A stretch of DNA of 64,000 nucleotides from Chitinivibrionales bacterium (GTDB taxonomy: Bacteria; Fibrobacterota; Chitinivibrionia; Chitinivibrionales; WJKA01): assembly GCA_038247415.1 (NCBI GenBank), contig JBBRUX010000018.1, positions 1 to 64,000 on the forward strand, in the 5' to 3' direction. Positions 1-64,000 of the stretch are shown here, piece after piece (the first letter of the stretch is position 1; each line of letters starts with the position of its first letter). The notes beneath the pieces are model-generated. The model searched no databases. It worked only from the letters and a program-made list of their open reading frames with translations, and was not told the origin of the DNA. The translations under genes were made by a program, and so were the position numbers.

Positions 1-152
1 CCCCCTGAATTTTCTTGTCTTTTTCTGTGACCCTTGGAAATACCCGAAGGGGTACGCCGCCATTTTCTGCTTTTAAATTGTCTTTATTCTTCGCGCACGT
101 CTATAATTCATTCTTGCCTGATTTATTTTGCACAACTACCTATTTTATTTAA

Positions 153-1028
153 ATGATTCCTCACTCTTATATAAAAACCGAACAAGATTTTGCGCTATAT
201 CTGGATTCTCTTGCCAAGAATAGTATATCGAGTGTAGCTCTCGACTTAGAAGGCGAACAGGGGCGTTTTCAATATGCCTATGCGATTTCTATACTGCAAA
301 TTTTCGATGGAACAAACGCAGTTATAGTCGACCTCGTTGCTATGGGCAACAATGAAACGATCCGCGCATTCCTGACCAACCCCGCACTAACAAAAGTTAT
401 GTTTTCATGCGCTAATGATATTTTCATGACGCAGAACATTTTAGGATGTAGTATCTCCCCGATCAGGGATATTTCCGTTGGTCAAAAACTACTGGGAATG
501 CCTATTAACATTTTAGACCATCTCGCTATTGATAAAAACGAAAAGGATATACTTCAACGAGAAAACTGGCTAAAAAGGCCAATCATTCCAAAGCTTTTAG
601 ACTATGCAATCAACGATGTCCTTAAGCTTATGGAAGTATGCCAATCGATTGAAACAGAGCTTAAAACCAAATCACTCTTCGATTCATATTTAAACGAAAA
701 CAAAACCCTTTCCGCTAAAAACTTTCGCATCAATCAACTTACCCATTACAAAGTTAAATTTCCGGGATTTTTAAAACTCACACGAACAGAAAAACAACTT
801 GCCGGCGTTATCTGGGTATTTCGTGAACTTATAGGCAAGCAATTTGATAGGCCCGTGGGATACGTTCTGTCTAAACAAAGCCTCGCTTCGCTACTGCGCG
901 ATCCGGACAATCTTTCCGAAACGTTACACTACGAACTCAACAGAGGTCGTCAAGCCCAGAACCGAATTGGGATAGACCTTGTGGAATCATTCCTCAAAAA
1001 AGCTTGGCAGATCATACTTGCAGAGTAA
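153..1028 (+). CDS. RNase D-like DEDDy 3'-5' exonuclease with HRDC-like C-terminus
   Basis: ExoI ALDLEGE, SILQIFDG, ENWLKRP, ExoIII YAINDV; HRDC-like WVFRELIGKQFDRPVGYVLS. Confidence 0.85.
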   Translation: MIPHSYIKTEQDFALYLDSLAKNSISSVALDLEGEQGRFQYAYAISILQIFDGTNAVIVDLVAMGNNETIRAFLTNPALTKVMFSCANDIFMTQNILGCSISPIRDISVGQKLLGMPINILDHLAIDKNEKDILQRENWLKRPIIPKLLDYAINDVLKLMEVCQSIETELKTKSLFDSYLNENKTLSAKNFRINQLTHYKVKFPGFLKLTRTEKQLAGVIWVFRELIGKQFDRPVGYVLSKQSLASLLRDPDNLSETLHYELNRGRQAQNRIGIDLVESFLKKAWQIILAE

Positions 1029-1061
1029 AACTGATACGTCTAAGATTAATTCTCTTTTTGT

Positions 1062-2144
1062 TCATGCATAATATTCCCAAACAATATCTGCGATATCCCT
1101 TCTTAGCTGCATAATCCCCGATTTATCGTGTGGCCTTTTGGGGTAGGTACTATTCGACAGCACCACAAAACCAACACCCCTACTCATGTCACACACCATC
1201 GAGCACCCAGTAAACCCTGTTTTACCAATAGTCTGCAACGAAGCCTTCTCGCCCATAAAAGCTTTTTGACACAATTCCCACCCAAGCCCAGCATTACCCA
1301 GGGCTCCAATCTGATTGTTGTGCATCTGACGTTTAGTTTCTGCTGTAAACAATGAAGCTTCATTTTTTGGGGATTGCGTTATTACCGTGGCAATAAATTT
1401 GAGAATATCTGGCACCGTAGAAAACAATCCGGCAGATCCTGCAACCATAATTGGGCGCAAGGCCCAGGCGCTCTCATCGTGGACTTCTCCACACACTTCA
1501 CGATTGCGAAAGCTCTCAATTTCTGTGGGAACAATACGACGAGTATCTAGTCGTGCAGTAAAGAAAGTTGTATCATTCATCCCAAGCGGATCAAAGAGAT
1601 ACTCTTGTGCCAAACTATCAAGAGAGCGCTGCGCGATTCTTTCAATGAGCAACCCAAGGATAACACTCGATGCATTTGAATAAGAGAACCGTGTTCCCGG
1701 CTTTGCAGCCAACGGGGCATTGTAGAGCCGATTAAGAATTCGATCTGGAGCTTGCGTGCGCAATTCGGAGAGTCTGATATCCCAGTCGATCGTATGTGTC
1801 AAAAGATGCGCAACGGTGCACAGGTCCTGGTATCGCCCATTGCACTCAGGAATTATCGATGCAATTTTAGATGAGAGATTCAGTATCCCCTTTTGAATAA
1901 GGAGAAGAGCAAGTGATGCGGTTGGAATAACCTTAGTAAGAGAAGCACTGTCAAAAATTGACGTTTCGAAAATAGGGTCTTTGCACTCATAGCGTTTACT
2001 TCCAAAAGGCATGATACTTTTATATCCACTCGAATCAATCAACCCAAAACAACATCCCGGAAAAACCTTTTTATCCAGCGCAGTTTTTATCCGACTGGCA
2101 ATTTTACTATTCAGAGAAGCTAACGCCGCAGTATCCTTGGTCAT
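1062..2144 (-). CDS. Serine hydrolase, beta-lactamase class C-like family
   Basis: SxxK (ASLTK), LLTHT, YSN, PLGMNDT, GEVHDE, GKTGFTG. Confidence 0.9.
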   Translation of the reverse strand: MTKDTAALASLNSKIASRIKTALDKKVFPGCCFGLIDSSGYKSIMPFGSKRYECKDPIFETSIFDSASLTKVIPTASLALLLIQKGILNLSSKIASIIPECNGRYQDLCTVAHLLTHTIDWDIRLSELRTQAPDRILNRLYNAPLAAKPGTRFSYSNASSVILGLLIERIAQRSLDSLAQEYLFDPLGMNDTTFFTARLDTRRIVPTEIESFRNREVCGEVHDESAWALRPIMVAGSAGLFSTVPDILKFIATVITQSPKNEASLFTAETKRQMHNNQIGALGNAGLGWELCQKAFMGEKASLQTIGKTGFTGCSMVCDMSRGVGFVVLSNSTYPKRPHDKSGIMQLRRDIADIVWEYYA

Positions 2145-2207
2145 AAAAATCTCATACTCTGGTTACATTGTAAATAATGCCATAAACACCTCGCAGCAAC
2201 CCAGACA

Positions 2208-3014
2208 TCATCGTTGCACCACCACTAAAAATGTATCTCCTGTAAGAGAATCATCTTGTACAACTCGGTTACCATCAGCAGAGTAAATACTCGCATTTGA
2301 CTCAAACCCCACAGCACGCAGCTGAGCACGTTGGTGGGCCAGACTGATATAATACAGCATGGTTCGATAATCATGGCATTTGTCATTAATAATCGCATAT
2401 TCGCTTGTGTAAACTTCTTGTTTCTTATATCGTAGGCGATTTATAATGCTGAGTACGGTATGTTTGCAAAATCCTACAGCCTGTTTTGCCAAACGTGCTG
2501 GATTTTTAGGAAATGTAAAATCTGGAAAGGTGAAACGCTGTGCGCGCTCTCGTGCGCCCAGATTATAGGTGGAGAATACAAAGTATCCTCCCGGGGCCAA
2601 TAATCGATACATCTCTTTGAGGATACTCATTCTTCCTGTATGATCTACCATGCTAATTCCAGACCATGCGAAAACGATTAAGTCAAAAGAACTATTCTTA
2701 AACTGAGGCATATCCCGAGCATCAGCAACCTCAAAGCAGACGTGTGGAAAGCGTTGCCTGCAATGAGATATCATTCCCTCTATGTAATCAACACCAACAT
2801 ACTGTGAACTCATCTCTAAAAGTGCAGCAGTCGTTCTTGCGCCCCCTACCCCCACATCGAGTATTCGCTTACCCTTTACATTGTGCATTATATCGTCGAG
2901 AGCTTTTTTTTCTGATACCTCAAGCCCCGACAATGACGCATAAAACCGTGCAGAAGCGCGCATAGTAGATCGATTCACGGTATCAAGCGAAGATACTGAT
3001 GACATTGGAACCAT
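2208..3014 (-). CDS. Class I SAM-dependent methyltransferase
   Basis: Motif I ILDVGVGGARTT; VADARDM; SFDLI; LAPGGYFVF. Confidence 0.9.
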   Translation of the reverse strand: MVPMSSVSSLDTVNRSTMRASARFYASLSGLEVSEKKALDDIMHNVKGKRILDVGVGGARTTAALLEMSSQYVGVDYIEGMISHCRQRFPHVCFEVADARDMPQFKNSSFDLIVFAWSGISMVDHTGRMSILKEMYRLLAPGGYFVFSTYNLGARERAQRFTFPDFTFPKNPARLAKQAVGFCKHTVLSIINRLRYKKQEVYTSEYAIINDKCHDYRTMLYYISLAHQRAQLRAVGFESNASIYSADGNRVVQDDSLTGDTFLVVVQR

Positions 3015-3187
3015 CTTTCAAAAGAACACAGAACGAATCGCTGTGCTCGTATGTATTGCTTTGATAATCAACTTTAAAAATATATATTCTTAGCAGGCAC
3101 TGCTGTTGAGCCCTTGCCTAGGCCCAACCGCATTAAACGATGTAAACATTTTGCAAACAGCGGGCATCTTTAAGGATATCACCTGGT

Positions 3188-4432
3188 ATGTTTCATGCAG
3201 ATAAAAAATCTATTCGATGGCATCTGTGGGCTCTACCAACAGCACTTGTACTTGTCTATAGCTGCACGAGTAAACCAATCCATCAGCCGACTAATTCATT
3301 AGATCTTTTTACAGCCTGGTTTATAACCCCGAGCATTATTTCACACAATGCTCTTGCTACTGCTTCTTTATCACAAAAAAGCATCGACTCTCTCGCAGCT
3401 AGTATTCGCGCACAGCACGATCATGATTCCGGGGCCTGTAGCACCGTTGTTGTCGATTCGGCATCACTTATGTATTCTCTAGGCTGGAAACCTCCCAAAG
3501 CATTTAATAAAGATTCGCTGTACCCGTTGATTATTTATTTACATGGTGGAACCGGTACCACTCGCACCGATAAAGGGACCACAGCCTATACCATGCTTAG
3601 CCAGATTGCAGATTCAATGCGCGTGTTTTTGGCAAGTCCGTCATCGAATCGCATGGCCCCTTTTTGGAGTCCTGTGGGACAATATCGCATACTGCAAACA
3701 ATTAGACACATGCAACTCTGGTACCCGATCGATCCAAAAAAAATATTTCTCGTAGGGGTTTCGGATGGAGCCACAGCTTGTTATGCTGCTGCAAATACAA
3801 TTTTTGAGCCATTTGCCGGGTTTGTTGCTATTTCTGGCTTTGGGGGAATGTTACCAAGGATAGGCATTCCCATAATTCCCGAAAACCTCATGCAACGTCC
3901 TATCTATAATATCTCTGCAGGCAACGATCGTCTGTATCCAGCAGAAGCAACACATCAATTCATAACATGGCTTACAGAACACAACGTACCGGTTGAAGCA
4001 AAAGTATACGAACACGAAGAACACGGATTCGATTATCGAGCCCAAGAGATTCCAACTATTATCAATAAGCTCAAAGCTTGGTCTAAGCCCGACTCAAAAT
4101 CTGTTGTAGCTGGTATTCTCCCAAACTATGCCGCCAGAGTTCCTCATGTGCTCTCACTCATATCGCAATCTACTTCGAGTCAAGGTTCTCTGCAAGTATT
4201 TTGGAAAGGCGATACACTCTATTGTAAATCAGCTGGCCTTAACCAAGCAAAGCTCTATTTTACCACGGCAACCGTTGCAGCTACCATTCCCTGCGTCATC
4301 AACAACAAAAAAATAACTATATCCGCTCATCCTGGTTCAGCTCAAGATTATTTTATGCTCGCACAAGCAACTCAAAACCCTTATGTTAATCCAGAACAAT
4401 TCCAGCTACTCGCGATCCACTTCAATCAGTAA
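3188..4432 (+). CDS. Lipoprotein alpha/beta hydrolase (esterase/peptidase)
   Basis: Lipobox-like LVYSC; YPLIIYLHGG; GxSxG = GVSDG; Asp in AGNDR, His in EHGF. Confidence 0.8.
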   Translation: MFHADKKSIRWHLWALPTALVLVYSCTSKPIHQPTNSLDLFTAWFITPSIISHNALATASLSQKSIDSLAASIRAQHDHDSGACSTVVVDSASLMYSLGWKPPKAFNKDSLYPLIIYLHGGTGTTRTDKGTTAYTMLSQIADSMRVFLASPSSNRMAPFWSPVGQYRILQTIRHMQLWYPIDPKKIFLVGVSDGATACYAAANTIFEPFAGFVAISGFGGMLPRIGIPIIPENLMQRPIYNISAGNDRLYPAEATHQFITWLTEHNVPVEAKVYEHEEHGFDYRAQEIPTIINKLKAWSKPDSKSVVAGILPNYAARVPHVLSLISQSTSSQGSLQVFWKGDTLYCKSAGLNQAKLYFTTATVAATIPCVINNKKITISAHPGSAQDYFMLAQATQNPYVNPEQFQLLAIHFNQ

Positions 4433-4457
4433 ACATTACTCACAAGGAAATATCACC

Positions 4458-5009
4458 ATGGATAAAACTGCACTGATTATTCTTGCCCAAGGATTCGAAG
4501 AAATAGAAGCTATAACGCCAATCGATCTTTTGCGACGCGCTGGGATAAAAGTGATTGTTGCAGGTCTTGAGAACACCCGCATAACTGGGCGAAGCGGAAT
4601 CCTCATCGAGTGTGACGTACTCTTGCAAGAATCCCTAGGGTTGCATGATGCGATTATTTTACCGGGCGGCATGCCAGGCACAACAAACCTCACAAATTCA
4701 TCTCTTGTTGAAACATTAATTCAATCACATTCGAGAGCTGGGCGAATCTGCGCTGCGATCTGTGCTGCCCCAACCGTGTTGGCAAAAGCAGGCGTACTAT
4801 GCGGAAAAAAGGCGACATGCTATCCTGGGAATGAATCAGAACTTAAAGACGCGCTTTTTTCTAATGTCAATTGCATAGTGGATCATAACATCATAACGGC
4901 CCAATCTGCCGCAAGCTCCATAGCTTTTTCCTTGGCGATCATCGCTGCACTATCAGGTACTGACAAGGCGCTTTCTGTAGCCCAAGCGATTGTATACGCG
5001 TCAGCATAA
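4458..5009 (+). CDS. DJ-1/ThiJ/PfpI family protein (YajL-like)
   Basis: GFEEIEA, LPGGMPG, AAICAAP, ATCYPG; start moved to ATG 4458 behind AAGGA. Confidence 0.92.
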   Translation: MDKTALIILAQGFEEIEAITPIDLLRRAGIKVIVAGLENTRITGRSGILIECDVLLQESLGLHDAIILPGGMPGTTNLTNSSLVETLIQSHSRAGRICAAICAAPTVLAKAGVLCGKKATCYPGNESELKDALFSNVNCIVDHNIITAQSAASSIAFSLAIIAALSGTDKALSVAQAIVYASA

Positions 5010-5172
5010 ATCAGATTGTACTCAACGTGCAATTGCTTGCGCAAAGGCCTTAAAAAGTTCTTTTCCAATAAATCTCCACCCAAAAAATGAGTCCACACTC
5101 GAATAAATTTCAATACGAAAAAGGTGTCTGCCGGGACACCCTTATAAATTTATAAAAACCCTTATTGTTTTA

Positions 5173-5201
5173 TTGCCTATTTAAGAATTTTGTAATATAT
5201 T
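5173..5201 (+). promoter_or_regulatory. sigma70-type promoter candidate for the 5248 gene
   Basis: TTGCCT-N17-TATATT, AAGGAG RBS downstream. Confidence 0.5.
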
Positions 5202-5247
5202 ATAAAAGAACAGATATTAGTGACCGCAATCAACAAAGGAGTCTTTT

Positions 5248-5694
5248 ATGCGTTTAAGTATTGGTGCATTAGCAATTATAGCTTGTGCTGTAATGGCCAT
5301 TGGTGCAGATAAAGAGCGCTGGGTTACGGCAAAAAATGGAGAAGTAGGCGTTTATGCAAGCGAAATTCGTCAAACCTACGAAAAACCCATTTTTTCTGTT
5401 AGCAGCACAGCCCGCATGAAAGTTCTCTCCGAAGGCCGTGATATGCTTAAGGTTACTGCAAACGGACAAGAAGGTTGGATAGAAAAAGGTAAAGTTGCTA
5501 CCGCTTCGTCCAAAGCAGGCAAAACATTCACCTTCGAAGACGCCGATGTTGTTGGCTATCTCGATAATCCAACGCCCGTGTACATTATCGATGCTGAAAA
5601 TCAGGAAAAAGATCCCATTAAGTTGGAGCGATCGTTTGCTGATGCACTTAAAGACAACACAGATCAAGAAACTGTCGATCGTCAAAGCAAATAA
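5248..5694 (+). CDS. Secreted protein, SH3b-like domain plus GltF/CglF-like C-terminal motif
   Basis: Signal peptide; LKVTANGQEGWIE (SH3b-like); FTFEDADVVGYLDNPTPVYII...LERSFADAL. Confidence 0.65.
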   Translation: MRLSIGALAIIACAVMAIGADKERWVTAKNGEVGVYASEIRQTYEKPIFSVSSTARMKVLSEGRDMLKVTANGQEGWIEKGKVATASSKAGKTFTFEDADVVGYLDNPTPVYIIDAENQEKDPIKLERSFADALKDNTDQETVDRQSK

Positions 5695-5713
5695 GTCTGT
5701 CTTTTTATTTTTT

Positions 5714-5752
5714 AAAAGAGGAATGAGACCTTGGTTTCATTCCTCTTTTTTA
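5714..5752 (+). terminator. Intrinsic terminator
   Basis: AAAAGAGGAATGAGA / TTTCATTCCTCTTTT stem plus T tract. Confidence 0.85.
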
Positions 5753-5801
5753 TTATAGAGCTCACTTTTTTCGCACTCATCCCACTAACTATTTTCACCT
5801 C

Positions 5802-7055
5802 ATGATTGCACCATTTCTCCCTCCTCACGACTGCCAAAAGCCCTACTCTATCTTTGAGATTAATTCTGGCGTTGCAGAAAGCATCGAACGTTCCAACTGT
5901 CTGGTCTGGGTCGAAGGAGAAATATCAAATTGTAAAGCAGCCTCATCAGGACACATATATCTTACGCTTAAAGATACCGAGAGCCAGATATCTGCTGTAA
6001 TGTGGAAATCAACTGCACAAAAGATTGCGATCTTACCAGAAAACGGCATGATGGTTTCTGCCATTGCCATTATCAGAGTTTACAAAAAAGGCGGGACCTA
6101 TCAACTTGACATTCAAAAACTTCAGCTTGCAGGCGAAGGAGCTCGTGCCAAGGCACTGCTCAAACTCAAGCTTCAATTAACCACCGAGGGTCTCTTTGAC
6201 AGTACACGGAAAAAGCCAATCCCCCACACGGTTCGCCGCCTTGGTGTTATTACCTCCTTACACGGCGCAGCTTTACAAGATATTATCCGGGTTGTTTCTA
6301 TGCGATCTCCTCAAACCGACGTTATCATTGCTGATAGTGCCGTACAAGGAGAATCTGCGCCGATTCAACTGGTACGAGGCATTAGGCTCATGCATGAGCT
6401 TGCAACCGTCGATTGCGTTATCATCGGTCGTGGCGGAGGATCGACAGAAGATTTATGGGCCTTTAATGATGAGCGTGTAGTACGAGCAATCTGCGCGTGC
6501 TCAAAACCCATTATTTCAGCTATTGGGCACGAAACCGATTATACCCTTGCAGACTTGGCAGCCGACCTGCGTGCACCAACCCCCTCTGCTGCAATCGAAA
6601 TGGTTATCCCGGATACCGAAGAAACAAGCCGGTTTTTTCTTTCGATTGCATCCCGGGTGCTCACCCAATGCATGGGATTCCTGCGTAGTAAACATACTGA
6701 TTTTTCACGACTCACTTCGCGGTTTGGCCTTAAACGCCCACAAAGAATTATTGACGAAGGACAACAAACCCTCGACCTTTTGGGCGACAGAATGCGCCGA
6801 GCTCATGAAACCCTAGTGCACAGCAAAAAAGCAGCACTCATGTTTGCTGCTGGAAAACTGAATGCACTCAGTCCGCTCACAACACTTTCTCGTGGATATT
6901 GTATTGCAACTAAGGCACCCAATATTCCCCTTAAAAATGCTGCAAACCTTCACAAAGGTGATTTTATAAACCTTAGATTTTCTCAGGGCAGCGCACATTG
7001 TAAGGTTTTGGACATTGCAAATCAAGTTTCACCACCTATATCCCCGTCCCCCTAG
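5802..7055 (+). CDS. xseA: Exodeoxyribonuclease VII large subunit
   Basis: WVEGEISN, SGHIYLTLKD, GRGGGSTEDLWAFNDE, SAIGHETD, RAPTPSAA, LSRGY. Confidence 0.97.
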   Translation: MIAPFLPPHDCQKPYSIFEINSGVAESIERSNCLVWVEGEISNCKAASSGHIYLTLKDTESQISAVMWKSTAQKIAILPENGMMVSAIAIIRVYKKGGTYQLDIQKLQLAGEGARAKALLKLKLQLTTEGLFDSTRKKPIPHTVRRLGVITSLHGAALQDIIRVVSMRSPQTDVIIADSAVQGESAPIQLVRGIRLMHELATVDCVIIGRGGGSTEDLWAFNDERVVRAICACSKPIISAIGHETDYTLADLAADLRAPTPSAAIEMVIPDTEETSRFFLSIASRVLTQCMGFLRSKHTDFSRLTSRFGLKRPQRIIDEGQQTLDLLGDRMRRAHETLVHSKKAALMFAAGKLNALSPLTTLSRGYCIATKAPNIPLKNAANLHKGDFINLRFSQGSAHCKVLDIANQVSPPISPSP

Positions 7056-7069
7056 ACAAAGAGGTAACC

Positions 7070-7867
7070 ATGCATCCATTTCATGCAATCGTTTTAGGTT
7101 TAGTTGAAGGCATCACCGAATTCTTGCCTATAAGCAGTACAGGTCACCTTCTCTTAACCGAGCATTTCCTCAAGATATTTCCATCCGATGCATTCAATAT
7201 ACTTATTCAGGTAGGTCCAATTATTGCAGTCACCTTAGTATTTTATAAGGATATTCTTAATCTCATTGTAAAGATTGGCCACAAAGAAGAGCGCGATCAG
7301 GTAATCAAGCTAGGCGCCTGCTTTTTCTTGACAGGAGCATTAGGACTTCTGCTTAAAAAGCTTGGGCTTTCGCTTCCCGACACGGTGTTACCAATTGCCA
7401 TCGCAACGTTTATTGGAGGCATCGTTATTTTTTGGGCAGAAGCACGCATCCGTACCAAAAAGCTATCAGATACCATAACGTGGCCCGTTGTAATTGCCGT
7501 CGCTTGTGGTCAAATTGTTGCGGGAGTTTTTCCCGGCACATCTCGCTCAGGGGCAGCAATTATTGCAGCATTGCTCTTAGGTATTGCCAGACCATCGGCT
7601 GTTCGCTTTGCTTTTTTGGTTGGAATCCCCACGATGTTTGCGGCTGGGGCATTAGAACTTAAAGAGGCAATTTCATCGGGACAGGTAGCCGAACTTACCG
7701 CCGCATCGTCGCTCATTGCATTTGGTGTCGCAACAGCAACCGCTTGGGCCACCGTTATTTGGCTCATCAAATATGTCCAAAAAGAGACTTTTATTCCCTT
7801 TGCATGGTATCGACTTGCCCTTGGCTGCTTTATGATTGGTATGGTTGCGCTTGGCTTCTATCAATAA
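7070..7867 (+). CDS. uppP: Undecaprenyl-diphosphate phosphatase
   Basis: GLVEGITEFLPISSTGH and PGTSRSGA motifs; multi-pass membrane. Confidence 0.97.
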   Translation: MHPFHAIVLGLVEGITEFLPISSTGHLLLTEHFLKIFPSDAFNILIQVGPIIAVTLVFYKDILNLIVKIGHKEERDQVIKLGACFFLTGALGLLLKKLGLSLPDTVLPIAIATFIGGIVIFWAEARIRTKKLSDTITWPVVIAVACGQIVAGVFPGTSRSGAAIIAALLLGIARPSAVRFAFLVGIPTMFAAGALELKEAISSGQVAELTAASSLIAFGVATATAWATVIWLIKYVQKETFIPFAWYRLALGCFMIGMVALGFYQ

Positions 7868-7901
7868 TGAGGTGGTAACGCACCGATTCCATTGAGATTC
7901 C

Positions 7902-7937
7902 GACAAGAGCGAGAAAAAGCTTGGCTTCGCTCTTGTC
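7902..7937. terminator. 11-bp inverted repeat after uppP, likely terminator
   Basis: GACAAGAGCGA / TCGCTCTTGTC; weak T tract. Confidence 0.5.
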
Positions 7938-8123
7938 TATGAATGCCCTCCTGAAAATTATTCGTTAAAATCACTTCGAACTTTTTTTTCATTTAATCGC
8001 ATAAGCGATTCTCAACACTTTTTTTTTTGCAATTCCTCAACATGAACCTCTCAATTTCGTATTTTTGACGTGGAAGTATATCATCTCGGTAAACATTCGT
8101 CCACCTTTTTTTTGGATCATTCA

Positions 8124-9872
8124 ATGAACACTTCAATTTCTGAGCTGAATATCGGCGATATCCTTGGCTCCGGAAAAATTATTGCAAAACTCGGCTCCGA
8201 TCAAATCGGCACCGTTTTCAAGATACATTGCTCCGAACTGGGAGTCTTTCGAGCTGTCAAGATTGTTAATGCCAGCTTTCCATCCGATATTCTGGCAGAA
8301 CTCGAAGCGGAACTTAAAATTCCTGCACAGCTCAAACACCCGCTCTTCGTGCAAACCTATAATGCTGGTACCGTTAACGCTCTTCCATATATCGAAATGG
8401 AATTTATAGAAGGGCCTTCCCTTACGGAAATTATTGCTCATAAAGAACCACTTCCTCTAGAACTTTGCACAGCAGTAGGAATTCTTCTATGTGACGCTAT
8501 CGAATATTTACATAGATTTGAATATGCAGTAGATACCACAGGATTCAAATCTCTCTTGCATTTAAACATCAAACCCAGCAATGTTTTTCTGTGCCTTGAT
8601 GGCTCGTTAAAAATCACTGATGCAGGCCCGGTAACCGCATCCATCAACCTCACAGCACATATCAATGAACCTGGAGTCGAATCGGTATTTATTGCCCCAG
8701 AACTGCTGCATTCGCATAGTGCAACAACTGCTTCAGACGTCTATGCAATTGGCAAACTTCTGGTTGCGCTCTCCTGTTCCACAAACAAAACAGCATTATC
8801 TATCTCCGAAATTAAACACGCAGAACCTGTGTTGACAAAAAAAATGCCCCGGGCATTTCTGGATCTCCTCGAAGCAACCACCGCTCAGGATCCCCAAGAA
8901 CGTGTTCATTCCGCATTTGAATTTAGGGCATGTCTCGAAAAAATTCATCGGGATAGCAGCAAGCTTACCCCTAAAGAAGTTATTTCCGATTTTCTGCACG
9001 GCGAAGATTTTATGCAGCATCGAAAAGCATCAGGCATTCCGCACCTTGCCTTTTGGACAGCACTCGTTATTGTGGGACTAGGTGGTGCAGGATACCTCGG
9101 ATCACGATTTTTTCCAGGAATCATTGGCCGTCCAAGTTCTTCAGCAGTCGCTATGGTGCCAGTCAACGATTCAGCTTCATCCAATACTTCACACACAACA
9201 ACGTCTGCCGAAAAGCCCATCGCACCTGCACCCGGTTTATCCAGTGCTGCACCCAAACAGCAAACCGGACAAAACGATTCCACAGATTTTTTTGCTCATG
9301 AAAATGAGCCATCGGATGCTCTATCAACAAAAAAGTCCTTCTTGAACATGCTTCGTGAACACTATGCAACATCAGATTTATCAATTATACTTGCTGGTGA
9401 ACTTGCGAAAAAGAATTTTATTCGCGCTACCAAAATTTGCGATAGTTTAACTCCAGTCCAACGTAACAAGCCGGAAATAATTTTGTATCAAATTAGAGCA
9501 TATCAAGGCTGCAATGCGAAATCAAAGCTTAGAAAACTCTTTGCTGCAACATCTCTCAATGATGCCGAACTCTACCTTGCTAAAGCTCAATTTCAGCTTT
9601 TTGAAAGCCAAATTTCTGCGGCATTGCAATCGATTTCACTGTGCAAAAGTGCACCAGCGCTGCTATCAGATAAAAAAATCATCGAAAAAAGTGCTCTTTA
9701 CACAGAAGCACTCTGCCTCTCCAAAATAGTTAACATTTCACCAACCGATGCAAATAAGCAAGCAGCCCTCGAAAAATGGTTTACTGTAAAATCATCCTTT
9801 AGAGATAATCAAGCCTCACCATATTTTATTGAGGCAAACGAAAAAATTCGAATATACTCACAAGCAGAATAG
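8124..9872 (+). CDS. Transmembrane Hanks-type Ser/Thr kinase-like protein, probable pseudokinase
   Basis: RAVK, YIEMEFIEG, HLNIKPSN (HRD->HLN), DAG, FIAPE, SDVYAIG; one TM; helical C-terminal domain; ATG 8124 preferred over GTG 8070. Confidence 0.85.
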   Translation: MNTSISELNIGDILGSGKIIAKLGSDQIGTVFKIHCSELGVFRAVKIVNASFPSDILAELEAELKIPAQLKHPLFVQTYNAGTVNALPYIEMEFIEGPSLTEIIAHKEPLPLELCTAVGILLCDAIEYLHRFEYAVDTTGFKSLLHLNIKPSNVFLCLDGSLKITDAGPVTASINLTAHINEPGVESVFIAPELLHSHSATTASDVYAIGKLLVALSCSTNKTALSISEIKHAEPVLTKKMPRAFLDLLEATTAQDPQERVHSAFEFRACLEKIHRDSSKLTPKEVISDFLHGEDFMQHRKASGIPHLAFWTALVIVGLGGAGYLGSRFFPGIIGRPSSSAVAMVPVNDSASSNTSHTTTSAEKPIAPAPGLSSAAPKQQTGQNDSTDFFAHENEPSDALSTKKSFLNMLREHYATSDLSIILAGELAKKNFIRATKICDSLTPVQRNKPEIILYQIRAYQGCNAKSKLRKLFAATSLNDAELYLAKAQFQLFESQISAALQSISLCKSAPALLSDKKIIEKSALYTEALCLSKIVNISPTDANKQAALEKWFTVKSSFRDNQASPYFIEANEKIRIYSQAE

Positions 9873-9884
9873 GACTTTCTTTAC

Positions 9885-10829
9885 ATGGCATTAAAAGCTC
9901 TTTTTACAACACTTGCAATTTCACTGGCACTCAATTCGACCGTGCAAGGCGCAGAATTCAAAACGCTCTCCGGAGAACTGCGCGATACATTGCACGCATC
10001 TCAAAACCCCTACCTGGTTACCAGCATAATTGTTGTCCCTTCTGGAGAAACAGTGATTTGTGAAGCGGGCGTTGTTTTGCTCTTTAAGGCTTTCACCGGT
10101 TTACAAATTCAGGGACAATTTCTTTCAGAGGGAACAGAAGAAAGCCCCGTTGTTTTCACTTCGGAAAATGACAAGGTTTTTGTGCCAACTTCAAAAATTA
10201 GTGCAGCATCATACGATTGGGATGGCATTTCAATTGACGAAGCTTCTCTGGGGACAAAATTTCACCACACAAAAATACAATACTCACTCTATGGTATAAA
10301 CGCTCTTAACGATCGATTTGAGCTTGATTCCTGCATCTTTACAGACAATGGAAAATCTGACTTGGTCATAAAAGGCAAAAAGCAAATTAAGCAAAAAGGC
10401 CCCGTTTCCTATAACCCCACGCCAGTCGTTGCAGCTTTGCCAAATACTGAACTACAACCAATCGTTCAAACATCACCTCCACAAGAGTTTACAGATACCA
10501 ATAATAATCAACAAAAGTTATCAACGCCTTTGATACCCGCGAAAAAAACTTCATCCGGAAAAACATTTTTCCGCATTGCAAATGGGTTGCTAATTGGAGG
10601 TGGCGGGGCTTTAGGAGTCTATGAATACTTGAATTATCAAAAGTCACAAAGAGCATTTGCTGCAATCAATGATACGACTAATACCGCACATAATGGGAGT
10701 GCAAAAGAACAAGCCGATCGGTGGAACAATGCGTATCATCAAAAAAATCAAGATTTTATAGGCACACTCGCAGGTTGCGGCATTGCTGTGCTAGGGCTCA
10801 TAGGTTTTACATTAACATTTGTTTTTTAA
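9885..10829 (+). CDS. Exported protein with short beta-helix domain and C-terminal hydrophobic segments
   Basis: Signal peptide; GTEESPVVFTS...WDGI motif; Pro/Thr linker; two Gly-rich hydrophobic helices. Confidence 0.65.
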   Translation: MALKALFTTLAISLALNSTVQGAEFKTLSGELRDTLHASQNPYLVTSIIVVPSGETVICEAGVVLLFKAFTGLQIQGQFLSEGTEESPVVFTSENDKVFVPTSKISAASYDWDGISIDEASLGTKFHHTKIQYSLYGINALNDRFELDSCIFTDNGKSDLVIKGKKQIKQKGPVSYNPTPVVAALPNTELQPIVQTSPPQEFTDTNNNQQKLSTPLIPAKKTSSGKTFFRIANGLLIGGGGALGVYEYLNYQKSQRAFAAINDTTNTAHNGSAKEQADRWNNAYHQKNQDFIGTLAGCGIAVLGLIGFTLTFVF

Positions 10830-10846
10830 CCAAAAGGATATTTATC

Positions 10847-13800
10847 ATGAAAATCGTTCATTTTTTTCGCGAAAAATTCGCACTAGTACTTCTTGTTCCG
10901 CTCTTGCTGGTGTGCACCGAACTCCAAAACCCCTATTTAATCACGGGCAAAGGCAATGTTACGGTAAACACACACGCGGTTTCCGCCGATTCTGCCATAT
11001 CAATTTTTTCTACCTTTTCTATTGTCATGGGGGTCAATAATCCCACCGATATAGCGTCTATTACTTTGATTTGCACGAACAATCGACTCTGGACAAACGG
11101 TGATACAACTCTGGTAGGAGACCTACTACTGCCTTCAATTCCATTGTCAATTTCTATCACCGATACCGGTGCTCAGAGCATTGTAATTACCACACGGTTT
11201 GTTGCAGGAGATAGCACCCAGGCAACAATCCCTTTTAGAGCACAATCGCCACTTTCGCAAGCCGATATATCCTGCGCTCCTGGAGACTCCATGCTCCTTT
11301 CAACCCCGCCAGTTCTCGACAAGGCCACGTATGTCTGGACATTCCCAAATGGGCAGATTATAGAGAGAGACACATCATTTTGTACAATACTTGCTCGCCA
11401 AGATTTCTCTTTTGGCTTTGGTACACTTTCTATTACGGTAGACTCTTTGAGCTCTATCATGGATACCTTTGGCGTTATTGTCAAAGATACAAAGGCACCG
11501 GTAATATCATTTGTTGCAGATAGTAGCATTGGTGATACCATACTTACCAGTTTATCACAATTTAAAATCAAGGTTATTATTAAAGATGGTTCGGGAGAAC
11601 TAAAAAACGTTTCTATCAATGGATTAGGATTTGATTCTATTCCCGCATCATCAACCGACAGCATATATTTAAAAACTATAACCAACCTCGACACTTCACA
11701 TGCTCCATTACCCATTGTTATAAGCGCCGAAGATCGAGCCGGCAACATTGCAACCGATACCATTTATATACGCTACGACAAACAAATCATTTCCATAGTT
11801 ACCCCCCAAATCATATTTGCAGTGCCAGCAACCGACACCTTGACAATTGGAGATTCCTCCCTAATCCTTAGGGGAACTGTGATAAAAATGGATCAGTACG
11901 ACTCGCTTTATCTGTATATTCAAAAAAATTCAACCTTTATTGCACATTCAATTATTATCCAGAAAAGCAACCCAGTTTTTTCATTCCCTATCACCGTATT
12001 AAGCGGATTAACAACTATTTCTGCAGTGGTTTCCCGGTCTGCTGCACAGGGTGCAGATAGTTTAGCGGCATCTTCACGTACACTTATTTATACACCTGGG
12101 GTTCTCGATAAAACGCCCCCCATCATTGCATCTGTTAAGCACAACGGAAAGGATATTTCCGGATCTTACACTGTCGACTCATCATCCATTTCTCTTACGG
12201 TAACAGCATTTGATGCAGGATCAGGCATTGCAGCGCTTTCAATGAATGGACAAGCTACAACTAAATCGACAGGAGAAACGTACAGCGCGCGAATTTCACT
12301 CACGCACAGTGCTGGTGGCAATACCATTTCCATAGTCGCCACCGATTCGGCCAATAATACAACAACCCAAAATGTGTCAATTATAAAAAACAGTCGACCA
12401 CACATTACAATGCTGCATACGCTATCCTACGCCCAAACAAAAACTCTCTTTGCAGATAGCATGAGAGCTGTTGACGTTGATGGCGACAATCTTTCGATGA
12501 AGGTTCAATTGACTTTAGCCAAACGAGACACGAGCATAACACTCTCTCCTAATGGCTTGTATTCTTTTACTCCTGATCCTGCCGACACTCTAAAACCTAT
12601 CGTGGGTAAAGTAAGTGTTTTTGATGGATACACTACAATAGATTCAACATTTATAATTGTAGTGCAACCACCGTTGGTAATACCAGTTCCTCAAGCCCGT
12701 TTTACTATCACTGCTGCTAATTTTCCCGAATCACTTATGGTAGCACGTGATTCACTGAGAAAAGTGCTTTCTATCAATCAGTCTAATGCCGGGGGCAAAT
12801 ATCTCTTTAGCGCGCGTATTGTAAAAAGTAATACGGTTCTTCTGAATAATACCCTCGATAGCGTTCTTAGGTATATTCCAACCATTGCTGATACGGGTGC
12901 CCAAACACTTGAACTTGTAATTAAAAGTGATCTAACTCATTCGGATACCGTGCGTGTACCACTCAGGATTGTTATGCCACCTCCTGTTATAACCGTATCA
13001 TTTGACAAGAATCTCTATTCTGGGTTAGAACGTAATAGTTTGTGTACGCTTACCCTTGCTGCCTCACTCCCTTTGCGAACACCTACACGGATACTTTTTG
13101 ATATTGCGTCAACGTCAACTGCAAAAGCTCTCATCAATTACAAGGCGCCAGACTCACTCGCCGTAACTCTTAACGCCGGTTCGCAAAAAGGGCTTATCAT
13201 TTTTACTTTGCTTCGAGATAATTTGGTAAATGGCACCAAGACCATTGACTTCCGGCTTCTATCTGCTCCGAATGGGGTTTTGCTCGGAATTCCTTCAACC
13301 GCAACGTATTCAATTATTGATATTGATACCAATGTAGTCAAGCCAGATACACCATCGGTCTCTTTTGTTAAAACCGATTCGAGTGGCGCTGAGACAAACA
13401 CAACCATTACTGTTGGTATTGCGCTCTCAAAAAAAGCAACAGCTTCAGGATCTTTTACTATCAAAGCGGCTGGAAGTGCAACCCGAAGGCTTGACTATAA
13501 TATTCTGGATAGCGCTATAGCATTTGTTGCTGGAGATTCTATTAAGCCAATTCGATTACAGATTTTAGATGACACCCTCTGCGAGTCAGCAAATGAAACT
13601 ATTATTCTCTCGATTGCCACAACCGGCATGCTCAAACAAGGTATCAATAAGAATTATGTATATACCATTTTGCCAAGCGACACTCAGAAATGTAACAAAA
13701 ACATTACTATGATTTACGGCGTTGGAACAAAATACAAATCAGATTCGCTGATTGTCGATTCACTCAAATCATGGGGATTTTATGTAACACGTCTTAGTAG

Positions 13801-14302
13801 CGATAACATATCAGCTTCAGGAGTATTTGGAGCCAATTTGATTTTTGTCTCGCAGTCTGTTGCCGGCCCACTTAACTCAAACAATATCTACGATACTGAC
13901 ATTCCACTTGTATGCGCCAATAGCGAAGATTACGTAAAATGCGGATTTGCGAAAGCTGCGGATACTGGTAGCGCAAAAGTTTCTCAATGCAAAATTATGG
14001 CCGGAAATCCAGTCTTTTCGCCCTACACTTCGGACATAGCTGTTAGACTCTCTGTAGATGTCGCTACGTATCCGTTAATCAATCTACCTACCAAGGGCAT
14101 CATTGTGACCCAAAAAGTTACCGATTCTTCGAGAGCTGGCATTATCGCATTTTCACCAGGGATGTTTCTCGCAGACGGAAACGATTTAGTCGCACGACGG
14201 GGCACGTTCTCGATGGCGCACGAGGAAAATGGGCAAAGTGTCGTGTATCAACCACCCTTTTTCGATCTTCTTAAAAACGTAATTATCTGGACAAAAAATT
14301 AA
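10847..14302 (+). CDS. Large exported (lipo)protein with Ig-like and Calx-beta-like repeats
   Basis: Signal ending LLLVC; DTKAPVI and DKTPPII Ig starts; AEDRAGN, ATDSANN; two Calx-beta-like units; ATG 10847 with AAGGA. Confidence 0.75.
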   Translation: MKIVHFFREKFALVLLVPLLLVCTELQNPYLITGKGNVTVNTHAVSADSAISIFSTFSIVMGVNNPTDIASITLICTNNRLWTNGDTTLVGDLLLPSIPLSISITDTGAQSIVITTRFVAGDSTQATIPFRAQSPLSQADISCAPGDSMLLSTPPVLDKATYVWTFPNGQIIERDTSFCTILARQDFSFGFGTLSITVDSLSSIMDTFGVIVKDTKAPVISFVADSSIGDTILTSLSQFKIKVIIKDGSGELKNVSINGLGFDSIPASSTDSIYLKTITNLDTSHAPLPIVISAEDRAGNIATDTIYIRYDKQIISIVTPQIIFAVPATDTLTIGDSSLILRGTVIKMDQYDSLYLYIQKNSTFIAHSIIIQKSNPVFSFPITVLSGLTTISAVVSRSAAQGADSLAASSRTLIYTPGVLDKTPPIIASVKHNGKDISGSYTVDSSSISLTVTAFDAGSGIAALSMNGQATTKSTGETYSARISLTHSAGGNTISIVATDSANNTTTQNVSIIKNSRPHITMLHTLSYAQTKTLFADSMRAVDVDGDNLSMKVQLTLAKRDTSITLSPNGLYSFTPDPADTLKPIVGKVSVFDGYTTIDSTFIIVVQPPLVIPVPQARFTITAANFPESLMVARDSLRKVLSINQSNAGGKYLFSARIVKSNTVLLNNTLDSVLRYIPTIADTGAQTLELVIKSDLTHSDTVRVPLRIVMPPPVITVSFDKNLYSGLERNSLCTLTLAASLPLRTPTRILFDIASTSTAKALINYKAPDSLAVTLNAGSQKGLIIFTLLRDNLVNGTKTIDFRLLSAPNGVLLGIPSTATYSIIDIDTNVVKPDTPSVSFVKTDSSGAETNTTITVGIALSKKATASGSFTIKAAGSATRRLDYNILDSAIAFVAGDSIKPIRLQILDDTLCESANETIILSIATTGMLKQGINKNYVYTILPSDTQKCNKNITMIYGVGTKYKSDSLIVDSLKSWGFYVTRLSSDNISASGVFGANLIFVSQSVAGPLNSNNIYDTDIPLVCANSEDYVKCGFAKAADTGSAKVSQCKIMAGNPVFSPYTSDIAVRLSVDVATYPLINLPTKGIIVTQKVTDSSRAGIIAFSPGMFLADGNDLVARRGTFSMAHEENGQSVVYQPPFFDLLKNVIIWTKN

Positions 14303-14308
14303 TCTCAC

Positions 14309-14344
14309 AAAAAAAAGGCACTGTGTGTACCACAGTGCCTTTTT
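14309..14344. terminator. Bidirectional intrinsic terminator
   Basis: A8-GGCACTGTG-tgtac-CACAGTGCC-T5 between convergent genes. Confidence 0.9.
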
Positions 14345-14368
14345 AGAGATTTTAAAAAAGTCCAAAAA

Positions 14369-15748
14369 TCACGCCAAATCTTCTACCTCATCGTCTCCAA
14401 GCACTACCGCATATTCATGAAGTTTATTGCGCAATGTCCTAATTGAGATATCTAGCATTGCAGCCGTTTTTGTTCTGTTATTCCCGCATGCATTAAGCGT
14501 TGCAAGGATCAATTCTTTTTCTGCCAAGGCAATGGTCATTCCTGGTTTTACAATACCATGATCCCCATCAGTACCCAAAGATTTTCTTGCCCGTAATGCC
14601 AAAAGCGAAGGATCGATTGATCCCGACCGGGCAAGGACAACAGCTCTTTCGATAGTATTTTCGAGTTCTCTAATATTGCCCTGCCATGCATGCTCACCAA
14701 GAACCGCCAATGCTTCTGCTGTTAATACATCAACCGAAAATCCATTTTCATTATTAAATCGTTGCACAAAAAAATTGGCGAGCAGGGGAATGTCGGATTT
14801 TCTCTCTCGCAAAGGAGGTAGCTGTATATGAAAAACATTGAGACGATAATACAAATCTTCTCTAAAATTTCCTGCAGCTACTTCGCTTTCTAAATCGCGA
14901 TTTGTGGTTGCAATAATGCGCACATCAACAGCCACTGGAGTCTCGCCTCCAACATTATCGATCTCGTGTTCTTGCAAAACGCGCAATAATTTTGCCTGCA
15001 CCCCAGAAGGAAGCTCCCCAATTTCATCGAGCAGCAAGGTGCCCCCATGAGCAAGCTCAAATTTACCAAGTCGCCGTTTAATTGCACCAGTAAATGCGCC
15101 TTTTTCATGCCCAAAAAGCTCAGACTCGATAAGCCCCTCAGGTAGCGCGGCACAATTAATTTTCACAAAGGGGCCATTTGCCCTACGACTCTGGTAATGT
15201 ATCGAGCGTGCAATAAGTTCTTTACCCGTTCCGCTTTCGCCCGTAATCAACACCGTTGATTTGCTGTCGGCTATTTTTTCAACAAGGGTTCGCACTGCGG
15301 ATAAGCAATCGCTCTCGCCGATATAATTCCATTGTCCCTTAAGCGCACTACGGAGCTGCTTATTCTCCTTAACCAACCCCCGATACTCTAAGAGCCTCTC
15401 CACAGTCATTTCGAGCTCTACGGGCAAGCTATCAGATTTTTGCAGGTAATCGTTCGCCCCTTTTTTCATTGCATGAACCGCAGTTTCAACATCCCCAAAT
15501 GCTGTTATTATTAAAAAAGGAACTTCGGTATCAGATTGCCTGATTTTTTCGAGAAGTTGAACGCCTGACATTTGGGGCATTTTCATATCAGAAATCACGA
15601 GATCGAAAGTATCTTCTGCAAACTTGATAAGCGCTTCGGGCCCATTTTTAGCTGCGGTTAAATCGTAGCCACGTCGTCTGAGGATTTCAAGAATTGAATC
15701 CCTAAAGAGAGAATCATCATCAACAACCAGAATTTTTTTCTGTTCCAT
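14369..15748 (-). CDS. fleR: Sigma-54-dependent response regulator, FleR/FlrC-like
   Basis: REC (VVDDD, SDMKMP), Walker A GESGTGKE, GAFTGA, LLLDEIGE, Fis HTH ISIRTLRNKL. Confidence 0.85.
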   Translation of the reverse strand: MEQKKILVVDDDSLFRDSILEILRRRGYDLTAAKNGPEALIKFAEDTFDLVISDMKMPQMSGVQLLEKIRQSDTEVPFLIITAFGDVETAVHAMKKGANDYLQKSDSLPVELEMTVERLLEYRGLVKENKQLRSALKGQWNYIGESDCLSAVRTLVEKIADSKSTVLITGESGTGKELIARSIHYQSRRANGPFVKINCAALPEGLIESELFGHEKGAFTGAIKRRLGKFELAHGGTLLLDEIGELPSGVQAKLLRVLQEHEIDNVGGETPVAVDVRIIATTNRDLESEVAAGNFREDLYYRLNVFHIQLPPLRERKSDIPLLANFFVQRFNNENGFSVDVLTAEALAVLGEHAWQGNIRELENTIERAVVLARSGSIDPSLLALRARKSLGTDGDHGIVKPGMTIALAEKELILATLNACGNNRTKTAAMLDISIRTLRNKLHEYAVVLGDDEVEDLA

Positions 15749-15764
15749 ACATCCTCATAGGCGG

Positions 15765-17018
15765 TTAAACTTTTGACCGAGGCAAAAAAATCCGGATAGT
15801 GGTTCCCAAGCCTCGTTCACTGTCGACGGCGATATGCCCCGAATGGAACTCTATGAATTTCTTCACGATAGCGAGCCCCAAACCAGTACCGTTTTCTTTT
15901 GTAGTATAAAACGGATCAAAGATCTTTTCAAGCATTTCTTTTGGAATTCCCTCACCGGTATCAATAATACAAAAAGAAACATAGCCAGATCTCACCGAAT
16001 CGATTTCAATGCGAACCGTTAAAACGCCGCCCGAAGGCATTGCCTGGATCGCATTAAAACAAACATTCATGACTATCTGGTGCAACTTTTCGGGATCAGC
16101 TTCTACACAAATATCGCTACTGGCATCAAATTCCTTGCAAACCGTTATATTTTGACCCAAACGTTCGATCTCTATCTGAACAAAATCAGAAATTTCATCG
16201 AGCAAGCCACCCAGGGGAACAGGGCGAAGTTGCGCCTTAACAGGCCTGCTATACACGAGCAAATTTGAAACAATGCGATTAAGCCGTGCCAGGCCTTCAA
16301 TAATGCGGGAAAGTGTTTTGCGACGGCTATCAGCAGGATCGATATCTCGTTCCAAAAGACTAGCCCACATTCCCATTGCGCCAAGAGGGTTACGAATTTC
16401 GTGTGCTACCGTTGCAGCCATTTCTCCTAATGCGGCCATGGTTTTTGCATGTCGCATATCGGCTTCTAAAGCCTTAATCCTAGAAATATCAGAAAATATT
16501 TCGACTGCCCCAAGAGTACCGCCATGGTCATCGGCTAAAAGCGCTGTCTGATACGAGACGGGCACCGGATGCCCATCCTTATGCCAAATTACCTTTTCGT
16601 CGCGAGACAGTTCTTTCCCATTTGCAAGTACTGTAAGAACCGATTGTTCGGAAGCTGCTTCGCAGGTAAATACGTCCCGAAAAGATTTCCCTAAAGTTTC
16701 TTCTATCGTAAATCCTGTTATATCCTTAGCAGCCCGATTAAATTGTGTAATGGTGCCCATCACGTCTACGCCAATAACACCATTATTCATGCTGGCTAGG
16801 ATCGAATTGAGATATGTTTGAGTCTCTTCTTCTTTTTTAAGGCTTTCGGTAAGACGAGAATTGGTAGCCTCAAGCTCCAGATTCACGTTACGAAATTCAC
16901 TTTGCATCTGCGCATATGCTGTGGCAAGAAGATCGGCCCGTGATTGAAAATCTGCAAAGGCCTTGGTGAGTGCAGCAATCTCCTCGGGATGAGGAAGCAT
17001 CTGGATCGGCTCATTCAT
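15765..17018 (-). CDS. fleS: Cytoplasmic PAS sensor histidine kinase, FleS/FlrB-like
   Basis: N-terminal coiled coil AFADFQ...LATAY, PAS, H-box AHEIRNPL, DTGEGI, GTGLGL; no TM. Confidence 0.8.
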   Translation of the reverse strand: MNEPIQMLPHPEEIAALTKAFADFQSRADLLATAYAQMQSEFRNVNLELEATNSRLTESLKKEEETQTYLNSILASMNNGVIGVDVMGTITQFNRAAKDITGFTIEETLGKSFRDVFTCEAASEQSVLTVLANGKELSRDEKVIWHKDGHPVPVSYQTALLADDHGGTLGAVEIFSDISRIKALEADMRHAKTMAALGEMAATVAHEIRNPLGAMGMWASLLERDIDPADSRRKTLSRIIEGLARLNRIVSNLLVYSRPVKAQLRPVPLGGLLDEISDFVQIEIERLGQNITVCKEFDASSDICVEADPEKLHQIVMNVCFNAIQAMPSGGVLTVRIEIDSVRSGYVSFCIIDTGEGIPKEMLEKIFDPFYTTKENGTGLGLAIVKKFIEFHSGHIAVDSERGLGTTIRIFLPRSKV

Positions 17019-17022
17019 GCCC

Positions 17023-17415
17023 TTATGCAGTCCCCTTTCCAGCTGCGCAATCGAGGTACCGCTTGAGCTGCCCTTCGATTTCTAAAAATTGACGAATAAC
17101 AATCTCAATTTCTGATAATTTTGCATCGAACTCGCGCATACGCTGCGTAGGTTGTAACGTCGATTTAATGAGGGCATATTCCTGAATGGACGGGGCCATA
17201 CGATTCCGCTCGGTCTCGACAGCAAGAAGAATTTCCTGTTTGCGCGCCAAAGACACAAGAATAGGAGAGATATCTCCCCGAGAAAGGATAACTTTAGAGA
17301 GCGTTTTTTGAACTAATTCAACAAGCTTTAGATACAGTGCATGCTGCGTACAAAATGAATTAAAAATATCCTCTACCAATGCCTGTTCGGATGCAGAAGC
17401 AATGTGTAAACTCAT
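17023..17415 (-). CDS. Small helical protein, FlgN-like chaperone fold possible
   Basis: ATG overlaps upstream TGA (ATGA); all-helical; LARKQEILLAVE resembles FlgN; flagellar context. Confidence 0.5.
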   Translation of the reverse strand: MSLHIASASEQALVEDIFNSFCTQHALYLKLVELVQKTLSKVILSRGDISPILVSLARKQEILLAVETERNRMAPSIQEYALIKSTLQPTQRMREFDAKLSEIEIVIRQFLEIEGQLKRYLDCAAGKGTA

Positions 17416-19412
17416 TGCAATATTGCCTTGTATTCGTTTTCCCATACTGCATCGTCCAATTTCCACTGGGCTTGCTTTGCCCAATAGTCATCGGGCCATT
17501 GCTTAATAAGACCTTTGTATGCATCTACAGCTTCTTTATACTTTTTAAGGTTTTTATTGCAATTACCCATCTGGAACAGGCCCCACGGAGTGTCCTGATA
17601 CGAAGGATATTTCCGGGAGACTTTTGTATACAAGGCTAAAGCTTCCGTATATTTTTTCTCTTTATACCAGTAATCTGCTAGTTTATAGTATGAATCGGGA
17701 ACGCGAACGTATACCCCATTTTTCTCCCCGACGTCAGCAGCCTTTTCAAACGAACTAAGACCCATTTTACTATTCCCAAGTGTCATATACGTTAATCCGA
17801 GCTTGAACAGCGCAGATACCTGGTCAGATTTTGTGCGGCCCAAAGCTGCTGCCTGATTATATGCATCGATGGCTCTTGATTCCTGGTGTAAATCGCAATA
17901 AGCATCGCCCAATTTCATGTAAGCAGTTCCTACCCATGCATTTTTAGGATACTTCACGATAAAATCTCTGAGCACCTTCTCGGCAATCTGGTGGTTTTTG
18001 CGTTCAGCGTGCGTAATTCCTTTTAAAAAGAGCGCCGATGGAGCAAGTTGATGGGCTGGGAATCGGGTCAGCAACTGATCAAACTGGTTCTCTGCATTCT
18101 CCCACAAGTTCATTTTAGTATAGCTTACCCCTATATCATAAAGACATTGGGCAGTGACCTTTCCTGCGGGAAACGAGACCATAACCGAACGAAGCGATTT
18201 GATTGCATTGTCGTAATCGCCTTTTTTAAACTGCTTGACTGCAGCAAGCATAGCCTGGCCTGGGGCTGTAAGCGTATCGGCAATAGACATTGACAGCATA
18301 GAATCAATGGCAATTTCCAGTGGCGCATACGGGATATCGGGAATGATTTTTTCAACTTCTTTTTTAAGATCTCCTTCACCAATTTGCGCAATATTTACAG
18401 GCGGTTTTTTCTCTACACGTGGTATGGCCGCCTTCACTTCGCCTTTATAAAGCTCAATGAGGGATCGTGCACTTTCTTTACCTTCCTCATAGGAGGTCAA
18501 ATCTATGTATTCTTCGAGATGCTTAATTGCTGCAGGAAAGTCCCGATCTTCTGCGCAAATTTTGCCAAGATAATAATGGGCATTATACCCAAGTTCTGGG
18601 TAGGACATAGAACGTTCGAAATTGTACTTGGCCATTTTGTTTTGTCCCAAACGTCGCCTCAAGAGACCTGCATAATAATAAGCTCCGGCATGATTATGCG
18701 CTTGCGCCAGGCATTGCTGTATTGACTTAAGCGACTCATCCCATTTTTGCTCGCCATACAGCCTAACACCTTCCACAAAAGCTGCCTCGGCAGCAGTATT
18801 ATTTGTCAAAACCATTGGCTTTCGAGCCGATTTTTGCTCGGCAATAAGTTGTTCACTCGATTGTTTTTTTGCCATTTTCGCAGATTGAACAGTATCAGCT
18901 GGAGGTGGAGGTGCGGATTGAGCTGCTGCCATTTCTCCCTCTGGATTTTTTCCCGTAACTTTTCCAATAAGTTTATTGATCCAGGTTTGCACCGAATCGC
19001 GTTCGGCAGGATCACAGGTTTGCTGATAGAGCTGAAGTTCCATAATAGATTTCTGGAATTGCCCATCAGATTCAAATCCTTCCGCCAGCATTTTATGCGC
19101 CTTTCCCCAACCAGGGTTATAGCTCAGCGCTTTTTTAAGATTGTAAATAACAAGACGAGGTCGCCCTTGGTCGCGAGAAATTTCTGCCAAATGCATATAG
19201 GCATTATAATTATCTGGGTAGGCAGCCAATACTTTACGAAATTCTTCGGTTGCAGCATCATAATTTTTTTCGCGCTTGTATTTAATACCAAGCCGATAAT
19301 GAATGTAATCGTTTGTTTCATCGGCTGCATCTTGTGCAAACAGCAAAGAAGCGCAATAAAAAAGCACCATCGCAAACATAGTTATACTTTTTAAACAACC
19401 AGCAACCTTCAT
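17412..19412 (-). CDS. Periplasmic tetratricopeptide-repeat protein
   Basis: Signal peptide; many TPR units; YbgF/BamD-like C-terminal repeats (KYPS, QWPDDYWA). Confidence 0.88.
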   Translation of the reverse strand: MKVAGCLKSITMFAMVLFYCASLLFAQDAADETNDYIHYRLGIKYKREKNYDAATEEFRKVLAAYPDNYNAYMHLAEISRDQGRPRLVIYNLKKALSYNPGWGKAHKMLAEGFESDGQFQKSIMELQLYQQTCDPAERDSVQTWINKLIGKVTGKNPEGEMAAAQSAPPPPADTVQSAKMAKKQSSEQLIAEQKSARKPMVLTNNTAAEAAFVEGVRLYGEQKWDESLKSIQQCLAQAHNHAGAYYYAGLLRRRLGQNKMAKYNFERSMSYPELGYNAHYYLGKICAEDRDFPAAIKHLEEYIDLTSYEEGKESARSLIELYKGEVKAAIPRVEKKPPVNIAQIGEGDLKKEVEKIIPDIPYAPLEIAIDSMLSMSIADTLTAPGQAMLAAVKQFKKGDYDNAIKSLRSVMVSFPAGKVTAQCLYDIGVSYTKMNLWENAENQFDQLLTRFPAHQLAPSALFLKGITHAERKNHQIAEKVLRDFIVKYPKNAWVGTAYMKLGDAYCDLHQESRAIDAYNQAAALGRTKSDQVSALFKLGLTYMTLGNSKMGLSSFEKAADVGEKNGVYVRVPDSYYKLADYWYKEKKYTEALALYTKVSRKYPSYQDTPWGLFQMGNCNKNLKKYKEAVDAYKGLIKQWPDDYWAKQAQWKLDDAVWENEYKAILQ

Positions 19413-19452
19413 GAATACTCCTTAGCTATTAACAATTATAATACTTTGCACA

Positions 19453-20826
19453 TCAAGCATGAGCAGCCTTATCAAAAACAAGACGACCATCCACCAAACG
19501 GACAAAAAGGTTATTTTCGTCTTGATTAATTTCCCGTTCGGCATTTTCAAATTTAATAAGGGTTCCCGGATGGGCATTTTTAATTTTGATAAATGGTTCG
19601 GGAAATTGAGATAGTAATTCTTCGATGGATGCAATTTCGGTCTCTCGTTGATTTTGCGTCTCCACTAAACTTATTTTCGTATTTTGTAATTGCGCAATCA
19701 TCGCAATATTTGTTTGCGCAAGAACACCATCGGCATTCATGCCTTTAGATACCGTGTCAAACAGTTTTTGCTTTGTTGTTCCAATAGCAGTGGTGAGCTG
19801 CATAGTTTCTTTTAGCAGCGAATATTTTTTTGCAAGCAATTCGGCAGAACCCAAGATATGTAAACGAGTTCGCGTTTCGGCACTTGTTCCGCACGATGCT
19901 ACAACAATAGATATACCAGCGCACGTTAAGCCCCCTACAATATTCTTGGCTCCAATAGTCCTCTGCGCTTTAATGGTAGTATTAACAATATCTTCTGATA
20001 CAATCAGATCACATGTTTCTATTGTAAATCGTTCGACATGATGCAGTTTTAATGTTTTTCCGCATTTAATAACACCCTGATTGCCACCACTCACCCCTCC
20101 CCTGATCTCAATCGCACCCGTTGCACGAATCTTTGCATCTTCCACATTGCCCATAATGCATACATCACCGTCAACCTCGAGCTCAAATCCTGTGCGCACC
20201 GATCCCTTAACAACAATATCTCCTGCAAACGAAATATTCCCCGTGGTATAATCGATATCGCTTTCGATTACTTTTTCTGTTCTAATTTCAAAAATACCAT
20301 CTGTTCGCACCGTAAGGGCCCCATCCACGGCAGCAATAAGCAGATTAGTATCGCGATCTGAAATAGTTGTGCCTCTTCCCAAAGGCAACAAGGCATCTAC
20401 CATGCGCGCGGCAGGAATTATTGTACCAAAAATATTTTGCCCATCGGTACCTGGAATGGGAGGATTTCTCTTCACAAGTTCCATTCCTTTCCGAACCGCA
20501 ATCACATATTGAATTTCGCGATGGTCAACCCTCCCCCCAGCCACTATTTTAGGTTTCCCGCGAGATTCAAGGTCGATAAGCCCTTCGCAACGTCCTGGTT
20601 TGGGCTGCACCGGAGGAATTCCTGTGGCAACCTCTATTCTTGTAGCGAATATTTTTTCTGCAACTATTTTCTTGACCATTGCGGTAGATATGCCCACAAT
20701 AACACCATGAGCCGTTAAACAACTTAAAATATCTGCTTCAGAAGGGAATGCGTGCGTTGGATTATCCGCAATAAGGACAAACGCGTGCAAATTATCGGGA
20801 GTGTACATTACCGAACAGATACTCAC
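19453..20826 (-). CDS. fapA: DUF342 / FapA family flagellar assembly protein
   Basis: VATGIPP, GRVDHRE, DIDYTTGNISFAGDIVVKGSV, IVGG, C-terminal coiled coil, HPGT. Confidence 0.88.
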   Translation of the reverse strand: MSICSVMYTPDNLHAFVLIADNPTHAFPSEADILSCLTAHGVIVGISTAMVKKIVAEKIFATRIEVATGIPPVQPKPGRCEGLIDLESRGKPKIVAGGRVDHREIQYVIAVRKGMELVKRNPPIPGTDGQNIFGTIIPAARMVDALLPLGRGTTISDRDTNLLIAAVDGALTVRTDGIFEIRTEKVIESDIDYTTGNISFAGDIVVKGSVRTGFELEVDGDVCIMGNVEDAKIRATGAIEIRGGVSGGNQGVIKCGKTLKLHHVERFTIETCDLIVSEDIVNTTIKAQRTIGAKNIVGGLTCAGISIVVASCGTSAETRTRLHILGSAELLAKKYSLLKETMQLTTAIGTTKQKLFDTVSKGMNADGVLAQTNIAMIAQLQNTKISLVETQNQRETEIASIEELLSQFPEPFIKIKNAHPGTLIKFENAEREINQDENNLFVRLVDGRLVFDKAAHA

Positions 20827-20844
20827 AATACTTTTTCCTTCTCA

Positions 20845-21828
20845 TTACCGTGCAGAGTGTGTTTTCCCAAAAGCCAGATATTCTTGTATATACTCTTCGA
20901 TAGAAGCTTCGAGATGTAAACATTCATGCGTGCACCCCGCTAAGCGCAGCTTAGTCAATGTTGCTGTGGTGGTGTATTGATATTGTTTTCGCAAAGACTC
21001 GGGCATTTCTATATACTCAATCCTGCCATCGGACTTATGAGCCGCTTTAAACATGGCATGTGCAAGGTCATTCCAGCTCCGGGCGCGCCCGGTTCCTATG
21101 TTGTAAATACCATGGGCATCGGTATTAGATAAAAACCACAGCACCATGGCAATAGCATCTTTAACATAAATAAAATCACGATTTTGTTCTCCATCTCGAT
21201 AATCGAGTCGATACGATTTAAACAGCGTAATGATTCCTTCATCGCGAACACGAGAATATGCTTTTGCAATAACGCTTTGCATCTCGCCCTTATGATATTC
21301 CCCCGGACCAAAAACATTAAAGAATTTTAGACCCACGATGTGCCCAAGCCAGCCTCTGCGGAAAGCAACCTGATCGAAAAGGTGCTTAGAATATCCATAC
21401 ATATTAAGTGGTCGCAACATATCGAGCTTCGATTCATCGTCGTCATATCCATGCTCTCCATTTCCATACGTTGCAGCACTTGACGCATAGATAAAACGTA
21501 CCGATTGATGCATCTCCCACCACCGCGCCATCCGAAGCGTATACCGGTAATTATTCTCCATCAAATAATCTGCGTTTTTTTCGGTTGTAGCACTGCAGGC
21601 ACCAAAATGCACAATTGCTGTTATCGAATCATCGTACATCCGAGACTCTAATCGTGTCAAGAAAGTGTCTTTATCGATATAATCCAGAAACGAAAGCCCA
21701 ACAAGATTCTTCCATTTATCAGAACTTCCCAAATGGTCAACTATCAAAATATCGCAAATTCCCGCTTTATTAAGCTCCCATACGCAGCAGCTTCCAATAA
21801 ACCCTGCCCCACCCGTTACAACAACCAT
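20845..21828 (-). CDS. rfaD: ADP-L-glycero-D-manno-heptose 6-epimerase
   Basis: TGGAGFIGS, HFGACSATTE, YASSAATYG, YGYSK, FNVFGPGEYHKGEM, RDFIYVKD. Confidence 0.97.
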   Translation of the reverse strand: MVVVTGGAGFIGSCCVWELNKAGICDILIVDHLGSSDKWKNLVGLSFLDYIDKDTFLTRLESRMYDDSITAIVHFGACSATTEKNADYLMENNYRYTLRMARWWEMHQSVRFIYASSAATYGNGEHGYDDDESKLDMLRPLNMYGYSKHLFDQVAFRRGWLGHIVGLKFFNVFGPGEYHKGEMQSVIAKAYSRVRDEGIITLFKSYRLDYRDGEQNRDFIYVKDAIAMVLWFLSNTDAHGIYNIGTGRARSWNDLAHAMFKAAHKSDGRIEYIEMPESLRKQYQYTTTATLTKLRLAGCTHECLHLEASIEEYIQEYLAFGKTHSAR

Positions 21829-22080
21829 TTTGTACTCCTTGGAATATACTCCTATTGCCGTGCTGAAACCACCACTTCTACCCAGTGGCTATCCCATTCC
21901 ACTGTATATGAATATACCTCATTGGCGGCTTTTCTTATGGCTTTGGGCCAGAATGTAAATTATTCTAACCATGTTCAAAGCATGGGCCATTTCCATCGAC
22001 CAGGTTGTGTTCGATTGGTATCTATTTTTTAGAACTTAGAACTCTGTAACTTATTGTAAAATCAAAGCAGGACAACGTCA

Positions 22081-22845
22081 ATGACTGTAACAAAAACAAG
22101 CCTTGAACCAGTTTGCATCAGATGTAAATCCGTGCTCCATACTTCGCAGGATAGGTGCACAGTGTGCGGATCCCTTGCATATCCTCAGGTGAGCCAACTC
22201 TCGCCAGACCACACATTTTCTCAAATGCCGTGGGAAAAAGCATCGCAGATAGGTATACTCAAAGCTTTTTGGCAAACTATTCGTTCTTCGCTCTTCCACC
22301 CAAAAACTTTTTTTAAGCATATTCGCCGTTCAGAAGATACAACCCAAGCCCTGCTCTTTGCACTCATGATAGGCTCTCTGGGCATCCTTATTAATACTAT
22401 GTGGACCTCGCTGGCGATCACAAGCGTTTCTCAAAGCTTTGGAAGCATCCTTTCGCCGGGGGATTCTGCTGGCATTTCGGGGCTTTTGTACTACCCCCTT
22501 TTCGAAATTTGTCAGCTCACCCTACTCACCGGTTATTGCCATCTCATGCTGCGCCTTACAGGAAGTAAAGATATTAAATTCTCGGGGAGCTTTCGCGTCG
22601 TCTGTTATGCTCAATCTGCGATAGTGCTTTCGATCATTCCCCTTATTGGGGGATATATCCTCTCACCTATCCTTATGGTGTACCTGTGCGCTCAAGGATT
22701 GCACCATGCACATGGCGTTTCCAGAACAAAAGCGCTCCTCATTCAAATTATTCCCATAATTATTATAGGGATATTATTCCTTTTTCTCACCGCACTTTTG
22801 ATGATTGGTACTATTGGTGCTGACATTTTTAAAGCTTTATGGTAA
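22081..22845 (+). CDS. YIP1-family membrane protein with N-terminal zinc ribbon
   Basis: CxxC...CxxC; PWE...AFWQTI...PKTFF; about 5 TM. Confidence 0.8.
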   Translation: MTVTKTSLEPVCIRCKSVLHTSQDRCTVCGSLAYPQVSQLSPDHTFSQMPWEKASQIGILKAFWQTIRSSLFHPKTFFKHIRRSEDTTQALLFALMIGSLGILINTMWTSLAITSVSQSFGSILSPGDSAGISGLLYYPLFEICQLTLLTGYCHLMLRLTGSKDIKFSGSFRVVCYAQSAIVLSIIPLIGGYILSPILMVYLCAQGLHHAHGVSRTKALLIQIIPIIIIGILFLFLTALLMIGTIGADIFKALW

Positions 22846-22888
22846 ACTATCCGATAGATATACTAACAGCTCATCAATGGAAACAATC

Positions 22889-23149
22889 ATGGCAAATACA
22901 ATAAAAATGCTTTTGGATGTCGAAATGCCCATTTCAGTGCAACTTGGGCAAACGAGTATGACACTCAAGGAGCTCTTGGCGCTCAAAAAGGGGTGTCTTG
23001 TTCAACTTAAAAGAATGGCTGGTGAGCCTATAGATGCCTTTATGCAAGGAAAGCTCCTTGCAAAAGGCGAAATTACAGTAGTAGACGATAAGCTTTCGAT
23101 CCGAATAGGATCTTTATACGGAGAAAAAGAGCGCTTTAAGCACCTGTAA
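22889..23149 (+). CDS. fliN: Flagellar motor switch protein FliN (SpoA domain)
   Basis: LLDVEMPISVQLG, LKKGCLVQL, AGEPID, AKGEITVVDD. Confidence 0.88.
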   Translation: MANTIKMLLDVEMPISVQLGQTSMTLKELLALKKGCLVQLKRMAGEPIDAFMQGKLLAKGEITVVDDKLSIRIGSLYGEKERFKHL

Positions 23150-23163
23150 ATAGCTCACATGCT

Positions 23164-25119
23164 CTATTTGCGTTGCAGAGGGAGCAGTATCGATGTTCCT
23201 ACCTGCTGAGGGTTTAAACCACTTCGATTTAGTGTACTTTGAGCATCCCCCACTAACCGTCCATCTACGCGATACAGTAAAGCCTTGGGAGCATACCCGA
23301 TCGTCCTTGTTTCGGTGCGCTGCAACGAAAACACCAACTTTTTTGACACCTGCCTCTTTGGAAAAGCCATTTCCTTATTCTTGCCATACTCAATAGAGGT
23401 AACGGGGCCACCAATAAGCCCTGCAATTGCCAAGGTCTTCATATAATGCCCTTTATCAACCTTCTGAAAAGGCCCACACAAAGGCAGCGTTGTCGGGTAT
23501 GACAAAAGCGCAAAATCGAGGGTCAGTGAATCAAAGCTCGAACAAGGCAAGGTAAAAAATGTATCTCGGGGGAGAAGGCTGACTGTCAACTTTGCTGTAT
23601 CAACCAGTATGGTATCAAAATATACTGTTCGTGGAGTATCAACGACGCTAAACTGAATGGGTTTATTCTGCGTAAAGGTATTAAATTTCTGATAGAGATT
23701 ATACACTTTTCCAGAGTCTGGCTCGGCGCGTAATTCATATCCATTGTTCCGATAAAAAATATTATTGTACACTTTCCAATTAAAGACATTTGCAGGCTGA
23801 CCCATGACACGTCCATCTGGTTTCTGCAGATACAATCCAAAGGTACCATTTTTTGCCATCAAATTATTCACAACGGTAACATTAGAAGCATCAACACCAA
23901 AAACTGCTGCCTTGGTGTTATTCACAAATACATTATTATCAATAAGCAAGGGTCCAAAACCCAATTCTACAAAGAGCGCGTTATCCTTATTGCCATAAAA
24001 AAGGTTCCGGCAGATCCGTGCATTTTTCCATTCGGAATCTACCCATACTCCGTATGCATAATTATTTCGAACCACATTTTCGGCAAAAACACCATCTGTG
24101 AACCTATGAACCTTAAAACCCGCATTTTCCACTACGTCAATTTGGTCGATGTTGTTTCGTTCAATAATATTGCCAATAACCTGAGTTCCGCAAGAGCTCA
24201 TGGCGGCCATACCAGACACCCCATTGTCACACACAATGTTATTGCGAATGATATGATACCCTACACCTAATGGGGCTTTTTGCGTACCCTCATTATCAAG
24301 CCCACCCTCATTGCCAAAATCGATTCCAGTGCTTTTTGCGTACCTGACAACATTGTTCTCGATGAGCCAATGGTTCCCACTTCGACAACCAAGCAAGCCC
24401 GCTTGAGCATTGGCAGCAACAGCATCAAACATCCCGGGATACTGATTTGACCCGTGTTCTATAACAAATCCCTTGACAGTAATATAGGAAAGTCCACGGA
24501 TATGCGGGGCAAATACGCGCGAACGAGCAGAAATTTCCACACATGCAGTGGCAGGAGAAGTGCCATCGGGAAAATGAATGACAAGCTCATCGGTAAGAGA
24601 ATCATGGTACCAGCTCTTTTTAAGCCCCGGTAAACGCGAACCAATAGTTTCTGATAAGTATATACCATTAACAAATATTTGACCAAGGGTCAAAGTTTTA
24701 GCTCCAGCACTAACCATATGATAAGGATTATAGCTCCCAAATAGTGCAGAATCCAATTTCCCACGGTAGATATTCTTTGCAGAGTCTTCGGTTGTCCACA
24801 CGGGCTTAAAAACCTCAGACCCCCTAATGTAAACAGTATCAGATCCCAATGTGAGCCCTAAATAGGTAACGGGTTGTATTGCAGTTCCAGACCGAGCTGG
24901 AGCAACACGCTCACGATAAATTCCGGGCATTACCACGACAGTATCTCCAGGCTGCGCATAGAGTGCGCCCATACTGATAGTTTTAAAGGGGAGCGTTTGG
25001 GTAGCGTCACCAGCATCTGTGGCAGTTGGATCATTCTGATCGATTGTATAGGTACGAGCAGAAAGCGATGATACTGCGACGAACATGAGAGCAAGAAGAG
25101 TGGGCACCAAACATTTCAT
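23164..25119 (-). CDS. Secreted right-handed beta-helix protein (DUF1565-like start), putative polysaccharide-active
   Basis: Signal peptide; PFKTIS, PGDTVVVMPGIYRE; Asn-ladder repeats; C-terminal YRVDGR tail; ATG 25119 with AAGGA. Confidence 0.85.
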   Translation of the reverse strand: MKCLVPTLLALMFVAVSSLSARTYTIDQNDPTATDAGDATQTLPFKTISMGALYAQPGDTVVVMPGIYRERVAPARSGTAIQPVTYLGLTLGSDTVYIRGSEVFKPVWTTEDSAKNIYRGKLDSALFGSYNPYHMVSAGAKTLTLGQIFVNGIYLSETIGSRLPGLKKSWYHDSLTDELVIHFPDGTSPATACVEISARSRVFAPHIRGLSYITVKGFVIEHGSNQYPGMFDAVAANAQAGLLGCRSGNHWLIENNVVRYAKSTGIDFGNEGGLDNEGTQKAPLGVGYHIIRNNIVCDNGVSGMAAMSSCGTQVIGNIIERNNIDQIDVVENAGFKVHRFTDGVFAENVVRNNYAYGVWVDSEWKNARICRNLFYGNKDNALFVELGFGPLLIDNNVFVNNTKAAVFGVDASNVTVVNNLMAKNGTFGLYLQKPDGRVMGQPANVFNWKVYNNIFYRNNGYELRAEPDSGKVYNLYQKFNTFTQNKPIQFSVVDTPRTVYFDTILVDTAKLTVSLLPRDTFFTLPCSSFDSLTLDFALLSYPTTLPLCGPFQKVDKGHYMKTLAIAGLIGGPVTSIEYGKNKEMAFPKRQVSKKLVFSLQRTETRTIGYAPKALLYRVDGRLVGDAQSTLNRSGLNPQQVGTSILLPLQRK

Positions 25120-25369
25120 ACTGGCATCCTTTAATGAGGAAGAAAATGTATGCGCACAAAGATTGAACGTCCGCATTCACCCAAACCAACTAATCAGAAA
25201 ATCAGCAATAATATAATCAACAAAATTGGGATTATGAAGATCTCAGGAGAAAAAATGTTGAATTTTATTTTTTACATGCACAAAGTTTCAGAGGGAAGCG
25301 ATCTTGTGCGCATAGCGATACTGTTCTAGACATATGCAACACGAATCAATTTCATACAATCAGAATCGT

Positions 25370-25471
25370 GGCGTCACGGTGTACACGTCGGCCCACCTTA
25401 CGTGCTCCACCACGTCGGGAGCCGCCGCGGAACACCCGAAGGGTATGGGCGACGGCAAAGCCGGAACGCCC
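25370..25471 (-). repeat. GC-rich multi-stem palindromic element (structured RNA or REP-like repeat)
   Basis: Closing stem 25370-79/25461-70 and two inner stems; G.U wobbles work on minus strand only. Confidence 0.55.
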
Positions 25472-25507
25472 TGAATCTTCCGTAAACTGTCAATTAAAAC
25501 ACATAGG

Positions 25508-26641
25508 TTAAAAACCATACTGAAGGCTCAATCTAATAGGACTTAGCGCAAGATCGTCAAATCGCAAGGCATAATCAAGGCTTAGATGCTTATACACAAC
25601 AGAAGCCCCCAGGGTAAAAACCGCGTTCGAAAATCCGACTCTTACACCAACCATGTCAAAAAAGAACGCTTCTAGTCCACCATGAACGGTATTCTGATAC
25701 GCAGCACTTGAATCAGCCCCTACGGCATCGGGATTATCGCCAAATTGCCTTTTAAGAGCAAAAGACACGAGCCATCGAGCGTGCAACAAACCGCTCTCGT
25801 CAAGGTATGCGATACCATAATTCTGGTCAAGATGCAAAGGCTCTTCATACTGCGCTGGCGAATTTACCCATTTCATTGACGTTGGAAGGATATTACGCAG
25901 CGATACACCACATGTTAATTGACGCGAAACATTTTTATTTACAAAATCATAATCAAGACCAACTGCTGCCAACGCTCCAATATCTGCATTAACACCAAAA
26001 CCCATCCGCAGTATTCCCTTAGGATCAAGAGTTTGCCAGAACCCCTTAAGCGATGCCCCACACGATACTGTAATGGGCAAAGGGTAGCTTGCAAGAGTAT
26101 ACGATCTATCTGAATTAATGCGAAATAAGCGGGCAACGCTTATAACAACTTCATGTTGATTATTGCTAAAAACGCTTTCCACAGAACCATTCGCGCGCAG
26201 AGAGGGATTTACCAATCGCTGGGAATAGGTTTCTGGCAGCGAATCCGAATAGACTATATCCCCGCTAAAAAAAGGCGCATAGCCTCCCCCTATCGTGATA
26301 TCCGACCCAATGGGAGCAACAGCCGACAAAAGGGCTTGCCGCGAAACTCCAAACAATAAGGCACCCTCTACCCCTACGTCAATACTTTTTGCAGAGCTAA
26401 GAACCGCAGGATTTATGAGAATTGATTGAGGACCCAAATAAAGTGCAACATCGGCATCTCCCATGCCACACGATCGGGCACCTGCGGGAATTCTCAAAAA
26501 ATCTCCCGTGTAAAGTATTGTATCAGCTCGAGTTTGAGAGAAAAGCTGCACAGGAACGGTAAGAACGCACAAGAAAGTAATAATGCAGGCAATTCTGTGC
26601 CTCCAAACGTCACTACCCAAAACGCTTCTGAGGGTTATCAT
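25508..26641 (-). CDS. PorV/PorQ-family outer-membrane beta-barrel
   Basis: DFLRIPAGARSCGMG, NPAVL; amphipathic strands; terminal Phe; TTG 26653 is an alternative start. Confidence 0.8.
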   Translation of the reverse strand: MITLRSVLGSDVWRHRIACIITFLCVLTVPVQLFSQTRADTILYTGDFLRIPAGARSCGMGDADVALYLGPQSILINPAVLSSAKSIDVGVEGALLFGVSRQALLSAVAPIGSDITIGGGYAPFFSGDIVYSDSLPETYSQRLVNPSLRANGSVESVFSNNQHEVVISVARLFRINSDRSYTLASYPLPITVSCGASLKGFWQTLDPKGILRMGFGVNADIGALAAVGLDYDFVNKNVSRQLTCGVSLRNILPTSMKWVNSPAQYEEPLHLDQNYGIAYLDESGLLHARWLVSFALKRQFGDNPDAVGADSSAAYQNTVHGGLEAFFFDMVGVRVGFSNAVFTLGASVVYKHLSLDYALRFDDLALSPIRLSLQYGF

Positions 26642-26645
26642 AGAT

Positions 26646-27572
26646 TCAATCAACCAGCAAGGCTTTTGGGAGGATACTGCCAGCAGGATTTACCGGAGAG
26701 CCATTTTTATGCACTTCATAATGTAAATGGGGTCCGGTAGATCTACCACTGGATCCCATATAGCCAATAAGCTCACCTCGTTTGACCACCTGGCCCATTA
26801 CTACCGCACTTTGCTGCAAATGTCCAAATAGCGTAACATAGGAGGTTCCCCGATGGTCGAGCACGACCACATTTCCAAATCCATTTTTAACACCAACATC
26901 TGCAACAATTGCATCCCCGGGTGCATGAATTGGGGTCCATTCTCTATTTGCAATATCCATTCCCGTATGAAAAGAGCTGAGCTCAAAAAAAGGATCGACC
27001 CGATAGCCAAATCCAGACGTTATCCTGCCCTCTGTAGGCATTGTGAGCGGACGCTGCAGCCAATAATCGTATTGACGCACGATATAATCTTGCATGCGCG
27101 TGAATGTTTCAGACTGCAAGGCAGCCTCACGCGAAAGAATTCGCACATTCGAGAGCACACTGTCTGCATGAGCAACCTTAGGGTCAGCAAGCGATGCACG
27201 AATAGACTCCTCGACACTTGGGGGACCACCAACCCCTGCCATCCGGATATCACTGCTAATAGAATTTAATCCAAAAGCCAGTCGCGTTTTATCTTCGAAT
27301 GAAATGAGCTCTGCCATTTTAGCTGCATAATAATTAGCTGCACGACGAAGGTAAACTGTTGACTCTAGCAGAATTGAATTGCGTTGTTTTTCGTACCGCA
27401 AACCATATTTTGCGAAAGCGTATGAAGTTCCTATGTACATGCACCGCGCAAGACCCAAACAGCCAAACAACCCAACAACCATGCAACAAACCCACAACCA
27501 ATGAGGCATGGTTACCTGTATTGGTTTTTTGCTACCAGAAGAATAAAGAATCGACCACTGTTTTTGCTTCAT
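26646..27572 (-). CDS. M23 family metallopeptidase
   Basis: N-terminal TM plus coiled coil; HTGMD, HLQ, STGPHLHYEV. Confidence 0.95.
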   Translation of the reverse strand: MKQKQWSILYSSGSKKPIQVTMPHWLWVCCMVVGLFGCLGLARCMYIGTSYAFAKYGLRYEKQRNSILLESTVYLRRAANYYAAKMAELISFEDKTRLAFGLNSISSDIRMAGVGGPPSVEESIRASLADPKVAHADSVLSNVRILSREAALQSETFTRMQDYIVRQYDYWLQRPLTMPTEGRITSGFGYRVDPFFELSSFHTGMDIANREWTPIHAPGDAIVADVGVKNGFGNVVVLDHRGTSYVTLFGHLQQSAVVMGQVVKRGELIGYMGSSGRSTGPHLHYEVHKNGSPVNPAGSILPKALLVD

Positions 27573-27613
27573 CAAACCTGTTTCATACTATATAAGAGCA
27601 TGTGTTAATAACA

Positions 27614-27651
27614 TGTGAATAATGATACTACTGATGACCAGGTAAAGTCAA
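27614..27651 (-). promoter_or_regulatory. sigma70-like promoter candidate for the M23 gene with adjacent DnaA-box-like 9-mer
   Basis: TTGACT-N18-TATCAT then TTATTCACA on minus strand. Confidence 0.35.
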
Positions 27652-27781
27652 GCCTGAGCATAGCCTAACCCACAGTGGATTAAGCCCCCAAGACTAAAAG
27701 CATTCCACACTACGCCCAAAACATCAAAGTATTTTAAGATACTCTATGGATCGGTTTAGGAAAAGGTTGAGGGAGATTAAA

Positions 27782-28303
27782 ATGGAACCACATGGCCAAA
27801 TTCAGCTCTACCTAGGCAATGGCAAAGGAAAAACAACTGCTGCTGTTGGACTAGCACTACGATCTCTTGGACACGGCAAAAAGGTTGTTTTCGCTCAATT
27901 CCTTAAAAATCAGCCTACTGGTGAAATGATCGCCTTTCAGCACTTTAAGGCTCACATTACTTTCAAGCAATTCGGAACGGGCGAATTTATCCTAAAAACA
28001 CCAACTCAGCACGATATTGAATGGGCTCAAAAAGGCCTTTTATTCATCTTGGATGCAATAAAAAATGTATCAATCGATGTGGTGATCCTTGACGAAATTC
28101 TTGATGCTTTAGAATTAAGCCTTTTAAGCCTCAAAGAAGTTCAGAGCATATTTTTGGCAAAACATGCTCATGTAGAACTCGTTTTAACAGGCAGAAATGC
28201 ACCGCAGGAAATTCTTGAACAAGCAAATCTCATTACCACTATGAGTTTAGTAAAGCATTATTTTGATTCAGGAATTCCTGCGCGAGCGGGTATCGAATTT
28301 TAA
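27782..28303 (+). CDS. cobO: Cob(I)yrinic acid a,c-diamide adenosyltransferase (CobO/BtuR)
   Basis: GNGKGKTTAAVGLALR, QFLK, ILDEI, ELVLTGR, KHYF...GIEF. Confidence 0.95.
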   Translation: MEPHGQIQLYLGNGKGKTTAAVGLALRSLGHGKKVVFAQFLKNQPTGEMIAFQHFKAHITFKQFGTGEFILKTPTQHDIEWAQKGLLFILDAIKNVSIDVVILDEILDALELSLLSLKEVQSIFLAKHAHVELVLTGRNAPQEILEQANLITTMSLVKHYFDSGIPARAGIEF

Positions 28304-28402
28304 TGCGAGATGCATTAAAATTCTTTGAAGGGTGAAACCCACCAATGAACGCTGCTTCATTTCGACAAGCTCAACGATCGGCGGGGAGCTTTCGGATGGA
28401 CA

Positions 28403-29581
28403 CTAGCAACACCCATACTCCTTATGCTTTGCCACAATCTGATCTGCAAGGACATCGAGGGCTTCAAAAACTGGGCCTTTGGGTTTTCCTTTACAAAGGA
28501 CTGGTGGTATAAGCTCCACATTAAGATTTGGTATTGCCTGTGACAAATGCTCAACTGCCTTTGTAGCCCACCCGTACGAACCTATGATACTCGCAACACG
28601 TAATTTTGGCCTGAGCTCATTTGCTAGAATAGTCGCATGCATCACATTTGGATGCGGTCCAATATGCACAGTGGGTGTACCAAGAACAATACTTGCGGCA
28701 TCCACAAGGGCAATTGCAAGTTTTCCCAAATCGGTAACCGATAAATCGAATTTAACCACCTTGACATCACGCATTGTCAATGCATCAACAAGATAATCGA
28801 CCATTATGCGTGTAGAATCGTGCATCGAAATAAAAGCAATAACCGTCTCGTTTTTAGGGGTATCAGAAATCCAGTCTTTATAAGCATCTATAATAAACTG
28901 CGGCCGACTGTAAACTTGCCCGTGGCTGGGGGCTATGAATCGAATCTCTTTACTTTCGATTTTCACAATATTTTTCTTAATGATAGCGCGAAAAGGCATC
29001 ATAATTTCGGCGTAATATCGTTTTGCGGCCTCGTATATCTGGCCCTCATCTTCAACAAATACCCCCGAAGCTGCAACATGCGCTCCAAAAAAATCGCACG
29101 TGAACCATATCTTTTCTTCTGGACAATATGTCGACATCGTTTCTGGCCAGTGAACCCAGGGTGTATAATGAAATTCGAGTGTTTTGCCGCCAAGATCTAA
29201 GAGCTCGCCATCTGTAACACATCGAATACGATCGGGATTTATTTCCAAGTGCTCTTCAAGCATTGGTTTACATTTAGGAGAGCACAAGACAATTGCTTGA
29301 GGGTACTGCGCTAAAACTGCAGGTACCGATCCAGAATGATCCTGTTCGGCATGCTGCACAATAACATAATCCAATACCACTACATCTGAAAGCTGTTCGA
29401 GAAACATTGCCGATTTAGAAGGATCAACAGAATCGATGAGAACTGTTTTGGACTGGCCTTTAACCAGATAGGCATTATAGCTTGTTCCGTCGGGAAGTGG
29501 AATAAGTGCATCAAAAAGACGACGTTCCCAATCAACAGCCCCTAAAAAGTAGATATCTTTGCATATTTCACGTGGTCGCAT
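28403..29581 (-). CDS. fprA: Flavodiiron protein, class A
   Basis: GTSYNAYL, HAEQDHSG, VHWPE, CDFFG, PSHG plus flavodoxin domain. Confidence 0.95.
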   Translation of the reverse strand: MRPREICKDIYFLGAVDWERRLFDALIPLPDGTSYNAYLVKGQSKTVLIDSVDPSKSAMFLEQLSDVVVLDYVIVQHAEQDHSGSVPAVLAQYPQAIVLCSPKCKPMLEEHLEINPDRIRCVTDGELLDLGGKTLEFHYTPWVHWPETMSTYCPEEKIWFTCDFFGAHVAASGVFVEDEGQIYEAAKRYYAEIMMPFRAIIKKNIVKIESKEIRFIAPSHGQVYSRPQFIIDAYKDWISDTPKNETVIAFISMHDSTRIMVDYLVDALTMRDVKVVKFDLSVTDLGKLAIALVDAASIVLGTPTVHIGPHPNVMHATILANELRPKLRVASIIGSYGWATKAVEHLSQAIPNLNVELIPPVLCKGKPKGPVFEALDVLADQIVAKHKEYGCC

Positions 29582-29673
29582 GAAGTTCTCCTCGTATATT
29601 TAAAATGGAATACTATAAAATAGGTTCATGAAGCGCTGCATTCAACCTCCCCATTCATTTCAAACAAGTGCGC

Positions 29674-30414
29674 TCAATTAAGTGTAAAAGTCACGCGATA
29701 GATATACCGGATTCGCTGTTTTTTACCATTGATTCGTGGCGGGGGGAAGCGCCACTTCGGCAAAACCATGGCAGTCTCTTGTGCAAACGATGCATGACCA
29801 AATGTTTTTGTAATTGTAAATGACTCCACAAGCCCACTCTCACTAATGACAAGATCCGCATCAACATATCCTTCTATATTTGCAGCTCGGGCAATTGCAG
29901 GATACAAAGGCTTAAGCTCACTTATCGGAGCAAAATTTACATTATCTAACGTAGCAGCTCCTGCAACACGAACAGGACTCGTCTCGCTACCTCCCCCACC
30001 CGCTCCCCTAGACGAAGATGCTATCGATGAACCACTGTTTTTCTGTACAGGCACACCGGCACCCTGATCTGCCGCAGTTGACTCTTGGGATATAAGCGTA
30101 TCTTCTTTGAGTTCCTGAGTGGGTACAAGTGCTTCTGAGATCGGCTTTGATACTTCTTTTATAGCTTCTGAGTGTGTTGTAGATGCCGTGCTTGATGATG
30201 GCGCGCTTTGCGCAACTGTTGGGCTACTTTCCGAAACCTCGGCGGGCAGGGACACAAGCGTTATAGTTGGCGCAAGAGATGCTGGCAATTTTTGAGGATG
30301 TAAACACACAAGGAAAAAAACTGCAAGAAGGCCATGGACAAGCAGCGATAGCCCAATAACTTTCCAATTGTCAAATTCATCAGAAGCGCAGTAAGGTTGT
30401 AAAGCTGTTGCCAT
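29674..30414 (-). CDS. tonB: TonB-family energy transducer
   Basis: TM with SLLVH; low-complexity linker; YPAIARAANIEG...KWRF. Confidence 0.88.
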   Translation of the reverse strand: MATALQPYCASDEFDNWKVIGLSLLVHGLLAVFFLVCLHPQKLPASLAPTITLVSLPAEVSESSPTVAQSAPSSSTASTTHSEAIKEVSKPISEALVPTQELKEDTLISQESTAADQGAGVPVQKNSGSSIASSSRGAGGGGSETSPVRVAGAATLDNVNFAPISELKPLYPAIARAANIEGYVDADLVISESGLVESFTITKTFGHASFAQETAMVLPKWRFPPPRINGKKQRIRYIYRVTFTLN

Positions 30415-30417
30415 ATT

Positions 30418-33400
30418 TTAAAACTTAAGATCAATGCCGAGATATATAAAAGGGATTGGCCAATTCATGGCAAAGGATTGGGCCCCCCCACCCTTTCTAT
30501 CCCTCAGCAAAAAATTGGGAACATTAGTAGGATTCCATACCTCCAAATATAAATGCCCAGAAGAATGTTTGAGCTCAAATCCTTTAGAAATTTTAAAATC
30601 AAACCGATGATACGGAGCGTAGCGTTTATTATTATACGGTCCAATAACTAAAGCAGAGTCACCCTTTGTGCTAAACTCGGTATAAGGTACCCCCGACATA
30701 AAACGATACTTAACGGCAATTTCATATTTGCGGGGCAGGCGATAATAATTGACTAAATAAAGCAACAAAGGCCTAGAAAAAGGCGAATCATGCCAGCGCC
30801 ATCCGGGATTACGTTGACGAATAGAATTTCCCAAACTTGCCGAAATCCACCCACTCCAAAAATCGGCAGGGTTGTACCGCAGCATATAGTCAATCCCATA
30901 CGCAACGCCTTTCCCACTGTTTTCGAATGTGCTTGTATAAATACCATCTTTACCGGTAATCTGGTGGATGATTTCTTCGGTAGTCATTGGATTATTTGGA
31001 TCATTTACTCGTAGAATATATTGCTGCAAAAGCTCTCCGGTTGTATCGGATATCAATCTATTTACAAAATCTGAAAAATCCTGTGTTATAAATTCACTCG
31101 TAAGGTCAAAGTAATACTTTCCATAAATATCAACTTTATGCGTAAGCCAAGGCAAAAGCCTCCGCTCCTCGCCAATGCTTGCGTGCCACACTTTTTCTGG
31201 CTTAAGCTGGTCGGATAGTGCAAGCGATGCCAAATCATAATTGTTCTGGGTATACATTCCTAATGCACCAATCAACTCATGCGTTTCATTGAGGGAATAC
31301 TTAGCGCAAACGCGAGGAGAAGGCATAAGCGTGGCATCGGCCGAAGAAAACTCAAGTCGCATACCCCACGATAACGCCAACCGATCGGTTGCATGCCATT
31401 CATCCTGTATGTATCCATTAACCCCTAGCGATGTGCTCGTACCCTTATAGCGGGTGTACATCCCGGCAAGTATCGATCCGAAAAACAAGTCGTTGGCCCC
31501 GAAATTGCCTGCATCATTTCCCGTGTACACTGCGCCAGAATCGCCTGTTAAAGGCCCTATATAATCGGCATAGTTGGAATTTCCTTCGACAATCAACTGA
31601 TGCAAAGCTCGCAACATATCGACATTAAAGCGGGAATACGACATATCGAGCTGGATTCCGCTATTGACAACGTGATTAGCCCATCGAGTAGAAATCAGCC
31701 CTGCTGCCAGATTAACTATATCAATTGACACATCATAACGAGGGATACTTGTTGTTCCCACAAAGTCATCATCTAAAAATGGAACTGAAACATTCCACCA
31801 GCGCTTCTGCCATGCTGCTGTAAGAGTGCCAAGCCGATGCATATCAATTGTTTTTTGGGCTTTTGCGAAGAGAATATTATAATATGAACGATAATACAGC
31901 GAAGTGTCGGTTTTTATCCCACTAGTGGGATTTACAAGGGTTCCAAAAGAATCTGTTACACTGGAATCAGAGGTATAGCTAGGGCTAGTAAGTTTAGAAA
32001 GATCCGAATTGAATATTTCCTTAACTGTCAGATCAACTCCTTGAGGAGTACGGAAATCCAACCCAATTGATGCGTCACGATAATCGGGAAGATTGATTGT
32101 TTTCTTGAATTCATTTACATATTGCATTTCGCCTTGCATCGATCCAGCCACATCAAGCACCCGCTTGAAAATAAAATCCTGCCAAGATCCTTGAGCCGAG
32201 GCGTTGAGCGCTATACGTTCTTTATTTAAGGGGACCGATAGGTATGCTCCCCCTTGAAGCATATTCAAATCGAAATCAAACACCGTGCTATCGAGATCTC
32301 TCCGCGATTCGAGAACTACAAGGCCCGATTGGGCATTATAATATTGAGCAGGAAACCCGGATTTATAGAGCGTCAAACTTTTCATGGCAAGTTGATTTGC
32401 AGTAGATCGAACACCTCCATAATGATATGGTTGAATAAGCGAAAGCCCATCCATGATTATTCGGGATTCGAGGGGATCTCCACCACGAATAATAGGCTGA
32501 GCCGACATATCGCTTTGAGCTGCAACGCCTGGTAAGGTTTGCAAAACGCGTAGGGGATCGTTCGTGGTTGCGACAGTGCGAATAAGTTCTTTTTGACTGA
32601 TTGTTGTTTTGGCTACCGATGACGTAACATGAAGTGCTTCACGTTTTGCAGAAACATTAATTTCTCGTCGGATAGCGCGCTCGCCAATCTTGGTTGTCGA
32701 AAGTGTAACGTATGGTTGCTTATCGGCATTCCCTAGAACAATCGGCTCGAAAATTTCTTTATATCCAGGAACCACAACTCTAAAAACATGCCTGCCACCG
32801 ATATAGGTTTGGATTTTAAACGCAGAAGCTTTTGAAACGGGGATGATTGTCGAATCGAAATAAAGCACCATGCCATCTATCGAAAGCGCAAGATCATTAG
32901 CGGCATTGGTTATGCTCCCGCTTATAGTCCAAGGAATTTTTGCAGAAACACGAGGTTCTTCGGTAACTCGTACATTTTTAGTTTCTGCTTGCTTAAGGGG
33001 GACAAGTGCACAGGTTACAAAATAATATAGTTTACTATCTGCTATTTGTATCATTTTCGAGAAGTGTTCGTATCCAAAAGCACTAATTTCTACAAAATGC
33101 ACTAAACCACTTCCCACCCGCCCTTCAAAGTTGCCTGTAGAATCAACATTTACAGAAAAAGAGTCGATAGTGACAAATATTCTATCGGATTGGGGAAATA
33201 CACTGGTAAGCGAATCAATGATTGCTCCTCCAATTACAATCCCCGATTCTGCTTCAACGCTGCTGTTGCTTGAATGTGCGGTTGTTATAGAATCATTAAT
33301 TGCAAGAGAATCTTGTACCCCGAGTTGCGCATCTCCCAAATCTTCCATATTAAACTGCATAGCTTCAGGGGTTACGATGGTACTCTCCGCAAACACCATG

Positions 33401-33447
33401 CAACACAATATCAGGATCAATCCAAAAAAGTTGCGTTTAGATTCCAT
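30418..33447 (-). CDS. TonB-dependent receptor with N-terminal carboxypeptidase-regulatory-like extensions
   Basis: Plug DPLRVLQTLPGV...IIRGG; YIQDEW; SPRV; LKPEK; YHRFDFKISK; terminal Phe. Confidence 0.92.
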   Translation of the reverse strand: MESKRNFFGLILILCCMVFAESTIVTPEAMQFNMEDLGDAQLGVQDSLAINDSITTAHSSNSSVEAESGIVIGGAIIDSLTSVFPQSDRIFVTIDSFSVNVDSTGNFEGRVGSGLVHFVEISAFGYEHFSKMIQIADSKLYYFVTCALVPLKQAETKNVRVTEEPRVSAKIPWTISGSITNAANDLALSIDGMVLYFDSTIIPVSKASAFKIQTYIGGRHVFRVVVPGYKEIFEPIVLGNADKQPYVTLSTTKIGERAIRREINVSAKREALHVTSSVAKTTISQKELIRTVATTNDPLRVLQTLPGVAAQSDMSAQPIIRGGDPLESRIIMDGLSLIQPYHYGGVRSTANQLAMKSLTLYKSGFPAQYYNAQSGLVVLESRRDLDSTVFDFDLNMLQGGAYLSVPLNKERIALNASAQGSWQDFIFKRVLDVAGSMQGEMQYVNEFKKTINLPDYRDASIGLDFRTPQGVDLTVKEIFNSDLSKLTSPSYTSDSSVTDSFGTLVNPTSGIKTDTSLYYRSYYNILFAKAQKTIDMHRLGTLTAAWQKRWWNVSVPFLDDDFVGTTSIPRYDVSIDIVNLAAGLISTRWANHVVNSGIQLDMSYSRFNVDMLRALHQLIVEGNSNYADYIGPLTGDSGAVYTGNDAGNFGANDLFFGSILAGMYTRYKGTSTSLGVNGYIQDEWHATDRLALSWGMRLEFSSADATLMPSPRVCAKYSLNETHELIGALGMYTQNNYDLASLALSDQLKPEKVWHASIGEERRLLPWLTHKVDIYGKYYFDLTSEFITQDFSDFVNRLISDTTGELLQQYILRVNDPNNPMTTEEIIHQITGKDGIYTSTFENSGKGVAYGIDYMLRYNPADFWSGWISASLGNSIRQRNPGWRWHDSPFSRPLLLYLVNYYRLPRKYEIAVKYRFMSGVPYTEFSTKGDSALVIGPYNNKRYAPYHRFDFKISKGFELKHSSGHLYLEVWNPTNVPNFLLRDRKGGGAQSFAMNWPIPFIYLGIDLKF

Positions 33448-34219
33448 GACACCAGCCTAATCCAATATGCCATGAAAAGCCCACATTCCCCGGGGCCTGC
33501 CAATTCGGTGTGCACAGAGAAACTTCAGGAGTTACAATATCAGGCAAGAACGGCATGGAGGGGAGGAAAATTGACATCCCCGCTACTATTCGAATATTAA
33601 CTTTCTGGTCATGTCGATCTAGAAATCCAGCTTCCGAAATCGCTGTAGAATTATCTGCGACATCGGTTGAAAGGAGGTTAATGCGCACATTTGCATAGGG
33701 AAGAAGATATTTATACTCAATGCCAGCAGCATATTCGGCAAAAAAACCATTATCTACCCAAGCGCCAGCATTCCATCCTAAAGACACATTATGGTGATAA
33801 ATACTTTGTGAAAGCGCAAGAAGCGGCAGCCCACAACGAAAGTCAAATTCAGTCAAAGGCGGGCCCAATCCCTCCCCATATTGAGTAGGCCACTCCAGAA
33901 GCATCCCCACTTCCAGACCTCGCCCAAAAGGACGTTTAGGTAAAACTCCAAGGCGATAATCCAGACAATATGACGGCTTCCATACTGCCCTATAGCTACC
34001 TAGACCGAACGTCTGCCGAGCCGCTCCGACATATACTGGAAGAATTACATAATCCGTGAATTTTCTTGCCCCCACCCCAATTGTTACTTCATTCTCACCA
34101 GGATTGAGCAATTTTCCATTATTATACGAATGGGCCGAGAAAAAACAGCCGGGTATGGCTAAAACAGTTATTCCAAGAATAATTGCTACCAGACAACGGC
34201 GCACAAATGTGTGAAACAT
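33437..34219 (-). CDS. Putative lipoprotein/outer-membrane protein in the TonB operon
   Basis: Lipobox-like IPGC; beta-rich; stop overlaps receptor start; start uncertain. Confidence 0.6.
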   Translation of the reverse strand: MFHTFVRRCLVAIILGITVLAIPGCFFSAHSYNNGKLLNPGENEVTIGVGARKFTDYVILPVYVGAARQTFGLGSYRAVWKPSYCLDYRLGVLPKRPFGRGLEVGMLLEWPTQYGEGLGPPLTEFDFRCGLPLLALSQSIYHHNVSLGWNAGAWVDNGFFAEYAAGIEYKYLLPYANVRINLLSTDVADNSTAISEAGFLDRHDQKVNIRIVAGMSIFLPSMPFLPDIVTPEVSLCTPNWQAPGNVGFSWHIGLGWCHGI

Positions 34220-34413
34220 GTGGATATTCTGCGGTAAACAACGGCGCATTAACGAGTGCATAGCTATTTTCTTCATGACAAGAAAATGGTATAAATGCAC
34301 ATCTAATTCAAGCAATGGGGTAATTTATTTGAGGGAGGAAGATTTTTTGTATTCTAAAAGATTCACCATTCACATACGGTAAGACCACATTGCATCTGAT
34401 AAGTATCGCCCAT

Positions 34414-34450
34414 AAAAAAAGCGGATGCAGACTTTTAGCATGCACCCGCT
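34414..34450 (-). terminator. Intrinsic terminator in the leader of the TonB operon
   Basis: AGCGGGTGCA / TGCATCCGCT 10-bp stem followed by T tract on minus strand. Confidence 0.8.
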
Positions 34451-34595
34451 CATCCTGAATATTCAGGGCCTTTATACTCTTTTGCTCTACTCATTTCTTT
34501 GGGGAAGTTATGAGTAAACAAACGCACATTCGGGAGGTGCCTTAGAGTTTCAGGCTGGTTTCATTAAATTGTATCGGCACTTAAATGTGGGTACT
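34414..34595 (-). ncRNA. Candidate structured leader RNA or sRNA, family not recognised
   Basis: Several nested stems, a terminator and a 5' segment complementary to the terminator's 5' arm. Confidence 0.5.
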
Positions 34596-34675
34596 TTAAT
34601 TTTTTTTAAAGTATATTAAAATCTATTTTAATCTGAGCAAGAAATAAATTTAACCAACTCTATTTGGAGGGATTT

Positions 34676-37549
34676 ATGCCTAAAGCTGCCATCACGAAAA
34701 AAACAGTATCCAAAAAAGCTGCCCAGCCACTAAAAAAAGCATCTAAGCCGGCCGCACAATCTCCAACCGCCTCAAAAAATGCTCCTTTTGGCGGACTTGC
34801 GGCTCGCAATGGAACTGGCCCTCTTTGGAAATTTACCGATGCACAAGATGGTTCTTTTATTGTGCCCAATGCCGATTATATTTCTGCATTGTACTTCCCG
34901 CTCTTTAATGAAGCTGGTATGAAATGTAGCATTACACCCGAATTTAAAGGGGATACATGCCGTTCTTTCACCAACTTTCTCTCAATACCATCAGTTACCG
35001 AAGATTTTCATTTAAGTAAAGCTAGTCGTAATTTTTGGGTATATATGGAAGGTCTTCCTGCTTGGTCAACAACAGGGGTGAGTGCATTAAAGACATCTTC
35101 TATGTGGGATAGTTCACCCGAAGACGCAACCGTTCATGCTGGAATCGGATGGTTTTCTACCATCAGGACAAATCGTAAAATGGGGTTATGTGCCGAAGCC
35201 ACAGTTTTTGTTCCATCAAATAATGACATGGTAGAAGTTATGCAGGTGACCATCACCAATACCGGCAAAAAGCCAGTCACCTTTGTCCCAACGTCTGCAT
35301 CCCCTATTTTTGGGCGTTCTGCAGACAACATTCGCGACCATCGTCAAGTAACCTCCATGTTTAACGAAATCGAAATCGCGCCTTTTGGGGTTATAACAAA
35401 AGCTCGCATCCTGCATGATGAACACGGACATCGACCCAATACAACCCAGTACGCAACCTTTGCTTGCTCAGAAAAGGGTGAGCAGCCCAAAGAAATTTGG
35501 TCGAACCAGAAGGAATTTATTGGCGAAGGCGGGTCACTTGACAATCCAGAATCAGTTGCGCGCAATCTCAAGGCTCCAAAGATAGGTACATTCCTAAAAG
35601 ATGGGGTTGAAACCATTGCGGGTTTGCGATTTGCAAAAGCTACTCTTGTCCCCGGTGCCTCAAAATCATATATCATCATCCGAAGTATCAGCGATGATCG
35701 CGACTATTTTGACACTATGATAAAAAAATACGGATCAAAGAGCGCTTTTGATGAATACCTGGAAGAAACAAGCGCTTATTGGAACGATCTTATCGGGCGC
35801 ATAAGCTATACCACTGGGAACTCCGACTTTGACAATTGGATGCGCTGGGTTGTATTTCAACCCTTCTGCCGCAAAATATATGGAAATTCGTATCTGCCCG
35901 ATCATGACTATGGCCGTGGCGGCCGCGGGTGGCGAGACCTCTGGTCGGACCTTCTTGCACTCTTTTTAGTCGACCCATCTTCTACACGCTCCGATATTAT
36001 CAATAACCTTCACGGAATCCGCATCGATGGAACCAATGCAACGATAATTGGATCGAAACCAGGGGATTTTGTTGCGGATCGCAACAATGTTGTGCGTACA
36101 TGGTGTGATCATGGCACGTGGCCTTATTTTGTGGTTGATTTCTACCTTAACCAGACCGGCGACTACGACCTTCTATTCAAGGAAATAACCTACTTCAAGG
36201 ACAAATTCTCACATCGAAGCAAGAAAATTGATGAAGCATACACTACGTCAATGGGAAATTTTCAGAAAGATACTCATTCCGAAGTTTACAAAGGAACAAT
36301 TCTTGAGCATATCCTTATTCAACAGCTTTCCTCGTTTTTTAATGTGGGCATTCATAACAATTTGCTCTTAGGCGGCGGAGACTGGAATGACACGTATGAT
36401 ATGGCTCGAGACAAAGGAGAATCAGTCTGTTTCTACAACTGGTTTGGCATGAACTTGCATTGTATTGCACAGGTTCTCGACCATCTTGCAAATAACGGTC
36501 ATCCGAGCATTTCTTTACTCGAAGAAATTAAAATTTTGCTCGATTCGCTCCCTGGTCAAACCAAAATCAATTACGAATCGGTTTCTGCTAAGCACGCGCT
36601 CCTTAACACTTATTTCGATACACTAGCATCTTCGGTAAGTGGTATTAAGGCTGCTATACCCACCAAAGAACTTGCTAAAGATCTTCGTCGCAAAGCAGAC
36701 CACATTTTCGAGCATATCCGCAGCAAAGAGTATGTCACCACAGCAGAAGGGTTTAGCTTCTTTAACGGACATTACGACAACGACTCTGTGCGAGTGCATG
36801 GTGACCATAAAAACGGTGTGCGCATCGACCTAACATCCCAAGTGCTTGCCACTATGTGTGGCACCGCCAATCAAGATCAGGTAGTGGAAACATTCCGTTC
36901 AATCAACAAGTACCTTAAAAACAAAAAAACTGGTGGCCTCAGCCTCTGCTCGGATTTTGGTGAAGTAAAGCTCAATTTTGGTCGGGTTACAGGTTTTGCC
37001 TTTGGCTGGCGTGAACATGGTTCAATCTGGAGCCAGATGAATGTAATGTACCTGTATGCGCTTTACTCACGCAACTGCGTTGAGGAGGGGTATAGCGTTC
37101 TTAAAGATCTCATTATTTTGTCAATAAAATCGGAACAAAACCGTGTTTTTCCCAACATTCCTTCGTGCTTTCAGCTCAATGGCAAAGGCATGAGCAATTA
37201 TCTTACCGGTTCTCCTACGTGGCTAGTTCTTGCTATGACAAGCCTTGTTTTTGGCGTTAGGGGCAACGCTGGTAATCTGTGCATTAACCCCAAGCTTAAA
37301 AAGGAACAATTTTCTAAAGATGGGATCGCTTCAACGACCTTTAATTTTCACGACAAAACTGTCGCCCTCACCTATGTGAACAAGAAAAAACTTGAATGGG
37401 ACAAGTACGAGATCTGCAGCGCAACTTGCAATGGCACAGATTTGTTACGTAAAGAAGGATCTGCAAAAAACATGCTTCTCGTTGACAAAAATGATTTCAT
37501 TGCACTCTGTAATCAACTGGTCAATGAGATTATTGTGATACTTGCCTAA
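34676..37549 (+). CDS. GH94 glycoside phosphorylase, laminaribiose phosphorylase-like
   Basis: LYFPLFNEAGM, SRNFWV, GRSADNIRDHR, HDYGRGGRGWRDLW, DWND, YLTGS; GGAGG RBS before ATG 34676. Confidence 0.9.
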   Translation: MPKAAITKKTVSKKAAQPLKKASKPAAQSPTASKNAPFGGLAARNGTGPLWKFTDAQDGSFIVPNADYISALYFPLFNEAGMKCSITPEFKGDTCRSFTNFLSIPSVTEDFHLSKASRNFWVYMEGLPAWSTTGVSALKTSSMWDSSPEDATVHAGIGWFSTIRTNRKMGLCAEATVFVPSNNDMVEVMQVTITNTGKKPVTFVPTSASPIFGRSADNIRDHRQVTSMFNEIEIAPFGVITKARILHDEHGHRPNTTQYATFACSEKGEQPKEIWSNQKEFIGEGGSLDNPESVARNLKAPKIGTFLKDGVETIAGLRFAKATLVPGASKSYIIIRSISDDRDYFDTMIKKYGSKSAFDEYLEETSAYWNDLIGRISYTTGNSDFDNWMRWVVFQPFCRKIYGNSYLPDHDYGRGGRGWRDLWSDLLALFLVDPSSTRSDIINNLHGIRIDGTNATIIGSKPGDFVADRNNVVRTWCDHGTWPYFVVDFYLNQTGDYDLLFKEITYFKDKFSHRSKKIDEAYTTSMGNFQKDTHSEVYKGTILEHILIQQLSSFFNVGIHNNLLLGGGDWNDTYDMARDKGESVCFYNWFGMNLHCIAQVLDHLANNGHPSISLLEEIKILLDSLPGQTKINYESVSAKHALLNTYFDTLASSVSGIKAAIPTKELAKDLRRKADHIFEHIRSKEYVTTAEGFSFFNGHYDNDSVRVHGDHKNGVRIDLTSQVLATMCGTANQDQVVETFRSINKYLKNKKTGGLSLCSDFGEVKLNFGRVTGFAFGWREHGSIWSQMNVMYLYALYSRNCVEEGYSVLKDLIILSIKSEQNRVFPNIPSCFQLNGKGMSNYLTGSPTWLVLAMTSLVFGVRGNAGNLCINPKLKKEQFSKDGIASTTFNFHDKTVALTYVNKKKLEWDKYEICSATCNGTDLLRKEGSAKNMLLVDKNDFIALCNQLVNEIIVILA

Positions 37550-37562
37550 GAAATGCACACAT

Positions 37563-37603
37563 ATCCTACGATCGTTGGCGTAAGCTTAACTATCGTAGGA
37601 TTT
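37563..37603 (+). terminator. Hairpin after the GH94 gene
   Basis: ATCCTACGAT / ATCGTAGGAT arms with wobble extension. Confidence 0.6.
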
Positions 37604-37619
37604 ACATTCTTGTGCAATA

Positions 37620-37729
37620 GAGGTAATTACAAAAATCCTCACTGTCACCCTTCGACTCCGCTCAGGGTGCGATTTTGAGGCTGATTGCTGAGCGAAGTCG
37701 AAGCGAACGGAGCGTTTTGTAATAAGCTC
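37620..37729. mobile_element. 110-bp MITE-like element enclosing an inverted REP-like pair
   Basis: Terminal IRs 13/15 (GAGGTAATTACAAAA / TTTTGTAATAAGCTC); inner IR 15/16 (CTTCGACTCCGCTCAG / CTGAGCGAAGTCGAAG). Confidence 0.55.
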
Positions 37730-37739
37730 TCTAGTGAAC

Positions 37740-38096
37740 TCATGTTCCAAGTGCTACTTCCACGACTAAAAATTCGAGGTCGCTCGCCCCATCATTTACT
37801 AAACCGTGATATCCGCTAATTTTATTAAGAATCATATCCCCTTTTTGAACTTTTGATACTTCCCCATCAACTGTCATTGTTCCGCATCCCGATAAAACGA
37901 TGTACATCTCTTCATTATCGCCATGAGTATGTAACCCGATGCTTGCGTTGGGAGGCAAAACTACATGGTCAACAAAACTCCACGGCGTAGCAAAATCGGT
38001 TCCTTGCCAGACCCGGCTATAGCGCATTTCTCCAAGCCCACCTGGCTTATGTGTTGTTTTTGTTTTTGGGGCAGAGAGAAAGTTACGGATGTTCAT
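37740..38096 (-). CDS. Cupin domain protein
   Basis: IGLHTHGDNEEMYIVLSG, GYHGLVN; AAGGAG before ATG 38096. Confidence 0.9.
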   Translation of the reverse strand: MNIRNFLSAPKTKTTHKPGGLGEMRYSRVWQGTDFATPWSFVDHVVLPPNASIGLHTHGDNEEMYIVLSGCGTMTVDGEVSKVQKGDMILNKISGYHGLVNDGASDLEFLVVEVALGT

Positions 38097-38464
38097 TGAT
38101 ACTCCTTTTGTAAAAAAACAGGTTCTTTTCGATTTCAAACCGACTTAGCAAACCTAAACACAAATAAAGCATAATAACCTTATTCGTTTCAGAAAAATAG
38201 TCTTGTTCCGTGTAACTTACACAATAATGTATTGGGAAGATTTTATGTAATATTCATGAACGAGTCGATTATTAAAATTTTTCGTTAATCTACCGGTTCT
38301 TTGTAGGAGTAGCCCCATTTTATATATCATTGTGATATTTTCATTCTGGATAATTCCCGTCCTATCGCAAAACCCTCGCATTTACACTCATAATTCAGCG
38401 GCATAATAATTGCGTAAGTTATTTTCACTAAAAGTTTGCAACCCTCTTAAGCTAAGGAAAAAAT

Positions 38465-38980
38465 ATGAATCGATCAGTTGCTCTAACTATTCTGCTCGCA
38501 GGTTTCTTGACAACAGCCCAAGCACATTTCATGTCTAACCTCTTTCCCCGCAAAGACTTTGCTCATGCAACATATGGAAAATCTTCTGCTGTGCACCATA
38601 TTCTTATAAGTGGTACAAAAAGCGACTACAAAGAAGCATTTGTCAGCCGCATACTCGATAGCCTCAAAGCAGATTCTATCTACATTTCGGTGATTCCTCT
38701 TAAGGATCTTAAAAAAACACTTGTGCAAAACTATCAGGCGATTTTTCTTATCGATGTGTGCATAGCTTGGGCAGAAGAGAATAAGGTTCTTGATTTTGTT
38801 CGCAAGAACAAGAATTATAAAGGATTTGTTGTTTACACCACCGCAGGAGATCCAAACGGGTGCGGATCAAAATCATTTCCTGCGGGCATTGATGCAATTA
38901 GCTCTGCATCCGATGCAGCCAAAGTTCCTGAACTCCTTAAAACGATACTTGGAATGCTGCATAACAAAATGTCTCAATAA
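38465..38980 (+). CDS. Secreted hypothetical protein, alpha/beta fold
   Basis: Signal peptide ending AQA; AAGGA RBS. Confidence 0.7.
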   Translation: MNRSVALTILLAGFLTTAQAHFMSNLFPRKDFAHATYGKSSAVHHILISGTKSDYKEAFVSRILDSLKADSIYISVIPLKDLKKTLVQNYQAIFLIDVCIAWAEENKVLDFVRKNKNYKGFVVYTTAGDPNGCGSKSFPAGIDAISSASDAAKVPELLKTILGMLHNKMSQ

Positions 38981-39274
38981 TATACCGTACACATATGGGG
39001 GCATAGCGTTATGAGCCCCCAAAAATCCCACTCTACTTACCTGCTAACCTTTTTTGCAATCCCAAATCTTAGTCAGAACAAGGTATAATCATTTTTCTTA
39101 ATAGTAATGATTGTATCCTTAGAGTGATTTCCTCAGCAATATTCAGACAATCCCAGATTTTTTTCATACAAAACACGAAAAACAGGCTCAAATTACAACT
39201 AGATTACAGTTGAGGTATTAACAAGTATACTACATTCATTCATACATATTTACCAAAACAAGGAGCAGCCCCCT

Positions 39275-40492
39275 ATGAAACTCTCAAAACTTGCCCTCTT
39301 AGGTATTGCGTGCTTAGGCATCCAAAGCGCTGAAGCAAAAACAGCAGCAGAGCTTAAGGCTGCCTTTGCAACCATTATGCCTGCATCGGGCCTCAAAGCT
39401 CGTATGGCTTGGGCTCAGGGCGGAACACTTCCCGATACATTGGCAGATAGAACATTATACGCAGTAGATGGTGACGAAGGCGTTGTAAGAAGGATTCTTC
39501 CCACAACTATGAGTGTTGATGTTGATTGGCCAAACGTAACTGCCGATGGATCCAAGATAGTGTTTGCTGATTTAAAATCTTACTCTGCGTATGTTGTAAA
39601 CTTTGATGGTACAGGCTTAACTAAATTAGCGGTAGACATACCTACCGACGAACTTACTTTGGAATATTGGGTTGATGCCAGTGGTGTAGATTGGATTATC
39701 GCCGGTGGTGGAGACTGTGGGACAATCCGACGGTTTAAGCTGAGCGATCCAAAAGTCTGTGTTTCACTCTGGAATAAAACCGGAAACCCCAGCCCAAGTC
39801 ACGGTGATGGTTTAGGTCTTTCGCAAGATGGTACTCGTTTATGCGCTATGTGGGACAGAGGGAGAAATGATGCGAGCGGAATGAGCTATGGTAGCGGTAT
39901 TGGTGTTGTTCCCGACGGACAAGTCAGTATGACACCACTCTGGATAGGCTGCGGAATTTCGATGCTCCCCGACAACTCTTACACTGCAGGCATTGGTAAT
40001 AAGGATATCCGTGTTGTTGACGGAGCTGGAAACATCAAAGTAAAATATGATGTCAATAAGGCTGTTATGGATTATGCAAAGGCACACAATGGAGCAAACA
40101 ATTGCAACGGCACCTATGAAGAATTCATCAACTTTCGTTGGAGTAATAAGCTTGATGTAATATCTTTTGGTTCTTATTGGACAAAAGCGAATCCTTGGAT
40201 TTACAATGTAAAAACTGGCAAATTTATAAGCATAGTAGACGACATGGGTTGTACCAAGGTAGAACACTCCGACCTGATGTTCTATACCGGAACAAGCGTT
40301 GTTTCACAGCCTGCACTAGGTGTTGCATTTGAAAAGAGTCAGTTCAATTCGGATAACCCAATCTATTCACTCAATGGAAGAAGACTTGCACCACACGATA
40401 TAAGCAAACAAAACGCATCCGGAGCAATGAGTATACGCATTATGAAACAGCACAATACACGTGGCATGCAGAAGGTACTTGTGTCACAATAA
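39275..40492 (+). CDS. Secreted beta-propeller-like protein with C-terminal sorting tail
   Basis: Signal peptide; PNVTADGSKIVF, VVNFDGTG, LSQDGTR (TolB/PD40-like); IYSLNGR tail. Confidence 0.7.
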   Translation: MKLSKLALLGIACLGIQSAEAKTAAELKAAFATIMPASGLKARMAWAQGGTLPDTLADRTLYAVDGDEGVVRRILPTTMSVDVDWPNVTADGSKIVFADLKSYSAYVVNFDGTGLTKLAVDIPTDELTLEYWVDASGVDWIIAGGGDCGTIRRFKLSDPKVCVSLWNKTGNPSPSHGDGLGLSQDGTRLCAMWDRGRNDASGMSYGSGIGVVPDGQVSMTPLWIGCGISMLPDNSYTAGIGNKDIRVVDGAGNIKVKYDVNKAVMDYAKAHNGANNCNGTYEEFINFRWSNKLDVISFGSYWTKANPWIYNVKTGKFISIVDDMGCTKVEHSDLMFYTGTSVVSQPALGVAFEKSQFNSDNPIYSLNGRRLAPHDISKQNASGAMSIRIMKQHNTRGMQKVLVSQ

Positions 40493-40526
40493 TAACTACT
40501 TTACGATTCTTAATCAGGAGACATTT

Positions 40527-41390
40527 ATGATAAGTTATTGTGTTAAAAAACATTTCTTAAAAATGAATTTGGGATGTGCACCACTGTGCGCTCTGTTGTT
40601 CTTATTCGTTGCGTATGCAAGTGCGGTTAATCAACCCCCGGTTGCGCATGCAGGAAATGATACGGCCCTCATTTTAGGTGCAGATTACAATAATTTACGG
40701 GGAACAGCTACCGATGATTCGCTTGATATTTACAGCCTAATTTACAAATGGACACAAACAAGTGGGCCCACTCCAGGATCTGCCATAGCTGCACCTGATT
40801 CACGCACCACACGGGTAACTTTTTCTACTACGGGAGTTTATGTATTTCTGTTTGAAGTAAGCGATGGAAATCTTACGGGTAAAGATACCATTATTATAAC
40901 AGTAGTAAAAAATACTCCCTTACGGATTTTAACACCCGATACCGGCGCAGTTCTTCAGAATGGCACAACCTATACCATTACGTGGGAAATTTATCCTGTA
41001 CCAGACCCCTTGAAACTCGATTATTCTCCGGATGGGGGAAAAAACTGGATAGAAATCACCAATACACCTGTCGGTAAAGGGATAATGAGATACGATTGGC
41101 AAATCCCTGCTGATCTTGCACCCAAAAACACGTATTCGCTGAGAATCTTTGATTATAACCGTACACTCGGATACATGGCGTACTCGGGCACATTCTCTAT
41201 TGTATCAACATCGATCATCAAGAGTCAGAAGATTTCTTTCTCGGCGATGGCCTTGGGGGCAGTACAAAATTTTAGTATTGACGGGCGTTCCATCTCACAA
41301 GAAAAGGCTTTATGCAACGCAAGTATTATGGTACATCAGACCAAGAATAGTACTCACAATCGAAATAGTCTCACTGTTACGATCCCCTAA
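40527..41390 (+). CDS. Secreted PKD/Ig-like domain protein
   Basis: NQPPVAHAGND, YKWTQTSGP, VSDG; YSPDGGKNW second domain; FSIDGR tail; CAGGAG RBS. Confidence 0.8.
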   Translation: MISYCVKKHFLKMNLGCAPLCALLFLFVAYASAVNQPPVAHAGNDTALILGADYNNLRGTATDDSLDIYSLIYKWTQTSGPTPGSAIAAPDSRTTRVTFSTTGVYVFLFEVSDGNLTGKDTIIITVVKNTPLRILTPDTGAVLQNGTTYTITWEIYPVPDPLKLDYSPDGGKNWIEITNTPVGKGIMRYDWQIPADLAPKNTYSLRIFDYNRTLGYMAYSGTFSIVSTSIIKSQKISFSAMALGAVQNFSIDGRSISQEKALCNASIMVHQTKNSTHNRNSLTVTIP

Positions 41391-41412
41391 AACAAAGCCT
41401 CTTTAGTAATCT

Positions 41413-41458
41413 ATGAGCAAAGCTTTATTGAATTAAGATTCAATAAGGTTTTGTTCAT
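41413..41458 (+). terminator. Long hairpin after the PKD gene
   Basis: About 21-bp stem with G.U wobbles, loop TAAG. Confidence 0.55.
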
Positions 41459-41535
41459 TCCTGCATTTGCCTCAATACCGGTATTATTTTAATACTAGAG
41501 CAGATTTGATCCCCTATTTCCAAAAAGAAGCAATC

Positions 41536-42108
41536 ATGATTGATGTTGGATTACCTGGCATTCATGATAAACAATTTGGCTTTTTTAACTGTTTGTCGGT
41601 TAAAATGAGTCCGCATGGATACTTTCTCCACGCTCACGAAAATCACGAATTTTTCTTTTGTTTGCAGGGCACCGGCAAGCAGCTTTCGGACATTCAAACC
41701 TACGACATGAAATGTGGCGACTTGTTTTTTTATGGAGCAGGAACGCCCCATGTATGCAAGCCATCCGAAGAAATGGAAGAACGACTCAAAGACGTCCTCC
41801 ATTTTCTCAGTCATCATTTCTCTGAGCCTCTCACTGTCGAAGAAATTGCAAAAATGGCGTGCCTCAGCCGTAGCCATTTCCATGCAATTTTCAAAAAATC
41901 CACGGGGCTTACGCTGATGCAGTATCTTAACAAATTAAGAATTTCTGCAGCCGCACAATTTCTCACCAAAACCGATCGTGCCATTTCCAGCATCGCCTAC
42001 GACTGCGGATTTTCGTGCATAAGCCACTTTTATTCGATTTTTAAAGCGGAGCTTAAAATGAGCCCACGGGAATTCAGGATTCATAAAGAACTCAACCTCA
42101 CACAATAA
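41536..42108 (+). CDS. AraC-family regulator, unusually short (probable in-frame internal deletion)
   Basis: Cupin HAHENHE...PHV joined directly to double HTH (EEIAKMACLS, IAYDCGFS...FK); 190 aa. Confidence 0.8.
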   Translation: MIDVGLPGIHDKQFGFFNCLSVKMSPHGYFLHAHENHEFFFCLQGTGKQLSDIQTYDMKCGDLFFYGAGTPHVCKPSEEMEERLKDVLHFLSHHFSEPLTVEEIAKMACLSRSHFHAIFKKSTGLTLMQYLNKLRISAAAQFLTKTDRAISSIAYDCGFSCISHFYSIFKAELKMSPREFRIHKELNLTQ

Positions 42109-42334
42109 CGCCGACCAACTGGGGTTTCCAAAACACCACTATTGCAATAAATTTCATGATTACATCAAGAAAGTTATCTTTGAAGATTGGATATGCTTGC
42201 AACCTTAGAGTATACTTAAATCATTGATTCATAAGGTTATGCAAACGTAAAAAAAGTGCATTCAAGCGGCATGCTTGACACTTTACATAGTAGAGGGCTT
42301 CATTGAACTCGTTCTTTTCAGATGCACTGGCACG

Positions 42335-43095
42335 AATAGAAGGCAGCTTTGCTGGGGGCAAATCGTTTACAAACTTGGAATTTCTGGCGTGCTGATGGGC
42401 AAGCCGACAGTGCACATGTGGGCGAAAACAACACCTCTAATCACCGTAATACGTTTAGCTTGATTTTGAAATATCATCCTTTTGAACAGTTAACGTTATC
42501 TGGTGGCATGGAGTTTTTCTTTATTACTCCCGTTTTTTATGGCCAAAAGGCAACACTGCCACGCCACAATTTATAAATACTTCAGGAAAATCCAGAGATG
42601 TACTCTATAGGGACGGATCCCTCTTTGCGGAAGCGAATTTTAACAACCCCATTGTCAACATTACTGCTGGCGCTCGCTATGAGATGCGTTCTGGCCCACA
42701 AATCCAGGATTCTTTAGGAGAAATAGTTCCTCGTATCGCTCTTACCAGGGAATTCAGCCCTCTGTGTGGGTATCTTCTTATTGCAAAATCATTCAGAATC
42801 CCCTCTATTTCAAACTATTCTTGGGAACCATTCGATTCTGCAACCCAAAATATATTCCCCTTGCTCCCGAAAAAGTTATGAACTATGAAATTGAATGTGG
42901 CTGGCAAATAACCAGATTCATGTCACTTGCGGGCAATCTTTTTGCCAATCAAATATCAGATCCGCTCGTATGGAGCGACGATCCTAATGGGTATCTTAAT
43001 TATCCATCGAGTGGTACCTATGGAGGAGAAGCGGATATTCGTTTGCGAAGTTTTTGGGGATACACAAATTTTGCCTATTCATATTATTCCATAAA
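42335..43095 (+). pseudogene. TonB-dependent receptor barrel remnant
   Basis: Three consecutive reading segments: LTLSGGMEF; TAGARYE, VPRIAL, KSFRIPSI; LAPEKVMNYEIECG; no start, no terminal strand. Confidence 0.75.
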
Positions 43096-43225
43096 GTATA
43101 TTAGTTACGTTTTAATTACTTGGGTGAAGTGTATTTTTTTCAATGTACCCACCCACGACTCGCTCTCCGATCGAGCTCAGCACAGGTTTCCAAAGGGACT
43201 CGTTTTTTCCCTCTTGATCTTCTGC

Positions 43226-43281
43226 TCTTCTTCCATCTCCGCAGCGTGTCACCATTTTTTTAATCTTTCGATGGAGGAAGA
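43226..43281 (+). promoter_or_regulatory. Anti-Shine-Dalgarno helix in the DEAD-box helicase leader
   Basis: TCTTCTTCCATC pairs 12/12 (one G.U) with GATGGAGGAAGA. Confidence 0.55.
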
Positions 43282-43287
43282 CCTGCT

Positions 43288-44526
43288 ATGGGTTTCTCAA
43301 AAATCAATCTTGTTGAATCGGTTATTCAAGGAGTGTATGCATCTGGGTATGCTACCCCCACAGCCATTCAAGCGAAAGCAATTCCTGCAGCGCTTGTAGG
43401 ACGCGATATCTTGGGGTGCGCCCCAACCGGCACGGGAAAAACAGCAGCATTTGTGTTGCCGATTCTCGATAGGCTCGTTCGTTCTACGATTGCAACGCAC
43501 CGCAATCCGCACCCTCGCGCGCTCATCCTTACCCCAACCCGTGAGCTTGCCCAGCAGATTGAAGATTCAATCAATAAATATGGCATGTATACATCCCTTA
43601 CGCCGTTATCTATTTATGGCGGAGTCTCGATGGTCAATCAGCTTAAGGCACTTAAAAACCGCCCCGATATAATTATTGCAACCCCTGGCCGGCTCTTGGA
43701 TCATTTGGAACGACGCAGCATTAACCTCTCGTGTGTCGAAGTTCTCGTTCTTGATGAAGCTGATCGTATGTACGATATGGGTTTTATTCATGATGTGCGC
43801 AGAATTATTAGCCAAGTACCTGCAAAACGACAAACCATGCTCTTTTCGGCAACCATGTCTAAAGAAATTCGGGCCCTTGTTGCAAGCATCCAGCACAACC
43901 CTGAGCTTGTTGACATTGGAATACCCACTACCCCAACAGAAACAGTAGAACAAATTTTCTTTTCGGTAGAAAAAGATAGCAAACTCGATTTACTTACGCA
44001 CATTCTCCAAAAAGAACCCATCGAAACGATGCTTGTTTTTTCTAGAACAAAGCACGGTGCCGACCGGATCGCCAAAACACTTGAGCGCAGAGGAATCTCC
44101 AGCGCTACTATTCATTCAAACCGATCTCAACCACAACGACAACGCGCTCTAGATGGTTTCAAGGCACGTGAATTTAGGGTTCTGGTTGCAACTGATATTG
44201 CAGCACGGGGCATTGACATTCACAAGGTATCCCATGTTGTAAATTATGACACGCCAGCATTCCCCGAAGACTATGTGCACCGTATTGGACGCACTGGCCG
44301 GGCCGAAGAAAAAGGGAAAGCGCTTACGTTTGTTTCGCAAGAAGAAGAAAAATATCTTAATAAAATTGCCAAAATCACCACGAGCAAACCTGCACTCGAA
44401 AAATATCCTGGGTTTAACAACCTCCCAAAAGTAAAACAATCACCGCCGTTTGTAACCCCGAGTTCCAGACCTCGTGGATATTCTTCGCAACCGCGCAAGA
44501 CTAACCCACCGCACTACGCTCGGTAG
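43288..44526 (+). CDS. rhlE: DEAD-box RNA helicase, RhlE-like
   Basis: PTAIQ, APTGTGKT, PTRELA, TPGRLLD, DEAD, SAT, ARGID, HRIGRTGR. Confidence 0.93.
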   Translation: MGFSKINLVESVIQGVYASGYATPTAIQAKAIPAALVGRDILGCAPTGTGKTAAFVLPILDRLVRSTIATHRNPHPRALILTPTRELAQQIEDSINKYGMYTSLTPLSIYGGVSMVNQLKALKNRPDIIIATPGRLLDHLERRSINLSCVEVLVLDEADRMYDMGFIHDVRRIISQVPAKRQTMLFSATMSKEIRALVASIQHNPELVDIGIPTTPTETVEQIFFSVEKDSKLDLLTHILQKEPIETMLVFSRTKHGADRIAKTLERRGISSATIHSNRSQPQRQRALDGFKAREFRVLVATDIAARGIDIHKVSHVVNYDTPAFPEDYVHRIGRTGRAEEKGKALTFVSQEEEKYLNKIAKITTSKPALEKYPGFNNLPKVKQSPPFVTPSSRPRGYSSQPRKTNPPHYAR

Positions 44527-44595
44527 CTCAGATTATATTACTATAATCTTTGATAAGAGTGCTCCTGCTGAATTCAAAATCAATCGGAGGGCCCT

Positions 44596-47253
44596 ATGGC
44601 GGCAAAAAAATTCTCACATGCGCTTTTTTGCGCAGCATTTTTTGTCGGAACTCTTTTTGCATCAGAGTATTATGTGAGCTCTGTGGGAAACGACGATAGC
44701 GTTGGAACCCAAAGCTCGCCTTGGAAAACTATTGCAAAAGCAAACTCAAAAACATTAGTACCGGGCGACAAAGTCTTTTTCAAACGAGGGGACACCTTTT
44801 TTGGAAGCATTTTGGTGTTTAACTCAGGAACTACTGGCTCCCTCATTACTTATGGAGCCTATGGGACTGGCAATCGTCCGGTAATCTCAGGCGCACCACT
44901 TATTACTGGTTGGCAATTGGTATCGGGTAAATACGTTGCGACTTATAATGGCGATGCCACAATACCCGTTGAGCAACTTTTTGCAGGCACTGCACCTCTT
45001 CATATAGCACGATTTCCTAATACCGGATACATTCCTATAGATACCGCAATAAGCCGAACAGAACTAACGTGTTCTGCTCTTGCAGGCTCTACCGATTGGA
45101 CTGGAGCATACGTTCATATCAGGAGCGAACGATGGTCTCTTGACGCTCGAAAAATAATTGATTTTAACAAAACTTCCGGACACATTACTCTGGACAAAGC
45201 AGCCAATTATGATATAAATAAAAGCGAAGGTCTCTTTATAAACGGCGTTTTAGCAGCCATTGACACAGAAGAATGGTACTACGATTCTCTCAATAAGAAG
45301 GTCTATCTAACGGCAGCCCAAATCCCACAAAAGCTCTTTGGATCTACAATCCCTTATGGCCTCCTAAGTTCGGGGCAATCATTCGTAACCATAGATAACC
45401 TCGCATTTTTTGGACAGACTCAGGCAAATATCAGAATAGACGGAGGATCGAGTATCACGATTTCTAATTGTTACGCTCGCTATTCGGATGGTTTTGGGAT
45501 CTTGCTCTCTGCCAATTCTTCGACTATTGACGGTTGCGTAATAGCATATGCCAATGAAGGAGGTTTAAAACTCTACGGAAACGCCAATCGTATTGCCCAT
45601 TCAACCATTACAAACATAGGCATGATGGACCGGCTTAATAGGTTTGGTCTTGGAGGGGATTGCTGCACAGGTCGGGCACTCGATTTTGGGGGTAGTGACA
45701 ATATTATCAGCGAAAACAACATCGATTCCATTGGATATGTAGGTATCGGCTTTGGTGGCCCCAATAATCTTATTGAAAAAAATCTTGTCCAACATATTTG
45801 CATGACTACCGATGATGGTGCAGCGATTTACACTTGGAGCCCCAATTTTGATAGCACCGGATCGGCTGGAACAATTATTCGCAAAAATATTGTAGGCAAT
45901 GCAGTTGGCGCCCCACAGGGAACCGGTAGCACAAGCAACAACTCCTGTCAAGGTATTTACATGGACGACAGAACACATCATGTACGCATAGACAGCAATA
46001 CTGTATTCAATAATTATTTGGGTATTTTTCTTCATAATAACAGATACCATACCGTAACAGGAAATATCTGCTACGGCAACACAGGTCATCAGATTCAAAT
46101 CAGCCGCGATGCAATAGTGAGTCAGCAAGTGTATGGGAATCAGGTTTACGATAACATATTCTATTCGACAAGCGAATCTCAAGGCACGATAACGCAGGCT
46201 CGGTCTGCTCAACAGGATTCAAATATGGTTTCTCTGGCGCGCAATTACACGGTTGTTGAAAACCCTTTTTCTGCACTTTGTCTAAAAGATGGGATACCAG
46301 TTTGGAAAAAAACATTTGTAAATGATACCTTTGCAACCATTGGAACTAATAAAATTTCTTCTGGCGAATTTGATCAGGCTACTCTTGCATGGGGCTGTTG
46401 GCCATCCCAATACTTTGCACTCTCAAAAGACTCATTGGCATCTCCCGACAAGGCATGCCTCATAGTACACTATTTTGGAAATCCTGCCAATGGTGCGCCT
46501 ATCTTCTTTACCAATACAACCTATCCTCTGGATTCTGGACATATTTACCGGCTGCGATTTTCTGCAAAGGCAAATCACGCGGGAAGTATGAATTGTTTTG
46601 CGCGCATGTCGGGGGCACCCTATACTGGATCGGGTCTTACTAGGACTATTACACTTGACACAATCTGGAAAGACTACGAACTCTTTTTTGAAGCTACCTT
46701 AACAAACGCAAATAGCAGGGTCGATTTCTACCCTACCAAAACAGACACGCTGATGTGGATGGATAATGTATCGCTTTACGAAATAAATAGTAGTCAAATA
46801 AACACGGCATTAAAATCAAAACTTTTTATCAATACCACATCGTCCTCAAAGACTTTTCCGCTTGGCCTGCCCAAATGGAGTGATGTGGTGGGAAATCAGA
46901 ATATTACGGGAAGCATTTCCCTGCAAGCGTACCAAGGCAAAATCCTCATCAACGATTCGATAGGAACAACACCTTTAAGGACCCCCCTACGTCTTGTTAC
47001 ATCTTCCCGTCTGATACACTCGATACAGATTACTAAAGAGGGATTATCCTTGCTGCTTTCACCTTCACAAACTCGTACGAACATTTCGGTTATCGATATG
47101 CAAGGCCGCCTCATCAAGAGCTGCCCAGTAAGCGCAGGGGATACAGAGAAACGGTTAGCCATACATGCCAACAATCGATGGGGATCAAAAGTTTTTATTG
47201 TAGTGGTGTCTAATAAAGCAAGGAGTGAAATTTACAAATCGATTACTTATTAG
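44596..47253 (+). CDS. Secreted beta-helix protein with CBM4/9-like module and C-terminal sorting tail
   Basis: YYVSSVGND, PWKTI, FKRGDTF, ARFPN, DDGAAIY, GIYMDD; YRLRFSAKA...WMDNVSL; IDMQGRLIK tail. Confidence 0.85.
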   Translation: MAAKKFSHALFCAAFFVGTLFASEYYVSSVGNDDSVGTQSSPWKTIAKANSKTLVPGDKVFFKRGDTFFGSILVFNSGTTGSLITYGAYGTGNRPVISGAPLITGWQLVSGKYVATYNGDATIPVEQLFAGTAPLHIARFPNTGYIPIDTAISRTELTCSALAGSTDWTGAYVHIRSERWSLDARKIIDFNKTSGHITLDKAANYDINKSEGLFINGVLAAIDTEEWYYDSLNKKVYLTAAQIPQKLFGSTIPYGLLSSGQSFVTIDNLAFFGQTQANIRIDGGSSITISNCYARYSDGFGILLSANSSTIDGCVIAYANEGGLKLYGNANRIAHSTITNIGMMDRLNRFGLGGDCCTGRALDFGGSDNIISENNIDSIGYVGIGFGGPNNLIEKNLVQHICMTTDDGAAIYTWSPNFDSTGSAGTIIRKNIVGNAVGAPQGTGSTSNNSCQGIYMDDRTHHVRIDSNTVFNNYLGIFLHNNRYHTVTGNICYGNTGHQIQISRDAIVSQQVYGNQVYDNIFYSTSESQGTITQARSAQQDSNMVSLARNYTVVENPFSALCLKDGIPVWKKTFVNDTFATIGTNKISSGEFDQATLAWGCWPSQYFALSKDSLASPDKACLIVHYFGNPANGAPIFFTNTTYPLDSGHIYRLRFSAKANHAGSMNCFARMSGAPYTGSGLTRTITLDTIWKDYELFFEATLTNANSRVDFYPTKTDTLMWMDNVSLYEINSSQINTALKSKLFINTTSSSKTFPLGLPKWSDVVGNQNITGSISLQAYQGKILINDSIGTTPLRTPLRLVTSSRLIHSIQITKEGLSLLLSPSQTRTNISVIDMQGRLIKSCPVSAGDTEKRLAIHANNRWGSKVFIVVVSNKARSEIYKSITY

Positions 47254-48211
47254 AATTCCTTTGATTTCCAAAATACTCCAGGAAGCGGAACATCCCTGCC
47301 CGCAACCTTGCCTGTAGATCGGCATTTTAAAAAAGTTGAAGTGGCATCGCTGCGCAGCAAATGGCTTGATAAAAACGCACTTTTTGTTGCAATGAAATCT
47401 GGGCAGGATGGGTTAAACCATGGGCACCTTGATCTGGGAAGTTTTGTATTTGACGCCAATGGAGAACGTTGGGCAACGGATTTGGCGGGCGATGACTATA
47501 ACCTTCCCTCATACTTTTCGAACCTTCGGTGGACATACTACCGGCTTCGTGCTGAAGTTCATAATACGCTTGTTATCAATCCCGACACATCAGGGGGGCA
47601 AAGCATTACTGCATCTACATTCATTACTCCTTTTGTTTCGTCAAACAATGCAAGCGGAATGATAGCCGACCTGACTTCTGCCTACGCGATTTCATCCAAG
47701 TCTGTTAAAAGGGGCATTGCGCTTATCAACAACAAATCTCAATTGCTCATTCAGGATGAAATTATCAACAAAGCGCCTTCTACCGTGTATTGGTTCTTTC
47801 ATACTTCCGATACTTTAAAAATCAGACTCAAGCACTATAACGGTACTTGCCACACCAATTTCAACCGCTTCTGCGCAAGCTACCGTTTCCATTCCGACAC
47901 GTGGCCGGCTCGCCAATCCAACATGGCCAAAAGGATCGGCGATTGCGACCGCATTTAATCCGAACACGCCCCAAAGGCCAAATGCACACATTCACTGCTC
48001 ACCACATACTCTCACACTGAGTGGCTATTCTGCTCAAAGAATTCAATTATTTTCAACAACTGGTATGCTTTTAGCATCAGGTCAATCTAATAACGACTAT
48101 CAAACTAAGGGCGTATATTTTAAAAACCTTGTTCCTGGTGCATACTTCATACACATCAAATCTTCGGATACTACCCGTTCTTTTTCTACGCGGGTTATTA
48201 TCCCTCAATAA
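47254..48211 (+). pseudogene. Heparinase II/III-like protein remnant
   Basis: NHGHLDLGSFVFDANGERWATDL, HNTLVIN, LIQDEI; no start; frame change near 47815 into frame ending NLVPGAYFIHIK...IPQ*. Confidence 0.8.
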
Positions 48212-48511
48212 TCAAGCATTTCTTACCTATTTCTACAACCACCTCTATGGTTTTATTTACAAGCAATAGAGGCACCCATACATATGCGTACCGCTTTTTT
48301 AAGCTGAAGCCAAAAAGGGATTGCTGCATCTATTTAGGAAAAAGGGTTTTCTATCAAACCATACTAAACAATTCCTTCTTAAAAGTGGTAAAAAAAAGAA
48401 TTTTTTTCCCACAAGGATCTTCGCTCAATTTATCTTTTATCAAGAGTTCATAATTTCGGTTTGGAAGCCCTTCTTTTACATTTTTTACAATTTTCTAGAC
48501 TCAGGCACATT

Positions 48512-50326
48512 ATGCTCGTTAAAAAACATTCATCGCAACTATTTTTGGCCATTTTAGTAATCACAGGAATGCTTTTTCCTGTGTGGTCGATAAACATTAA
48601 GCTCTCAACCGGAGCTACATTTTCTGGGGAGCTTGTCTCAGAAAACACCAATTTCATGGTGCTACTCTCCGAAGGCTCGCGTATCAATATTTCAAAAACA
48701 ATGATCGCATCTATAAATAATGTCCCTTTCGATAATACCGCACCCGCATCTGGGTCTCAACCAACAAAACAATCAACAACTGCTACCTTGCAACCTCAAC
48801 CAACTGGTCAGATAACAAGTCCACAAACAGGAAAATCATTTCACACAGGAGAAATGCTTACCGTAAAATTATCAAATGGTACGGTATACCAAGGCACGCT
48901 TGTTTTGGCAACCGACAACATCTTCATTCTTGACATTGAGGGATCCTCAATCAAAATTTACAAACACCTTATCGCGACTGTCAATGGAGTGCCTTTTGGG
49001 GCACCTGCACCTGCTCAGGTAAAACCCACAGCGCTAAAAACCGTAGCCCCAGCAACAATAAAAGTCGACGATTTTGTAGAAGAAGATTTAGAAGTAGAAG
49101 AGCTCTCAGATGAACCAGCACCTGCAAAAAAAACAATAGCGACTACAAAATCATTGCAGCCAACCCAAGGTACGTCTCCTATTCCTACTGGGTCAAAGGC
49201 ACCCATTCAATCAAGTACCCTTGCGCCTAAACCAGCGGTTGCAAATCCTGTTTCGCCACAAGCCACCGAAACCACTGTACCGCCTGCGCCGATTCAGCCA
49301 AAACCTATAGTACAAGCACCTGTGCAAAGAACACTTTCCTCATCGGAACTTACGAAAAAAACGAACGAATTAAAATCTTCGTCGCCAGCCATTCGATTAA
49401 GCGCACTTGTCGTTATCGGCGAAGCAGGATCAAATGCAGCTACCGCGGCGGAACCTGTATGTAAACTCCTTGGGGATACCGCCGTTTTCATTCCCAGTAT
49501 TCAAAGCGCAAATGATCCTATTCTTAACAGCATTCTTTCAACCATCCCCCTAGCAAAACAGGCGCAATCTACACTTGTCAAGATCGGTAAGGCTTCTATC
49601 AAACCGCTTTTGGAATCTCTAAAAGACAAAAGAGAGTTTGTTCGTAGTAATGCAATTGCAACACTTGGGGATCTTCAAAACCCTGAAACTGCGAAATCTC
49701 TTATTATTTTTCTCGGGGATTCCAGCATAACCATTTCCGATCAATCCACCAAGGCGCTTATATCCATAAACGATGCACCATCTCTTATTGCCGCCCTCAA
49801 GGATAAGGATAGTGATATTCGTAAAGCCAGTGCAGATATTCTTGGTCAACTGAACGGCGAAGCCACCATAAGCGCTCTCATAAAAGCCTTATCGGATAAA
49901 GATTCGTATGTTCGAGAAAAATGCGCCATAGCCTTAGGAGATCTAAAGGCTAGCGAGGCTATACCTGAACTTATAAAACTCTTATCTGACAACATTTCGT
50001 TTGTGCGCCGACAATGTGCAGAAGCACTGGGCAATATCGAAGACACTCGCGTTATGGAAGCTCTCATTGCTGCGCAAAATGATGAAAGCGATATAGTGCG
50101 TCAAACAATTAAAACATCCTTAAAACGCTTGCTTAAAATCGAATTTAGGAAGTATAATGATAATGCTGAATCGCTTATTGAAGCACTGCAACACCCAGAT
50201 GAATCAATCCGACAACGTGCAGCAAACACGTTGTGGCTCTTAACGGAACAAAAATTAGGCGTTGATTATGATGCGTGGAAGTCCTGGTGGAGTACTCACA
50301 AAGATTCTATTAAACCTATTCGATAA
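48512..50326 (+). CDS. Exported HEAT (PBS-lyase-like) repeat protein with duplicated N-terminal beta domain
   Basis: Signal-like start; two ~45-aa repeats; Pro/Thr linker; LKDK...VR...A..LG repeats. Confidence 0.85.
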   Translation: MLVKKHSSQLFLAILVITGMLFPVWSINIKLSTGATFSGELVSENTNFMVLLSEGSRINISKTMIASINNVPFDNTAPASGSQPTKQSTTATLQPQPTGQITSPQTGKSFHTGEMLTVKLSNGTVYQGTLVLATDNIFILDIEGSSIKIYKHLIATVNGVPFGAPAPAQVKPTALKTVAPATIKVDDFVEEDLEVEELSDEPAPAKKTIATTKSLQPTQGTSPIPTGSKAPIQSSTLAPKPAVANPVSPQATETTVPPAPIQPKPIVQAPVQRTLSSSELTKKTNELKSSSPAIRLSALVVIGEAGSNAATAAEPVCKLLGDTAVFIPSIQSANDPILNSILSTIPLAKQAQSTLVKIGKASIKPLLESLKDKREFVRSNAIATLGDLQNPETAKSLIIFLGDSSITISDQSTKALISINDAPSLIAALKDKDSDIRKASADILGQLNGEATISALIKALSDKDSYVREKCAIALGDLKASEAIPELIKLLSDNISFVRRQCAEALGNIEDTRVMEALIAAQNDESDIVRQTIKTSLKRLLKIEFRKYNDNAESLIEALQHPDESIRQRAANTLWLLTEQKLGVDYDAWKSWWSTHKDSIKPIR

Positions 50327-50390
50327 AAAGGCATTATAAGGCACGCTACACGGTTGCCACAACCCCACGTGCCGATTTCTCATTATTCTT

Positions 50391-50996
50391 ATGCGTATTG
50401 TCAAAAATTTTAAAAACACTCTCACCTATCTCATTATTTCTGTGAGTGTAATTCTTGCATGTTGTATTGTTAGCTGTAGTCCCCGCGCTTCTTTTTTTCC
50501 TGGCAGCTACCTTAAAAACGATCGAATATATACCAATAAGGCAATTGGATTCTCCCTCTTGTTCCAAGGCTCATGGAATATCATGACCGAACAAAAATCT
50601 TTTACACCTGTTGGTAAAAAGCTTTCGCTTGATCTTTCAAAACTAGGCGCAGAACTTCTTTTTATGGGATCAACAACCGAAGGAACTCAGGGAACAAGAG
50701 CAATAGCCGCTCATCTTAATCTGCCAGCCCTTACCTATGCCGAAAAAATTAGAGCTGCAAACACCTCAGAAGTTTCAGCCGATTCTGGCATAACCGAGTT
50801 TACTGGCGCTTTGTTACCTATGGTGCGTTGGGAATACTGGACAGGAGGGTTTCATTTTGTGGAATTTTTTATGCAGATCGAAACGTATAATATCCGCATT
50901 GCATTTTGGGCTTCAAACGAAACATTCACTCAATTTATACCAATTTACGAATCGATGATTCGATCAATTGAAGTTGTTTCGCCTACCGTCTATTAA
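50391..50996 (+). CDS. Putative lipoprotein
   Basis: Basic N-terminus, hydrophobic stretch, IVSC lipobox-like. Confidence 0.65.
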   Translation: MRIVKNFKNTLTYLIISVSVILACCIVSCSPRASFFPGSYLKNDRIYTNKAIGFSLLFQGSWNIMTEQKSFTPVGKKLSLDLSKLGAELLFMGSTTEGTQGTRAIAAHLNLPALTYAEKIRAANTSEVSADSGITEFTGALLPMVRWEYWTGGFHFVEFFMQIETYNIRIAFWASNETFTQFIPIYESMIRSIEVVSPTVY

Positions 50997-51009
50997 CACG
51001 TTTAAAATT

Positions 51010-51038
51010 GAACAGAGGCACCCACGGTGCCCCTGTTC
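51010..51038. terminator. Hairpin between convergent genes
   Basis: GAACAGAGGCACC / GGTGCCCCTGTTC with one mismatch. Confidence 0.6.
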
Positions 51039-51052
51039 ATAAACGTTACGTC

Positions 51053-51943
51053 TTAAGCTCCGTGCTTTTCTTTCATACGAGTAAGAACATCCTGCAAGGT
51101 ACCACTAAAGGGTCCTGGTTTTTCCATCTTGATTGATACAAGTGCTGCAGCAAACTTAAGTGAATACGCTACATCATTATCAAAACGTGAACAAAGATAT
51201 GCTGCAAAGGTTGTATCGCCTCTGCCAGTACGTCCGGTAACGTTGCTATTTGAGAATTTCTCGTAGTACGTTTTTCCGTTCACGCGAGCCAAAACACCCT
51301 CAGATTTAGTGATCATGATTTCTGGACAGCCCCAGCTCTCAACAATAAGGGCTGCTTTCTCTAAATCATCGGTACCCGTAAGAAGTTTTGCTTCTACAAT
51401 ATCGAGCTTAAGCTTTTCCATGAGCCCTGCAATTTCTTTCTTTGCAGCAACGTCGGCAAAGGAGATTTCGCGGCTGTTTAGATCGACCTGGCGAACAAAG
51501 CTCTGCATATCTGTTGACACATGATACCCAGCTTTTTTAAGATCATGCATAAAAGGCAAAGAAAACTCCTGATCGGTGATACCTGCCAAATGCAAAGCGC
51601 TGGTCTCTAGAGCAGGCATATCTGCGATAGTGAAAAAACCAGAACTCTTGCGCTGGAACATTTGCCTAACGTCGACATCTGCCGTTGGGTGGATGACATT
51701 CATGTATGTTGTTTCGGGGGTTTCGATAAGAAAACAATCGATCCCGGCGTCTTGCATGGGCTTAAGAATGTGTTCGTCGGCTTTTGCCATGCGAGTTACG
51801 CATGCAACTTTTTTACCTGCGCGAACCGCAGCCATGGCACCACATAAAACGGCACTTCCCGGGGCAATACGTGTTTCGCCTTTGTACTCAACAATCTCGT
51901 CGTAACACATGTGTCCTACAAATGTCACGTCATACTGCTTCAT
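51053..51943 (-). CDS. PfkB family carbohydrate kinase
   Basis: GHMCYD, PGSAV, DMQSFVR, C-terminal GRTGRGDT. Confidence 0.88.
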   Translation of the reverse strand: MKQYDVTFVGHMCYDEIVEYKGETRIAPGSAVLCGAMAAVRAGKKVACVTRMAKADEHILKPMQDAGIDCFLIETPETTYMNVIHPTADVDVRQMFQRKSSGFFTIADMPALETSALHLAGITDQEFSLPFMHDLKKAGYHVSTDMQSFVRQVDLNSREISFADVAAKKEIAGLMEKLKLDIVEAKLLTGTDDLEKAALIVESWGCPEIMITKSEGVLARVNGKTYYEKFSNSNVTGRTGRGDTTFAAYLCSRFDNDVAYSLKFAAALVSIKMEKPGPFSGTLQDVLTRMKEKHGA

Positions 51944-51967
51944 AAAACTCCCTTTTGTTAAAAAAAA

Positions 51968-53320
51968 TCAAGGCATCATTTCTGATCGTGGTGGATTAAA
52001 ATACCCCAATTTTACCTGGGAATAGTTTTTTCGCATATACGCAACCCATACAGCCATACCGAGGGGGCTCTCTTGTGCAGGAATTTCTCCCATCTCTTTT
52101 CCATACCAGAGCGGATCGATATTCAAATTGCGTGTTTGAATCATTGAAAAATGGCTTTTCGCATATAAAATTTCCAGTGCAGCCAATTCAGAAGGCAGAT
52201 CGGTAAATCCGGGGAGCATAAAATAATTAATCGAACTAAAGAGCCCTCTATCGTGCGCAACACAAAGCGTTTGCATAACATCATCAAAATCATACCCTTT
52301 GGGCCTATAATAACTCGTATAACACGCTTTTCGTGCGCTGCTCAAACTTACCCGAATACTATCGAGGCCAACCGCACACAACCGTTCTACTTTGTGAGGG
52401 AGGCTTCCATTCGTGTTGAGATTAATGACCCCACATTTCGTTTGCTTCCTGATTTCGATGATAGATTCTTCGATCAAATCTGCAAACAGGAGCGGCTCGC
52501 CCTCGCACCCTTGGCCAAAACTTATCACGGGCCTATCGGCAGTTTCCAAGTGATGCACCGTGAACTCCACGATTTCTTTAACCGTTGGAACAAAGGTCAT
52601 GCGATCGTGAGCAGCTTTAATGCCCGAGCCACAGGGTTGTTCCGAAATACATCCTAGACATGCAGCATTGCATGAAGTACTTATGGGCACAGGACACTCG
52701 TATCTGCCAAGCACAAGATTGCGCGCGGCGGGGCATCCATACCGAAAGACGCAATCGTCAACAAGATGTTCCACAAGCCGGTTCCCTGAATATTTTTTGC
52801 GCACTGCATGCGCTTTTCGCGCCACCTTATCTAAATCTACCCCATCAAGATCTTGCCGAGAATCCTTGTCGATACGCATTCCAGCAACAACAAATCCTTT
52901 TTTTGTAAAAGCCGCGGCCGTATATGCAAAAAGAGGCAACACATTCGAATTCGCCGATTCTTCATACGCTGCTGTTGCCAATTGCACATATGCCGGAGCC
53001 ATAAACGCTCCAACGGCAAACACCTCTTCGCCCTGATAGGTATCTACGGGAATACATTTTTGTTGAACAGGATCGTACCCAATTGGTTTACGATCGGGAA
53101 GAATAAAAAGATCGCTTCCACACGGAAGCTCTAGTAATAATTGAGAATCGAGAGGAAAAAGTCTATCCCCTGCCATCCCTGCGGCAGCAAGTTCGGGAAT
53201 TTCGAATATATCACCTGATTTTGTTGCGACCAATAACTGTGGATATGCTGCACTATGTTTATGCGAGGATTTTTTAGAGGAGACAGATTTTTTAGCAAGA
53301 GTTGTTTTTGCAGGTGCCAT
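51968..53320 (-). CDS. Radical SAM protein of unknown function
   Basis: CNAACLGC; SFGQGCEGEPL; NLNTNGS; PLFAYTA N-terminal domain. Confidence 0.9.
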   Translation of the reverse strand: MAPAKTTLAKKSVSSKKSSHKHSAAYPQLLVATKSGDIFEIPELAAAGMAGDRLFPLDSQLLLELPCGSDLFILPDRKPIGYDPVQQKCIPVDTYQGEEVFAVGAFMAPAYVQLATAAYEESANSNVLPLFAYTAAAFTKKGFVVAGMRIDKDSRQDLDGVDLDKVARKAHAVRKKYSGNRLVEHLVDDCVFRYGCPAARNLVLGRYECPVPISTSCNAACLGCISEQPCGSGIKAAHDRMTFVPTVKEIVEFTVHHLETADRPVISFGQGCEGEPLLFADLIEESIIEIRKQTKCGVINLNTNGSLPHKVERLCAVGLDSIRVSLSSARKACYTSYYRPKGYDFDDVMQTLCVAHDRGLFSSINYFMLPGFTDLPSELAALEILYAKSHFSMIQTRNLNIDPLWYGKEMGEIPAQESPLGMAVWVAYMRKNYSQVKLGYFNPPRSEMMP

Positions 53321-53469
53321 AAATAAAATTGGGATCTAAAAAAAGAAAAAGAATTTACCGTACTTCAGATATATCCCCGCCTCGAGATAAAAACAGCACA
53401 CGTACGTATGCTGATCGACTTACTTAAACAATAAAAATATATATGTTGGAAGAATTAGTGTTTTGTTGA

Positions 53470-53556
53470 CAAGTATGGTGATGACAATGTGCCAAGCCCT
53501 GAAAGCTCGTGGACCGGGGATCGGTGCGCTACATCGGCAAGCGGTGTCCGCCCTGA
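53470..53556 (+). pseudogene. 3'-end remnant of a paralog of the 55976 regulator
   Basis: DKYG..NVPS / KLVDRGSVR vs DRQGHVPGVCELVDRGSVR; 23-bp exact identity. Confidence 0.6.
53506..53528 (+). repeat. 23-bp direct repeat, copy 1
   Basis: CTCGTGGACCGGGGATCGGTGCG. Confidence 0.95.
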
Positions 53557-54232
53557 TCAAAGACGCAATATCATGTTCACGGCAGCCCGCTCCCAGTTGC
53601 GGTTGAAAAGCCCCACATCCCACGATGCCCAGGTTACTGCATCGTCGGTCTCATGTCTGTTACTGCCCAGCAAACCTGCGCAGGCGTGCGGGCCTAGTGA
53701 TAGGTAGATGCCCACTTTAAGGCCACGGCTGTGGACGTAGTCGACGAGCCGCTTCATATCCCGAAAATTCTCGTTTGGCTGAAGGATACCGCTGCTGTCG
53801 CGCCTCCCCTGCCATCCGTCGTCAATATTGACGTTATGCATAGCCAGAGCGATTCTCGACTCGTGTCATCACCCGAAAGGTCTTCGACTGCTTCATGACT
53901 CCGTAGATAATCCCTAAATCGGGATCGAGGCTTAGCCCGGGCGGTTGCTGGAATGCGGTAGAGAAAATCCCGGTTACGGCTTCCACCAACGATGCGCGGT
54001 GCCGTGGAGGTCAATGAGCATCTCGCTGACGACATGCGTGCCGACACCACATGGATAGCTGGTGCCCTTGAGAGAAAGCGGACTTCCAGCGCATGACCTT
54101 CGAGCATGCGCGCTCCACCATCCTTGGCTAACCAAAGAAAGATCAAGCGCATGCAGTCAGACTGCGTTTGGCAGCGCAACAGCAGATGTAAAAAAACGGG
54201 AATCAGTGGAGCAAACGCGGCCGCGAATCATT
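53557..54232 (-). pseudogene. Fragmented NPCBM - Ig-like - GH27 alpha-galactosidase
   Basis: SQGWW...GVGTHVVSE (NPCBM); FLYRIPAT and GLSLDPDLGIIYG (He_PIG-like); NIDDGWQG, DYVHSRGLKVGIY (GH27); stops and frame changes. Confidence 0.85.
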
Positions 54233-54313
54233 CGACATTCCTTTTTAGTCAAAAAAAACTACATTCCTGAGCAGGGTCATTGACTGCAGATCGTTGTGGT
54301 TCGATGACACCCA

Positions 54314-55696
54314 CTACTGCATAATCGTGATGGATCGCGTGAGGTGGTTTCGTCCCGAAGCCACCGAAAGTCTGTATACGCCCGCACTCAGAGTCCGGGT
54401 GTCGATGGTAAGTGTGTTCGCTCCTGCCCATTGACGCACAAGCCTTCCGCTCGCATCGGTCAGCCGCACAACCGCTTGCACGTCAGACTGAGTATTGATG
54501 AGGATCAGGCTACCGATTGCTGTCAATTGCATTATTGACTTACCGGCCGGAACATTCTGACCCAACGAGGGCTCAATACTGACTGGAGTTCCTGAGATCC
54601 AACCATCGCCGACAACATCCCGTTTTCGAACATCGCAGGTGGTGACGCGCACGTACTTCTCGACAGCTCTGTAATCGGCGGTAAACTTACCCAGGCAGAA
54701 AACACCCGTTCCGCATGAATCCTTCTGTTGGTCTCCCTTCAGCGCGGCTGGACTGGAGTCGAAGATCCGTCCATCCGAATAGTTCCAGATAACCAATGGG
54801 TAGCTATTGGTGAAAAACAGCGGTTGATTGGTCCATCGGGGCAGAACACAGTCATGGTCGTACCCCGCGCTGTTGAAATCGATGTTCCCGGGCATCTTGT
54901 CGATCCGCACATCCCAGTTGTCCGTGCCAAGAGCCGGGGCCCACATCCGGATAACATCATGGTCGCTGCGCAGATAGAAGAAGCGATAACTGTTGTCGGG
55001 CGCCATATTCGGCTGACACCCGAAAGGATCAGCTACATGCCTGTCATATTTTGTTCCGCTCACCATGTCGACGATCTTGGTATTGGGCCAGGGTATCTCG
55101 GTCCCAAGATAGCGCCCGTCGGCGGAGACGCCCAGAGGAAACTTCATTACATCGCTTGCAGTGTAGGCCGTGGTTCTTGCCGAGATGTCTGCGGAGTAAT
55201 CAGCTTTAAGGGGAATAACAGAGAGTCGCTTACCGTCTGCAGAGAGAGTATAGACATATTACTTATCGGTTGAGGAATCGTAGCGGCAGTGAACTACTAT
55301 GTAATCGCCACCGTCAAGAAGTTTGCGCTTATCAGAGATACCCGCGTAGTCCTTTATCCATGCGCAGGTGTTGGCTTTATCTGACCAGATCACACATTTT
55401 CCGCTTTTGCGGGTGATGCGCGGGCTGAAATGATAGCCTATGTCTTTTTCCAGATACCTCTCGACGCCCTCGTCGGTGCTAAATACTACCAGTTGCGTAA
55501 AGGCATTTTTATTCTCACCGTCAGAAGTCCGGTAGGGTTTGATTGGATTGTACGCGCTGTCGCACCATGGATAGCGTATCCAAACTAGCTTCGTTTGGGC
55601 ATTACCCGTGAGAGCAAGAACATCAGATTTCGTATCCGCCGGCACGTACTGCACCAATGCGGCAACTATCAAAGTCAGAAAGCAAAGATATTTCAT
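54314..55696 (-). pseudogene. Secreted beta-propeller-like protein with sorting tail, interrupted by one in-frame TAA
   Basis: ORFs 55259-55729 and 54314-55147 share a frame; the gap reads open (YVYTLSADG...DV); tail DASGRLVR...LSAGVYRL. Confidence 0.85.
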
Positions 55697-55908
55697 ACCA
55701 GCTCCTTTGGGAAAGTTACACATGTGCATGTCATAATTATAGCGCGCTTCTGCTACTAGAATTAAGCCTCATTGCAGAATCTGGGCCAGGTCTGTCGGAT
55801 TATCAGCATCTAATGAACGCTCATGTGCTCTCAGCAGGGCATAGTAAGTGCTGCTTGAACAACCAATTTACCCAGGCCTTTTTATCTAAATTTACTCTAG
55901 CCAACGAG

Positions 55909-55932
55909 TGATAACGTATACTTTGGTTATCA
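55909..55932. promoter_or_regulatory. Inverted-repeat operator candidate
   Basis: TGATAAC-N10-GTTATCA between divergent genes. Confidence 0.4.
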
Positions 55933-55975
55933 TATTATCATTTGTATAAGGTAAAACCTTCCCCGGAGAACCCGC

Positions 55976-57424
55976 GTGCGAAACACCGAGCCTCCTTTAA
56001 CGACCGTTCTTGCCGACCGCTTGATGAGGATGCTGGCTACTCGGTGGAATGTCTCATACCCCACAATGTGGAAGGCGGTTCGTATCCTTGCCGGCAAGGG
56101 GATCATTGAGTCCCATAAGGGTGCTGGGATCTTTCGACCCGGCACATACCGCGCCAGTCATAACGTCCCATGTCCGGCGATGCCCTTTACCGATGAGCTT
56201 CGTTCCCTCATCACCGACGGCACCTATCATACCGGCGAGTTCTTGCCGAAGGTCCGGTACTTCACCATCGGGGGGAAACATTCGGCAACGACTGTTGTCA
56301 AGTCTTTTAGCGAGCTTGCTCTGGAAGGAATCGTGCACAAGCAAGGCAAGCAATGGGTTGCGGGAAAAGCGATGGTGCCAGTTTCGCAGTCGGGCGAGGA
56401 AGGACCCGTGGTTATCTTTCTTGTCCTTAATGATTCGTACTGGTCAATAATGTTCAGGCAACCTTTCACCTCGCCTTTCGTTTCGGCCCTCGCAAGCGAA
56501 CTATTAAAGCACCGGATCGGGCTCACCGTGGCGGCCATCCAGAAACAGAAGAACGAACTGAGCGCGCTGCCGGCGGCCGAGGAACAGATACTGCCATTAA
56601 TCCGCAGGCTCGGGAACCGGTATCAGGGAACAATTGTTACCTTCTTTCCTCACGACCTGCTTTCGCAATGGGTAAAGTTACTCGCCCGGTTCTGCAGACC
56701 GGTGATCAGCTATAACATGACTAACGAGCGAACTAGCATCTCTGCTAAGTCGCTGTCGCTTAAAAAAGGAGCCTTCACCGGGGTTTATCTGGATGAGGAA
56801 GCAGCAGTCAAGTTGGCGCTCGAACGACTTTCCGCATTCGGCCACACGATTATTGGCGTGCCTGTGTACACTGCGACGGGGCACGAGGGGGCCCGCCGGC
56901 GCATGGAGACGATACGAGCATGTGCATTGGGATGCTTTCCAGACATTCGAATAGTTGAAACCGAACAGCTCGAGCCCTGGTGGAAATTCGGCAGTGTTTC
57001 GTCTATCCCCGAATTCGTTGCCTCAATAGGACTCTCGCCCGCAGAAAGCGCATGGATTCCTGGGAGCCCTCTTCCCGTCAAGCTGCGTAAGGCGCTCATG
57101 GAACTGACCCCATCGATGCAATCGCTTGTGGATCACCCGGGACTAACTGCCGTTATCGCGCTCAACAACGACATGGCCCGAAAATACTACTACTGGTGCC
57201 TACTGATGAACATCACCATTCCCAAGCAGCTATCCATGATCTCCTTTGACAACACTCTTGAATCCGTCACTTTTCCGATTACGACAATCGACTTCGGTTT
57301 CCCCAGGCTAGGCTATCTGGCCGCGCATATCCTGATCGGCGATATTCCTGTGAAGACCGATAGACAGGGGCATGTGCCCGGCGTGTGCGAACTCGTGGAC
57401 CGGGGATCGGTGCGGCGGATCTAA
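55976..57424 (+). CDS. Transcription regulator: two GntR-like wHTH domains plus LacI-type ligand-binding domain
   Basis: LATRWNVSYPTMWKAV; GTYHTGEFLP...SATTVVKS; TAVIALNNDMA, IPKQLSMISFDN, ITTID; start uncertain. Confidence 0.8.
   Translation: MRNTEPPLTTVLADRLMRMLATRWNVSYPTMWKAVRILAGKGIIESHKGAGIFRPGTYRASHNVPCPAMPFTDELRSLITDGTYHTGEFLPKVRYFTIGGKHSATTVVKSFSELALEGIVHKQGKQWVAGKAMVPVSQSGEEGPVVIFLVLNDSYWSIMFRQPFTSPFVSALASELLKHRIGLTVAAIQKQKNELSALPAAEEQILPLIRRLGNRYQGTIVTFFPHDLLSQWVKLLARFCRPVISYNMTNERTSISAKSLSLKKGAFTGVYLDEEAAVKLALERLSAFGHTIIGVPVYTATGHEGARRRMETIRACALGCFPDIRIVETEQLEPWWKFGSVSSIPEFVASIGLSPAESAWIPGSPLPVKLRKALMELTPSMQSLVDHPGLTAVIALNNDMARKYYYWCLLMNITIPKQLSMISFDNTLESVTFPITTIDFGFPRLGYLAAHILIGDIPVKTDRQGHVPGVCELVDRGSVRRI
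57392..57414 (+). repeat. 23-bp direct repeat, copy 2
   Basis: CTCGTGGACCGGGGATCGGTGCG within the regulator 3' end. Confidence 0.95.
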
Positions 57425-57482
57425 CAAAAAATCCAAGGACGCCATCCGAGCAATCCCATCGGCAGACTTGCTGGAGTTGTGG

Positions 57483-57570
57483 TGGCGTAATTATTTTCAT
57501 GTATGGCGCAATTGGCTCAATTATCTAGCTTGTGGCGCAATTGGCTCAATTATTTTATTTATGGCTCAAT
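57483..57570 (+). repeat. Six-copy TGGCKYAAT array including a perfect 21-bp duplication
   Basis: Copies start at 57483, 57504, 57513, 57533, 57542, 57562. Confidence 0.9.
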
Positions 57571-57609
57571 AGCCTGTACCGCACATGTTTTTTGCAGAGG
57601 AGGATGTCA

Positions 57610-58947
57610 ATGACGCTCTCGGAACCCATCATCTATCCCGAACGTGAGGGAAAATGCGTTGAGCTCAAGGAGAAGATTCCGGACTTCGGGGCACTTCTCA
57701 AAACCTGTGTTGCGTTCGCCAATTGCGCGGGCGGTGAGATCATTCTCGGGGTAGAGGACAGCACCCGCATCGTTCTGGGAATCGACGATACATCGCGCGA
57801 TCGTATATATGACGATTTCCCAAACAGCGTCTACGATTCAGTCAGTCCCGCGTTGACGCCGCAAATCATGGAGCGCAATATCGGGGGTGTGGAAGTTCTA
57901 GTCATCAAGATCTACCCGGGTACCAAGAAACCCTACTTTCTTAAATCAGCAGGGACTCCCCAAGGCATCTGGGTTCGTGTTGGTTCGTCAACGCGTCGAG
58001 CCTCGTCCGAAGTCGTCGAGGAACTCATACGGGAACAGCGTCGTGTCGTATTTGACGAAGAGTCAAGCGAACATGATCGAGCGGTGCTTTCGTCGGAACT
58101 TTTGCATCATTTCTATGGACGGACGACTTCCGAGCGCCGACTCATGGCCGATCATATCCTAGTTGCTTCCGGGGACCGGTTAACTGTCTCTAATGGCGGC
58201 ATTCTCATGTTCTGCGAGAAACCTCAGGACTATATTCCCGAAGCCATTGTTGTATGCACCCGTTTTGCCGGCGTGGATGGTAGGAATATCATAGAAACTA
58301 CCGAATTGTCTGGCCCAGTTCCACAGCTTGTCGATCTGGCGCTAGACTTCACACTCTCCATGATAGAAAGAGACTATGTCCTGAGCGGGGCCCGTCTCAG
58401 CGGAAAATATTTGGTGCCCGCTGAAGCGATACGTGAAGCAATCGTCAACGCTCTCGTTCATCGGAAGTACTCCATAGCGGGATCTGTCAAAATCGCCCGG
58501 TTCGACGACCATCTGGAGATTTTCAGTCCCGGCGCATTCCCTGGGATAATCTCTCTGGCCAACGTGGGCGACGGCACGACATTCCTGCGCAACACCGTGG
58601 TGGCGCGCATCGCGCGGAAGATGAAACTGATGGAAAAGCTGGGGATTGGGATACACATCATGATTGACTCTTGCTTAAAGGCCGGCTTGTCCGCACCCAT
58701 GTTCTCCGAAGATGGCGACTTCGTCAAGGTAACCTTCCGCTTTCGAAAGAATACCGCGGACGCGCCGATTGATCGGAAGCAAATTATTAAAATTATCTGC
58801 GCTGAGGGGGAGATCAGACCCGGAGCACTCCTGCATACCCCCGGGATGACACGAAGGAGCCTGTCCCGCATGCTTTCTTCTCTGGTCAAAGACGGGTTGG
58901 TCGTTCGGCACGGCTCAGGTGCGGGAGTTCGGTATTTTCCGGCTTAG
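57610..58947 (+). CDS. Schlafen/AlbA_2 - HATPase_c_4 (RecG C-terminal-like) - wHTH protein
   Basis: EGKCVELKE, AFANCAGGEIILGVED, REAIVNALVHRKY, IFSPG, MEKLGIG, C-terminal wHTH; GAGGAGG RBS. Confidence 0.9.
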   Translation: MTLSEPIIYPEREGKCVELKEKIPDFGALLKTCVAFANCAGGEIILGVEDSTRIVLGIDDTSRDRIYDDFPNSVYDSVSPALTPQIMERNIGGVEVLVIKIYPGTKKPYFLKSAGTPQGIWVRVGSSTRRASSEVVEELIREQRRVVFDEESSEHDRAVLSSELLHHFYGRTTSERRLMADHILVASGDRLTVSNGGILMFCEKPQDYIPEAIVVCTRFAGVDGRNIIETTELSGPVPQLVDLALDFTLSMIERDYVLSGARLSGKYLVPAEAIREAIVNALVHRKYSIAGSVKIARFDDHLEIFSPGAFPGIISLANVGDGTTFLRNTVVARIARKMKLMEKLGIGIHIMIDSCLKAGLSAPMFSEDGDFVKVTFRFRKNTADAPIDRKQIIKIICAEGEIRPGALLHTPGMTRRSLSRMLSSLVKDGLVVRHGSGAGVRYFPA

Positions 58948-59064
58948 GGTTTGCGTATGTGCCCAAGGATTCTAGCCGGGAACGTCAACTGCTCTGCTTG
59001 AATAATTTCGACGTGGATCTGTACCGCATTGACGGATCCCGCCTCTGGTTAATCCAATATTAAA

Positions 59065-59104
59065 AAGTCATAGCCCTTGCAGGGGATTGCTTGGGCTATG
59101 ACTT
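59065..59104. terminator. 12-bp perfect inverted repeat near the island's right edge
   Basis: AAGTCATAGCCC / GGGCTATGACTT. Confidence 0.6.
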
Positions 59105-59249
59105 ATTTGTTTTAGAGCAGAAAGTAGAGATTTTTTGAACATGCAATACAGCAGACGCCTTCATTTCGCCACAAGATGCTCACGAATCGTATTATTTTAT
59201 AGAGGAAGACCTACAAAGCATTCAAACTTTCATAGAAAATCTAAGAACC

Positions 59250-62192
59250 ATGATCGCCTGCTCACTCACCAAAGACCAAATCCTTTCGGGATTTAAAATT
59301 ACTGAAGTTACACCCATTCCCGAATTGCGCAGCATCGCCATCATTGCAAGCCATATCAAGACCGGCGCGCGCATGGTACATCTATATAATGAAGACCCTA
59401 ATAATCTTTTTACGATAGGTTTCAGAACTCCCGTATCGGATTCTACGGGGGTGCCACACATATTGGAGCATTCGGTTTTATGTGGATCGGAACGCTACCC
59501 GATTAAGGATCCCTTTCAGGAACTGCTCAAGGGGTCGCTGCAAACATTTTTAAATGCACTCACCTACCCCGACAAAACAGTGTATCCAGTTTCATCACAA
59601 GTTGAAAAAGATTTTAATAATTTAATGAGCATTTATTGTGATGCAGTCTTTTTCCCGCTGCTTACGAGAAACACGTTTTTGCAAGAAGGATGGCATTTTG
59701 ATGCGCCTGATGCCAATGGGGAAATTGGAATCAAGGGGATTGTATACAATGAAATGAAAGGCGTTTTTTCGGATTTTCAGAGCCATGCAAGCCGCAATAC
59801 CATGCAGGCGCTCTTTCCCGATACGACATACTTTCATGAGAGCGGTGGCGAACCTGAGCATATTACCGATTTAACCTACGAGGCATTTAAAGATTTTCAT
59901 GCTCGTTATTATCATCCCACCAATTCCTTTATTTTCTTGTATGGAAATGTGCCCTCAGAAAAAACTTTCGAACGCCTTGACAAAGAATATCTGAGCCGAT
60001 TTTCTGCCCGCCCCATAGATTCCGAGATTAAAAAGCAACCGCTCTTTAAACAGGAAACGCGGCTGGATGTAACTGCCCCCAGTAGCCCCGAAGATGACGG
60101 CACTGCAACTGTGACGCTTAATTTTATTTGTGGTAACACTACCGATCCTATCAACGTTCTAACGGGCTCTATTCTTTCGCGCTATTTATTAGGAAGCGAA
60201 CATGCACCACTCAAGCGAGCACTCATAGATTCAGGGCTTGGCGAAGACCTCGATGCTAGTTGTGGATTTGATGCAGAGCTCATACAAACCACTTTTTGTG
60301 CAGGCCTAAGAAAAACCAAGCCCGAACATGCAGAAACTATTCGTTCCATTATTCTTGACACGCTCAAAGACCAGGTCGAAAAAGGTTTCGACCTTCCCCT
60401 TTTGCTTGGGGCCATCAAGCGAACAGAATTTCGCCTCCGCGAGATCACCTCTGGCCATTTCCCTTATAATCTCGGCCTGGCAGAACGCTGCTTTCGATCG
60501 TGGCTTTACGATGGACACCCACTTAACCACCTCGCCTTCGATAAACCAATGTCTTTTATTGCAGCTTCAGATCCCGAATGTTTTTTTAAAAATGCAATCA
60601 AAGAATTTTTTCTTGACAATACTCACCGACTTCTTGCAACCATTCGTGCCTCAAAAGAGCTTGGTGAAGCGTTGGAACCTCAAACGCGGCTGCAAGCAGA
60701 AAAACTTACCGCATCGTTTACATCTGCCGACAAACAAAACGCGCACAAAGTTACCAACACGCTCCTTACAGAACAAAAAAAATTAAATGACCCTGCGCTG
60801 CTTGCGACACTTCCCACATTAAGCCGGGCCGATCTCCCGCTTAAAAACAGGATTATTCCTGTATCGCATGATACTCTTGAAACAGTGCCGGTATATTCCC
60901 ATCCCATATTTACATCAGGGATAACCTATGTAGATATCGGCTTCGATTTTAACGGAATAGATCCGTCTCTAATTCCCTATTTACCGCTTTTCTCGGAACT
61001 TCTTACCCGATGCGGTGCAAACACCTCAACGAGTGCAGAAATGGCCCGACGCATTTCGCTTTCAACCGGCGGAATCTCTTGTTCGTTTGTCTGCGACACC
61101 AACATTCACGCCCCCGAAGAAACGCTGTTGCGCCTTTTTATTCATGGCAAAGCACTCGACTCAAAAACAGATGATCTCGCAACTATACTTTCAGATATTA
61201 TTGTCAAACCAGACTTAGGCGATACGCGACAAATCAAGGAATTGGTTTTTGAACTCCGCAATGATCTCAATGCGTCAATTCTTTACAATGGCCATTCCTT
61301 TGCCACACTACGAGCTTCGGCTTCGTTATCGGCTCTTTCAACTATAAATGAGCAGCTCGAAGGTATTAGCCATCTCAGATTTCTCTCGAATCTCCTTGAA
61401 TCCGACAGCATGGATCTAGTTGCTGAAAATCTTGCGCTCCTTCATGCGTGGCTTATTCAAAAAGAAGCAGCAGTAATTTCTATAACTGCGCAAACACCGT
61501 CGGCCCATCTGGATGCACTTAAAAAACTTGCTCACTCACTCCCAGAAAGTAATCGTTTTAAGCACGATAAACCCTACGAGACCCTAGCGCTCGCCCATCC
61601 TGCTGGTATCGAGATAAACTCGTCTGTCAATTTTGTTGCTCAGGTATTTAAAATTTCTCATGTATCTGCTCAGCAAGCAGCAGGGCTTTTTCTGTTATGC
61701 AGGAATTTGTCGGCCGGATATCTGTGGGACAAGGTTCGGGTAGAGGGTGGCGCATATGGCGGGCGTGCATCTTTTTCTTTGCAGGAACCAATTTTCTCGT
61801 GTTCGTCCTATCGAGACCCCAATATTACAAGTACCCTCGGTCACTTTACTAAAGCATTAAAAAGCATCCTTACCGACCTTACCGAAGAAACGCTTGAGCA
61901 ATCTATTATCGGAACAATTGGAAAATTTGATGCGCCACAAACACCGCATGGTCAAGGGTTGTCGGAAACACTTGCACTCCTTGCGGGGCGAACGGTTTCC
62001 TTTCGTCAAAAAATCCGCGATGCCGTGCTTGATGCCACTGCTTCCGATATCGGGCTCATCGCCACACAAATCTTGGGTACCAAAGAAAATGCCATAGTTA
62101 TATTGGGAAGCAAGGGTGCTTTTGACGGGCTCGAAAAAGAGCATGGTTTTTTTGCATCTCGTGAAGGACTTTCAAACGCCCATGATGATTGA
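59250..62192 (+). CDS. M16C presequence-protease-like metallopeptidase
   Basis: HILEH, FLNALTYPDKTVYP, GIVYNEMKG, VRVEGGAYG, SYRDP. Confidence 0.95.
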   Translation: MIACSLTKDQILSGFKITEVTPIPELRSIAIIASHIKTGARMVHLYNEDPNNLFTIGFRTPVSDSTGVPHILEHSVLCGSERYPIKDPFQELLKGSLQTFLNALTYPDKTVYPVSSQVEKDFNNLMSIYCDAVFFPLLTRNTFLQEGWHFDAPDANGEIGIKGIVYNEMKGVFSDFQSHASRNTMQALFPDTTYFHESGGEPEHITDLTYEAFKDFHARYYHPTNSFIFLYGNVPSEKTFERLDKEYLSRFSARPIDSEIKKQPLFKQETRLDVTAPSSPEDDGTATVTLNFICGNTTDPINVLTGSILSRYLLGSEHAPLKRALIDSGLGEDLDASCGFDAELIQTTFCAGLRKTKPEHAETIRSIILDTLKDQVEKGFDLPLLLGAIKRTEFRLREITSGHFPYNLGLAERCFRSWLYDGHPLNHLAFDKPMSFIAASDPECFFKNAIKEFFLDNTHRLLATIRASKELGEALEPQTRLQAEKLTASFTSADKQNAHKVTNTLLTEQKKLNDPALLATLPTLSRADLPLKNRIIPVSHDTLETVPVYSHPIFTSGITYVDIGFDFNGIDPSLIPYLPLFSELLTRCGANTSTSAEMARRISLSTGGISCSFVCDTNIHAPEETLLRLFIHGKALDSKTDDLATILSDIIVKPDLGDTRQIKELVFELRNDLNASILYNGHSFATLRASASLSALSTINEQLEGISHLRFLSNLLESDSMDLVAENLALLHAWLIQKEAAVISITAQTPSAHLDALKKLAHSLPESNRFKHDKPYETLALAHPAGIEINSSVNFVAQVFKISHVSAQQAAGLFLLCRNLSAGYLWDKVRVEGGAYGGRASFSLQEPIFSCSSYRDPNITSTLGHFTKALKSILTDLTEETLEQSIIGTIGKFDAPQTPHGQGLSETLALLAGRTVSFRQKIRDAVLDATASDIGLIATQILGTKENAIVILGSKGAFDGLEKEHGFFASREGLSNAHDD

Positions 62193-63426
62193 AATTGTCG
62201 GGCTTATAGGACTTCTGGCGCTTTCTGCTTTTTTCTCGGCAGCAGAAACCGCATTTATGTCGATATCAATCATTAAAGCCCGTACGCTTTTTGAAGAAAA
62301 GCGAAAAGGCTCACGTATTCTCTTAAACCTCAAACACCGACAACGCACGGTGCTTATTGCAGTGCTCATCGGCAATAATTCTGTCAATATTGCAAGTGCT
62401 GCCATAGCAACAATTGTATTTACACACTTGTTTGGATCTAATGGCATTGGCATTGCAACAGGGGTTATGACATTCATGATCCTTATTTTTGGAGAAATCA
62501 TCCCTAAAAGTCTTGCCGCCCGTCATGCCGAAGCCATTTCTCTTTTTATTGCTCTTCCCCTTTCGTGGCTGTGCACCCTTTTATTTCCTTTTATCAAGTT
62601 TTTTGAATCGATTGCTCATGTGGCAGCACTGCTGTTTAAAGGAGGAAACGAAGGTATCCTTACGCACGCAGAACTAAAAACAACTATACTTCTTGGAACC
62701 GAAGATGGCGTTCTCACACAAGATATGGCCCATATGATGAGTAGGCTTTTAGAATTTGATGATCGCAAAGTATCACGAATCATGACACCCAAACGCGACA
62801 TTTCTTTTGTAAATGGGCAAGACAGCCTCGAATCGGTTATTGACCACATCATAAAAAGCCCGTTCTCTAAATTTCCGGTGTATCTAGACTCAAAAGAACA
62901 TATTGTTGGTATTTTACACGACGATGACGCACTTAAGACTATTCGATCGGCTAAAAAGGTGCGCTCTGCAAAAGAAATTGCCCGAAAAGCGTGGTTTATT
63001 CCACAATCAAAAGATATAGCCGACATTTTGCCAGAATTTCAAAAGAAAAAAACCACCATTTTCATTGTGATTGACGAATACGGTTCTGTTGTTGGGGTGG
63101 TAACCCTTGCCGATATCCTCGCTGAAATATTTGGCGATCCCCATGATAAAAAGAGTGGCAAAGAAAAACCAGTTTCCGATTGGACTGGCCCCCTCTTACT
63201 TGACGGGAGAGCTAAAGTACGAAAACTTGAAAAATTAACAGGCCTCACGCTTTCTGGAGAACATTTCAATACCATTGGGGGTTTTATGGCACACCGCATT
63301 GGATCGATTCCCCTTAATGGAACAACCGTTGAAATTGGAACATTTAGCCTTACTGTCAAGGATGCAAATGAACGGGAAATTATCGCGGTGATTTTGGAGC
63401 GAAAAGATAAAAGCAAACAGACCTAA
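62182..63426 (+). CDS. Hemolysin-like / CorC-family protein (DUF21-CBS-CorC)
   Basis: SAFFSAAETA, LIGNN, FGEIIPK, IMTPK, VIDEYG, TIGGF. Confidence 0.93.
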   Translation: MMIEIVGLIGLLALSAFFSAAETAFMSISIIKARTLFEEKRKGSRILLNLKHRQRTVLIAVLIGNNSVNIASAAIATIVFTHLFGSNGIGIATGVMTFMILIFGEIIPKSLAARHAEAISLFIALPLSWLCTLLFPFIKFFESIAHVAALLFKGGNEGILTHAELKTTILLGTEDGVLTQDMAHMMSRLLEFDDRKVSRIMTPKRDISFVNGQDSLESVIDHIIKSPFSKFPVYLDSKEHIVGILHDDDALKTIRSAKKVRSAKEIARKAWFIPQSKDIADILPEFQKKKTTIFIVIDEYGSVVGVVTLADILAEIFGDPHDKKSGKEKPVSDWTGPLLLDGRAKVRKLEKLTGLTLSGEHFNTIGGFMAHRIGSIPLNGTTVEIGTFSLTVKDANEREIIAVILERKDKSKQT

Positions 63427-63501
63427 GTCGTTGTACTCAACGTATATTAAAAAAACGCCAAGTTTTTCACACAAGCATTACTTCTTAAAGGAGATTTTTC
63501 G

Positions 63502-64000
63502 ATGAATCCCATCTTAAAGAGCTTTCGATCCATCTCTCTTCTTGCCCTTATCAGTTGCGTGCCCACCCTCTATGCCGCCGCGTCGGCGACCGATGATTTA
63601 AAAGCACGCATAACCACGCTCGAATTTAAACTAGAAGCGATCCAGACACGGCTCGATAAACTCGAAAACAAAGGTGAAACAAAACCATCTGCAGTGCAGC
63701 CTCAAACACAAATCGGGCCTGCCCCAACACCTTCTCCTATTTCTGTAGTGCTTATCAAAAAATCGCTCGAACAAACCGAACCCTCGGCATCAACAACAAA
63801 ACAGATCAGCCTTATGCTGTTGTTCAAGAATTCAAGCGGCAAAGATATTGTTTCATTCACGGGAGTTATGCATTTCTTCGACCTCACCAAAAAAGAGCTT
63901 ATCTCATTTGAATTACCGCTCGAACAGGTGATACCCAATGGCAAAGAATCGAGCTGGCTTGGACAATTGGACGCTGTGCCAGCATTGGGCAATTATGCAG
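63502..64000 (+). CDS. Exported hypothetical protein, runs off the window end
   Basis: AAGGAG RBS, ATG 63502, signal peptide, coiled coil, open frame to the end. Confidence 0.75.
   Translation, partial: MNPILKSFRSISLLALISCVPTLYAAASATDDLKARITTLEFKLEAIQTRLDKLENKGETKPSAVQPQTQIGPAPTPSPISVVLIKKSLEQTEPSASTTKQISLMLLFKNSSGKDIVSFTGVMHFFDLTKKELISFELPLEQVIPNGKESSWLGQLDAVPALGNYA

Follow-up and report, generated by a model that had tools for sequence, protein, structure and literature searches.

What is the structured RNA on the minus strand at 34414-34595 of the window (the whole 64-kb stretch of Chitinivibrionales DNA that was analyzed), and which gene might it control? The original prediction described an RNA of ~180 nt that could be assigned to no known family and read it as a new riboswitch or attenuator for an outer-membrane importer, with a free-standing 6S-like small RNA (sRNA) as a fallback. 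A structured RNA is indeed present, ~150 nt in length rather than ~180 nt, with an MFE of -57 kcal/mol as compared to -39.0 ± 3.5 kcal/mol in 200 shuffles (z -5.15, no shuffle being as good). Its bulged stem, enclosing stem, palindrome hairpin and strong terminator all appear in folds of this strand at the coordinates originally given, and the parts are collected in Table 1. The covariance model that we use below matches the window at 34414-34563 with 113.3 bits; the start of the RNA, ~34562-34565, is inferred from promoter geometry and its end is taken as the U-tract of the terminator, U7 at 34414-34420, which follows a hairpin at 34421-34451 in the folds. A simple terminator scan did not list this terminator, I think because the apical part exceeds the 3-8-nt loop limit of the scan; folds and covariation nonetheless support it.

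Table 1. Coordinates in the window of the sRNA, its parts and its promoter, with the basis for each.
Feature	Position	Strand	Basis
-35 element TAAAGT, preceded by an A-tract	34593-34598	minus	unchanged in 9-sequence alignment
Promoter spacer, fixed in length, letters unconserved	34579-34592	minus	alignment of homologs
-10 element GCCGATAC	34571-34578	minus	CCGATA unchanged in 9-sequence alignment
Small RNA, ~150 nt	34414-34564	minus	covariance-model match, promoter geometry, terminator U-tract
Closing stem P1, 5' strand GCCU ... ACUCU	34544-34555	minus	MFE fold, homolog folds
Closing stem P1, 3' strand AGAGU ... AGGC	34468-34480	minus	MFE fold, homolog folds
Hairpin H1, GCAC-CUCCCGAAU-GUGC	34524-34540	minus	invariant motif, closing-pair switch, complementarity
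Hairpin H2, 13-bp bulged stem	34481-34522	minus	both-side changes, invariant motif, antisense match
Palindrome hairpin CCUGAAUAUUCAGG in linker	34454-34467	minus	folds here; specific to this genome
Intrinsic terminator, 11-bp G+C-rich stem with small apical stem, then U7	34414-34451	minus	folds, covariation

The RNA is not one that is already known. Scanning both strands of the window with Rfam 15 gave 0 matches at gathering thresholds, for 6S as for all other families, in keeping with the original view that no known family could be recognized. A lax scan of 34200-34800 returned chance-level matches only, the best of them to RNAIII, and 6S gave no match in this interval even at E up to 10. The literature that was covered on sigma-28 and flagellin sRNAs, Chitinivibrio and Fibrobacterota (subscription journals lay outside this coverage) describes such RNAs from other organisms only and does not describe this one. 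We noticed no conserved ORF by eye in the aligned sRNA sequences.

The promoter has the form TAAAGT-N14-GCCGATAC, with hexamers that are invariant and a spacer that is constant in length only in the 9-sequence alignment; over the homologs the length is fixed as TAAA-N16-nCCGATA and the spacer letters differ in every one of them, and a relaxed sigma-28 pattern can be parsed in 49/49 homologs for which upstream sequence is available. Both the elements and their conserved spacing agree with the sigma-28 consensus TAAAGTTT-n11-GCCGATAA as it is quoted in PMC2859248. In this genome TAAAG-N14-16-CCGATA occurs 20 times, versus 9 times for the reversed control, and the same motif pair is found upstream of a Pfam-verified flagellin on contig C81, a flagellin-family ORF on contig C17, a FliN-like ORF in the window and, judging by sequence only, putative genes for three more flagellins, FliD and FlgM. 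The genome encodes fliA (261.8 bits, above the cut-off), and we infer that FliA holoenzyme transcribes the sRNA. The start that had been proposed is different. The letters of the TATACT box at 34610-34615 are there, but as a promoter this box has no -35 partner and is not conserved in homologs, and a sigma-70 scan of 34250-34750 gave 0 promoter-like sites. The 5' end that had been placed at 34581-34593 (GUACCCACAUUU, about 34583-34594) sits between the invariant TAAAGT and CCGATA and its letters are unconserved, so that this segment is promoter spacer and most likely untranscribed.

Homologs, whose collection the original prediction had suggested, have helices that covary above shuffles. The covariance model finds matches in 52 of 81 Chitinivibrionales genomes, approximately one copy in each and one of them (G047) judged spurious, distributed over 25 of the 33 genera of the order. 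One true homolog lies outside the order, in G090 (38.9 bits), and shares the promoter. Matches in G047, G092 and G154 (~30 bits) were rejected on inspection, as they are terminator-like hairpins only from which the C-rich motifs are missing. In the conserved architecture a closing stem encloses two hairpins whose loops are rich in C, and the terminator comes after it. H1 displays the anti-Shine-Dalgarno-like CACCUCCC at 34532-34539 and the apical part of H2 displays CUUCCCC at 34501-34507, with GCACCTCCC in H1 and CTTCCCCA in H2 unchanged throughout the 9-sequence alignment. The linker is variable and the palindrome is missing from the homologs.

In the modeled helices 93.8% of cells are paired as compared to 82.5% in shuffles and at most 58.8% in slid controls, and both-side changes number 150 versus 46.8 in shuffles with 0/500 shuffles reaching 150, although these counts overstate independence because the genomes are related and the structural alignment was fitted to the covariance model. 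In 45/49 distinct homologs the MFE fold contains an enclosing stem of 5 or more pairs, with letters for P1 that differ by lineage (for example CUCCG/CGGGG and CCUGAA/UUCAGG). The closing pair of H1 switches from GC to AU in 9/49 sequences, and changes on both sides are found in 5/5 modeled pairs of H2 and in 10/11 modeled pairs of the terminator (49 sequences). Compensatory changes are thus seen in three helices. We conclude that this is a previously undescribed sRNA family of flagellated Chitinivibrionales (Fibrobacterota).

A search of the sRNA against the 3.84-Mb genome yields a single significant non-self match, 22/22 nt antisense to the leader of the C81 flagellin (E 2.8e-5); the next-best match has E 0.41. 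This gene, located on another contig, encodes a 281-aa flagellin that is transcribed from a sigma-28 promoter and is followed by fliS. The match places the 5' arm and loop of H2 against the 5' end of the flagellin mRNA, where the CUUCCCC loop is complementary to GGGGAAG, and the H1 loop CACCUCCC is complementary to the Shine-Dalgarno sequence GGGAGGUG of the same leader. Among 20 two-site candidates in the genome the C81 flagellin comes first once self matches are set aside (-56.5 kcal/mol). Here and in the nearer relatives of this genome the pairing covers nearly the whole leader.

We recovered leaders of C81-flagellin orthologs by protein search followed by extraction, and a sigma-28 promoter is present in all 51 of them; a single strict promoter-plus-leader DNA pattern is found in at least 12/81 genomes, with the window's own genome (G000) not among the matches listed. 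Both target motifs are exact in 39 of the 45 leaders from genomes that carry the sRNA and the remaining 6 have one exact motif. With one-letter variants allowed, the G-rich motif of the 5' end is found in 47 leaders and begins 7-9 nt downstream of CCGATA in each. Cognate duplexes range from -27.7 to -69.9 kcal/mol, versus about -19 to -25 ± 4 kcal/mol for shuffled leaders, and the net cofold gain over 44 genomes with 5 shuffles per genome averages -18.6 as opposed to -5.1 for shuffled leaders, being better by more than 5 kcal in 38/44.

Complementarity recurs in these 44 genomes, and 4 of 7 families show compensatory changes that are specific to their lineage. In families f1, f2, f3 and f8 cognate pairs are 11-21 kcal/mol better than pairs with leaders of other families, in a comparison of cognate and non-cognate duplexes that is confounded by leader length, and compensatory changes are visible directly (UUAUG/CAUAA versus GCUAUG/CAUAGC; GCUAA/UUAGC; CAUUU/AAAUG). 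In f4, f5 and f9, which account for 32/44 genomes, cognate pairs are no better than non-cognate ones (differences of +1.8, -0.8 and +9.7 kcal/mol); here just two short seeds are conserved and the H2 arm covaries with its own partner in the hairpin and not with the mRNA.

The distribution of the sRNA can be compared with that of the flagellar genes. The sRNA is found in 48/68 FliA-positive genomes and 4/13 FliA-negative ones; of the latter four, one is a spurious match and three are genomes of 77-91% completeness. Its lack of detection in 20 FliA-positive genomes counts against a flagellin regulator, as does the retention of both motifs in 3/6 leaders of genomes where the sRNA was not detected. 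GGA-containing 5' ends are also seen in several other sigma-28 transcripts of this genome, so that GGGGAAG may be conserved on account of a different factor, for example CsrA, which is encoded here together with FliW. The sRNA and the flagellin ortholog occur together in 45 genomes, the sRNA alone in 7 (6 once the spurious G047 is dropped), the flagellin alone in 7 and neither in 22. A Fisher test gives p 2.7e-8, which we do not count as evidence since the genomes are kin and the G047 match is included.

The reading that we favor, to which we assign a probability of roughly 0.65, is that of a FliA-dependent, trans-acting antisense sRNA that represses translation of the C81 flagellin. FliA (sigma-28) polymerase would transcribe the sRNA, with its own intrinsic terminator ending the transcript, and an RNA made in this manner would be a member of the late (class 3) flagellar regulon. 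The closing stem would hold the two hairpins so that their loops are exposed, and these would pair in trans with the Shine-Dalgarno sequence and the GGGGAAG 5' end of the short flagellin leader. The resulting occlusion of the ribosome-binding site should lower translation of the flagellin, and the long duplex between sRNA and leader could also invite cleavage by RNase III. Such an arrangement would amount to an incoherent feed-forward loop, driven by FliA, in which one flagellin is limited in amount or timed versus the others. From the sigma-28 promoter and the complementarity to a flagellin leader it follows that the sRNA probably tunes flagellin production.

A more elaborate form of this reading, which we advance tentatively and hold to be somewhat doubtful, is that the sRNA is a FliA-made RNA counterpart of CsrA that clamps the leader of one paralog at the kinds of site that CsrA uses, its GGA-rich 5' end and its Shine-Dalgarno sequence, with the flagellin checkpoints split between protein and RNA. 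Other paralogs, which carry classical CsrA-type hairpins, would then be under a CsrA-FliW checkpoint, and the FliA-driven incoherent feed-forward loop would set filament composition or timing. The sRNA core might have arisen by inverted duplication of the leader and subsequently co-evolved with it.

The principal alternative to repression of the C81 flagellin is a general regulator, in which the same C-rich loops would recognize many mRNAs, several class 3 flagellar transcripts among them, at ribosome-binding sites rich in G or at 5' ends rich in GGA, the C81 flagellin being just one target and perhaps not the main one. We consider this unlikely, even though several observations point in its direction. 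The conservation of just two short seeds in 32/44 genomes is consistent with it, as are the 5' ends of other sigma-28 transcripts in this genome, which start AUAGGAG, AUAGGGAAG or AUUGGAG. The next two-site candidate, at C17:50220-51080 (Pfam Flagellin_N, Flagellin_C), reaches -45.4 kcal/mol, and the leader of a flagellin on contig C28 likewise has GGGAAG and ACAGGGAGGU. With 361 GGGGAAG and 43 GGGAGGTG sites genome-wide, short C-rich seeds can fit many G-rich ribosome-binding sites, so that the regulon may extend beyond the C81 flagellin or be another one. The uniqueness in the genome of the 22-nt match to the C81 leader, the compensatory changes in f1, f2, f3 and f8, which point to this leader in particular, and the joint occurrence of sRNA and flagellin ortholog all argue against it.

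Still less probable in our estimation is a positive role, with the sRNA shielding the leader from CsrA or from a 5'-end-dependent RNase so that flagellin mRNA is stabilized or activated. Both target motifs contain GGA, one at the 5' end and one in the Shine-Dalgarno sequence, and in the B. subtilis hag leader CsrA binds two sites at such positions. Further, csrA and fliW are adjacent in this genome, and CsrA-FliW control of flagellin mRNA is described for C. jejuni (PMC4894983). The sRNA, however, would pair with the whole of the Shine-Dalgarno sequence and should block ribosomes just as CsrA would, and textbook CsrA-like CAAGGAC hairpins are found in the leaders of other paralogs (on C13 and C56), not in that of C81.

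The riboswitch or attenuator of the original prediction, where a choice between terminator and antiterminator controls a downstream TonB-dependent importer operon, we regard as very improbable. The sRNA does lie upstream of, and on the same strand as, a 292-aa ORF, a TonB-dependent-receptor-like ORF and tonB, and the proposed pairing of the 5' segment with the 5' arm of the terminator exists here (34583-34594, -13.1 kcal/mol). This pairing is not conserved, however: over the alignment columns the cognate mean is -5.75 kcal/mol versus -5.60 kcal/mol for non-cognate combinations, with the cognate better in 22/49, and the 5' partner is promoter spacer. The window neighbors of the sRNA are the 292-aa ORF, the TonB-dependent-receptor-like ORF and a GH94 gene, and a tblastn search of three neighbor proteins against 30 sRNA loci gave a match at the window's own locus only and in 0/29 others. 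Elsewhere a TPR gene most often lies upstream and the genes downstream differ from locus to locus, so that no one operon defines the genomic context. Rather than forming an aptamer-like core, the conserved unpaired segments are antisense to a flagellin leader. What does survive is the fallback idea of a free-standing RNA, with its own promoter and terminator in a variable context. That this RNA is 6S-like, or survives only as a functionless remnant of a duplicated flagellin promoter-leader, is barely credible: Rfam gives no 6S match and the architecture is not rod-like with a central bubble, and while the resemblance of the sRNA core to an inverted copy of the flagellin leader makes an origin by duplication plausible, the conserved promoter and terminator, the compensatory changes in three helices and the occurrence in 25/33 genera point to selection on a functional RNA and against a relic.

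How does the Chitinivibrionales sRNA relate to regulators that are already established? CsrA is a protein that recognizes GGA in hairpin loops. The likeness to CsrA-FliW would lie in repression of flagellin translation through two GGA sites in a short leader, one of which is the Shine-Dalgarno sequence; the difference is that comparable sites are predicted to be covered here by RNA base pairing. No GGA is conserved in the sRNA alignments, the loops being CCUCCC and CUUCCCC, so that the RNA is not a CsrB-type CsrA sponge with GGA repeats of the CsrB/RsmY kind. In Staphylococcus aureus RNAIII (RF00503) and other C-rich-loop sRNAs of Firmicutes, C-rich hairpin loops pair with Shine-Dalgarno regions, and the sub-threshold Rfam match to RNAIII covers the CUUCCCC hairpin and the terminator. 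Membership in that family was rejected (the match scores 24.5 bits where gathering requires 47, and most of the 504 model positions are deleted), and phylum, size, promoter and targets are all unlike those of the Chitinivibrionales sRNA.

Campylobacter jejuni CJnc170 (FlmR), as presented by Konig et al. 2024 (PMC11187230), is a FliA-dependent stand-alone unprocessed sRNA of 47 nt whose over-expression leads to shorter flagella and less motility, so that it acts negatively on flagellar output. The two RNAs share sigma-28 dependence (predicted here), a place in the late flagellar class and a host with a CsrA-FliW switch. From what is described of CJnc170 there is no relation in sequence or structure, and the Chitinivibrionales RNA, at ~150 nt, has two C-rich loops that are complementary to the leader of a sigma-28-transcribed flagellin. 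In E. coli, FliX, MotR, UhpU and FlgO are sigma-28-controlled sRNAs that modulate fliC levels and flagellar number, with FliX reducing fliC mRNA; according to Melamed et al. 2023 (PMC10578931) they originate in the UTRs of mRNAs, flagellar ones among others, and base-pair within the coding sequence of fliC. In contrast to the E. coli sRNAs so described, the Chitinivibrionales sRNA lies in an unrelated intergenic region with a promoter and a terminator of its own, and its complementarity is to the 5' end and Shine-Dalgarno sequence of the flagellin mRNA.

With these results a false lead is removed, as 34414-34595 does not hold a new riboswitch for a TonB-dependent importer. To our knowledge sigma-28-dependent sRNAs with a tuning effect on flagellar synthesis have until now been reported from a few Proteobacteria and from Campylobacter, and for the Fibrobacterota, which have few cultures, we know of almost no RNA biology. 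The present work adds an unrelated and well-conserved sRNA family in the Fibrobacterota whose predicted target, the leader of a single flagellin paralog, is unusually explicit. Whether RNA control is superimposed on the CsrA-FliW checkpoint for flagellin can be tested directly in this system, as can the way in which filaments built from multiple flagellins are balanced.

All of the minus-strand elements of the original prediction, a hairpin (H2), an enclosing stem (P1), a palindrome and a terminator, were found where they had been placed, and the 206-nt stretch has a minimum free energy (MFE) of -57 kcal/mol, as compared to -39.0 +/- 3.5 for shuffled sequences (z -5.15). That no known RNA family had been recognised was borne out as well, with 0 Rfam 15 matches at gathering thresholds over the whole window and only RNAIII (24.5 bits vs a gathering score of 47) returned by a lax scan, covering the C-rich hairpin and terminator. 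The observation overall is real and was partly mis-assigned, since part of the element is promoter.

Features in the window and at related sites in the same and another genome (C, contig of the window's own genome; G090, genome outside the order)
Feature	Position	Strand	Remark
Intergenic gap	34316-34676		between two divergent genes
GH94-like gene	start codon near 34677	+	flanks gap
292-aa ORF	33437-34315	-	no Pfam or NCBIfam family matched
TonB-dependent-receptor-like ORF, 1009 aa	30418-33447	-	only sub-threshold Plug and outer-membrane beta-barrel matches
Enclosing stem P1	34544-34555 / 34468-34480	-	seen in sequence and fold
Hairpin H2	34481-34522	-	seen in sequence and fold
Palindrome	34454-34467	-	hairpin particular to the window's own genome
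Terminator + U7	34421-34451 + 34414-34420	-	seen in sequence and fold
Second sigma-28-type promoter match, TAAAGC-N..-TCCGATA	22830-22856	+	directly upstream of 90-aa ORF
90-aa FliN-like ORF	22877-23149	+	FliMN_C (FliN C-terminal) domain
Divergent 286-aa flagellin-family protein (locus L170)	C17:50220-51080	-	Flagellin_N 46.8 bits, Flagellin_C 25.7 bits
fliW and csrA	C8:72600-73134	-	adjacent
Flagellin promoter on C13	2252	+	long leader
Flagellin promoter on C56	12363	+	long leader
sRNA homolog (locus L165)	G090:C26:6780-7030	+	family f13

Nine distinct homologs were obtained from Chitinivibrionales / Fibrobacterota MAGs by BLAST against relatives and one pattern scan of genome contigs. In their alignment the upstream blocks TAAAGT and CCGATA are invariant and are separated by a spacer that is fixed in length and not conserved in sequence; two further constant blocks, GCACCTCCC..TGTG and then CTC.TA.CTTCCCCAA, lie downstream of this promoter, and between them and the terminator the sequence varies. 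The window's TAAAGT-N14-GCCGATAC agrees with the published consensus for sigma-28, the flagellar sigma factor FliA (TAAAGTTT-n11-GCCGATAA, PMC2859248), and therefore the segment 34583-34594, which had been taken for the RNA 5' end, is the non-conserved spacer of a sigma-28-type promoter. A promoter scan found no sigma-70-like promoter around the TATACT box proposed earlier. The sRNA most likely starts near 34562-34565, as judged from promoter geometry, giving a length of ~150 nt. A relaxed sigma-28 pattern parses in 49/49 homologs with upstream sequence, with -35 variants TAAAGT, TCAAGT and TTAAGT and usually an A-tract upstream, and fliA, found in 68/81 genomes of the order, scores above the cut-off in the own genome, at 261.8 bits. 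A search of the own genome for TAAAG-N14-16-CCGATA gives 20 occurrences, vs 9 for the reversed control; the Pfam-checked first ORFs downstream are a flagellin (C81), a flagellin-family protein (C17) and the FliN-like ORF of the window, and further ones, judged by their sequences alone, look like three additional flagellins (C13, C28, C56), FliD and FlgM.

With these nine homologs as the basis of a covariance model, 52/81 genomes of the order (32/48 of the high-quality ones; 25/33 genera) give a match, nearly always in a single copy; the 52 include a 30-bit match in G047 that on inspection is a terminator-like hairpin only and is judged spurious. Outside the order, two matches (G092 and G154) likewise proved to be terminator-like hairpins only, and 55 genomes from family f10 of this phylum gave no match to the model. 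The G090 match, which keeps the sigma-28 promoter as well as the two C-rich loops, is a true homolog, making the sRNA family older than Chitinivibrionales.

Covariation was measured on a 50-sequence alignment that was itself fitted to the model and comes from genomes that are kin, and the following counts must be read accordingly: 93.8% of the cells in the three modelled helices are paired (82.5% in shuffles, <=58.8% in slid controls) and both-side changes number 150, vs 46.8 in shuffles, with 0/500 shuffles reaching 150. Hairpin H1 hardly varies, except that its closing pair changes from GC to AU in 9 sequences, the H2 stem varies freely with compensation about a fixed CUUCCCC loop, and the terminator helix covaries across the alignment. 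P1, which is outside the model, is found in the MFE fold of 45/49 distinct sequences, with letters that differ by lineage.

The RNA had been proposed as a riboswitch or attenuator leading a TonB importer operon. The minus-strand gene order is indeed the 292-aa ORF, then the TonB-dependent-receptor-like ORF, then tonB, and the first two may together form a divergent TonB-dependent transporter module. The proposed antiterminator pairing is present in the window, at -13.1 kcal/mol, but is not conserved; the means are -5.75 for cognate segments, that is, from the same genome, and -5.60 for non-cognate ones, the cognate being better in only 22/49. In a tblastn search of three window neighbour proteins against 30 sRNA loci (~1.5 kb flank each) the proteins matched their own locus only, so that 0/29 other loci share the window's context, and with neighbours absent and the antiterminator not conserved this role is rejected. 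The gene downstream of the sRNA differs between genomes (an SSF symporter, no-family proteins and a DUF4388 protein are examples). In most genomes a gene for a TPR-repeat protein (255-285 aa, same strand) is directly upstream, as at loci L070, L075, L078, L085, L088 and L090. This neighbourhood is probably the ancestral context, from which the window and genome G002 differ.

A flagellin leader is the well-supported predicted target of the sRNA. The sole other significant match of the sRNA in its own genome, on C81, falls in antisense orientation on the 5' leader of a flagellin of 281 aa (Flagellin_N + Flagellin_C) that has a FliS-like gene next downstream; one BLAST search gave 33 nt at 88% identity, and an unbiased short-word search of the own genome 22/22 nt (E 2.8e-5, next best E 0.41). 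The flagellin promoter is near-perfect sigma-28, TAAAGTTT-N11-GCCGATAA, and the mRNA would be expected to start at, or immediately before, AUGGGGAAGUUAUGAGUAAAC. Complementarity to this predicted 5' end resides in the arm and loop of H2, and that to the Shine-Dalgarno sequence GGGAGGUG in the H1 loop CACCUCCC. The predicted duplex has an energy of -56.5 kcal/mol, vs -24.8 +/- 3.9 for shuffled leaders, and the net gain after the cost of unfolding both RNAs is -32.3 kcal/mol. GGGAAG followed by GGAGGT 10-110 nt later occurs at 20 places in the own genome, the best non-self one being the C81 leader and the next, at -45.4 kcal/mol, the flagellin-family gene on C17, whose leader contains GGGGAAG and AAGGGAGGUGU and follows a sigma-28 promoter.

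Orthologs of the C81 flagellin (E <= 1e-62) are present in 52/81 genomes, 45 with the sRNA and 7 without; where the ortholog is absent the sRNA is present in 7 genomes (6 without G047) and absent in 22. A sigma-28 promoter precedes 51/51 recovered leaders, and in 47 of them a G-rich 5' motif, one-letter variants allowed, starts 7-9 nt after CCGATA. Of the 45 leaders from genomes that have the sRNA, 39 carry exact copies of both motifs and the other 6 of one; among the 6 from genomes without a detected sRNA both are kept in 3 and both lost in 3. Genomes G060, G061 and G014 (L157, L156, L159) have the ortholog, no detected sRNA, and a leader that has neither GGGGAAG at its 5' end nor an exact GGGAGGU Shine-Dalgarno any longer, a loss that hints that the leader motifs are kept for the sRNA. 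The reverse complement of the sRNA core resembles a compact copy of the flagellin leader, and the mean net cofold gain in 44 genomes is -18.6 kcal/mol, vs -5.1 for shuffled leaders, the real leader being >5 kcal better than shuffled ones in 38/44. Evidence for co-evolution is mixed. In families f1, f2, f3 and f8 (12 genomes) the cognate leader is better than other-family leaders by 11-21 kcal/mol and matched lineage-specific changes are visible, whereas in f4, f5 and f9 (32 genomes) it is no better (+1.8, -0.8, +9.7) and only the two seeds are common.

On sequence grounds we place the sRNA in a family that is new, within the known kind of FliA-dependent trans-acting sRNAs; a literature search found no published description of it. 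The E. coli sigma-28-dependent sRNAs are UTR-derived and pair inside coding sequence, FliX lowering fliC and MotR and UhpU raising it (PMC10578931), and for the FliA-dependent CJnc170 of Campylobacter jejuni the targets are unsettled (PMC11187230). The sRNA described here is unrelated to either in sequence and structure and, unlike those of E. coli, has its own gene; it is complementary to the flagellin leader 5' end and Shine-Dalgarno sequence. We propose a mechanism for which we infer the transcription start, FliA dependence, in vivo pairing and sign of effect. FliA would transcribe both flagellin and sRNA, and two loop-displayed C-rich seeds would touch the mRNA 5' end and Shine-Dalgarno sequence, with pairing in some lineages zipping along the whole leader; ribosome binding would be blocked, the long duplex may be cut, and the outcome would be an incoherent feed-forward loop on one flagellin paralog.

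The adjacent fliW and csrA genes are a CsrA-FliW partner-switch module. CAAGGAC / CAAGGAUG motifs, one of them immediately ahead of the start codon, are found in the long leaders of two flagellin genes of the MRINHNI type, on C13 and C56, and the hairpins of the CAAGGAC type there look like classical CsrA sites, unlike the C81 leader. Several of the predicted sigma-28 transcripts (C12, C13, C17, C28, C74, C81) start with a purine-rich GGA motif (AUAGGAG, AUAGGGAAG, AUUGGAG, AUGGGGAAG) 6-9 nt after the -10, which may be a common 5'-end signal of late flagellar mRNAs, bound for example by CsrA or by another sRNA. While sigma-28-dependent sRNAs are already known as a kind, the family itself is new, and since csrA-fliW is present and the C13 and C56 leaders have CsrA-like hairpins, the flagellin paralogs may be divided between protein control and RNA control.
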